Shown: piece by piece, positions 1-26,728 of the stretch
How the letters are laid out: each line of letters begins with the position of its first letter
How positions within the stretch are numbered: the stretch's first letter is position 1
Assembly (NCBI GenBank): GCA_013698195.1
Contig: JACCVK010000358.1
Span: forward strand, 1-26,728
DNA from: Actinomycetota bacterium
GTDB taxonomy: Bacteria; Actinomycetota; Thermoleophilia; Gaiellales; Gaiellaceae
Length of the DNA: 26,728 bases
Direction: 5' to 3'
Notes under the pieces: generated by a model
What the model was told of the DNA's origin: nothing
The model's database searches: none
Seen by the model: only the letters and a program-made list of their open reading frames with translations
Made by a program: the position numbers and the translations under genes

Positions 1-2
1 AG

Positions 3-611
3 CGCCTGCCCGTACTCGACGACCTTATGGATGATGGGCTGGAGCTCCGAGAACTGGTCGATGTGGTAGCAGTAGGGCTTCGTCATGCCCTCGACCGAGG
101 GCGTGCCATCCTCGGAAAGCTTGAGCCACATCATCTCGGGCTCGGTGCCCGCGCGTAGATGAAGCCCAGTCGCCTTCTCGAAGTCCGCCTGCATGCGCTT
201 GAGGTTGCCGCGGCAGTCCGAGGTCAGGAACGCACCGCCGTTCTTTCGCTCCTCGCGGTTGCGGAAGCAGATGCACCAGACGCGTGCGACTCGGGTGTCC
301 CACGGGAGCACCTGGAACGTCTCGGGCTCGGGGATGCCAACGAGCTCGGCGGCCTCAGGCCCGTAGCCGATGTAGTTCCCGTGCCGGTCGGTGAAGAGGT
401 TCGCCGTCGCCCCGTAGACGAGCTGGAAGCCCTTTGCCGCGATCGCCTCCCAGTGCTTCGCCGGGACGCCCTTGCCCATGATGCGGCCGGTGACGGAGGG
501 GAACTGGTAGTAGACGTACTGGATCCCCTCGGAGTCGATCCGTTCGCGAACCTGCTTGACGAGATCGGCACGGCCGTCAGCCTCGACGAAGCGCTCCAGG
601 TCGGTCGCCAC
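3..611 (-). CDS. Glutamine synthetase family protein, N-terminal part (runs off the left edge; absent from the ORF track); probably a GS-like gamma-glutamyl ligase
   Basis: Manual translation from GTG 611: MATDLERFVEADGRADLVKQVRERIDSEGIQYVYYQFPSVTGRIMGKG...ELVGIPEPETFQVLPWDTRVARVWC...LTSDCRGNLKR...AGTEPEMMWL. This fits the GS beta-grasp domain plus the start of the catalytic domain (GxEPE motif). RBS AAGGAGG at 617-623 (minus strand). Confidence 0.85.
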   Translation of the reverse strand, partial: MATDLERFVEADGRADLVKQVRERIDSEGIQYVYYQFPSVTGRIMGKGVPAKHWEAIAAKGFQLVYGATANLFTDRHGNYIGYGPEAAELVGIPEPETFQVLPWDTRVARVWCICFRNREERKNGGAFLTSDCRGNLKRMQADFEKATGLHLRAGTEPEMMWLKLSEDGTPSVEGMTKPYCYHIDQFSELQPIIHKVVEYGQA

Positions 612-633
612 TCTGTCCTCCTTATCTCCCGCT

Positions 634-661
634 CGCACGAGCCTCTCGTGCGCGGAGCCTA
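634..661 (-). promoter_or_regulatory. Putative -10 box (TAGGCT, 656-661) with an 8-bp inverted repeat CGCACGAG-cct-CTCGTGCG (634-652) upstream of the GS-like gene
   Basis: Both elements read directly from the sequence. The palindrome overlaps the expected transcription start. Confidence 0.45.
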
Positions 662-700
662 AAGCGCGCACGCGGCCAGTGCATGACTAGCCTTCGGTCG

Positions 701-1153
701 ATGCACGATCCGAAATCGGAGTTTCTGACGCCGGATCAGCGCACCGCGCTCGAAGCCGAGCTCGCGGAGCTCGAGGGGCCGCGGCGGAAGGAGACCGTCG
801 ATGCGATCAAGCGCGCGCGCGAGTTCGGCGACCTCTCGGAGAATTTCGAGTACCACGCGGCGAAGAACGAGCAAGGGCTGCTCGAGCGGCGCATCGCGCT
901 GCTGAAGGAGCGCCTACATCACGCGGTGACCGTCGAGAATTCGAGCGACGAGCACGTCGGCGTGGGCTCCATCGTCGACGTCGAGGACGAGGACGGGGAG
1001 AAATTGGAGGTCGAGATCTCCGCCGTGGGCGGCGTCGCGCCGGACTCCCCGCTCGGACAGGCGCTCATGGGCGCGGGCGTTGGCGACGTCGTCGACGTCC
1101 AGGCACCCCGAGGAGCCTGGAAGGCTCGCGTCATCGCGATCCGACGCACCTAG
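701..1153 (+). CDS. greA: Transcription elongation factor GreA
   Basis: AREFGDLSENFEYHAAK motif, coiled coil, C-terminal SPLGQALMG...VQAPRG. ATG 701 preferred over 683 because TAGCCT (688-693) lies 7 nt upstream. Confidence 0.95.
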   Translation: MHDPKSEFLTPDQRTALEAELAELEGPRRKETVDAIKRAREFGDLSENFEYHAAKNEQGLLERRIALLKERLHHAVTVENSSDEHVGVGSIVDVEDEDGEKLEVEISAVGGVAPDSPLGQALMGAGVGDVVDVQAPRGAWKARVIAIRRT

Positions 1154-1165
1154 GACAATCGGCGC

Positions 1166-2533
1166 GTGCCGACGCTCGTGGAGCTTCAGGCGCGGGAGGA
1201 GGAGCGCTTCACGGAGACCCATCCGCGGTCCCGGCAGCTCGCCGAGCGGGCGCACGAGACGCTCTTCGAAGGCGTACCGATGCCTTGGATGCGCAAGTGG
1301 CCGGGCGCCTTCCCCGTCTTCGTGCAGGAAGCGCAGGGTGCGCACTTCGTCGACGCGGACGGGATCGAGTACGTCGACTTCTGCCTTGGAGACACGGGTG
1401 CGATGAGCGGGCACGCGCCCGAGCCGACCTTGCGCGCGATCGCCGAGCAAGCTGCCCGCGGGCTCACGTCGATGCTCCCGAACGAGGATGCGATCTGGGT
1501 GTCCGAGGAGCTCGAGCGGCGCTTCGGCCTGCCGTCGTGGCAGTTTGCGCTGACCGCGACCGATGCGAACCGCTTCTCCGTCCGGCTCGCGCGTCATGTA
1601 ACTGATCGTCACAAGGTGCTCGTCTTCAACTGGTGCTACCACGGCACGGTCGACGAGACCTTTGCGACGCTTCGTGATGGCGCGGTCGTCGCCCGCGACG
1701 GCAATGTCGGGCCGCCGGTCAGCCTGGCGGAGACGACGCGCGTCGTCGAGTTCAACGACGTGGACGGGCTTGAGCGCGAGCTCGCGCACGGCGACGTCGC
1801 GCTCGTCCTCACCGAGCCCGCGCTGACGAACATCGGGATCGTCCACGCCGAGCCTGGCTTTCACGAAGCGCTGCGCGAGCTCACTCGGGAGCACGGAGCG
1901 CTGCTTGCGATCGACGAGACGCACACCATCTGCTGCGGGCCGGGCGGCTTCACCGCCGCGCACGGACTCGAGCCGGACATTCTCACGATCGGCAAGCCGA
2001 TCGGGGGCGGAATTCCGGCCGCGGCCTATGGCTTCCGCGGCGAGCTTGCCGAGCGACTCGCCGGGACGATCGAGCTCGAGGACGTCGACGTCGGCGGCAT
2101 CGGCGGCACTCTGGCCGCAAACGCGCTCTCGTTCGCGGCGATGCGCGCGACGCTCTCTGAGGTCCTGACGGAGGAGGCGTTCGGGCGGATGATCCCACTC
2201 GCCGAGCGCTGGACCGCCGGCGTCGACGCGGCGATCGAGGAAACCGGGCTGCCGTGGCACGTGACCCGCCTTGGCTGCCGTGCGGAGTACCTTTTCGGTC
2301 CGGATCCGCCGCGAACCGGTGCCGAGGCGCACGCGGCCAGCGACTTCGCGCTCGAGCGCTATCTCCACCTGTTTGCGCTCAACCGCGGGATCCTGCTGAC
2401 CCCGTTTCACAACATGGCGCTCATGTCGCCCGCGACGACCGAGGCCGATGTCGACCGGCACACGAAGGTCTTCCGGGAAGCAGTTGTCGAGCTCGCGGGG
2501 TCAGGAGTTAGAGGTCAGGGCTCCGACGTCTGA
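1166..2533 (+). CDS. Class III PLP-dependent aminotransferase (GSA-aminomutase-like, not canonical HemL)
   Basis: GAHFVDADGIEYVDFCLG, TEPALTN, LLAIDETHT, DILTIGKPIGGGIP (PLP Lys). Has GVPMPWM where HemL has GVNSPVR. Confidence 0.88.
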   Translation: MPTLVELQAREEERFTETHPRSRQLAERAHETLFEGVPMPWMRKWPGAFPVFVQEAQGAHFVDADGIEYVDFCLGDTGAMSGHAPEPTLRAIAEQAARGLTSMLPNEDAIWVSEELERRFGLPSWQFALTATDANRFSVRLARHVTDRHKVLVFNWCYHGTVDETFATLRDGAVVARDGNVGPPVSLAETTRVVEFNDVDGLERELAHGDVALVLTEPALTNIGIVHAEPGFHEALRELTREHGALLAIDETHTICCGPGGFTAAHGLEPDILTIGKPIGGGIPAAAYGFRGELAERLAGTIELEDVDVGGIGGTLAANALSFAAMRATLSEVLTEEAFGRMIPLAERWTAGVDAAIEETGLPWHVTRLGCRAEYLFGPDPPRTGAEAHAASDFALERYLHLFALNRGILLTPFHNMALMSPATTEADVDRHTKVFREAVVELAGSGVRGQGSDV

Positions 2534-3034
2534 GCCCTCGCGGGGCGAACGCCGCGCGTAGCTGACAAACGAAAACGGGACGCCGTCCTCGGAGACCTTC
2601 GAGACCCGCTCCACCTCCCGGAACGCGTCGCGATTCCACTCCGGGAAGAACGTGTCGCCCTCGACTTCCACACCTATCTCCGTCAGCACCAGCTCGTCGG
2701 TGACCGGAAGCGCGGCGGCATAGAGCTGCGCGCCACCGATCACATACACCTGAGCTGCGCCGTCGAGCAGCTCGAGCGCGTCCTCGAGCGAGCCCGCGCG
2801 CTCAGCGCCGGCCGCATGCCACTCGGTGCTGCGCGTGACGACGACGTTTCGTCTCCCGGGAAGGGGCCGGAAACGATCCGGGAGCGAGTCCCACGTCCGC
2901 CGTCCCATGACGACCGGATGGCCCATCGTGATGTCGCGGAACTGTCGCATGTCCTCCGGGATCCGCCAGGGGATGTCGCCGTCGCGGCCGATCACGCCAT
3001 TGCGTGCCACCGCTGCGACGAGCGAGATTCTCAA
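2501..3034 (-). CDS. folA: Dihydrofolate reductase
   Basis: AAVARNGVIG..GDIPW, VVMGRRTWDSLP..RPLPGRRNVV, VIGGAQLY, GDTFFP. TTG start, 12 nt after the thyA stop. Confidence 0.95.
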   Translation of the reverse strand: MRISLVAAVARNGVIGRDGDIPWRIPEDMRQFRDITMGHPVVMGRRTWDSLPDRFRPLPGRRNVVVTRSTEWHAAGAERAGSLEDALELLDGAAQVYVIGGAQLYAAALPVTDELVLTEIGVEVEGDTFFPEWNRDAFREVERVSKVSEDGVPFSFVSYARRSPREGSDVGALTSNS

Positions 3035-3046
3035 ATGGCGCAGGCC

Positions 3047-3871
3047 CTAAACGGCGACTGGCGCTCGGATCGCCGGGTGATGCTCGTAGCCGACGACCTC
3101 GAAGTCCTCGAACTCATACTCGAAGATCGACTCAGGCCGGCGGCGAAGGTGGAGTGAGGGATACGGCAAAGGCGCGCGCCCGAGCTGGGTCTCCACCTGC
3201 TCGCGGTGGTTGTCGTAGATATGGCAGTCGCCGCCCGTCCAGATGAGCTCGCCCACGCCGAGATCGGTCTGCTGCGCGAGCATGTGCGTCAGCAGCGCAT
3301 AGCTCGCGATGTTGAACGGAACGCCCAGGAACACGTCCGCGCTCCGCTGATAGATCTGACAGCTCAACCTGCCGTTGGCGACGTAGAGCTGGAAGAAGGC
3401 GTGGCACGGCATGAGCGCCATCTCCGCAAGGTCGGCGACGTTCCAGGCGGAGACGATGATGCGACGCGAATCCGGCTCCTCGCGCAGCAGGCGTACGGCC
3501 TCTGCGATCTGGTCGACGTGGCCGCCTTCGGGCGTCGGCCAACTCCGCCACTGCACGCCGTACACCGGGCCGAGGTCGCCGTTTTCGTCGGCCCACTCAT
3601 TCCAGATAGTGACGCCGTTCTCCTGCAGCCAGCCAACGTTGCCCTCGCCGCGCAGAAACCAGAGCAGCTCCTTCGCAACCGACGGGAAATGCGCCTTCTT
3701 CGTCGTTACGAGCGGGAAGCCCTGGGCGAGGTCGAAGCGCATCTGGTGCCCGAAGACGCTCACCGTTCCCGTGCCCGTGCGGTCGCTCTTCGGCAAGCCG
3801 TGCGTGAACACGTGCCGCATGAAGTCTTCGTACTGCGAGCGAACGGGATGCGCTGACACGCTGGTGGACAC
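3047..3871 (-). CDS. thyA: Thymidylate synthase
   Basis: [36 protein letters not shown] (catalytic Cys), [26 protein letters not shown]. Confidence 0.97.
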
Positions 3872-3950
3872 GACGACTTCGACGATAGCGTTCGAGGCGG
3901 AGGCTATGAGATTGGAGCTGCCGGTTCCGAACCACGACGTTGGTGCGGCC

Positions 3951-4517
3951 GTGAACGTCGAAATCGTCTACGAGGCGCACGCGACGACCGTGCACAACGA
4001 GCGTGGCATCGGCACGGGCTGGCTGGACGGCGAGCTTTCGGAGAGAGGGAAGCGCGAAGCCGTTGAGCTCGGCCGGCGCAGGCGCGACGATGGCATCGCC
4101 GCCGTCTACATCTCGGACCTCGGGCGTGCGATCGAGACCGCTGAGATCGCGTTTGCCGGCTCCGGTATCCCGATCCACCGCGATTGGCGTCTACGCGAGT
4201 GCAACTACGGCGAGCTAAACGGCCAGCCGCTCACTCGCTTTGCCGGTGAGCCGCCGCGCAGGATCGATGAGCCGTATCCCGGCGGCGAGAGTTACCGGCG
4301 GGTCGTCGAGCGTGTGGGGGAGTTTCTCGACGATCTCCCACGGGAGCTCGACGGGATGCGCGTGGTCATAATCAGTCACGCCTCGCCTCGGTGGGCGCTC
4401 GAGCATCTGCTGAAGGGGACGCCACTCGAGGAGCTCGTCGCGGCGCCCTACGAATGGCAGCCTGGCTGGGAGTACGTGTTGCGCAGGCCGGGCTCGTCAC
4501 GCAGATCGAGCCGATAG
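3951..4517 (+). CDS. Histidine phosphatase (phosphoglycerate mutase-like) family protein
   Basis: [50 protein letters not shown]. Start is GTG 3951 or ATG 3906. The 5' part of the 3411 ORF is antisense to thyA. Confidence 0.85.
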
Positions 4518-4589
4518 CTCCGATTCGACGGATAGACCCGACGACCGGTCACATGACGACGAAGGTGCGCGGCCGCTGGCGGACCGCGG

Positions 4590-5171
4590 TCACGTCGTCA
4601 GGAGCGGCGTCTCAGACCCCTCTTCGACGACCACCCACTTGTCGAAATCGTCGAACCTGTAGGGCGCGTTCAGCGGGACGACAGCCGTGCCGTCGGCATC
4701 GACGGCGAAGGCTCCGCAAGCGGCCGCGAGCTCGCCATCCTTCGTCAGCCAGAGCTCGTATGTGCTCCCGCCCACGGATGGACCTAGGCCCTCTACTTTG
4801 AGCTCCATCGGCCAATTGCCCGCGTCGTCGAGGTCGAAGATCTCGAGGCTTGCGCTCGCTCCCGGTGCCGCACCGACCCCCGTCATCGCGACCACGTCCC
4901 ACGTGTCCGGGTCGTCGCTCCGTGCGCCCGCCACGTAGCCGACCGCGAACACGACCGCCGCCAGGCTCGCGGCGAGGGCGGCCAGCCGGGCGCGGCGACG
5001 CCTGAGCACGTGCACGGTCGCGGCGTGCGGAGCCGGCCCCAACTCGGCTGCGAGCTTGGGCGGTGGGCCCGCTGAGACCAGCAGCTCGTGCATTCGGTGC
5101 AAGCGGTCGCGCTCGGCGGGCTCGAGATCGGCGCCGACGAGGTCGTCGAAGTCAGGCGGTTGCGTCGTCAT
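4590..5171 (-). CDS. Anti-sigma factor, RskA-like, single TM
   Basis: Basic patch followed by TM LAALAASLAAVVFAVGYVAG, C-terminal YELWL...CGAF. ATGA overlap with the ECF sigma stop. Confidence 0.8.
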   Translation of the reverse strand: MTTQPPDFDDLVGADLEPAERDRLHRMHELLVSAGPPPKLAAELGPAPHAATVHVLRRRRARLAALAASLAAVVFAVGYVAGARSDDPDTWDVVAMTGVGAAPGASASLEIFDLDDAGNWPMELKVEGLGPSVGGSTYELWLTKDGELAAACGAFAVDADGTAVVPLNAPYRFDDFDKWVVVEEGSETPLLTT

Positions 5172-5785
5172 GCGAGCTCACCCTCGAGCATGTCGGCGAG
5201 GCGGGCGAGTGCGCTCCGAGTGCGCGTCTTGACCGTGCCGAGCGGGATGTCCAGGCGCGCGGAAATCTCGCTTTGCGACAGCCCCCGCCAGTACGCGAGC
5301 TCGATCACGGGCCGCTCGTGCTCGGGCAGTCCTTCGAGCGCTCGATGTACCTGCCATGCGGTCCACGAGGACTCGGCCAGATCTGCCGGATCTGGGTCGC
5401 CCCCGAGACCTTCGGGAACCTCCGCCGCCGGTTCCGGCAAACGCCTGAGCCCGTCCGTGATCGCGTTTCGAGCAACCGCGTACAGCCAGGGGCCGCCGCG
5501 CCCGCGGCCCGAGTCGTACGTCCGTGCCGAGCGCCAGATCGCGACGAACGCTTCCTGGGCAGCGTCCTCGGCGCGTCCACGGTCGCCCATCCGCCGGAGC
5601 GCAAGCCCGAGCACTGCCCTGGCGTAGCGCCGGTGAAGCTCCTCGAACGCCGGCCGGTCGCCGTTGGCGATGCGCGCGATCAACTGGCCGTCCGTCACGT
5701 GCTCGTACACGCGCTCGCGTACTCGAACCGTTGTCGGTTTACGGAGCTGAGCCAACCCAGTGGGAAGGGCGATCGTCGCACCCAT
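5168..5785 (-). CDS. ECF RNA polymerase sigma factor (SigK-like)
   Basis: AFEELHRRY, AEDAAQEAFVAIWR, WLYAVARN, LAYWRGLSQSEIS..L.IPLGTVKTR. Start uncertain; could be a downstream GTG such as 5710. Confidence 0.9.
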   Translation of the reverse strand: MGATIALPTGLAQLRKPTTVRVRERVYEHVTDGQLIARIANGDRPAFEELHRRYARAVLGLALRRMGDRGRAEDAAQEAFVAIWRSARTYDSGRGRGGPWLYAVARNAITDGLRRLPEPAAEVPEGLGGDPDPADLAESSWTAWQVHRALEGLPEHERPVIELAYWRGLSQSEISARLDIPLGTVKTRTRSALARLADMLEGELA

Positions 5786-5827
5786 CCCCCGCTGCTACGT
5801 GTGCAAGGGGTCCTCTGGATTGCCGGC

Positions 5828-6436
5828 CTACGATCGCGCGGCGGCGAAGTTGGCCGCAACTGCCTCCCAGTTCACGACATTCCACCACGCCTCGAGGTAC
5901 TCGGGTCGGCGGTTGCGGTAGTTCAGGTAGTACGCGTGCTCCCAGACATCGTTCCCGAGCACCGGAACATGACCCTGAAGGATCGGTGAGTCTTGGTTCG
6001 CGGTGGAGTACGCCTCGAGGGCGCTGCCGTTCCAAACGAGCCAGGTCCAGCCGCTGCCGAAGCGGGTGACGCCGTTCTGGTTGATCTTCTCCTTGAAGGA
6101 GTCGAAGCTGCCGAACTCCGAGTCGATCGCGCTCGCCAGTTCGCCGTCCGGCGATCCACCGGCCTGCGGGGCCATGATCTCCCAGAAGAGCGAGTGGTTC
6201 GCGTGGCCCCCGGCATTGTTCTGCACAGCCGTGCGCTTGTCCGCGGGCAGCTGATCAAGGCTGCGTAGGACCTCTTCGACGGGCGAATCCGCCCACTCGG
6301 TGCCCTCGAGCGCCTTGTTCGCGTTGTCGACATACGCCTGGTGATGCTTGTCGTGATGGAGCTTCATCGTCTCGACGTCGACAGTCGACTCGAGTGCGTC
6401 ATAGTCGTACGGAAGCGGGGGAACGCTGAACGGCAT
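5828..6436 (-). CDS. sodA: Superoxide dismutase, Mn-type signature
   Basis: [60 protein letters not shown] 6436 with AGGAG RBS at 6445-6449. Confidence 0.95.
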
Positions 6437-6521
6437 TTGGCTTGCTCCTCTCCTCGCAGATCGTCTCGGGGGGAAGGATATGCTCCGCGGCGTTCCCGTC
6501 CCGGCGCGAGAGGAAACGAGG

Positions 6522-7133
6522 ATGTCGAACTTCGTCGAGATCAGGCCCCGCGACCTGAAGCCGGCTCTGCTCGAGCTGGACGGCATCTCGCGTGCGACGG
6601 TCGAGGCGCACCATCGTCTCTACCAAGGCTACGTCGGGAAGCGCAATGAGATTCTGGGCCGGCTCGAAGACGTCGACGGAGAGGCGGCGAACCAGGTCTA
6701 CTCCGAGATCCGCGCCCTCAAGATCGATCTCACGTTCGCCGTCGGCGGGATCAAGAACCACGAGGTCTACTTCGATCATCTCGGCGGCAGGGGCGGCGAT
6801 CCGGACGGCGCGATCGGCGGTCTCGTCGAGCGCGACTTCGGCTCGAGCGAAGCCTGGCGGGCAGACCTCAAGGCCACGGGGATGGCGGGTCGCGGATGGG
6901 CGTGGACCGCCTACGACTGGGACGAGGGCCGGCTCTTCAACTACATCGGAGATGCGCAGAACACCTTTCCGGTGTGGAACGCAACGCCGCTCGTCGCCCT
7001 CGACGTCTACGAGCACGCGTACTTCCTCGACTACCAGACGGATCGCGCGACGTACATCGAGGCCTTCTTCAGGAACCTCGACTGGAGCGTCGTCAACGGC
7101 TGGGTCGCCTCGTACTCGATTCCCTCGGCGTAG
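6522..7133 (+). CDS. Second Fe/Mn superoxide dismutase, Aquifex-type Fe-SOD-like
   Basis: [51 protein letters not shown]. All four metal ligands appear present. ATG 6522 follows GAGG; TATGCT at 6479-6484. Confidence 0.85.
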
Positions 7134-7139
7134 CTCGTA

Positions 7140-7742
7140 ATGGTCGAAGCGCTCGCCATCCTCGGCGGGTACCTCCTCGGCTCGCTGACGTTCGGTTACT
7201 GGCTGGTTCTGGTCTTCCGTGGCGAGGACATCCGGAGGTCCGGCAGCGGAAACGTCGGCGCGTCGAACGTGTTTCGTGTCTACGGGCGGCGCCTGGGAAC
7301 CGCGGTCGCGCTGCTCGATCTCGGGAAGGGATTCTTGGCAGCGTCGCTTGGCCTCTGGGCGGGAGGAGCGCTCGTCGGCGTGCTCGCTGGGGCAGCGGCG
7401 ATGCTCGGGCACGCGCGCCCCGTGTTCCTCAAGTTCCAGAAGGGCGGGAAGATGGTGGCAACCGCGGGCGGAGCGACGGTTGCCCTGGCGCCGCTGGCGG
7501 CGATCTGTTGCATCGCGGTCTGGCTAGTCGTCTTCGTCGCGATCCGGTACGCGTCGCTCGCGTCGATCCTCACGGCCGCCGCACTGCCGGTACTCGTGTT
7601 CGCTCTCGGCTACTCCTGGCCCGTCGTCGTGTTCGGGATTGCCGGGGCTGCGGCGGTGATCTTCATGCATCGCCAGAACATCCGGCGCCTCGTCGGCGGC
7701 ACGGAGCACCGCTTCGAGCTGCGCCGTCCGCGCCGCGTCTAG
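7140..7742 (+). CDS. plsY: Glycerol-3-phosphate acyltransferase PlsY
   Basis: YLLGSL.FG, DIRRSGSGNVGASNV.R, LDLGKG, GHARPVF.KF.KGGK.VAT, H.QNIRRL..GTE. Confidence 0.95.
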   Translation: MVEALAILGGYLLGSLTFGYWLVLVFRGEDIRRSGSGNVGASNVFRVYGRRLGTAVALLDLGKGFLAASLGLWAGGALVGVLAGAAAMLGHARPVFLKFQKGGKMVATAGGATVALAPLAAICCIAVWLVVFVAIRYASLASILTAAALPVLVFALGYSWPVVVFGIAGAAAVIFMHRQNIRRLVGGTEHRFELRRPRRV

Positions 7743-8713
7743 CTGGACGAGAGCCAGCCGGCGAGCGTCGTCTGGCGAGCGGTCGGCTCTCCGGTCGCGA
7801 GCTCGCTGCGAAGCTCCCCAACCGTTCCGAAGCGCTCGGCAACCACGTCGTGGACGTGAATCGTCTCGAAGTTGACCTGCTTCGCGAGGAGGAAGTCCTC
7901 GTCTTCGAGCCCCGGCAGCGAGTCGAGGGCGTCTCGGAGGGAATGGCGAACCGAGTCCTCGACGAAACGCGGTCGGAGGTGCGCGTGCTCGACGACGAAG
8001 AGCTCGTCTGGTCGCTTGAGCAGGTCGTAGATAGGCGCGCTCATGGACTGCTCGGCGATCCCGACGAGCAGCTCGGCATCGAGATCGCTTTGCGTCCCGA
8101 CAAAGAGCGTGGCGCGGCCGCGCTGGTTGTGAGTAGCGATGGGGACGAGCTCGAGTATCCGTTCCACGTCCCCCGAGTCGAACCCGGCTTCGAGGAGACG
8201 CTCGCTCGCCCGATTTCTCACCAGGCCCTGCGCGCACGGACACGCGTTGATTCCTGTCGCCTCGACCCCGACCACGCGTCGGGTCTCGGAGCCTGACGCG
8301 GCGGCGATTCCGCAGAGCGTGACCATCTCCTGAGTCGCAATTCCGGTGACCGGCGTCCGGCGCCGAATGGGCCACTGCGCGCGGATCCACACTTCCGCTC
8401 GAAGCGCGCCCTGCCGTTCGACGACCCGGCTCGCAATGTGCTCGGCGAGCCCTTCGACGAGTAGCGCCTCGCTGCCGACCACGATGTCGATCGCTTCCTC
8501 GAAGAGCTCCGGGAAGCGCGACATGTGCACGCCCTTCTGATCGGCGGCGAGATCGACGGTGCAGTCGATCACCGCTGCCATGACCGTCTCCGCTTCGCCG
8601 CGGCGGATGCGCACGGCCTTCTGGACGCCGCGCACGCCGGCGTGGGAGAGCGCGAGACCGATCTCGGGCGACGACGCCTGGAGATCCTCGATGACGTTCG
8701 GGACGTCGCTCAC
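7739..8713 (-). CDS. folE2: GTP cyclohydrolase IB / MptA-type
   Basis: KGVHMSRF, GINACPCAQ, ATHNQRG, LLKRPDE, PRFVEDSVR, NFETIHVHD. TAGCGT 6 nt upstream of the GTG. Confidence 0.92.
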   Translation of the reverse strand: MSDVPNVIEDLQASSPEIGLALSHAGVRGVQKAVRIRRGEAETVMAAVIDCTVDLAADQKGVHMSRFPELFEEAIDIVVGSEALLVEGLAEHIASRVVERQGALRAEVWIRAQWPIRRRTPVTGIATQEMVTLCGIAAASGSETRRVVGVEATGINACPCAQGLVRNRASERLLEAGFDSGDVERILELVPIATHNQRGRATLFVGTQSDLDAELLVGIAEQSMSAPIYDLLKRPDELFVVEHAHLRPRFVEDSVRHSLRDALDSLPGLEDEDFLLAKQVNFETIHVHDVVAERFGTVGELRSELATGEPTARQTTLAGWLSSS

Positions 8714-8743
8714 GATGCAACGCTAGCTTGCCGGTCGCGTTAC

Positions 8744-9571
8744 TCAGCGAAGAAGTCGTGAGAGCCGCCGATCCTTGAGCAAACGTCCTCCTGTCTGACA
8801 GGTTGGGCAGTAGTAGACCGTGTGCTCCTCGTAGTCCACCTGCGCAATCGGGGTTCCGCAGACCGGGCAGGGCTCGCCCAGGTGGTTGTGGATCCGATAC
8901 ACGTCGCGGTCACCCTTTCCGCGGTCGCGGAGCTCCAGCGCACGCGCGAGATCCTCGTGCAGCGCGTTCGCGAGGCGCTCGACCTCCTCGGCCTGAAGCT
9001 CGGTCGACGCCTTGAACGGCGAGAGCTGCGCGCGATGGAGGATCTCGTTCGCGTGCGCACGCCCGATGCCGGCGAGCGCCCTCTGGTCGCGGAGGAGCGG
9101 GTGGAGCTGCCGGCGCTCGCGTTCGAGGATCTCGCGGAGCGAAGTAGCGTCGAGTGAGAGCGCGTCCGGGCCGAGGTGCGAGAGGTCGAGATCGACCTGC
9201 TCGGGGGTGACAAGCCAGACTCCGGCGCGCTTCTTCTTGCCCGCCTCGGTGAGGACGAGCTCGTCCCCGCCGACGAAGCGGAGCCGGAACATCGGCTTCT
9301 TTGGGCCTTTCGTCCCTGCAGCGAGGAAACGCAGGCGCCCGGCGCTCATCAGGTGCACCCGGAGCACGAGCTCGCCGTCGTCAGTCGGGAAGAGGAGGTT
9401 CTTGCCACGCCGCTCCGCGCCCTCGAGCCCCCGTCCTTCGAGCGCGGCGAGGGGTGGGTCGATCGTCTTCAGGGTCGCGACGTGAGCCGGTCCAGCGCGC
9501 TCGATTGGGTATGCAGACACCTGCGGAGCGAGCTCGCGAACCCATGCCTCGACCTCGGGCAGCTCAGGCAT
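8744..9571 (-). CDS. Fpg/Nei family DNA glycosylase (actinobacterial Fpg2-like paralog)
   Basis: N-terminal MPELPEVE, RRGKNL, H2TH LAGIGRAHANEILH.A.LSPF, zinc finger CPVC...YYCPTCQ. The real start is ATG 9571, not 9916. Confidence 0.92.
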   Translation of the reverse strand: MPELPEVEAWVRELAPQVSAYPIERAGPAHVATLKTIDPPLAALEGRGLEGAERRGKNLLFPTDDGELVLRVHLMSAGRLRFLAAGTKGPKKPMFRLRFVGGDELVLTEAGKKKRAGVWLVTPEQVDLDLSHLGPDALSLDATSLREILERERRQLHPLLRDQRALAGIGRAHANEILHRAQLSPFKASTELQAEEVERLANALHEDLARALELRDRGKGDRDVYRIHNHLGEPCPVCGTPIAQVDYEEHTVYYCPTCQTGGRLLKDRRLSRLLR

Positions 9572-9590
9572 CGGCATCCGCTGCGCCTGC

Positions 9591-9671
9591 AGGCGCGTAC
9601 TCGCGAACCAACGAGAGCACGGTGACGTTGAACACGACGCCGCCGAAGGTAGCGAGAGCGAGCCCCTGGAC
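9591..9671 (-). pseudogene. Short MFS (DHA3/MFS_3-like) TM10 remnant in the MFS-fpg spacer
   Basis: Translates as VQGLALATFGGVVFNVTVLSLVREYAP. The last 24 aa align ungapped with QLPIAFSIVVYNIVQVSYRQAICP of the adjacent MFS (F, VV, N, S, P identical). No own start. Confidence 0.45.
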
Positions 9672-9720
9672 GCAGGAGTCCGAGGTTGCGCGAGAGCCCG
9701 CCGCGGGATGACACCGCAGG

Positions 9721-11064
9721 TCAGACGGGGTCGTCGGCGGGCGAGAGCGGGTCGGCAATGTTGGGAAGCCCGGCGCCGGCTTCTGTCGTTCGCGGCTCGT
9801 CCTCGACCGGCTCGGGCATCTCGCGGAGATGACGTTGCGGCGAGAGGAGGATCCAGAGGAACGAGAGCCCGCCGCCGATGCCGCCGATGACGATCGTCTC
9901 GCGCAGCCCGATCCACGTCCCGAGAGCGCCACCCGCCAGCGTCCCGATCGGAATCGTCCCCCAGACGATGAACCGCATGACCGAGTTCATCCGCCCCTGG
10001 AGTCGGGGCGGGCAGATCGCCTGCCGGTAGCTCACCTGGACGATGTTGTAGACGACGATCGAGAATGCGATCGGGAGCTGAGAGGCGATGAGGACGGGGA
10101 TCGCCTCGTTTCCGGCAGGCGCGAAGGCCGCGAGCAGGGTTGCCGGTCCTTGGAGCATCGTGACGGCGATCGTCGTCGGACCGATGCCGAAGTGCTTCGT
10201 GAGCCTCATGGCAGCAACTGCCGCGAGCAGAGAGCTAGCCGAGCCGATCGAGAAGACGATGCCGATCACACCGGCCGAGAGGCCGAGCTCGCGCACCGCA
10301 AAGACGATGTAGATAGAGAACGCGACGCTGAAGAAGAGGTTCGAGGTCGCCGTGCATCCGGCCTGGGCACGAAGGTTCGGGTTGCCGAGAACGAAGCGGA
10401 GTCCCTCCTTCAACTCCGTCCACATCGAGGTTCTTGAGCCGTCGGCTTCGGGAGCAACCGGATCCTCTTGCTTCCGGATGCGCAGGATAAACACGCCGGA
10501 AGCAAGGAAGCTGACGGCATCGAGGAGCACCGCATACGGCGCGGTCAGGACCTCGATCAGCCCGCCGGCGAAGCCCGGACCGCCGAGCTGGGCGGCTGAG
10601 CGGCTGATCTCGAACTTCGAGTTGCCCTCGATGATCTGCTCGCGACTGACGAGTGAGGGCAGGTACGACTGATACGCGACGTCGAAGAACACTGTGCACA
10701 CGCCGACGAGAAACCCGACGACATACAGGTGCTCGAGAGTCAAGACGTCCGTGAAGTACGCGATGGGAATCGTGGCCAGGAGAATCGCGCGACCGAGATC
10801 GCCCACGATGAGGATGGGGCGGCGCGGGAGGCGATCCACCCAAACCCCGGCGGGCAGCGTGAAGAGGATGAACGGGAGGAACTCGACGGTGCCGAGTGCT
10901 GCCACCTCGAACGCGGACGCGTCCAGGACGAGCAGGGCGACGAGCGGTAGCGCGAGTTGCGAGACCTGCGTTCCGAATTGGCTGATCGTCTCGGCCGACC
11001 AGAGCTTGAGGAAGTCCCGATGCCGCCAGAGACCGCCCTGGGGCCAGAGGCTACGTGCGGTCAT
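9721..11064 (-). CDS. MFS transporter (DHA3/MFS_3 type)
   Basis: WRHRDFLKLWSAETISQFG, GVWVDRLPRRP, FFDVAYQSYLPSLV, LQGRMNS, about 12 hydrophobic segments. ATG 11064 overlaps the ArsR 3' end. Confidence 0.92.
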   Translation of the reverse strand: MTARSLWPQGGLWRHRDFLKLWSAETISQFGTQVSQLALPLVALLVLDASAFEVAALGTVEFLPFILFTLPAGVWVDRLPRRPILIVGDLGRAILLATIPIAYFTDVLTLEHLYVVGFLVGVCTVFFDVAYQSYLPSLVSREQIIEGNSKFEISRSAAQLGGPGFAGGLIEVLTAPYAVLLDAVSFLASGVFILRIRKQEDPVAPEADGSRTSMWTELKEGLRFVLGNPNLRAQAGCTATSNLFFSVAFSIYIVFAVRELGLSAGVIGIVFSIGSASSLLAAVAAMRLTKHFGIGPTTIAVTMLQGPATLLAAFAPAGNEAIPVLIASQLPIAFSIVVYNIVQVSYRQAICPPRLQGRMNSVMRFIVWGTIPIGTLAGGALGTWIGLRETIVIGGIGGGLSFLWILLSPQRHLREMPEPVEDEPRTTEAGAGLPNIADPLSPADDPV

Positions 11065-11581
11065 CGGCGTGAGGAAGAGCAGAGGGCGCCGGGTAGAGCG
11101 CAGCCGCGAGCGCATGCGGCTCACCGTCGGGATCGTCCGCTGCCTGGAAGGAGGCAAAGAGACGGTTGAGACGCAGCCCGAGACGCCGCGCGTCGGCCGG
11201 CCGAAGCCGCACGTGACTGAGACCGGCGGTGATCCGGACGGGATCGACCTCCGCGGGAAGCAGCTCCTCGGCGGCCTGACGGAGCATGACCGCCGCGAGT
11301 GCGCCCTCGCCCACCGCATCGGCGGCGTCGTCCGTCTTGAGTACGAACAGGCGCGCGACCCGGCCGTAGTACTTCTCCGTCACGGCGCGGATCCGGCGCG
11401 TACCGACCACGCGGATGAGGCCAGCCCGCTCCAGGACCTTGACGTGGTGCCCGACCGTGCCCTTCGGCATGCAGAGCGCCGTCGCCAGCTCGGTCGTGCT
11501 GGCGGCTCGCTCGCGCAAGAGCATGACGATTCGTGCCCGAACATCACCCCCGAGCGCGCGCAGCTGCTTCGGGTCGCGCAC
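11051..11581 (-). CDS. ArsR/SmtB-family winged-helix regulator
   Basis: LRAL...RARIV.LL.ERAASTTELA..L..PKGTVGHHVKVLERAGLI, EKYYGRVAR. The frame stays open upstream (LTDYDAADVLE), so the true start may lie 5' of 11581. Confidence 0.88.
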   Translation of the reverse strand: MRDPKQLRALGGDVRARIVMLLRERAASTTELATALCMPKGTVGHHVKVLERAGLIRVVGTRRIRAVTEKYYGRVARLFVLKTDDAADAVGEGALAAVMLRQAAEELLPAEVDPVRITAGLSHVRLRPADARRLGLRLNRLFASFQAADDPDGEPHALAAALYPAPSALPHADDRT

Positions 11582-11618
11582 CTCGAGGACGTCCGCCGCG
11601 TCGTAATCGGTCAGTCGA

Positions 11619-11679
11619 GAACGGTCGATGATTGCGGAACATACGAGAAAACTCGACCATTCGCAAGCAGCGATAGTCT
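11619..11679. promoter_or_regulatory. Divergent promoter region arsR/asparaginase: -10 TATGTT (minus, 11638-11643), -10 TAGTCT (plus, 11674-11679), inverted repeat GAACGGTCGA (11619-11628) / TCGACCATTC (11653-11662)
   Basis: Read directly. The inverted repeat arms match 9/10 and flank the minus-strand -10. CGAG-aaaa-CTCG also present at 11644-11655. Confidence 0.45.
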
Positions 11680-11688
11680 GGCGCCGCG

Positions 11689-12561
11689 ATGAAGCCCATC
11701 GTCGTCGAGGTCGTACGGGGTCAGATCGTGGAAGCGCGCCATGCTGCGCATGCTGTGGCGGTTCGCTACGGCACGATCGAGGAGTCGGCCGGAGACGCGC
11801 ATTTCTTCACGGCATTCCGGAGCTCGGCGAAGCCGATTCAAGCGCTTCCGGTCATCCGGTCGCGCCCCGATCTCGAGGAGGTGGAGATTGCGATTGCCTG
11901 TGCCTCGCACCTCGCTCGGCCCGAGCAGCTCGACGCCGTCCGTAGCCTCCTCGCCAAAGCACCGGCCGAGGAAGATGAGCTCGAATGCGGACCGGAGCCG
12001 ACGCGCCTGGAGCACAACTGCTCGGGCAAGCACGCCGGCATGCTCGCCCTTTGTCGGGCGGAAGGGTGGGAGAGCCACGGCTACAGGCTGCTCGAGCACC
12101 CTTGCCAGCAGGCGATGCTCGAGGAAGTGGCTGCGGCGGCCGAGGTGGCTGCGGCTGATACGCCCCTGGGCGTCGACGGGTGCGGTGTGCCCACGTTCGG
12201 CTTGACGCTCGAGCGTATGGCGCATGCCTTCTCACGACTCGAGCAGCTCGACGGAGGGTCGGTCGCTACTCGGGCGATGCGCGCGTTCCCGGAGCTCATC
12301 CGCGCCCCGGGCGCGGCGGACACCGAGCTCATGCGCGCTCTTCCCGGCTGGACGGCGAAGGGAGGAGCAGAGGCGCTCCTCTGCGCGGCGTCGCCGGACG
12401 GCCTCGGCGTCGCCGTCAAGGTGGAGGACGGTGGCGGGCGCGCGGTGCGCACTGCCACGGCCGCGTTCCTCGGTCGCCTCGGGCTCGACCCGGGACCGCT
12501 GGCAGAGGTTCCGCTCGAGAACTCGCGAGGCGAGACGGTGGGCCTGATCCGCGCCTCCTAA
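11689..12561 (+). CDS. L-asparaginase II (Rhizobium etli AnsA type, class 3)
   Basis: FRSSAKPIQA, CASH, HNCSGKHAGML, DGCGVP, AKGGAEA are the motifs of this family. Confidence 0.9.
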   Translation: MKPIVVEVVRGQIVEARHAAHAVAVRYGTIEESAGDAHFFTAFRSSAKPIQALPVIRSRPDLEEVEIAIACASHLARPEQLDAVRSLLAKAPAEEDELECGPEPTRLEHNCSGKHAGMLALCRAEGWESHGYRLLEHPCQQAMLEEVAAAAEVAAADTPLGVDGCGVPTFGLTLERMAHAFSRLEQLDGGSVATRAMRAFPELIRAPGAADTELMRALPGWTAKGGAEALLCAASPDGLGVAVKVEDGGGRAVRTATAAFLGRLGLDPGPLAEVPLENSRGETVGLIRAS

Positions 12562-12689
12562 CCGCGCGGCCTTCCCGAAATGGCCAGGTCCTACTAGGAT
12601 GCGCGCCCTGATGGTCAGGCCGGGCTGCGGGGTCCCGGCGTACGTGCATGTCGCAGGTCAGTATCCGTCGAGCGAAGGAGAACGCCAGG

Positions 12690-13790
12690 GTGGCCATGCT
12701 GTCCGTCGATATCTCTCTGCCGGAGTCGGAAGAGCTGCACCGGCTGATCGAGCAGGGTCTCGAGAAGGGGTTTCTGACCTACGACGAGATCGTGTCCTCA
12801 CTTGACGAGGTCGAGCTCACCAAGGAGCAGGTCGAGGACTTCTACACGTACCTCATCGACCATTCGGTCGAGCTGGTCGAGGGCGTCGAGCACAAGTCGC
12901 TACCGCATGAGGAGCCTCCAGCCGAGGAGCTGAAGGTGGCGCCGAAGCTCGACCTCTCGGTTGAGCCTTCGCTCGACTCGCTTCGGCTCTATCTGCGGGA
13001 AATAGGGAAGGTGCCGCTCTTGACGGCCGGCCAGGAGATCTACCTCGCGAAGCGCATCGAGCGCGGAGACATGTCCGCGAAGCAGCACATGATCGAGGCG
13101 AATCTCCGGCTCGTCGTCTCGATCGCGAAGGGCTATCTCGGTCGCGGCCTCTCGTTTCTCGATCTCATCCAGGAGGGCTCGCTGGGCCTCATCCGTGCCG
13201 TCGAGAAGTTCGACTACCGGAAGGGATTCAAGTTTTCGACGTACGCGACGTGGTGGATCCGCCAGGCTGTGACACGCGCCATCGCCGACAAGGCGCGCAC
13301 GATCCGGATCCCCGTGCACATGGTCGAGAAGCTGAACAAGGTCGTGCACATCGAGCGCCAGCTCGTGCAACGACTCGGGCGAGAGCCGCTCCCCGAGGAG
13401 ATTGCGGACGAGCTCGATATCGCACCCGAGGAGGTGCGCGAGATCTTGCGCATGTCGCAGCTACCCGTCTCGCTCGAGAAGCCGATCGGCGAGGACGAGG
13501 ACTCGTCGCTCGGCGACTTCGTCCCGGACGAGCTGGCCGAGTCGCCGTTCGATACAGCGTCGCTCTCGCTTCGGCGGGAAGACGTGGAGCTGGCCCTCGC
13601 GTCGCTTCCCGAGCGCGAGCGGAGGGTCATCGAGCTCCGCTACGGGCTCGACGGGTCGCAGCCGTGCACGCTCGAGGAGGTGGGCCGCGCTTTCGGGGTT
13701 ACGCGCGAGCGAATCCGCCAGATCGAGAACAACACGCTGAAGAAGCTCGAAGGGCTGCCGGAGGCGCAGGCGCTCAAGGACTGCATGTAG
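12690..13790 (+). CDS. RpoD/SigA-like sigma-70 factor with region 1.1
   Basis: KGFLTYDEI (1.1), [11 protein letters not shown] (1.2), [65 protein letters not shown] 12690 follows AAGGAG; ATG 12648 and 12696 are alternatives. Confidence 0.93.
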
Positions 13791-13813
13791 CCAAGGTCAG
13801 GTCGTGCTGCCTG

Positions 13814-14596
13814 TCATTCGGCCGGCAGCAGCCCCGCCTCAGCGAGCGCCGCGAGTGCGCTCTCGCGTATGTCGCTCGCGACTTGGGAGACATCGGCCGC
13901 GAACGGGGCGAGTGCGACGACGCTGATCCAGGCGGTGCGCTCGGTGAGCTCGCCGACCTGGACGTCGAGATCGAGGGCGTCACCACCGGGCACGCCGCCT
14001 GCCGCTTCCGCGGTTAGCCGGCGAGCCTCGCCGAGGGGGGCGTCGAGGCGTAAAGGAAGCTGAACCGTGACGAGTCGGCGCGGGTCGGCCACGGATCGGT
14101 TCACGAGCGTGGTCGAGACCATTTTCGAGTTGGGAACGAGAATCCGGCGGCCCTCGTCCGTCGACAGCGCCGTGTAGCTCAGCGAGATGTCGTCCACGAC
14201 TCCCGTGTGCTCGTCGATCGTGATCCGGTCTCCCAGGCGAATCGGCTGCGTGAACGCGAGGAGAACGCCCGACCCGAGATTGCCGAGCGGCGTCGTGAGC
14301 GCGAGGCCCGCGATGACCGCAAGCACTGCGCTCGACGCCAGGAACGCGCGCGCCACCTCTTGTGTCGCCGAGAAGACCGAGAGGACGCTCCAGAGGCCGA
14401 TGAGCGCGGCAAGCGCGATCACGACCCGGAGCAAGAAGCGGTACGTCGTCCGCCGGCGCGCAGCGACCTGTGGATCGCGCTCGGCAAGCCTGCGCTCGTA
14501 GCGTTTGAAAGCAGCGTTGAGCGCAAGGCGCAGGACGACGACGGCGCCGATCCAGATGGCTGCCGTGACGATCGCGCGTACGAGATTCGAGTCCAC
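13814..14596 (-). CDS. Small-conductance mechanosensitive channel (MscS family)
   Basis: Three TMs, GLALTTPLGNLGSGVLL..TQPIRLGDRI, GVVDDISLSYT.L.T.EGRRILVPN. Confidence 0.88.
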   Translation of the reverse strand: MDSNLVRAIVTAAIWIGAVVVLRLALNAAFKRYERRLAERDPQVAARRRTTYRFLLRVVIALAALIGLWSVLSVFSATQEVARAFLASSAVLAVIAGLALTTPLGNLGSGVLLAFTQPIRLGDRITIDEHTGVVDDISLSYTALSTDEGRRILVPNSKMVSTTLVNRSVADPRRLVTVQLPLRLDAPLGEARRLTAEAAGGVPGGDALDLDVQVGELTERTAWISVVALAPFAADVSQVASDIRESALAALAEAGLLPAE

Positions 14597-14641
14597 GCGC
14601 CGGGATTCGGCGTTCGCGGCGGCGAGCCTTCTCGCGAGCTC

Positions 14642-15997
14642 CTACTCGCCGCCGAGCACGCGCGTCTTCGCCGCGGCGTATTCCTCGTCCGTGAGCTCGC
14701 CGCTTGCATGCAGGCCTGAGAGGGCCGTGAGCCGGGCGGTCAAGTCGCTACCGGCCGGTGTCGCCGTGGCAGCGCGAACGGGACCCGGCCTGCGTGCGGT
14801 CTCCCACCACTCGGTCACACCCCTGCGGAGCTCGTCGAGCGCGTCGCCGCCACTGGCGTCCGGGAACTCCTTCACTGTCTGCGCGCGCATCACCTCGATC
14901 CAGACGACGCCTAGGGCGATGAGCACGAGGACGACCAAATAGCGCGAGGTGTCACTCACGGGGCCGGTGAGGAGAAGCAGCAGACCGACGATCCCGAGCG
15001 CGGCATAGGGCCAGACGCGCGTGCGCGCGGCGGGAGCCACGAAGCGGCGAGCGTTGGTCGCGCGCGCGCCGCTGCCGGCGAGCCAGGACGCGACCACGAA
15101 CGCGACGCCGACGGGAAGCATCCACCAGAACGAGCGGCGGAGGAGATCCGTGAGGATCTCCCAGGCATTGGCCGAGGCGTCCTTCACCTCGGTCTCCGAG
15201 ACGAGCGAGTCGACCACGTAGTCGCCGACAAGCCCGACGGCCACGAGCCCGACGACTCCGGTGGCGAATATTGCGAAGCCGATCCGCCGCACCGCGCGGC
15301 GACGATCACGAGCGAGCCAGGCGGCGAGGACGAACAAGGCGATCGTGACGATCGGCAGCACCCACGCGAGCACCTTCAGCAGCTGCACGACGGCCTGGGC
15401 GGTGTCGAGCTCGTCCGAGCGCAGGACCTCGATCCTCCCTACATCTTCCGGGAGGTTGTCCTCGACCTGGTCGCGCAGGCCGATCCGGTCAGCCGCTTCG
15501 AGAATGATCAGCTCGAGGTCGAGCGCGACGACGCCTTCCTCGGTGGACACCGTGTTGCCCCCGCCCTCGAGGACGTCGACGAGCGCGATGTGGGACTCCT
15601 CGAGGCTCAGCGCCCACAGCCGCTGGAGGGCCGGCTGCTCGAGCGCCCGGTCGACCAGGCGGTAGGCGGCCTCTCGAACTGCGGCACTCGCCGGTCCGGA
15701 AAGCCCCTGGTAGTCGTCCGGTAGCTGGCCTTCGAGCTCGGCTTGGATGTCGACCGACGCATAGAGCTCGTCGACTGACCGCGTCGCGACCGCCTGCCGG
15801 ATCGCGTCGTCCTCGATGAGCTCGGTACTCGTGTCGACGAAGACGTCCGTGTTCAGGGCAACCCGGTTGAGCCAGATCGCAAACGTCGACAGCAGGAGGA
15901 AAACTGCAGCGAGCACCACGAGCACCCAGACGCCGAGCGAGCCGGCGCGAGGGCTACGACGCGGCGTGGCACGTGCCGGCTCGGTCGACGTGCTCAT
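14642..15997 (-). CDS. Multi-pass membrane protein with C-terminal SHOCT domain
   Basis: N-terminal TM, soluble region of about 170 aa, about 5 further TMs, C-terminal RLTALSGLHASGELTDEEYAAAKTRVL. ATGA overlap with the aspartokinase stop. Confidence 0.75.
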   Translation of the reverse strand: MSTSTEPARATPRRSPRAGSLGVWVLVVLAAVFLLLSTFAIWLNRVALNTDVFVDTSTELIEDDAIRQAVATRSVDELYASVDIQAELEGQLPDDYQGLSGPASAAVREAAYRLVDRALEQPALQRLWALSLEESHIALVDVLEGGGNTVSTEEGVVALDLELIILEAADRIGLRDQVEDNLPEDVGRIEVLRSDELDTAQAVVQLLKVLAWVLPIVTIALFVLAAWLARDRRRAVRRIGFAIFATGVVGLVAVGLVGDYVVDSLVSETEVKDASANAWEILTDLLRRSFWWMLPVGVAFVVASWLAGSGARATNARRFVAPAARTRVWPYAALGIVGLLLLLTGPVSDTSRYLVVLVLIALGVVWIEVMRAQTVKEFPDASGGDALDELRRGVTEWWETARRPGPVRAATATPAGSDLTARLTALSGLHASGELTDEEYAAAKTRVLGGE

Positions 15998-17235
15998 CTG
16001 CTCGGCTCTTCCAGCGCGAAAGCCAGGTGCATGGCTCGGACCGCACGCTCGACGTCAGGGCGGTCGATCATGCAGGAGATCTTGATCGGCGAGGTCGAGA
16101 TGAGTCGCACGCTGACAGCCTCGTCGGCGAGCGTCTGGAACATCTTCGCGGCCACTCCGGGGTGCGAGCGCATGCCCGCACCGACGAGCGAGACCTTCCC
16201 GAGGCCGTCGACTTCCTCGACTCGAAAGGCGCCGAGCGACTCTTGTGCGGATTCGACTGCACGGCGCGCGGCGGAGACATCGTTTGCCGAGACGGAGAAC
16301 GACAGCGCGGCAGTTTTGTGCGGCACGTTTTGGAGGATTGTGTCCACGTTGACGTGCTCTCGGGCGACGGCGCCGAAGACGGCGGCGACCGATCCAGGTT
16401 CGTCGGGAAGCCCGTACAGCGCGAATACGACCTCGTCGAGCGAATGGGTGACCGCGGTCACCAGCGCCTGCTCCATCCCCTCGCCGCTTCGTACCACCGT
16501 GCCTGTGTCGTCCGAGAGTGTCGAGCGCGTGTGAATCGGGACGTCATGCGCTCGCGCGAGCTCGACGGCACGAAGCATGAGCACTCCCGCGCCCGAGGAT
16601 GCCAGCTCGAGCATCTCCTCGTATGACAGCAGCGGCAGTCTGCGGGCCTCGGGCACGAGGCCAGGATCGGCGGTGAAGATCCCCGGCACGTCCGAGTAGA
16701 TCTCGCACGAGGCACCGAGGGCGGCCGCGAGGGCGACCGCCGTCGCGTCCGTGCCGCCCCGTCCGAGGGTCGTCACATCCATCGTGTCCCGCGAAAAGCC
16801 CTGGAAACCCGCCACGAGGACGATCTTCTCGTCGTCGAGCGCTTGCAGCACGCGCACGGGTGTGATCTCGCGGATCTTGGCCTTCGTATAGACCGCATCC
16901 GTGAGGATTCCGGCCTGCGAGCCGGTGAACGAAACCGCTTCGTGGCCGAGATCGTGAACGGCCATGGCGACGAGGGCGCACGCGGTCCGCTCCCCGGTCG
17001 AGAGCAGCATGTCGAGCTCCCGGGGATCAGGGCTCGAGGACACGCGGCGCGCGAGCTCGAGCAGCGAGTCCGTTGTCCGGCCCATCGCAGTGATCGTTCC
17101 GACGACGCGCATGCCGCGCTCGCGGGCCGCCACGAGCCTGCGCGCGACCTCTCGCACCTGCTCCGGCTCGCTCAGAGTCGACCCGCCGAACTTCATGACG
17201 ACGGTCTCGAAGTCCGTATCCGCGGCGGCGCTCAT
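15994..17235 (-). CDS. lysC: Aspartate kinase (alpha2beta2 type with two ACT domains)
   Basis: VMKFGGST, AMGRTTD, RELDMLLSTGE, SFTGSQAGI, TTLGRGG.D, SDV.G.FTADP, VSLVGAGMRSHPGVAAKMF, ISTSPIKISC. Confidence 0.95.
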   Translation of the reverse strand: MSAAADTDFETVVMKFGGSTLSEPEQVREVARRLVAARERGMRVVGTITAMGRTTDSLLELARRVSSSPDPRELDMLLSTGERTACALVAMAVHDLGHEAVSFTGSQAGILTDAVYTKAKIREITPVRVLQALDDEKIVLVAGFQGFSRDTMDVTTLGRGGTDATAVALAAALGASCEIYSDVPGIFTADPGLVPEARRLPLLSYEEMLELASSGAGVLMLRAVELARAHDVPIHTRSTLSDDTGTVVRSGEGMEQALVTAVTHSLDEVVFALYGLPDEPGSVAAVFGAVAREHVNVDTILQNVPHKTAALSFSVSANDVSAARRAVESAQESLGAFRVEEVDGLGKVSLVGAGMRSHPGVAAKMFQTLADEAVSVRLISTSPIKISCMIDRPDVERAVRAMHLAFALEEPSR

Positions 17236-17306
17236 GCGGCAGATTGTTACGACGGCAGCAGAGGTCTAGGAATGCCCACCATCAGAAAACGGAAAGGGGG
17301 AAGGAG

Positions 17307-18332
17307 ATGCTCAGAGTTTCACGCGTGAAGCTCGGTCTCCTAGTGGCGCTCGTCACCGGGCTCGTCCTGGTACCGACGGCGGCGCAAGCGGATCCGAGCT
17401 TCTACGTGACGCCGCTCTTCGGGAGCACGACCGCACCGGACGGCAGCCTCCTCGTGGCCGACGCGGGCCAGGGGATCGTCGACGGGGACGACGGCTCGCT
17501 CGTTGCCTCACTGCCGGGCATCAACGACGTCGACGCGGTCAGCGACAGCGAGCAGTGGGCGGTTGCGAGTGGGGAGGCAGGCGAGCAGAAGCTCTACAAG
17601 GTCGTGAACGGCGTGGCAGCGGAGTTCGCGGATATCCTCGCTTTCGAGCTGGAGAAGAACCCGCATCCGGCCACGAACGAGTCGAATGCCTTCGACGTCA
17701 CCGATCTCGGACGCGGCGAAGCCCTTGTCGCGGACTCGGCGGGAAACACGCTGCTCGAGGTGCGCCGCTTCGGTAGCGTGAAGCTCGTCGCCGTTTTCCC
17801 GGACGAGCTCGTCTCGACCGACAATGCCAAGAAGATCTTCGGCTGTCCGGCCGGGCCGCCGATGATCTGCGGCCTGCCTTCCGAGATCCCGGCAGAGTCT
17901 GTGCCGACCGGTGTCGCGATCGGTCCGGACGGTGGGTTCTACGTCGGCGAGCTCAAGGGCTTCCCGGCTCCGATCGGCGAATCGAGGATCTGGAAGATCC
18001 GCCCCAACGCCCGGAACGTCAGGTGCGGCAAAGAGCCGGGTAGGTGCGCGGTCGCGCTGGACGGGTTCACGTCCATCATCGATCTCGCTTTCGGGCCTGA
18101 CGGGTACCTCTACGTCGCGCAGATCGACGACGCGAGCTTCCTCGCAATGGAGCAGATGCAGGGCGTGGGAGGTTCCGTCCAACGTTGCAACGTCGCGGCC
18201 AAGGTGTGTACGAAGGTTGCGAGCGGGCTGCCGATGCTCACCTCGATCGCGTTCCGAGGTGACGGCAGTCTGTGGGGAACGACGTGGGCGCTCGTACCTG
18301 GAATGGGCGACGCCGTCCAGATCCTGCCTTAG
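17307..18332 (+). CDS. Secreted ScyD/ScyE-family beta-propeller-like protein
   Basis: Signal peptide ending AQA-DP; SNAFDV, VADSAGNTLL, ESVPTGVAIGPDG.FYVGELKGFP, TSIIDLAFGPDG.LYV. ATG 17307 follows a purine-rich RBS. Confidence 0.75.
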   Translation: MLRVSRVKLGLLVALVTGLVLVPTAAQADPSFYVTPLFGSTTAPDGSLLVADAGQGIVDGDDGSLVASLPGINDVDAVSDSEQWAVASGEAGEQKLYKVVNGVAAEFADILAFELEKNPHPATNESNAFDVTDLGRGEALVADSAGNTLLEVRRFGSVKLVAVFPDELVSTDNAKKIFGCPAGPPMICGLPSEIPAESVPTGVAIGPDGGFYVGELKGFPAPIGESRIWKIRPNARNVRCGKEPGRCAVALDGFTSIIDLAFGPDGYLYVAQIDDASFLAMEQMQGVGGSVQRCNVAAKVCTKVASGLPMLTSIAFRGDGSLWGTTWALVPGMGDAVQILP

Positions 18333-18343
18333 GAGCTTCTCGA

Positions 18344-18377
18344 GACTGGGAGGGTGGCCGACGGCGCCCTCCCAGTC
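18344..18377. terminator. GC-rich hairpin between convergent genes (possible bidirectional terminator)
   Basis: Perfect 11-bp stem GACTGGGAGGG (18344-18354) / CCCTCCCAGTC (18367-18377). No U-tract. Confidence 0.55.
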
Positions 18378-19599
18378 AGCTCTCGATCTTGCCCTCTGAC
18401 CGCGAGCGATCCATGCCTCGAAATGCAGGGTTGAAGAAGCCGTAGCCCACGACCGCGGAATAGCCGACGCCGATGACGAGAAACGTCTTCGCGACCCCGA
18501 TCGTGCCCACCAGCGCGCCGCCGACGAGAATTCCGAGAGGAATCGCGGCCCAGGCACCCGCCCTCACGGCCCCGAAGACTCGACCTCGCAGGTGGGTGGG
18601 TACGACCTCTGCCAGCACTGTGAAGATGAGCGGGTTAATAGGCCCGGCGGCAAACCCGACGACCGCTAGCGCAACCAGGGCGGCGGGCAACGTGGGACGC
18701 GTGGCCATCGCCAGGTAGACGAGCGGCAGCGCGGCGAAGCAACCGACGAACGTCCTCCGACGCGGGAGCCGGTGCCCGACGGCGCTGTACGCAAGCGCTC
18801 CGAGGAGCGCTGCGCCTCCGAAGACGCCGTACATGAGCCCCAGGTCGGTCGCACTGCCGTACTCATCTTCCGCAAAAACCGCCATGACGACCGGGAATGG
18901 CGCGTCGAGGAGGTTCGTGAGCAGCACCGTCAACACGACCGCGCGCAGGACGCGCTCGTTCCAGATGAAACGCATCCCCTCGGCAAGCTCTGCCAGGAAC
19001 CGGCCGGGCGCCTCCTCCTCGGCGTTCGCTCCCGGTCGCGGCACGAAGAAGGAGACAAGCGCAGCCGAGATCAGAAAGCTGGCGGAGTTCAGCCACAGCG
19101 CATTCGTGGCGCCGAATGCAGCGACGAGAAGGCCGCCGAGCGGGGCTCCGACGAGCAGCGCTCCCTGCTGGATGCCTCCTCGGATTCCGCTCGCGCGCTC
19201 CATGCGTATTCCGGCGAGCTCGACCATGTCGGGAAGGACCGCCGCTCGGGCCGTGGCTCCGGGCGCGTCGAGCAGTGCCCCGACGAACACGAGGATCATG
19301 AGCTGCCACAGCTCGATGCCGACGGTCAGGTGGAGCAGGGGGATAGCCGCGACAGCTCCGGCGCTGGCGAGATCGGCGACGACGCTCGTGGTGCGGAACC
19401 CGAGCCGATCCACGATGACGCCGCCGAAGAACGCGGCGATCACGATCGGCAGGAAGTTGAAGAAGACGACGAGCGCGGTGAACGTCGCGCTCCCCGTGGT
19501 CGTCAGCACGAACCACGGGATCGCGAGTTGCGCGATCGCGTTGCCGGTCAGCGAGATCGCGTCGGCAACGTAGAGCGCATTGAGCGGTGTTCGCTTCAC
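18376..19599 (-). CDS. MFS efflux transporter, DHA3 / Tap (Rv1258c)-like
   Basis: AISLTGNAIAQLAIPWFVLTTTGSA, GGVIVDRLGFRTTSVVAD, LLDAPGATARAAVLPD, LRGRVFG. Confidence 0.9.
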   Translation of the reverse strand: MKRTPLNALYVADAISLTGNAIAQLAIPWFVLTTTGSATFTALVVFFNFLPIVIAAFFGGVIVDRLGFRTTSVVADLASAGAVAAIPLLHLTVGIELWQLMILVFVGALLDAPGATARAAVLPDMVELAGIRMERASGIRGGIQQGALLVGAPLGGLLVAAFGATNALWLNSASFLISAALVSFFVPRPGANAEEEAPGRFLAELAEGMRFIWNERVLRAVVLTVLLTNLLDAPFPVVMAVFAEDEYGSATDLGLMYGVFGGAALLGALAYSAVGHRLPRRRTFVGCFAALPLVYLAMATRPTLPAALVALAVVGFAAGPINPLIFTVLAEVVPTHLRGRVFGAVRAGAWAAIPLGILVGGALVGTIGVAKTFLVIGVGYSAVVGYGFFNPAFRGMDRSRSEGKIES

Positions 19600-19607
19600 G
19601 CGCGAGC

Positions 19608-19639
19608 ACGCTAGTCGAGCCCGTGCCCGTCTCTACAAT
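19608..19639. promoter_or_regulatory. Back-to-back -10 boxes: TAGCGT (minus, 19608-19613) for the MFS and TACAAT (plus, 19634-19639) for the sulfatase-E1 operon
   Basis: They lie 8 and 10 nt upstream of the respective GTG starts; no RBS visible. Confidence 0.55.
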
Positions 19640-19649
19640 CCGCCCGGCT

Positions 19650-20843
19650 GTGAACCTCGTCGTCTATGTCTCGGACGCGCTCCGTGCGGATCATCTCGGT
19701 TGCTACGGCGCCCGCTTCCTGAAAACGCGCACCATCGACGAGCTTGCGGCGGGCGGTGTTCGCTTCGACCAGGCCATCAGTGCCGCGGCCTGGACGGCGC
19801 CCTCGATGACCTCGATGGTGACCGGCCTCTACGCCCACCGCCACGGTTACCTGCATTGGGACGTCGAGCTCGATCCTTCCCTCGAAACGATCTTCGGCGC
19901 ATTTGGTCGCTCGGGCTACGAGGTCGGGACGTTCGTGTTCGACCGCAACTACCTCTTCAAGGATCTCCCGGAGGCGAACGTCGCGGGCACGAGCGAGACG
20001 CTCGACGGCGCAATCGCGTGGCTGCGCGGGCACCGCGACCGGCCCTTCCTGCTCTTCTTCCACAACTGGGCGACCCACATGCCCTACGACATCCGCCACT
20101 CGGAACGCGGAGACTGGCTCGCGGCGAAGGAGGAGGTCATATCCGGGATCCAGGGCGACTCGGCCTCGGCGCTCGAGGCGACGCGGGAGGCCTACCGGCA
20201 AGCGGTGGAGCGCCAATCGGAGGTTCTCGTCGCCTCGCTCCTCGAGGAGCTTGACGCGCTCGGTCTCCGCGAGAGCACTGCAGTCGCATTCCTCTCGGAC
20301 CACGGCGAGTCGTGGGGCGAGCGGTTCGAGGACAAGCGGGACGTCCAGGGCGTGTACCACATGCACGGGGCGACGCTGCACGACGAGGTCGTCCAGATCC
20401 CGCTCATCCTCTCGTCCCCCGGGCGGCTCGACTCGCAGGTCGTGTACTCGCAGGTGCGCTCGGTCGACCTCGCGCCGACGCTGCTCGAGCTCGCGGGCAT
20501 TCCGGCCGGCGAGCTGGACGGCGAGTCGCTGCTCTCGCTCGTCGACGCGGGCGAGGAGGGCGACCGCCCCGCAATCCTCGCCGGGACAGATCGCGGCGCC
20601 CTCACCCAGCTTGCCGTCCGCCTCCCGCCGTGGAAGCTCATCGTCGACATCGAGACGGGGGAGGAGACCGTGTATCGCCTCGATGTGGATCCGCGCGAGC
20701 GCTCACCCCGATCCTCGGCCGAGGTTCCGGCGGAGATCCGCGACCTCCTCTACCGGGAGCTCGAGTCGGTCGAGCGTCGGGAGCTGACGCGGGAGGAGGA
20801 AGCGGTCGTGACGAAACGTCTTGCCGACCTCGGCTACCTCTGA
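19650..20843 (+). CDS. Sulfatase-like / alkaline phosphatase superfamily protein with Thr at the nucleophile position
   Basis: VSDALRADH, AWTAPSMTSMVTG, THMPY, SDHGE, HGATL..E...PLI, VDLAPTLL, C-terminal RLADLGY. No signal peptide. GTG 19650. Confidence 0.85.
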   Translation: MNLVVYVSDALRADHLGCYGARFLKTRTIDELAAGGVRFDQAISAAAWTAPSMTSMVTGLYAHRHGYLHWDVELDPSLETIFGAFGRSGYEVGTFVFDRNYLFKDLPEANVAGTSETLDGAIAWLRGHRDRPFLLFFHNWATHMPYDIRHSERGDWLAAKEEVISGIQGDSASALEATREAYRQAVERQSEVLVASLLEELDALGLRESTAVAFLSDHGESWGERFEDKRDVQGVYHMHGATLHDEVVQIPLILSSPGRLDSQVVYSQVRSVDLAPTLLELAGIPAGELDGESLLSLVDAGEEGDRPAILAGTDRGALTQLAVRLPPWKLIVDIETGEETVYRLDVDPRERSPRSSAEVPAEIRDLLYRELESVERRELTREEEAVVTKRLADLGYL

Positions 20844-20850
20844 TGCTCTC

Positions 20851-21753
20851 GTGACCGGCCTGTCGACGCTCCCGGCGACTCTCTATGCGCGGATGTACTT
20901 CATCCGACGTTTCGAGGAGACGCTCCTCGACCTCTTTGCCCAGGGGAAGCTCGTGGGCACGACGCACACGTACATCGGGCAAGAGGCAAACGCTGTCGGC
21001 ATCGTCGACCACCTCGAGCCCGAGCGCGACGTCGTCTTCTCGAACCACCGCTGCCACGGCCACTACCTCGCCTTCACCGACGACGCGTTCGGCCTGCTCA
21101 GCGAGGTCATGGGCAAGGCAACGGGCACGTGCGGTGGCAAGGGTGGAAGCCAGCACCTGTGCCGAGGGAACTTCTACTCGAACGGCGTGCTCGGCAGCAT
21201 CGTCCCCGTGGCGACCGGGATTGCGCTCGCGGAGAAGAAGAAGGGCACGGGCGCCGTCTCGACCGTGTTCCTCGGCGACGGCACGCTCGGCGAGGGCGTC
21301 ACGTACGAGTCGCTCAACATGGCGTCTCTCTGGCAGCTTCCGGTCCTCTTCGTCGTCGAGAACAATCACTACGCGCAGTCGACGCCGATCGAGCTCGAGC
21401 TCGCCGGCTCGATCGCGGCGCGCGGGTCGGCGTTCGGCGTCGAGGTCGCCGAGCTCGACACGACGGACGTGGCCGAGGTACACGAGACGGCAGGTTGGGC
21501 CGTAGCCCGGATCCGCGAGACGGGCGAGCCGTTCTTTCTCGTGCTGCACACCTACCGCTTCAGTCCGCACTCGAAGGGCGACGACAATCGCGATCCGGGC
21601 GAGATCGAGAAGCGGCGCGAGCGAGATCCGCTCCAGATCGCAGGCGACCGGCTCGGTCCGGCCGAGCGGGAGGGAATCGAGCAGGCCGCCGAGCAGCGAC
21701 TTGCCGAGACAGTCGCCGCGGCAGACGAAGCACCGGCTGCGGAGGCAGCGTGA
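20851..21753 (+). CDS. ThDP-dependent dehydrogenase E1 alpha subunit (PDH/acetoin DH-like)
   Basis: IRRFEE, GTTHTYIGQEA, SNHRCHGH, GGSQH, GDGTLGEG...ENN (ThDP motif), YRFSPHSKGD. GTG 20851 lies 7 nt after the sulfatase stop. Confidence 0.92.
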   Translation: MTGLSTLPATLYARMYFIRRFEETLLDLFAQGKLVGTTHTYIGQEANAVGIVDHLEPERDVVFSNHRCHGHYLAFTDDAFGLLSEVMGKATGTCGGKGGSQHLCRGNFYSNGVLGSIVPVATGIALAEKKKGTGAVSTVFLGDGTLGEGVTYESLNMASLWQLPVLFVVENNHYAQSTPIELELAGSIAARGSAFGVEVAELDTTDVAEVHETAGWAVARIRETGEPFFLVLHTYRFSPHSKGDDNRDPGEIEKRRERDPLQIAGDRLGPAEREGIEQAAEQRLAETVAAADEAPAAEAA

Positions 21754-22781
21754 GCGCTCCCTCCCACAAGCGCTGCGTCCAGGCGCTGAACGAAGGACTG
21801 CACGAGGTGTTCGCGGAGCGCGACGACGTCTATCTCCTCGGCGAGGACGTGCTCGACCCGTACGGCGGTGCGTTCAAGGTGACGCAAGGCCTTTCCGACG
21901 CCTTCCCCGATCGCGTGCTGACGACGCCGATCAGCGAGGGCGGCCTCTTCGGGGTGGCGGCCGGGATGTCCCTACGAGGACTGCGCCCCATCCTGGAGAT
22001 CATGTTCGGCGACTTCATCGCCCTCGGCCTCGACCAGGTTGTCAACGGGATCTCGAAGTTCCGCGAGATGTACGACGACCAGGTGACTGTGCCGCTCGTC
22101 GTCCGGACGCCGATGGGCGGGCGCCGCGGCTACGGGCCGACGCACAGCCAGTCGCTCGAGAAGCTTCTGCTCGGTATCCCGAACATCTGCGTCGTCGCCG
22201 CGAGCGAGTGCCACGATCTCGGCGGGCTGCTCGCGAACGCCGTGGACGACGACCGCCCCGTGTTCTTCATCGAGAACAAGCTCATGTACGGGCGGCCGAA
22301 CCGGCGTCCGGAGGAGGGACACATCGGCGAGCTCGCCGTCCGGGAGACCGGGACGCGATACCCGGCGCTCACGTTCTCGGGCACGGACTTCACCGAGGCG
22401 AGCGCCACGATCGTGACGTACGGCGGGATGGTGCCCATCGTGCTCGATGCAGTCACCGAGCTCATCCTCGAGCGGGAGCTCTTCTGCGAGGTTGTCGCGC
22501 TCTCCCAGCTCCTGCCGATGGAGCTTGAGCCGGTCTTCGAGTCCGTTGCGCGAACGGGTGCGCTCGTCACGGTCGAGGAGGGAACCTTGACCGGCGGCTT
22601 CGGCGCGGAGATCACCGCTCGGGTTCAGGAGGAGGCCTGGAGCGACCTGCGCCGCCCGGTGCAGCGCGTGGCGGCGCGCGACGGGATCATCCCGTCGGCG
22701 CGGCCGCTCGAGGACGCGATGCTGCCGAGCGCGGGCGACGTCGTCGAGGCGGTCGTCGCGCTCGAGGCCGTGCGAAGCTAG
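21750..22781 (+). CDS. ThDP-dependent dehydrogenase E1 beta subunit
   Basis: LLGEDV.DPYGGAFKVT, TTPISE, LRPILEIMF.DF, GYGPTHSQ, VEEG...GGFGAEI. GTGA overlap with E1 alpha; GGAGG RBS at 21741-21745. Confidence 0.92.
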   Translation: MSAPSHKRCVQALNEGLHEVFAERDDVYLLGEDVLDPYGGAFKVTQGLSDAFPDRVLTTPISEGGLFGVAAGMSLRGLRPILEIMFGDFIALGLDQVVNGISKFREMYDDQVTVPLVVRTPMGGRRGYGPTHSQSLEKLLLGIPNICVVAASECHDLGGLLANAVDDDRPVFFIENKLMYGRPNRRPEEGHIGELAVRETGTRYPALTFSGTDFTEASATIVTYGGMVPIVLDAVTELILERELFCEVVALSQLLPMELEPVFESVARTGALVTVEEGTLTGGFGAEITARVQEEAWSDLRRPVQRVAARDGIIPSARPLEDAMLPSAGDVVEAVVALEAVRS

Positions 22782-22788
22782 CAAGGTC

Positions 22789-24348
22789 ATGCTCGAGATC
22801 GTCCTGACGCGCGAGGACGCGAACACGGAGTTCGCGCTGCTTGCCGAGTGGCTTGTCGAGGACCGCGCCGAGGTCGCGCAGGGGCAGCCCGTCTGCGTCG
22901 TGGAGACGACAAAGGCGACGGTCGAGATCGAGTCGCCGGGTGCCGGGAGTCTCGTGCAGCTCTACGACGACGGCATCGAGGTCGAGCTTGGCAAGACGAT
23001 CGCGGTCGTCGCCGAGAGCGCGGACGAGCTCGAGACAGCGATCGCCCGCCGCGAGCCGAGATCTGCGGCCGAGTCCAAGCCGACCGACAGCAAGGCGACG
23101 AAGAAGGCGATCGAGCTCGCGGAACGCCATGGCATCGACCTCGCCTCGATCGAGAAGCGCGGCTTCATCACGGAGAAGGACGTCGAGGCAGCGATCGCGA
23201 AAGCCGCCGCGACTGCCGGCCCGTCCACACAACCCGCACTCGCCGGCATCTCGACAGCCGGCGTGTCGCTCCCCGAGTCGCTCGACCTCGACGAGGACGC
23301 CGGCCGGCTCGACGAGGGGTTCTTCGAGTCGCTGCGCACCGACCCCGAGGCGTTCCGCGCGCTTTCCTCGGACGAGAAGATCGAGCGCTACCGCGAAAAC
23401 GGGGCACAGATCGGCGAAGGCGTCGCCTTCGGCCTGCGAACCATCTTGGTGGCTCCTCGCATCGTCGTCTCGCCTGGTGTTGCCATCGGCCCGGACGGCA
23501 CTGTGGTCTGCGAGGAGCTGGTCGCGATCGGCGAGCTCACCCAGTTCGGACCGGATCTCGATCTCCGCTGCCGCCGTGCGTATATCGGCGCGGGCGTCTG
23601 GGCTGGGAGGTCGATCAGGATCGGCGGCGGCGGTCACCGCGACCCGTGGGCGACTCTCGCGGTCGGCGACCTTGCGTTCATCGGTGACGAGGCGTTCATC
23701 AACGTCTGCCGGCCCGTGCTCATCGGCCGCGAAGCGTTCGTGACCATGCGGTCGATGATCGTCACCCACAACATCGGCCACTCGCTGCTCGAAGGCTTCG
23801 AGAACCGGTTCGCTCCGGTCGTGCTCGAGGATCGCGCTCAGCTCGGGCTCGGCGCGGTGCTCTATGCGGGAGTGCGGATCGGCGCCGAGGCGATCGTCGC
23901 CTCGAACTCGTACGTCGTGGGCGACGTTCCGGCACGCGCCTTCGCGATCGGTGTCCCCGCCAAGGTCACGGGCAGTGCCGCGCACACGCTCTCCCGCTCC
24001 CGGCAGGCCGAGCTCGCGCGAAGGATGGTCGACGAGCTGCACGAGCTCCTCGCGCTTCGCGGACACGACGTCTCAGCGGTCAGCGACGGGGACGGGCGAG
24101 GGTTCGACGTCGAGGGGACGCGCGTCTACTTCACGCCGAGCTACGGCGGCGGCGGTGACAGCCCGGCCGTGGTGTTGACGCTCGAGCGCGCAGGAGACGT
24201 TCCCGATGGAGTCGGCGTGCTTGACCTGCTCGGACGGCAGGTGCACGGGAGCGGCGGAATCGTTCTCGACTCGGTCCGCGAGTTTTGCCGCAAGCGCGGG
24301 ATCCGCTTCGAGCCTGGCCCCTGGCGGTATCAGGGCGGTCTCATCTAG
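22789..24348 (+). CDS. Lipoyl domain + E1/E3-binding domain + left-handed beta-helix acyltransferase + unknown C-terminal domain fusion
   Basis: VVETTKATVEIESP (lipoyl Lys42, nt 22912). KATKKAIELAERHGIDLASI...ITEKDVE is PSBD-like. Hexapeptide repeats follow, then VTHNIGH...APVVLEDRAQLGLGAVLYAGVRIG..AIVASNSYVVGDVP....IGVPAKV (maltose/WcaF-type LbH). Confidence 0.88.
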   Translation: MLEIVLTREDANTEFALLAEWLVEDRAEVAQGQPVCVVETTKATVEIESPGAGSLVQLYDDGIEVELGKTIAVVAESADELETAIARREPRSAAESKPTDSKATKKAIELAERHGIDLASIEKRGFITEKDVEAAIAKAAATAGPSTQPALAGISTAGVSLPESLDLDEDAGRLDEGFFESLRTDPEAFRALSSDEKIERYRENGAQIGEGVAFGLRTILVAPRIVVSPGVAIGPDGTVVCEELVAIGELTQFGPDLDLRCRRAYIGAGVWAGRSIRIGGGGHRDPWATLAVGDLAFIGDEAFINVCRPVLIGREAFVTMRSMIVTHNIGHSLLEGFENRFAPVVLEDRAQLGLGAVLYAGVRIGAEAIVASNSYVVGDVPARAFAIGVPAKVTGSAAHTLSRSRQAELARRMVDELHELLALRGHDVSAVSDGDGRGFDVEGTRVYFTPSYGGGGDSPAVVLTLERAGDVPDGVGVLDLLGRQVHGSGGIVLDSVREFCRKRGIRFEPGPWRYQGGLI

Positions 24349-24764
24349 TGGCCGCCCCGGAGGCCGTCGAACGACTCGCGCAGCTCGCCCTCTTTGCCGA
24401 TCTCCGCTGGCCCGAGCTCGAAGCGGTCGCACACACTTTCGACGAGGAGGTCTTCGCCCAAGGCCAGCGGGTGCTGCGGCAGGGGATCACCGGTGGCTCG
24501 TTCTACGTCATCGTCGAGGGCGACGCCGCGGTCGTGATCGACGGCCAGGAGCGCGCACGCCTCGGGCGAGGCGACTTCTTCGGGGAGATCTCCGTCCTCC
24601 TCGGTGGCGTGCCGATCGCCGACGTGCGTGCCGAGACCCTCCTCCGCTGCCTCGTCCTGCCGGGCCCCGAGCTCGAAGGGTTCCTGCTCGAGCATCCGCC
24701 GGTCATGCTCCGCATGCTCCAGGCCGTCGCCCGTCGGCTCCGCGACGCGAGCCGGTGGAGCTAG
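24348..24764 (+). CDS. Stand-alone cyclic-nucleotide-binding (Crp-type) domain protein
   Basis: LFADL, VLRQG..G.SFYVIVEG, LGRGDFFGEISVL. GTG overlaps the preceding TAG (TAGTG). No HTH. Confidence 0.85.
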   Translation: MAAPEAVERLAQLALFADLRWPELEAVAHTFDEEVFAQGQRVLRQGITGGSFYVIVEGDAAVVIDGQERARLGRGDFFGEISVLLGGVPIADVRAETLLRCLVLPGPELEGFLLEHPPVMLRMLQAVARRLRDASRWS

Positions 24765-24768
24765 AGGC

Positions 24769-26256
24769 TTGAAGCCGTTCCCGCCCGGCGAGTACCCGGT
24801 CCTCGTCGTCGGGAGCGGGCCGGGCGGCCTGCAGGCGAGCTACTGCCTCCGGCGACTTGGCGTCGACCACGCCGTGCTCTCTGCCGACGATGGCCCCGGC
24901 GGGATGTTCCAGCGCTTCCCGCTCTTCGAGCGCCTCATTAGCTGGACACACGCAGGCGCAGACGCGGAGCGTGGGACGCGCGAGTACGAGCTCCACGACC
25001 AGAACAGCCTCGTCGCCGACGACCCCGCGCTCGGCGCGCTCGTTCCAGGCCAGCTTGCGGATGGGCACCGGCGACCGTCGCGAGACGAGATGGTCGCGGC
25101 CATGCGCTCGTTCGCCGAGCGCGCGCCCATCCCGGTGCGCTACGAGTGCCGCTGGGAGTCGACCAAGCAGGAAGACTCGGCTTACGTGCTCGCGACGAGC
25201 GACGGGGAGTACCGCTGTCGCGCTGCGGTCTTCGCCATCGGTATGACCCAGCCGTGGATACCCCCGATCCCGGGCCTCGAGCTCGAGCAGCACTATGTCA
25301 ACGTCGACTGCGCTCCGGATCGCTATCGCGGCAGGCGCGTCGTCATCGTCGGCAAGCGCAACTCGGCGTTCGAGATCGGCGAGGCGATCTCACGCCAGGG
25401 ACTGCGCGAGCTGACTCTCGTATCTCCGCGCTCGCCCGACCTCGGCCGCCTCGCGCGCTCGCCGCTCCGGCCCTGGTATCTGACGACGTACGACGAGCAC
25501 GTGCGCGGCGCGCCGGGACGATTCGTCCTGAACGCCTCGGTCGACCGGGTCGAACATCGCGAGGGCGGCTTCGTCGTCCACGCACTCGACCCGACTCGGT
25601 CGGAGCCGTTACTGCTGGAGGCCGACGACGTCATTGCCGCCACCGGCTTCTCGACGCCGTTGCAAGATCTGCCGGAGCTCGGCGTCGCGACCGTGCGGGA
25701 GGGGCGGCTACCCGCACTAAGCGCATTCTGGGAAAGCGTGACGGTGCCGGGCCTCTTCTTTGCAGGGAACGTCAGCGACGCGGCCCCGGGGCTCCGCAAG
25801 CACGGCGTCGCGAGCCTCTCGACGATGGTCGGCGGATTTCGCTACAACGCACGCGTTCTTGCGAGGCATTTGGCGGAGACGCTTTTCGGGATGTCCTCGG
25901 AGCGGCCGCGCATCGAGCGAGACTGCATCTCGGCCTTCCTGCTGCACGAGTTGAACCACTCACCCGAGCTCGCCTTCCAGAAGGGCTACCTCGCCCGCGT
26001 GCTGCGCGCGTCTGACGACGAAGGCGCGATCCTCGACGAGGGGATTCTTCCGCTCGAGGTCTTCGTGGACGGCTCCGCTGACGGTGTCGCAATCACGCTC
26101 GAGTTCGACGCGGAGGAGACGATCAGGCCGGTGGTCTACGTGCGGCACGATGGCGTGCTGCACGAGGAGCTGCTGGCGCCGCACCCGCTCCGTCGCTATG
26201 ACGGGCAGCCCTATCTCGAGGACGTCGAGAAGCTCCTGCGGCCGCTGCTCCGTTAG
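24769..26256 (+). CDS. FAD/NAD(P)-dependent oxidoreductase, FMO/FOXRED2-like
   Basis: VLVVGSGPGG (FAD), VVIVGKRNSAFE (NAD(P)), VIAATGF, GLFFAGN, GFRYNAR. TTG 24769, 4 nt after the cNMP gene stop. Confidence 0.85.
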   Translation: MKPFPPGEYPVLVVGSGPGGLQASYCLRRLGVDHAVLSADDGPGGMFQRFPLFERLISWTHAGADAERGTREYELHDQNSLVADDPALGALVPGQLADGHRRPSRDEMVAAMRSFAERAPIPVRYECRWESTKQEDSAYVLATSDGEYRCRAAVFAIGMTQPWIPPIPGLELEQHYVNVDCAPDRYRGRRVVIVGKRNSAFEIGEAISRQGLRELTLVSPRSPDLGRLARSPLRPWYLTTYDEHVRGAPGRFVLNASVDRVEHREGGFVVHALDPTRSEPLLLEADDVIAATGFSTPLQDLPELGVATVREGRLPALSAFWESVTVPGLFFAGNVSDAAPGLRKHGVASLSTMVGGFRYNARVLARHLAETLFGMSSERPRIERDCISAFLLHELNHSPELAFQKGYLARVLRASDDEGAILDEGILPLEVFVDGSADGVAITLEFDAEETIRPVVYVRHDGVLHEELLAPHPLRRYDGQPYLEDVEKLLRPLLR

Positions 26257-26269
26257 CCCGTTTCGCCCG

Positions 26270-26728
26270 TTAGGAGAGAGCCGCGGCCAGTGGAGCCGGT
26301 ACGTCCGGGGTGCGCGGGGGTAGCTTCGCGAGAAGCTCGCGTACGGCGTCCTCGTCTCCCCGAACCGTGACGGCATCGAGCTCACGGTTGACAAGGAGCT
26401 CGTAGAAGGACGCGACATCCCCTTCGACCACTGCTTGGGGCATCTCCGCGGAGCCGGCATAGGCCTCGTCGCCTTCGACGTATCCCACTTCGTCTCCGAC
26501 CCGAAACTCGATGCACGATGCCGTTGGCGGGAGCGCGATGCGCAACGCGCCTGCGAGCCAGCCTGGCTCGAGTACACCCTCCGAGGTCGGAGGCCCGAGG
26601 GAGCGCGCCCCCCAGTGCGCCAGCTGGTGCATCACCGGACGGAGTGCCTCGCCATACTCGGTCAGCTCGTAGACGGTGGAGGCGGCGGGCGGCGGGAGCT
26701 GCCGACGGTGGATCACGCCGCCTTGCTC
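26270..26728 (-). CDS. HxlR-family winged-helix regulator with SCP2-like C-terminal domain (5' end beyond the right edge)
   Basis: GVIHRRQLPPPAASTVYELTEYGEALRPV...LAHWG followed by IEFRVGDE...QAVVEGD. Confidence 0.85.
   Translation of the reverse strand, partial: EQGGVIHRRQLPPPAASTVYELTEYGEALRPVMHQLAHWGARSLGPPTSEGVLEPGWLAGALRIALPPTASCIEFRVGDEVGYVEGDEAYAGSAEMPQAVVEGDVASFYELLVNRELDAVTVRGDEDAVRELLAKLPPRTPDVPAPLAAALS

What the first reader, a model, noticed from the sequence alone, without database searches (positions are those of the whole stretch)
19650..26256. Six-gene coupled operon: candidate new ThDP/lipoate-driven acyl-tailoring system
Seen: sulfatase-like, E1 alpha, E1 beta, lipoyl-LbH, cNMP domain and flavoprotein genes on one strand, with gaps of 7, -4, 7, -1 and 4 nt behind a single TACAAT box. 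There is no canonical E2 core or dihydrolipoamide dehydrogenase in the window. Established precedent: QncN/QncL and NapB/NapD (quinocarcin, naphthyridinomycin) use PDH-like proteins to load a ketose-derived glycolyl unit onto a lipoyl arm for biosynthesis. Inference: this operon makes an acyl unit (acetyl, glycolyl or other) and installs it on a glycan or small molecule, with the AlkP-family enzyme and flavoprotein acting as further tailoring or recycling steps.
Basis: partly seen in the sequence, partly recalled or inferred. Interest (0 to 1): 0.85.

Follow-up and report, generated by a model that had tools for sequence, protein, structure and literature searches.

The report
Lipoyl-arm acyltransferase module with phosphoesterase partner
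A soil actinobacterium (Gaiellaceae) carries a conserved four-gene unit in which a pyruvate-dehydrogenase-like enzyme pair loads an acyl group onto a lipoic-acid swinging arm fused to a sugar-type beta-helix acyltransferase rather than to the usual CoA-forming core, which points to an undescribed, probably CoA-independent, way of putting acyl groups on sugars or other metabolites.

Summary
The TACAAT box is conserved in 60 of 64 related loci.

The conserved unit has four genes, not six. Across 80 Gaiellales species, E1 alpha/beta sit directly upstream of the lipoyl-LbH gene in 72/72 loci, and the Thr-nucleophile AlkP-fold gene is adjacent in 68/68. The cNMP and flavoprotein pair is adjacent in only 7/61. 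It was not found in five near-complete genomes that have the core.

The lipoyl-LbH protein keeps the lipoyl Lys, a subunit-binding domain and an invariant Thr-His of sugar O-acetyltransferases. It also has a confidently folded C-terminal domain with no match among solved structures.

Relatives at 26-45% identity keep E1 upstream in 27/31 loci. They lie in nonulosonic-acid and aminosugar clusters, most often beside PIG-L deacetylases. This supports an acyl-tailoring reading for the family.

In Gaiellaceae the partners are phosphoesterase-type enzymes and there are no glycan genes nearby. The acceptor and the acyl group therefore remain unknown there.

No characterised member and no paper on this system were found. 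Three earlier follow-ups in this scan met the same family on other DNA and read it the same way. I class it as a new variant of the 2-oxoacid dehydrogenase theme.

The parts
19634..19639 (+). -10 box TACAAT, first base 16 nt before the AlkP start codon; likely a short-leader or leaderless promoter of the unit
   Evidence: Sequence read. A TANNNT box at the same offset occurs in 60/64 orthologous loci, mostly inside the conserved GTCACTACAATCCGCC.
19650..20843 (+). AlkP-superfamily (sulfatase-fold) enzyme with a Thr nucleophile (Thr49, nt 19794-19796). Not a formylglycine sulfatase. Probable phospho-ester hydrolase or phosphotransferase.
   Evidence: PF00884 1.7e-35. Alignment to solved sulfatases places Thr at the Cys/FGly site and Met at the Arg site, W-T-A-P-S-M. 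Thr49 and the D...DH metal ligands are kept in the 70 orthologous segments aligned. Adjacent to the E1 genes in 68/68 loci.
20851..21753 (+). ThDP-dependent E1 alpha subunit (PDH-like, non-housekeeping paralogue); ThDP motif GDG...NN at residues 142-172 (nt 21274-21366)
   Evidence: PF00676 5.9e-56; TIGR03182 250 bits, below its 394-bit cut-off. Closest solved structure is human PDH E1 alpha. Motif read. Two other E1 alpha copies in the genome score higher against PF00676.
21750..22781 (+). E1 beta subunit; its start overlaps the E1 alpha stop by 4 nt
   Evidence: PF02779 and PF02780. Closest solved structures are PDH and 2-oxoacid DH E1 beta. Junction GTGA read.
22789..24348 (+). Lipoyl-PSBD-LbH-Cterm fusion, an E2-like protein with its core replaced. 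Lipoyl domain residues 1-87 (Lys42, nt 22912-22914). Subunit-binding-like helices about residues 100-142 (nt 23086-23214). Left-handed beta-helix acyltransferase residues 190-400 (nt 23356-23988), with invariant Thr326-His327 (His at nt 23767-23769). C-terminal alpha/beta domain residues 403-519 (nt 23995-24345).
   Evidence: Pfam and NCBIfam. His aligned with the catalytic-His stretch of maltose and galactoside acetyltransferases. Family invariants K42, T326 and H327 in 53 sequences. AF2 model pLDDT 92.8. LbH Z about 20 to LpxD, LpxA, QdtC, NeuO and OatWY; lipoyl domain Z about 12. C-terminal domain pLDDT 95.5 with no PDB match above Z 4.5.
24348..24764 (+). Stand-alone cyclic-nucleotide-binding-domain protein. 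Accessory, found in this clade only.
   Evidence: PF00027 4.5e-14. Its start overlaps the upstream stop by 1 nt. With the flavoprotein it is adjacent to the core in only 7/61 loci.
24769..26256 (+). FAD/NAD(P) flavoprotein (Pyr_redox_3; FMO, ArsO and YpdA-like) with a C-terminal extension of about 150 aa. Accessory, found in this clade only.
   Evidence: PF13738 2.7e-31. Weak matches to flavin monooxygenases and thioredoxin reductases. No CxxC or CxxxxC motif (read). Not found in 5 near-complete genomes that have the core.
18376..19599 (-). Divergent MFS transporter. A frequent neighbour, not shown to belong to the unit.
   Evidence: PF07690 and PF05977. Present upstream in 23/55 loci.
26270..26728 (-). 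Convergent HxlR-type regulator, running off the window end. A frequent neighbour, not shown to belong to the unit.
   Evidence: PF01638. Within 7 kb downstream in 27/48 loci.

Best explanation
The functional unit is AlkP-E1alpha-E1beta-LipLbH. E1 is a ThDP enzyme of the PDH type. It decarboxylates a 2-oxoacid, or cleaves a ketol or ketose, and reductively acylates lipoyl-Lys42 of the fourth protein. That protein keeps the E2 accessories (lipoyl domain and subunit-binding domain), so it can dock E1 and the housekeeping E3. The CoA-forming E2 core is replaced by a trimeric-type beta-helix acyltransferase. The S-acyl-dihydrolipoyl arm takes the place of acyl-CoA or acyl-ACP as donor. His327 activates a hydroxyl or amino group of a non-CoA acceptor, and E3 (encoded on contig C24) re-oxidises the arm. 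In distant relatives the acceptor is most likely an aminosugar or nonulosonic-acid precursor that a neighbouring PIG-L or CE4 deacetylase has just de-N-acetylated, giving an exchange of N-acetyl for another acyl group. In Gaiellaceae the unmasking or substrate-supplying partner is instead the Thr-nucleophile AlkP-fold enzyme, usually together with an NPP-type phosphodiesterase, so the donor or acceptor is probably a phosphorylated metabolite. Shown here: domain content, conserved residues, synteny and phyletic co-occurrence. Inferred: direct transfer to a non-CoA acceptor, the role of AlkP, and reoxidation by E3. Unknown: the acyl group and the acceptor.
For: The module is conserved: E1 alpha/beta lie directly upstream of LipLbH in 72/72 Gaiellales loci and 27/31 distant loci. 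AlkP is adjacent in 68/68. L097 shows two successive AlkP-E1a-E1b-LipLbH sets by tblastn. AlkP and the NPP orthologue were not found in five near-complete same-family genomes that lack LipLbH, while the NPP orthologue is present in four of four related genomes that have it. Lys42 and Thr326-His327 are invariant across 53 relatives down to 25% identity. The His aligns with the catalytic-His stretch of maltose and galactoside O-acetyltransferases. The LbH domain is structurally closest to LpxD and LpxA, which take carrier-protein-tethered acyl thioesters, and to sugar N/O-acyltransferases. A PSBD is detected by Pfam in relatives. Of 127 neighbouring ORFs in distant loci, 14 are PIG-L, 11 NeuB, and 6 each DegT, Polysacc_synt_2, Epimerase_2 and CTP_transf_3, but only 4 are separate hexapeptide transferases. 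L124 is an aminosugar and glycosyltransferase cluster. The Gaiellales paralogue sits with a CE4 deacetylase. E2, E3 and a lipoate-ligase family gene exist elsewhere in the genome.
Against: No biochemistry exists for any member. The window and its Gaiellales relatives show no glycosyltransferase or sugar-nucleotide gene next to the unit. The AlkP and NPP partners would fit a catabolic pathway equally well. An LbH active site with a general-base His could also serve CoA-SH as acceptor. In L124/L125 a separate LbH transferase follows LipLbH, which would fit a route through acyl-CoA. The neighbour tallies rest on crude ORF calling, and the genomes compared are related, so the counts are not independent.
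Confidence: 0.55

Rival explanations
1. A non-canonical E2. The complex is a catabolic 2-oxoacid or ketol (acetoin-like) dehydrogenase. Its LbH domain does the E2 job and passes the acyl group from dihydrolipoamide to CoA. AlkP and the NPP-type enzyme release the substrate from a phosphorylated precursor, and the MFS protein imports it.
For: The protein keeps all E2 accessories, that is the lipoyl domain and PSBD. The Gaiellaceae context is phosphoesterases plus a transporter and housekeeping genes, not glycan genes. From my own knowledge, an E2 with a replaced catalytic fold has a precedent in AcoC of Pseudomonas and Ralstonia (lipoyl domain plus alpha/beta hydrolase); NF011457 matched only the lipoyl part here. 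Also from my own knowledge, chloramphenicol acetyltransferases exist in both the E2-like fold and the LbH fold, so the two folds can do equivalent chemistry.
Against: Distant members lie inside nonulosonic-acid and aminosugar biosynthetic clusters next to de-N-acetylases, where a catabolic dehydrogenase makes little sense, and most of these clusters show no other candidate acyltransferase. No acyl-CoA-consuming enzyme is conserved next to the unit in Gaiellales.
Confidence: 0.27
2. The six genes work as one system. The flavoprotein acts as a dedicated dihydrolipoyl oxidase (an E3 surrogate) or as a tailoring oxygenase, and the cNMP-domain protein is its regulator.
For: In this window the cNMP gene overlaps the LipLbH stop by 1 nt and the flavoprotein gene follows after 4 nt. 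The same arrangement occurs in 7 related loci. The flavoprotein has weak similarity to YpdA-type disulfide reductases.
Against: The pair is adjacent in only 7/61 loci and separated by a roughly 4 kb insert in three others. It was not found at E<=1e-20 in five 92-97% complete genomes that have the core. It has no redox-active Cys pair (read). A true E3 lies next to the canonical E2.
Confidence: 0.08
3. The LbH domain is catalytically dead and serves only as a trimeric scaffold. The acyl group is removed by hydrolysis or by another enzyme, such as the AlkP-fold protein.
For: No activity has been measured. LbH proteins can be purely structural (the dynactin and gamma-CA-like matches).
Against: Thr326-His327 are invariant at the catalytic position across 53 sequences of 25-78% identity.
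Confidence: 0.05

Closest known systems
Dihydrolipoyl acyltransferase (E2) of alpha/beta-E1 type 2-oxoacid dehydrogenase complexes (PDH, BCKDH)
   Same: N-terminal lipoyl domain with the Lys in an E-T-x-K-A hairpin. A peripheral subunit-binding domain follows. The gene lies directly after E1 alpha and E1 beta. E3 is present in the genome.
   Different: The CAT-like catalytic and core-forming domain (PF00198) is absent. It is replaced by a left-handed beta-helix acyltransferase plus a C-terminal domain with no solved-structure match. No E3 lies in the operon. The likely acceptor is not CoA.
QncN/QncL/QncM (and SclQ1-4) glycolicacyl-loading system of quinocarcin-type NRPS pathways (PMC6335953 and its ref. 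34)
   Same: PDH/transketolase-like ThDP proteins load a C2 unit onto a lipoyl arm for biosynthesis rather than for energy metabolism. The acyl group goes to a non-CoA acceptor.
   Different: QncL and SclQ4 carry a canonical E2-type acyltransferase catalytic domain and deliver the unit to an ACP in an NRPS line. Here the transferase is an LbH domain, no ACP or NRPS was seen among the window genes scanned, and the context is sugar or phosphoester enzymes.
Hexapeptide (LbH) sugar acyltransferases: maltose/galactoside O-acetyltransferases, NeuO/OatWY, QdtC, WlbB, and the acyl-ACP-dependent LpxA/LpxD
   Same: The fold (Z about 20). The catalytic-His motif of the MAT/GAT group. Use of a thioester donor on a long flexible arm, as LpxA and LpxD do with acyl-ACP.
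   Different: These enzymes are stand-alone and use acyl-CoA or acyl-ACP. None is fused to a lipoyl domain and PSBD or paired with an E1.
AcoC of the acetoin dehydrogenase system in Pseudomonas and Ralstonia (from my own knowledge; NF011457)
   Same: A lipoyl-bearing 'E2' whose catalytic part is not the canonical E2 fold, encoded after E1 alpha/beta.
   Different: AcoC carries an alpha/beta-hydrolase fold, makes acetyl-CoA in catabolism, and has its E3 (AcoL) in the operon.
Thr-nucleophile AlkP-superfamily phosphotransferases and phosphodiesterases (LtaS, EptA/MCR, NPP), compared with S1 formylglycine sulfatases
   Same: The AlkP gene product has the sulfatase (PF00884) fold with a D / T / D-H metal and nucleophile set like LtaS, EptA and phosphonate monoester hydrolase.
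   Different: It is soluble, with no membrane anchor or signal peptide evident. It lacks the C/S-x-P-x-R motif of sulfatases. Its substrate is unknown.

Membership tests
2-oxoacid dehydrogenase complex (alpha/beta-E1 type) | ThDP-dependent E1 alpha/beta with a GDG...NN motif and catalytic His/Glu | tested here: met
   PF00676, PF02779 and PF02780. GDG-x27-NN at E1 alpha residues 142-172. The PHS stretch in alpha and the TPISEGG and GPTHSQS stretches in beta were read and matched from memory to the human PDH catalytic sites; they were not aligned here.
2-oxoacid dehydrogenase complex (alpha/beta-E1 type) | Lipoyl domain with a conserved lipoyl-lysine | tested here: met
   PF00364 3.3e-10. K42 is invariant in 53 relatives. 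Z about 12 to PDH L2 lipoyl domains. Actual lipoylation was not testable.
2-oxoacid dehydrogenase complex (alpha/beta-E1 type) | Peripheral subunit-binding domain | tested here: met
   PF02817 is detected in relatives. The window sequence ATKKAIELAERHGIDLASIEKRGFITEKDV aligns in the same block. NF004309 (SucB) matches residues 16-148. Helices at 105-113 and 129-142 in the model. Pfam itself did not call it in the window protein.
2-oxoacid dehydrogenase complex (alpha/beta-E1 type) | E2 catalytic/core domain (PF00198, CAT-like) | tested here: not met
   The window protein has no PF00198 match. The only PF00198 match in the genome is on contig C24.
2-oxoacid dehydrogenase complex (alpha/beta-E1 type) | Dihydrolipoamide dehydrogenase (E3) available | tested here: met
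   E3 is not in the window. A Pyr_redox_dim gene lies next to the canonical E2 on C24.
QncN/QncL/QncM-type glycolicacyl loading system | Lipoyl protein with an E2-type acyltransferase domain delivering to a dedicated ACP in an NRPS cluster | tested here: not met
   The transferase here is an LbH domain. No ACP or NRPS family appears in the Pfam results for the window genes scanned. The QncL architecture is taken from PMC6335953.
QncN/QncL/QncM-type glycolicacyl loading system | Ketose phosphate as C2 donor (glycolyl unit) | not testable with these tools
   E1 substrate specificity cannot be read from the sequence. The closest solved E1 is PDH.
Hexapeptide (LbH) acyltransferases, MAT/GAT group | Left-handed beta-helix fold | tested here: met
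   AF2 model pLDDT 92.8. Z 18-20 to LpxD, LpxA, QdtC, OatWY, NeuO and WlbB. Foldseek E about 1e-6 to VCA0836 and NeuO.
Hexapeptide (LbH) acyltransferases, MAT/GAT group | Catalytic general-base His | tested here: met
   VTH327NIGH aligns with the ASHSLDY and ATHPLDPH stretches of 3ect and 2ic7. T326-H327 are invariant.
Hexapeptide (LbH) acyltransferases, MAT/GAT group | Acyl-CoA as donor | not testable with these tools
   The fusion to a lipoyl domain and the obligatory E1 neighbour argue for an acyl-lipoyl donor, but this is inference.
S1 formylglycine sulfatases | C/S-x-P-x-R motif that is converted to formylglycine | tested here: not met
   W-T-A-P-S-M in the window. Thr aligns with the Cys and Met with the Arg. 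The 70 orthologous segments read WT[AC]P[SA]x.
Thr-nucleophile AlkP-superfamily phosphoesterases and transferases | Thr nucleophile plus Asp and Asp-His metal ligands | tested here: met
   Thr49, xDALR and SDHGE are conserved in nearly all orthologues. Activity was not tested.

The most novel reading that the evidence does not exclude
E1 plus lipoyl-LbH is a CoA- and ACP-independent acylation machine. A lipoyl swinging arm hands 2-oxoacid- or ketose-derived acyl groups (for example glycolyl, propionyl or hydroxyacyl) directly to an LbH transferase. In many uncultured phyla this re-acylates de-N-acetylated nonulosonic-acid or aminosugar precursors, and so generates the unusual N-acyl groups of bacterial surface sugars. 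In Gaiellaceae it has been re-coupled to Thr-nucleophile phosphoesterases to acylate a dephosphorylated metabolite.
Probability: 0.5. Interest if true: 0.8.

Novelty: new variant of a known kind. Interest (0 to 1): 0.68.

Why it matters
If the lipoyl arm is the direct acyl donor for a beta-helix transferase, this would be a third kind of thioester carrier for such enzymes, beside CoA and ACP. It would also link central 2-oxoacid or ketose pools straight to the decoration of sugars.

It would give a testable genetic origin for non-acetyl N-acyl groups on legionaminic- and pseudaminic-type sugars. The Tannerella literature read here states that knowledge of the enzymes that modify these sugars is scarce (PMC5378307).

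The family is large: 157 clusters at 50% identity with E<1e-30. It is abundant in soil Gaiellaceae, with 999 or more close relatives. Yet it is annotated only as 'biotin/lipoyl-containing protein' or 'isoleucine patch acetyltransferase'.

The Thr-nucleophile, apparently cytoplasmic sulfatase-fold partner and the C-terminal domain without a solved-structure match are further uncharacterised pieces.

Tried and rejected
1. Six-gene unit: rejected by synteny and by the failure to find the flavoprotein in genomes that have the core.

2. Flavoprotein as E3 surrogate: it has no Cys pair, a true E3 lies elsewhere, and it is dispensable.

3. Formylglycine sulfatase: rejected because Thr sits at the nucleophile position.

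4. Phosphonate catabolism, with the NPP neighbour as phosphonoacetate hydrolase PhnA: the NPP protein matched no NCBIfam model, so this has no support.

5. Transcript evidence: the only run holding the sequence is of unknown kind, with fragmentary low-depth contigs. It says nothing about co-transcription.

6. Fold of the C-terminal domain: best Z 4.5 (frataxin/CyaY) and Foldseek E>0.3. The Atlas feature search gave only scores below 0.8. No assignment was possible.

7. The search for related loci with the broad alignments A1 and A2 failed for lack of a conserved stretch. A3 returned only Gaiellales. A4 on metagenomes gave the distant loci.

8. A phylum-wide genome sample of 400 genomes found no other copy, because few close relatives were drawn. 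The order-level sample found it in 13/14 genomes of the same genus and patchily in the family.

9. Literature searches (one search failed on a too-short term) found no paper describing E1 plus lipoyl-LbH systems. The library holds open-access papers only.

10. The ORF calling for the neighbour tallies was crude. It took the longest ORFs or used a GC3 filter, and only same-strand ORFs went into A5.

Full report
**Observation**

The window is contig C158 of a 2.05 Mb, 74%-complete MAG. Names attached to near-identical proteins and loci place it in Gaiellaceae, class Thermoleophilia.

- 19650-20843: sulfatase/AlkP fold.
- 20851-21753: E1 alpha.
- 21750-22781: E1 beta.
- 22789-24348: lipoyl domain plus hexapeptide repeats.
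- 24348-24764: cNMP-binding domain.
- 24769-26256: Pyr_redox_3 flavoprotein.

The junctions are exactly 7, -4, 7, -1 and 4 nt. TACAAT at 19634-19639 begins 16 nt before the GTG start. A TANNNT box at that offset, mostly inside GTCACTACAATCCGCC, is found in 60 of 64 orthologous loci. It is therefore a conserved promoter-like element, probably for a short-leader or leaderless mRNA. The generic sigma-70 scan sees no -35/-10 pair and no internal terminator.

The window has no E2 core or E3. The genome has both, adjacent to each other, on contig C24. The genes flanking the unit are a divergent MFS transporter and a convergent HxlR regulator. Beyond them lie housekeeping genes: aspartate kinase, sigma-70, MscS and others.

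**What is conserved**

I fetched the neighbourhoods of 14 genomes of the same family and of 80 Gaiellales species representatives. The counts below use only loci with enough flanking sequence.

| Feature | Loci |
|---|---|
| E1 alpha/beta directly upstream of the lipoyl-LbH gene | 72/72 |
| AlkP-fold gene directly upstream | 66/68 |
| AlkP-fold gene adjacent on either side | 68/68 |
| cNMP and flavoprotein pair adjacent | 7/61 |
| Flavoprotein within 6.5 kb downstream | 8/48 |

- In several loci the pair lies about 4 kb downstream; in L032 the intervening gene is an S8 protease.
- The flavoprotein was not found at all (E<=1e-20) in five genomes of 92-97% completeness that have the core.
- One locus, L097, shows two successive AlkP-E1a-E1b-LipLbH sets by tblastn.
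- The unit is therefore four genes. The last two genes of the finding are a clade-specific addition that is translationally coupled in this genome.

A further partner appears in most relatives but not in this window. It is an NPP-type (PF01663) AlkP-superfamily gene within 7.6 kb upstream in 41/55 loci.
- Its orthologue (72-74% identity) is present in four of four related genomes that have the module, even where it lies far from the core.
- The own, incomplete genome showed only a 31%-identical paralogue.
- Neither it nor the AlkP-fold protein was found in five 96-100% complete same-family genomes that lack LipLbH.
- An ASST-like gene follows LipLbH in a few deep-branching Gaiellales (4/52).
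- The genomes compared are kin, so these counts overstate independence.

**The central protein**

The 519-residue protein has these parts:
- A lipoyl domain, with Lys42 in E-T-T-K-A.
- A linker.
- A segment matching the peripheral subunit-binding domain. PF02817 is called in relatives, and SucB/AcoC-type models cover residues 4-148.
- A left-handed beta-helix.
- A C-terminal domain of about 117 residues ending in the motif REFxRKRGIRFxPxPWRY.

In an alignment of 53 full-length relatives of 25-78% identity, the invariant residues include Lys42 and Thr326-His327. The His aligns with the catalytic-His stretch of maltose and galactoside O-acetyltransferases.

AlphaFold gives pLDDT 92.8.
- The beta-helix matches LpxD, LpxA, QdtC, OatWY, NeuO and WlbB at Z 18-20. 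These are sugar N/O-acyltransferases. LpxA and LpxD take their acyl group from a carrier-protein arm.
- The N-terminus matches PDH lipoyl domains at Z about 12.
- The C-terminal domain folds confidently on its own (pLDDT 95.5) but matches no solved structure above noise.

The protein is therefore an E2 with all its accessories, in which only the CoA-forming core has been exchanged.

**E1 and AlkP**

- E1 alpha has the GDG...NN ThDP motif. E1 alpha and E1 beta also have stretches that I matched from memory to the catalytic His and Glu sites of human PDH E1.
- The closest solved structure is human PDH E1.
- E1 alpha scores below the equivalog cut-offs.
- Two other E1 alpha copies in the genome fit the E1 family model better, so this E1 is a specialised paralogue.
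- The AlkP-fold protein has Thr where sulfatases have the formylglycine Cys, and Met or Thr where they have Arg. Thr49 and the Asp and Asp-His metal ligands are conserved in 70 orthologous segments.
- This is the LtaS/EptA/phosphonate-monoesterase type of site, which points to phosphoester chemistry rather than sulfate chemistry. I saw no signal peptide or membrane anchor, but I did not run a predictor.

**The wider family**

- An exhaustive profile-free search finds 157 clusters at 50% identity with E<1e-30. Full-length relatives go down to about 27% identity.
- Names attached to a few of them place them in MAGs of Chloroflexi, Zixibacteria, Saccharimonadales and other groups. No characterised or named member turned up, including in AlphaFold DB clusters.
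- In 31 distant loci with at least 1.5 kb of upstream sequence, E1 alpha/beta lie directly upstream in 27 and elsewhere in the cluster in 2 more.
- A tally of 127 same-strand neighbouring ORFs gives PIG-L 14, NeuB 11, SAF 9, and DegT, Polysacc_synt_2, Epimerase_2 and CTP_transf_3 at 6 each, but only 4 separate hexapeptide transferases. This is the gene set of legionaminic/pseudaminic-type nonulosonic-acid pathways plus a de-N-acetylase.
- Locus L043 reads E1-LipLbH-Epimerase_2-PIG-L-NeuB.
- Locus L124 places the module between a GFO oxidoreductase and an LbH/DegT pair, among glycosyltransferases and a Bac_transf priming enzyme.
- A high-GC soil group is more mixed, but PIG-L is again its commonest partner.
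- A Gaiellales paralogue cluster reads fused E1-CE4 deacetylase-LipLbH-like.
- Shorter lipoyl domains fused to PglD/NeuD-type transferases accompany the long form in some clusters.

**Mechanism**

The simplest reading has three steps.
1. E1 reductively acylates Lys42.
2. The S-acyl-dihydrolipoyl arm enters the LbH active site in place of acyl-pantetheine, and His327 activates the acceptor.
3. The housekeeping E3, recruited through the PSBD, re-oxidises the arm.

In the nonulosonic-acid clusters, a de-N-acetylase recurs and a second acyltransferase is usually missing. This argues that LipLbH itself re-acylates the freed amine, giving an N-acyl exchange. All of this is inference.

In Gaiellaceae the deacetylase slot is taken by Thr-nucleophile phosphoesterases, and no glycan genes are adjacent. 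These genomes do each have one NeuB elsewhere. The donor or acceptor there is probably a phosphorylated metabolite, and I cannot name the product.

The main rival is that the LbH domain simply passes the acyl group to CoA, so that the unit is a catabolic dehydrogenase with an unorthodox E2. AcoC of Pseudomonas and Ralstonia is a precedent from my own knowledge. This rival fits the Gaiellaceae context about as well and fits the distant contexts poorly. I put the direct-transfer reading at 0.55 and the rival at 0.27.

**Comparison with the known, and verdict**

- The system shares E1, the lipoyl domain, the PSBD and a requirement for E3 with 2-oxoacid dehydrogenase complexes. It fails their defining E2 core.
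- It shares the idea of biosynthetic use of a lipoyl-bound acyl unit with QncN/QncL/QncM. It lacks their E2-type transferase, ACP and NRPS context.
- Its transferase is a member of the LbH acyltransferases by fold and by catalytic His.
- I found no paper on such a system.
- Earlier follow-ups in this scan reached the same reading on three other genomes. I confirmed it independently here.

I class the finding as a new variant of a known kind.

Noticed in passing
L097:3075-13700 (Thermoleophilia MAG contig CAWHBH010000036.1): tblastn shows two successive AlkP-E1a-E1b-LipLbH sets (73-88% identity to the window proteins). This suggests a tandem duplication and that these four genes move as one unit.
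   Followed up: partly
L039:6654-11116 and L040:4252-8749 (genomes G553 and G471): A paralogous cluster in Gaiellales: fused E1 alpha-beta, a CE4 polysaccharide deacetylase, then a lipoyl/E3-binding/LbH protein only about 28% identical to the window protein.
   Followed up: partly
L129, L130, L134; proteins P0348-P0357; AFDB D1CIX7 and E8N370: A second, shorter family (about 360-385 aa) fuses a lipoyl domain to a PglD/NeuD-type LbH N-acetyltransferase. It sits beside the long form in some nonulosonic-acid clusters. By my reading of the accessions, which is not checked, it also occurs in cultured Chloroflexi-related organisms.
   Followed up: no
L110:5327-6730, L119:11595-13067 and other deep-branching Gaiellales loci: An NPP-type PF01663 gene lies upstream of the core in most Gaiellales, and an ASST-like PF14269 (Arylsulfotran_2) gene lies downstream in a few. 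Neither matches any NCBIfam model. The NPP orthologue co-occurs with the module across genomes.
   Followed up: partly
window:19620-19649: The roughly 20 nt stretch GTC(A/T)CTACAATCCGCC(C/G)... before the AlkP start is conserved well beyond the -10 hexamer across most orthologous loci. It could include an operator or a 5' element.
   Followed up: partly
window:23995-24345 (LipLbH residues 403-519): A helix / antiparallel sheet / helix domain with nearly invariant R497, G504, P509 and W512. It is confidently predicted but has no solved structural relative. It also occurs on LbH proteins that lack a lipoyl domain (AFDB hits A0A2G9VDB9 and A0A561T6C5).
   Followed up: yes
window:17244-18332 (+): A ScyD/ScyE-family beta-propeller protein (NF033206, 4.2e-55) lies next to the MFS gene. 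It occupies the position where most relatives have the NPP-type gene.
   Followed up: no
window:14642-15997 (-): A 451-aa protein whose only Pfam hit is a C-terminal SHOCT domain. Otherwise it is unannotated.
   Followed up: no
G000:C140:3161-3482 (-): A second Pyr_redox_dim-containing gene in the own genome is interrupted by an in-frame TAG. It may be a pseudogene or an assembly error.
   Followed up: no

What the first reader, a model, noticed from the sequence alone, without database searches (positions are those of the whole stretch)
22789..24348. E2-like protein whose acyltransferase core is replaced by a hexapeptide (LbH) acyltransferase
Seen: an intact lipoyl domain (ETTK, Lys42), a peripheral-subunit-binding-like domain (about 23092-23196), then an LbH domain (about 23395-23967) with a candidate catalytic His in VTHNIGH (H327/H331). 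No CAT-like E2 core (DHRxxDG) is present. Established: normal E2 is lipoyl-PSBD-CAT-fold, and both E2 cores and LbH acyltransferases form trimers with active sites between subunits. Inference: either (a) the LbH is a non-homologous replacement of the E2 transacylase, or (b) it takes the acyl group straight from acyl-dihydrolipoamide and places it on a sugar or amine acceptor, bypassing acyl-CoA. I do not know of a characterised protein with this architecture.
Basis: partly seen in the sequence, partly recalled or inferred. Interest (0 to 1): 0.9.

Follow-up and report, generated by a model that had tools for sequence, protein, structure and literature searches.

The report
Lipoyl swinging arm fused to LbH acyltransferase
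This soil-bacterium gene is real and conserved: it joins the lipoic-acid "swinging arm" of a pyruvate-dehydrogenase E2 subunit to an unrelated beta-helix acyltransferase and always follows its own E1 enzyme, which points to an undescribed way of moving an acyl group from a 2-oxo acid onto a sugar-like acceptor without coenzyme A.

Summary
That domain has no fold match in the PDB. There is no CAT-type E2 core.

It is not a chimera. About 1000 full-length homologues exist, and contig pieces from two separate soil studies bridge every domain junction.

In 55 members from three phyla (26-80% identity), Lys42, Thr326-His327 and a basic C-terminal tail are invariant or nearly so. E1 alpha/beta lie directly upstream in almost every locus.

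- One lineage nested inside the family carries an ACP-like domain in place of lipoyl+PSBD.
- Distant members sit beside PIG-L deacetylases in nonulosonic-acid glycan clusters.
- Some of those clusters also hold a lipoyl-PglD_N-LbH fusion served by the same E1 pair.

Option (a), a CoA-forming non-homologous E2, is not excluded. The acyl group and the Gaiellales acceptor are unknown.

This scan met the same family earlier in at least nine other genomes. I found no paper on it.

The parts
19650..20843 (+). Alkaline-phosphatase-superfamily (sulfatase-fold) protein. First gene of the Gaiellales four-gene core. It has T-A-P-S-M where sulfatases have C/S-x-P-x-R.
   Evidence: Pfam Sulfatase 1.7e-35. 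The alignment to sulfatase structures places Thr at the formylglycine position. Found directly upstream of E1 in 75 of 86 related loci. GTG start at 19650.
20851..21753 (+). E1 alpha (ThDP-binding subunit), PDH/acetoin type. The start may be 20821 or 20851.
   Evidence: Pfam E1_dh 5.9e-56. TIGR03182 gives 250 bits, below its 394-bit cut-off. The nearest structure is human PDH E1 alpha. The motif P-H-S aligns with G-H-S, which from memory holds His263.
21750..22781 (+). E1 beta. Its start overlaps the E1 alpha stop (GTGA).
   Evidence: Transket_pyr 1.7e-27 and Transketolase_C 8.6e-23. G-P-T-H-S-Q aligns with the conserved His motif of E1 beta structures. Overlap seen.
22789..24348 (+). The finding: a 519-aa lipoyl-PSBD-LbH-CTD protein.
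22789..23019 (+). Lipoyl domain (residues 1-77). The Lys42 codon is 22912-22914.
   Evidence: Biotin_lipoyl 3e-10. Lys42 invariant in 55/55. NCBIfam hits are to the lipoyl N-termini of AcoC, SucB and AceF E2s. pLDDT is about 90.
23095..23214 (+). Divergent peripheral-subunit-binding domain (residues 103-142).
   Evidence: E3_binding E=0.22 here, but 13 of 55 aligned members hit PF02817 in the same columns, best 7e-15. Two helices, 105-114 and 129-142, in the model.
23404..23979 (+). Left-handed beta-helix acyltransferase domain (residues 206-397). The candidate catalytic His327 codon is 23767-23769. Helices at residues 160-205 precede it.
   Evidence: WcaF-family model 3e-16. 3ECT, 2IC7 and 1KQA sequence hits. 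Foldseek hits to 8VRM, 3NZ2, NeuO, MAT, GAT and LpxA. T326 and H327 invariant.
23980..24345 (+). C-terminal alpha/beta domain (residues 398-519) with a near-invariant basic tail. Function unknown.
   Evidence: Domain-only model pLDDT 95. No PDB match: Foldseek best E=0.7, VIA-align best Z=4.3. In AFDB the top matches (ranks 1, 2 and 4) have it attached to LbH proteins. Conservation.
24348..24764 (+). Stand-alone cyclic-nucleotide-binding domain protein (138 aa). Its GTG start overlaps the TAG stop of the finding. Accessory, not core.
   Evidence: cNMP_binding 3.7e-14. Frame assigned from codon-position GC. Present in 12 of 86 related loci.
24769..26256 (+). Flavoprotein of the Pyr_redox_3 class with weak YpdA/ArsO-like similarity. 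Accessory, not core.
   Evidence: Pyr_redox_3 2.7e-31. ArsO 2.5e-20 and YpdA 8.7e-16, both far below their cut-offs. Always found together with the cNMP gene, in 12 of 86 loci.

Best explanation
The gene encodes a lipoyl carrier fused to its own unloading enzyme.

Shown:
- The domain order is lipoyl-PSBD-LbH-CTD.
- The lipoyl Lys and the LbH His are invariant across the family.
- The gene is tightly linked to, and translationally coupled with, an E1 alpha/beta pair. That pair keeps the two His residues which, from memory, E1 enzymes use to acylate lipoamide reductively.
- The same genome has LipA and an E3 elsewhere.

Inferred mechanism:
1. Lys42 is lipoylated.
2. E1 alpha/beta decarboxylate a 2-oxo acid (a pyruvate-like substrate, identity unknown) and load the acyl group onto the lipoyl arm as S-acyl-dihydrolipoyl.
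3. The arm swings into the groove between LbH subunits that normally holds the pantetheine arm of acyl-CoA or acyl-ACP.
4. His327 activates a hydroxyl or amino group of a non-CoA acceptor, which takes the acyl group.
5. The dihydrolipoyl arm is re-oxidised by the housekeeping E3, which together with E1 is recruited through the PSBD.

In other phyla the acceptor is most likely an amino sugar freed by a neighbouring PIG-L deacetylase in nonulosonic-acid or polysaccharide pathways. In Gaiellales, including this window, the partner is instead a Thr-nucleophile alkaline-phosphatase-superfamily enzyme. It may unmask the acceptor by removing a phosphate; this step is speculative.
For: Module conservation. 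E1a-E1b-LipLbH are adjacent and co-oriented in 81-84 of 86 loci. The same holds in Chloroflexota, Acidobacteriota and other metagenome loci, with 4-8 nt overlaps.

Invariant residues. K42 and T326-H327 are invariant in 55 members at 26-80% identity. The E1 His residues are kept. E3, LipA and a canonical E2 lie elsewhere in the genome.

Carrier swap. P0265 has an ACP-like N-terminus. PP-binding scores E=0.0046, all 33 weak PDB hits are ACPs, and its D-S-L Ser aligns with the ACP D-S-L motif, where from memory the phosphopantetheine is attached. The same LbH+CTD follows. It nests inside lipoyl-bearing members (clade supports 100/100 and 98/89). It lies beside PIG-L and near an FkbH-type loader in a NeuB cluster.

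PIG-L association. PIG-L is present in 13 of 53 distant loci, often directly adjacent.

Shared E1. L105, L101 and L099 also hold lipoyl-PglD_N-LbH fusions that keep the sugar-nucleotide-binding domain. L105 and L099 have a single E1 pair, so a CoA-forming step would make the second lipoyl domain needless.

Two LbH classes. Two different LbH classes have been fused to lipoyl domains. This fits use of the generic donor groove.
Against: - No biochemistry exists: lipoylation, the E1 substrate and the acceptor are all untested.
- The loop after His327 and the C-terminal tail are conserved across very different gene neighbourhoods (glycan clusters, a PlsC/luciferase context, the Gaiellales phosphatase operon). 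This would fit a universal co-substrate such as CoA better than varied acceptors.
- The Gaiellales operon has no sugar-pathway gene nearby.
- LbH enzymes of this class normally bind CoA.
- The ACP-bearing member sits on a long branch (1.8), so its placement is less sure.
- The ACP assignment rests on weak scores below Pfam's cut-off.
Confidence: 0.55

Rival explanations
1. Non-homologous E2: the LbH trimer replaces the CAT-fold core and passes the acyl group from dihydrolipoyl to CoA. In that case E1 + LipLbH + E3 is simply an unusual 2-oxoacid dehydrogenase complex that makes an acyl-CoA.
For: - Lipoyl-PSBD order exactly as in E2.
- LbH relatives bind CoA in the inter-subunit groove (3NZ2, 4ISX, 3IGJ among the hits).
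- A catalytic His is present, as in the E2 core.
- The catalytic loop and tail are conserved across unrelated contexts, as expected for one common co-substrate.
- The Gaiellales operon needs no further transferase under this reading.
Against: - Clusters that hold two lipoyl-LbH fusions of different classes with one E1 pair would not need the second lipoyl domain if acyl-CoA were released.
- The ACP-for-lipoyl swap on the same LbH+CTD makes little sense for a CoA-forming enzyme.
- The recurrent PIG-L neighbour supplies an acceptor amine.
- The genome already has a canonical E2/E3 pair.
Confidence: 0.25
2. Same carrier logic but a different loading chemistry. The E1 pair cleaves a ketol (acetoin-type) or a ketose phosphate (QncN/QncL-type) rather than a 2-oxo acid, so the arm carries acetyl or glycolyl from a non-acid donor. 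The neighbouring phosphatase-superfamily enzyme would act on the phosphorylated by-product or substrate. This rival concerns only the donor and can be combined with either unloading route.
For: - E1 alpha falls below the PDH equivalog cut-off (250 vs 394 bits) and also hits transketolase and DXP-synthase models.
- The QncN/QncL/QncM and SclQ1-4 precedent uses a ThDP enzyme plus a lipoyl domain to take a C2 unit from a ketose phosphate (PMC6335953).
- One or two alkaline-phosphatase-superfamily genes precede E1 in Gaiellales.
Against: The closest solved relatives of both E1 subunits are true 2-oxoacid E1s: human PDH, Thermus 2-oxoacid dehydrogenase and Pyrobaculum PDH. No residue-level specificity test was possible.
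Confidence: 0.12
3. An ordinary acetyl-CoA-dependent sugar O-acetyltransferase whose N-terminal lipoyl/PSBD region is a vestigial or purely structural or regulatory appendage, working without E1.
For: The LbH domain alone resembles WcaF, MAT and GAT enzymes. Some database entries lack the N-terminal domains.
Against: - Lys42 is invariant in 55/55, and E39 and T40 are near-invariant, over 26-80% identity.
- E1 alpha/beta are coupled to the gene in nearly every locus across phyla.
- Two apparent stand-alone forms turned out to have lipoyl/PSBD coding sequence just upstream, so they are gene-call or frameshift artefacts.
- The other short forms are scattered among lipoyl-bearing members in the tree.
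Confidence: 0.05
4. Assembly chimera or frameshift artefact joining an E2 fragment to an unrelated acetyltransferase gene.
For: The window comes from a fragmented MAG (372 contigs, 74% complete).
Against: Hundreds of independent full-length homologues exist, including on Mb-scale contigs. Exact contig pieces from two separate studies bridge all junctions. The AF2 model has pLDDT 92.
Confidence: 0.01

Closest known systems
Dihydrolipoyl acyltransferase (E2) of PDH, OGDH, BCKDH and acetoin dehydrogenase complexes with alpha2-beta2 E1
   Same: N-terminal lipoyl domain with the modified Lys, then a flexible linker, then a PSBD. The gene lies directly after E1 alpha/beta. E3 is presumably needed for re-oxidation. 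The catalytic part is probably trimeric with a His base.
   Different: The CAT-fold catalytic domain (PF00198, DHRxxDG) is absent. An unrelated left-handed beta-helix plus a new C-terminal domain takes its place. The probable acceptor is not CoA.
Maltose / galactoside / WcaF-type hexapeptide O-acetyltransferases (e.g. 3ECT/3NZ2 VCA0836, 2IC7, 1KQA) and the Pcryo_0619 N-acetyltransferase (8VRM)
   Same: LbH fold, with the His in the loop that projects from the helix (T-H motif) aligned. A G-V-P-A-K motif ends the helix.
   Different: Those enzymes are about 180-200 aa, free-standing, and use diffusible acetyl-CoA. This protein carries its own lipoyl carrier, a PSBD and an extra C-terminal domain.
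LpxA / LpxD (acyl-ACP-dependent LbH acyltransferases), with LpxC as the preceding deacetylase
   Same: An LbH enzyme takes the acyl group from a protein-tethered thioester arm rather than from CoA. The deacetylate-then-reacylate logic parallels the PIG-L + LbH pairs seen in distant members.
   Different: The carrier here is a fused lipoyl domain loaded by a ThDP E1, not a free ACP loaded by fatty-acid synthesis. Sequence similarity is only at the superfamily level.
QncN/QncL/QncM (quinocarcin) and SclQ1-4 (scleric acid) (PMC6335953)
   Same: A dedicated ThDP E1/transketolase-type enzyme loads a lipoyl domain, and the acyl unit is handed to something other than CoA for biosynthesis.
   Different: There the unloading domain is a normal E2-type acyltransferase and the acceptor is an ACP in a natural-product pathway. 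Here it is an LbH, and no ACP is encoded in the operon.
Lipoyl-PglD_N-LbH fusions
   Same: Lipoyl carrier fused to an LbH acyltransferase. Same E1 partner, and found in the same glycan clusters.
   Different: A different LbH class (PglD/NeuD with the N-terminal sugar-nucleotide domain), about 350-380 aa, and without the C-terminal domain of the present family.

Membership tests
E2 dihydrolipoyl acyltransferase (2-oxoacid dehydrogenase complexes) | Lipoyl domain with a conserved lipoyl-lysine | tested here: met
   PF00364 E=3e-10. Lys42 in E-T-T-K is invariant in 55/55. No biotin-type M-K-M motif.
E2 dihydrolipoyl acyltransferase (2-oxoacid dehydrogenase complexes) | Peripheral-subunit-binding domain | tested here: met
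   Weak in this protein (E=0.22). It is homologous by alignment to members that hit PF02817 (13/55, best 7e-15), and the model shows two helices.
E2 dihydrolipoyl acyltransferase (2-oxoacid dehydrogenase complexes) | CAT-fold catalytic core (PF00198, DHRxxDG) | tested here: not met
   No PF00198 hit at E<=1, and an LbH occupies that position. The genome's true E2 is on another contig.
E2 dihydrolipoyl acyltransferase (2-oxoacid dehydrogenase complexes) | Transfers the acyl group to CoA | not testable with these tools
   Needs an enzyme assay. Comparative evidence leans against it.
Hexapeptide-repeat (LbH) acyltransferases, MAT/GAT/WcaF class | Left-handed beta-helix built of hexapeptide repeats | tested here: met
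   NF007797 3e-16 at residues 260-395. Hexapep hit in 54/55 members. Foldseek probability 1.0 to 8VRM, 3ECT and 3NZ2.
Hexapeptide-repeat (LbH) acyltransferases, MAT/GAT/WcaF class | Catalytic His in the loop after the T-H motif | tested here: met
   His327 aligns with the His of 3ECT and 2IC7 (taken from memory to be the catalytic His) and is invariant.
Hexapeptide-repeat (LbH) acyltransferases, MAT/GAT/WcaF class | Homotrimer with active sites between subunits | not testable with these tools
   Only monomer prediction was available.
Hexapeptide-repeat (LbH) acyltransferases, MAT/GAT/WcaF class | Acetyl-CoA as the acyl donor | not testable with these tools
   CoA contacts in this class are mostly main-chain (from memory), so sequence cannot decide.
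QncN/QncL/QncM-type lipoyl-dependent C2 transfer | ThDP enzyme + lipoyl domain + E2-type acyltransferase domain + dedicated ACP | tested here: not met
   E1 and the lipoyl domain are present, but there is no E2-type domain and no ACP gene in the operon.
Lipoyl-carrier / LbH-CTD family (this family, undescribed) | Lipoyl-PSBD-LbH-CTD order, T-H catalytic motif, basic R-K-R-G-I-R-F-x-P-x-x-W-R-Y tail, E1 alpha/beta directly upstream | tested here: met
   All these features are present in the window protein.

The most novel reading that the evidence does not exclude
A further lipoate-dependent enzyme system, beyond the five complexes counted in PMC6067878 and that paper's LbpA system. A ThDP E1 loads an acyl group onto a lipoyl arm that is fused to an LbH transferase. 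The arm then serves directly as the acyl donor for tailoring sugars or other metabolites, bypassing acyl-CoA and ACP altogether. The carrier is interchangeable with ACP within the family. In nonulosonic-acid clusters two such transferases may share one E1 and install both N-acyl groups.
Probability: 0.5. Interest if true: 0.85.

Novelty: new variant of a known kind. Interest (0 to 1): 0.75.

Why it matters
A 2018 review-style introduction counts only five characterised lipoate-dependent complexes (PDH, OGDH, BCKDH, acetoin dehydrogenase, glycine cleavage), and that paper itself adds a sulfur-oxidation carrier (PMC6067878).

A lipoyl arm that feeds an LbH transferase would be a new use of the cofactor and a new class of acyl donor for glycan and metabolite tailoring. 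It would link 2-oxoacid pools directly to cell-surface chemistry. It would also explain orphan E1 pairs in polysaccharide and nonulosonic-acid clusters across several phyla.

The family is large: about 1000 sequences, and 173 GTDB species in the Gaiellales-type clade alone. It is entirely from uncultured or unstudied organisms and is annotated only as "biotin/lipoyl-containing protein" or "isoleucine patch acetyltransferase". It should be easy to test in vitro with four proteins: E1 alpha, E1 beta, the lipoyl-LbH protein and an E3.

Tried and rejected
- Chimera or misassembly: rejected.
- Biotinyl rather than lipoyl domain: rejected. The motif is E-T-T-K, all NCBIfam N-terminal hits are E2 lipoyl regions, and an E1 partner is present.
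- His331 as a catalytic residue: rejected, since it is not conserved.
- The downstream flavoprotein as a dedicated E3 substitute: not supported as a core part. It and the cNMP gene occur in only 12 of 86 loci, and its glycine-rich motif reads G-S-G-P-G-G-L with no Cys. From memory, YpdA has its active Cys in the matching motif.
- Stand-alone LbH+CTD homologues as evidence of a CoA-using ancestor: two of those checked (P0174, P0183) have lipoyl/PSBD coding sequence upstream and are gene-call artefacts. The other short forms are scattered in the tree.
- Fold of the C-terminal domain: no convincing match in the PDB (Foldseek, VIA-align wide), the AFDB or the ESM Atlas.
- Literature: seven searches found no paper on the architecture.
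- The search for related loci with the 55-member alignment failed for lack of a conserved stretch. Narrower alignments were used instead.
- E1 substrate from sequence: not resolved.
- My recollection that some AcoC proteins are lipoyl + alpha/beta-hydrolase fusions, a possible precedent for a non-CAT E2, could not be checked here and is not used as evidence.
Full report
**1. What is in the sequence**

The window is 67.6% GC, so I chose real genes by codon-position GC. ORF 22789-24348 (+) is open and codes for 519 aa.
- Pfam finds a Biotin_lipoyl domain at residues 18-73 (3e-10), weak Hexapep repeats, and an E3_binding match at 110-133 with only E=0.22.
- NCBIfam places a WcaF-family LbH acetyltransferase model on residues 260-395 (3e-16). 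It places the lipoyl N-termini of AcoC-, SucB- and AceF-type E2s on residues 4-148.
- No 2-oxoacid_dh (CAT-fold) core is present.
- By sequence, the LbH part is nearest to VCA0836 (3ECT), DapH-type enzymes, and maltose and galactoside acetyltransferases. His327 aligns with the His of 3ECT and 2IC7 that I take, from memory, to be the catalytic His of this class.

**2. The operon**

Six genes are packed head to tail on the + strand:
- a sulfatase-fold alkaline-phosphatase-superfamily protein (19650-20843);
- E1 alpha (20851-21753);
- E1 beta (21750-22781, GTGA overlap with E1 alpha);
- the lipoyl-LbH protein (22789-24348);
- a 138-aa cNMP-binding protein whose GTG overlaps the TAG stop (24348-24764);
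- a Pyr_redox_3 flavoprotein (24769-26256).

A divergent HxlR regulator follows. E1 alpha keeps the His in P-H-S that aligns with G-H-S of human E1 alpha (from memory, His263). E1 beta keeps the His of G-P-T-H-S-Q. From memory, these are the residues used for reductive acylation of lipoamide. The MAG (2.05 Mb, 372 contigs, 74% complete) has a canonical E2 with an E3 beside it on another contig, a LipA, and four other E1 alpha matches. Lipoylation and E3 activity are therefore available in trans.

**3. Real, not chimeric**

- The word-indexed search returned 999 homologues at E<=0.001. The 120 listed are essentially all full length at 70-85% identity. They are named only "biotin/lipoyl-containing protein" or "acetyltransferase-like isoleucine patch superfamily enzyme", mostly from Gaiellaceae/Thermoleophilia MAGs.
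- The exhaustive representative search found 157 cluster representatives at E<=1e-30, with full-length members down to 26-30% identity. Named members come from Acidobacteriota and Chloroflexota as well.
- A pattern scan of GTDB species genomes found 173 genomes. The 80 best are all Gaiellales/Thermoleophilia MAGs, some on Mb-scale contigs.
- Public soil metagenome runs from different studies hold the E1-LipLbH stretch almost word for word (0.96 and 0.92 of sampled words). Their zero-mismatch contig pieces bridge the lipoyl/PSBD, PSBD/LbH and LbH/C-terminal junctions.

**4. Conservation and structure**

I aligned 55 full-length members (26-80% identity to the window protein).
- Invariant columns are K42, T326, H327, G336, G388, P390 and G487.
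- E39, T40, A107, D131 and a basic C-terminal tail (R497, R501, K502, G504, P509, W512, R513, Y514) are at or near 90%.
- The PSBD columns are shared with members that carry the canonical S-P-A-A-R-R-L-A...G-S-G-P motif. 13 of 55 members hit PF02817, best 7e-15.

AlphaFold2 with this alignment gives pLDDT 92. Only the linker 92-99 is disordered. The model shows a lipoyl barrel, two PSBD helices, a helical lead-in, the beta-helix, and then a separate alpha/beta domain at 398-519.

Foldseek against the PDB matches the LbH to Pcryo_0619 (8VRM), VCA0836, NeuO, MAT, GAT, AntD and LpxA.

The C-terminal domain, modelled alone (pLDDT 95), has no convincing match: Foldseek best E=0.7, and VIA-align best Z=4.3 against 48,161 chains. 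In the AFDB its top matches (ranks 1, 2 and 4) have it attached to LbH proteins.

**5. Gene neighbourhoods**

*Gaiellales.* In 86 related loci, mostly Gaiellales, the counts were LipLbH 86, E1b 84, E1a 81, sulfatase-fold gene 75, and cNMP and flavoprotein 12 each, always together. The core is therefore four genes, and the two downstream genes in this window are accessory. A second alkaline-phosphatase-superfamily gene (PF01663, about 463 aa) lies upstream on the same strand in 47 loci. In the more divergent loci it sits directly next to the sulfatase-fold gene. It is missing from this window, but a 36-residue fragment at 69% identity sits at a contig edge of the MAG.

*Outside Gaiellales.* The E1a-E1b-LipLbH trio recurs without the phosphatases.
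- In a Chloroflexota locus it sits between a GFO_IDH_MocA oxidoreductase and a small LbH plus a DegT aminotransferase, among glycosyltransferases and Bac_transf.
- In another locus E1 alpha and beta are fused, and Wzc/Wza, Wzy, PIG-L and Polysacc_synt_2 surround it.
- In 53 distant loci (31 longer than 5 kb) the commonest neighbours are E1 (24), PIG-L (13, often directly adjacent), NeuB (7), Polysacc_synt_2 (6), CMP-transferase (5), a PlsC-type acyltransferase (5), DegT (4) and a luciferase-like monooxygenase (4).

**6. New evidence on the direction of transfer**

(i) *Carrier swap.* One representative, P0265, matches the window protein over residues 133-515 (32% identity, E=1.8e-33). It begins not with lipoyl+PSBD but with an ACP-like domain.
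- PP-binding scores E=0.0046, below the Pfam cut-off.
- All 33 weak PDB hits are acyl carrier proteins.
- Its D-S-L Ser aligns with the ACP D-S-L motif, where from memory the phosphopantetheine is attached.
- In a maximum-likelihood tree of the LbH+CTD region it nests inside lipoyl-bearing members (clade supports 100/100 and 98/89), though on a long branch.
- Its gene follows a PIG-L gene in a NeuB / CMP-transferase / PseG-like cluster. That cluster also holds an FkbH-type protein, an ATP-grasp enzyme, an E1 pair and a lipoyl-PglD_N-LbH fusion. From memory, FkbH-type proteins load glyceryl units onto ACPs.

(ii) *Shared E1.* Loci L105 and L101 hold both a lipoyl-LbH-CTD protein and a lipoyl-PglD_N-LbH protein. 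L105 and L099 have a single E1 pair, and PIG-L lies beside these genes.

(iii) *Two LbH classes.* At least two unrelated LbH classes have thus acquired lipoyl domains.

Taken together:
- A carrier that can be lipoyl or ACP, on a transferase placed next to an enzyme that frees an amine, is most simply an acyl donor, as acyl-ACP is for LpxA and LpxD.
- A PglD-type partner that keeps its sugar-nucleotide domain and has its own lipoyl arm would be pointless if the neighbouring LbH-CTD protein released acyl-CoA.

**7. What argues the other way**

- The loop after His327 and the C-terminal tail stay conserved across contexts as different as nonulosonic-acid clusters, a PlsC/luciferase context and the Gaiellales phosphatase operon. 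Varied acceptors would be expected to vary that loop. A universal partner (CoA, the carrier arm, or E1/E3) would not.
- The LbH class normally binds CoA.
- An LbH with CoA in its usual groove and dihydrolipoyl in the acceptor site would be a chemically natural E2.

I therefore keep option (a) at about 0.25. The identity of the acyl group is open. E1 alpha is PDH/acetoin-like but below the equivalog cut-off, and a ketol or ketose-phosphate donor as in QncN/QncL (PMC6335953) cannot be excluded.

For the Gaiellales acceptor I can offer only an analogy. Other clades pair the transferase with a deacetylase. Gaiellales pair it with a sulfatase-fold protein in which Thr replaces the formylglycine Cys and Met replaces the Arg (T-A-P-S-M). 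That suits a phosphoryl-transfer enzyme which might unmask a hydroxyl.

**8. Comparison with known systems**

The protein fails one defining feature of E2 (the CAT-fold core), so it is not an E2, although it probably works like one up to the unloading step. It meets the sequence and fold features of LbH acyltransferases. Its quaternary structure and donor could not be tested. It is not a QncL-type protein.

Seven literature searches found nothing on a lipoyl-LbH protein. The library lacks most subscription journals, so absence there is not proof.

Earlier agents of this scan reached the same general reading on at least nine other genomes, including the four-gene Gaiellales operon and PglD-type fusions. 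I re-derived the shared points independently. To my knowledge from those notes, the new points here are the ACP carrier swap with its tree placement, the two-fusion/one-E1 clusters, the unmatched fold of the C-terminal domain, and the read-level check against chimerism.

**9. Verdict**

This is a new variant of a known kind: lipoate- and E1-dependent acyl transfer with a non-homologous, probably CoA-independent, transferase. Interest 0.75.

Noticed in passing
window 19650-20843: A sulfatase-fold protein with T-A-P-S-M where sulfatases have C/S-x-P-x-R, so Thr replaces the formylglycine residue and Met replaces the Arg. It is probably a phosphoryl-transfer enzyme rather than a sulfatase. It is the first gene of the conserved Gaiellales four-gene core (75 of 86 loci).
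   Followed up: partly
window 24348-26256: A stand-alone cNMP-binding protein and a Pyr_redox_3 flavoprotein always travel together. They follow the lipoyl-LbH gene in only 12 of 86 related loci, sometimes about 4 kb away. The flavoprotein's glycine-rich motif reads G-S-G-P-G-G-L with no Cys; from memory, YpdA has its active Cys in the matching motif.
   Followed up: partly
L010:4952-6343 and 46 other loci; G000 contig C292:2-109: A second alkaline-phosphatase-superfamily gene (PF01663, about 463 aa) lies upstream of the operon in 47 Gaiellales loci, sometimes followed by a Cupin_2 gene. It is absent from this window. A 36-residue fragment at 69% identity sits at a contig edge of the MAG.
   Followed up: partly
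L099:1641-16588 (also L100): A nonulosonic-acid cluster holding NeuB, a CMP-transferase, a PseG-like gene, PIG-L, an ACP-LbH-CTD protein, an unknown 283-aa protein, an ATP-grasp enzyme, RtcB, E1 alpha/beta, a lipoyl-PglD_N-LbH fusion, a 627-aa FkbH-type protein and a CBS-NTP transferase. That gives two carrier-tethered LbH transferases in one pathway. RtcB is an unexpected member.
   Followed up: partly
L105:8427-12752; L101:2-2754: Two lipoyl-LbH fusions of different classes (LbH-CTD and PglD_N-LbH) lie in one locus beside PIG-L. L105 has a single E1 pair.
   Followed up: yes
L117, L122, L131, L133, L137: In a sub-clade the lipoyl-LbH gene is followed by a PlsC-type acyltransferase (PF01553), and in several loci by a luciferase-like monooxygenase. 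This hints at a lipid-type rather than a sugar acceptor in that clade.
   Followed up: no
G000 contig C140:3140-4495 (-): A second dihydrolipoyl-dehydrogenase-like frame (329 bits) has one TGA and one TAG inside the match. It may be a pseudogene or carry sequencing errors.
   Followed up: no
L095:5-361; L096:719-964: Database proteins that look like stand-alone LbH+CTD forms (P0174, P0183) have lipoyl/PSBD coding sequence just upstream. These are truncated gene calls or frameshifts, so domain counts taken from gene calls understate the fused architecture.
   Followed up: yes
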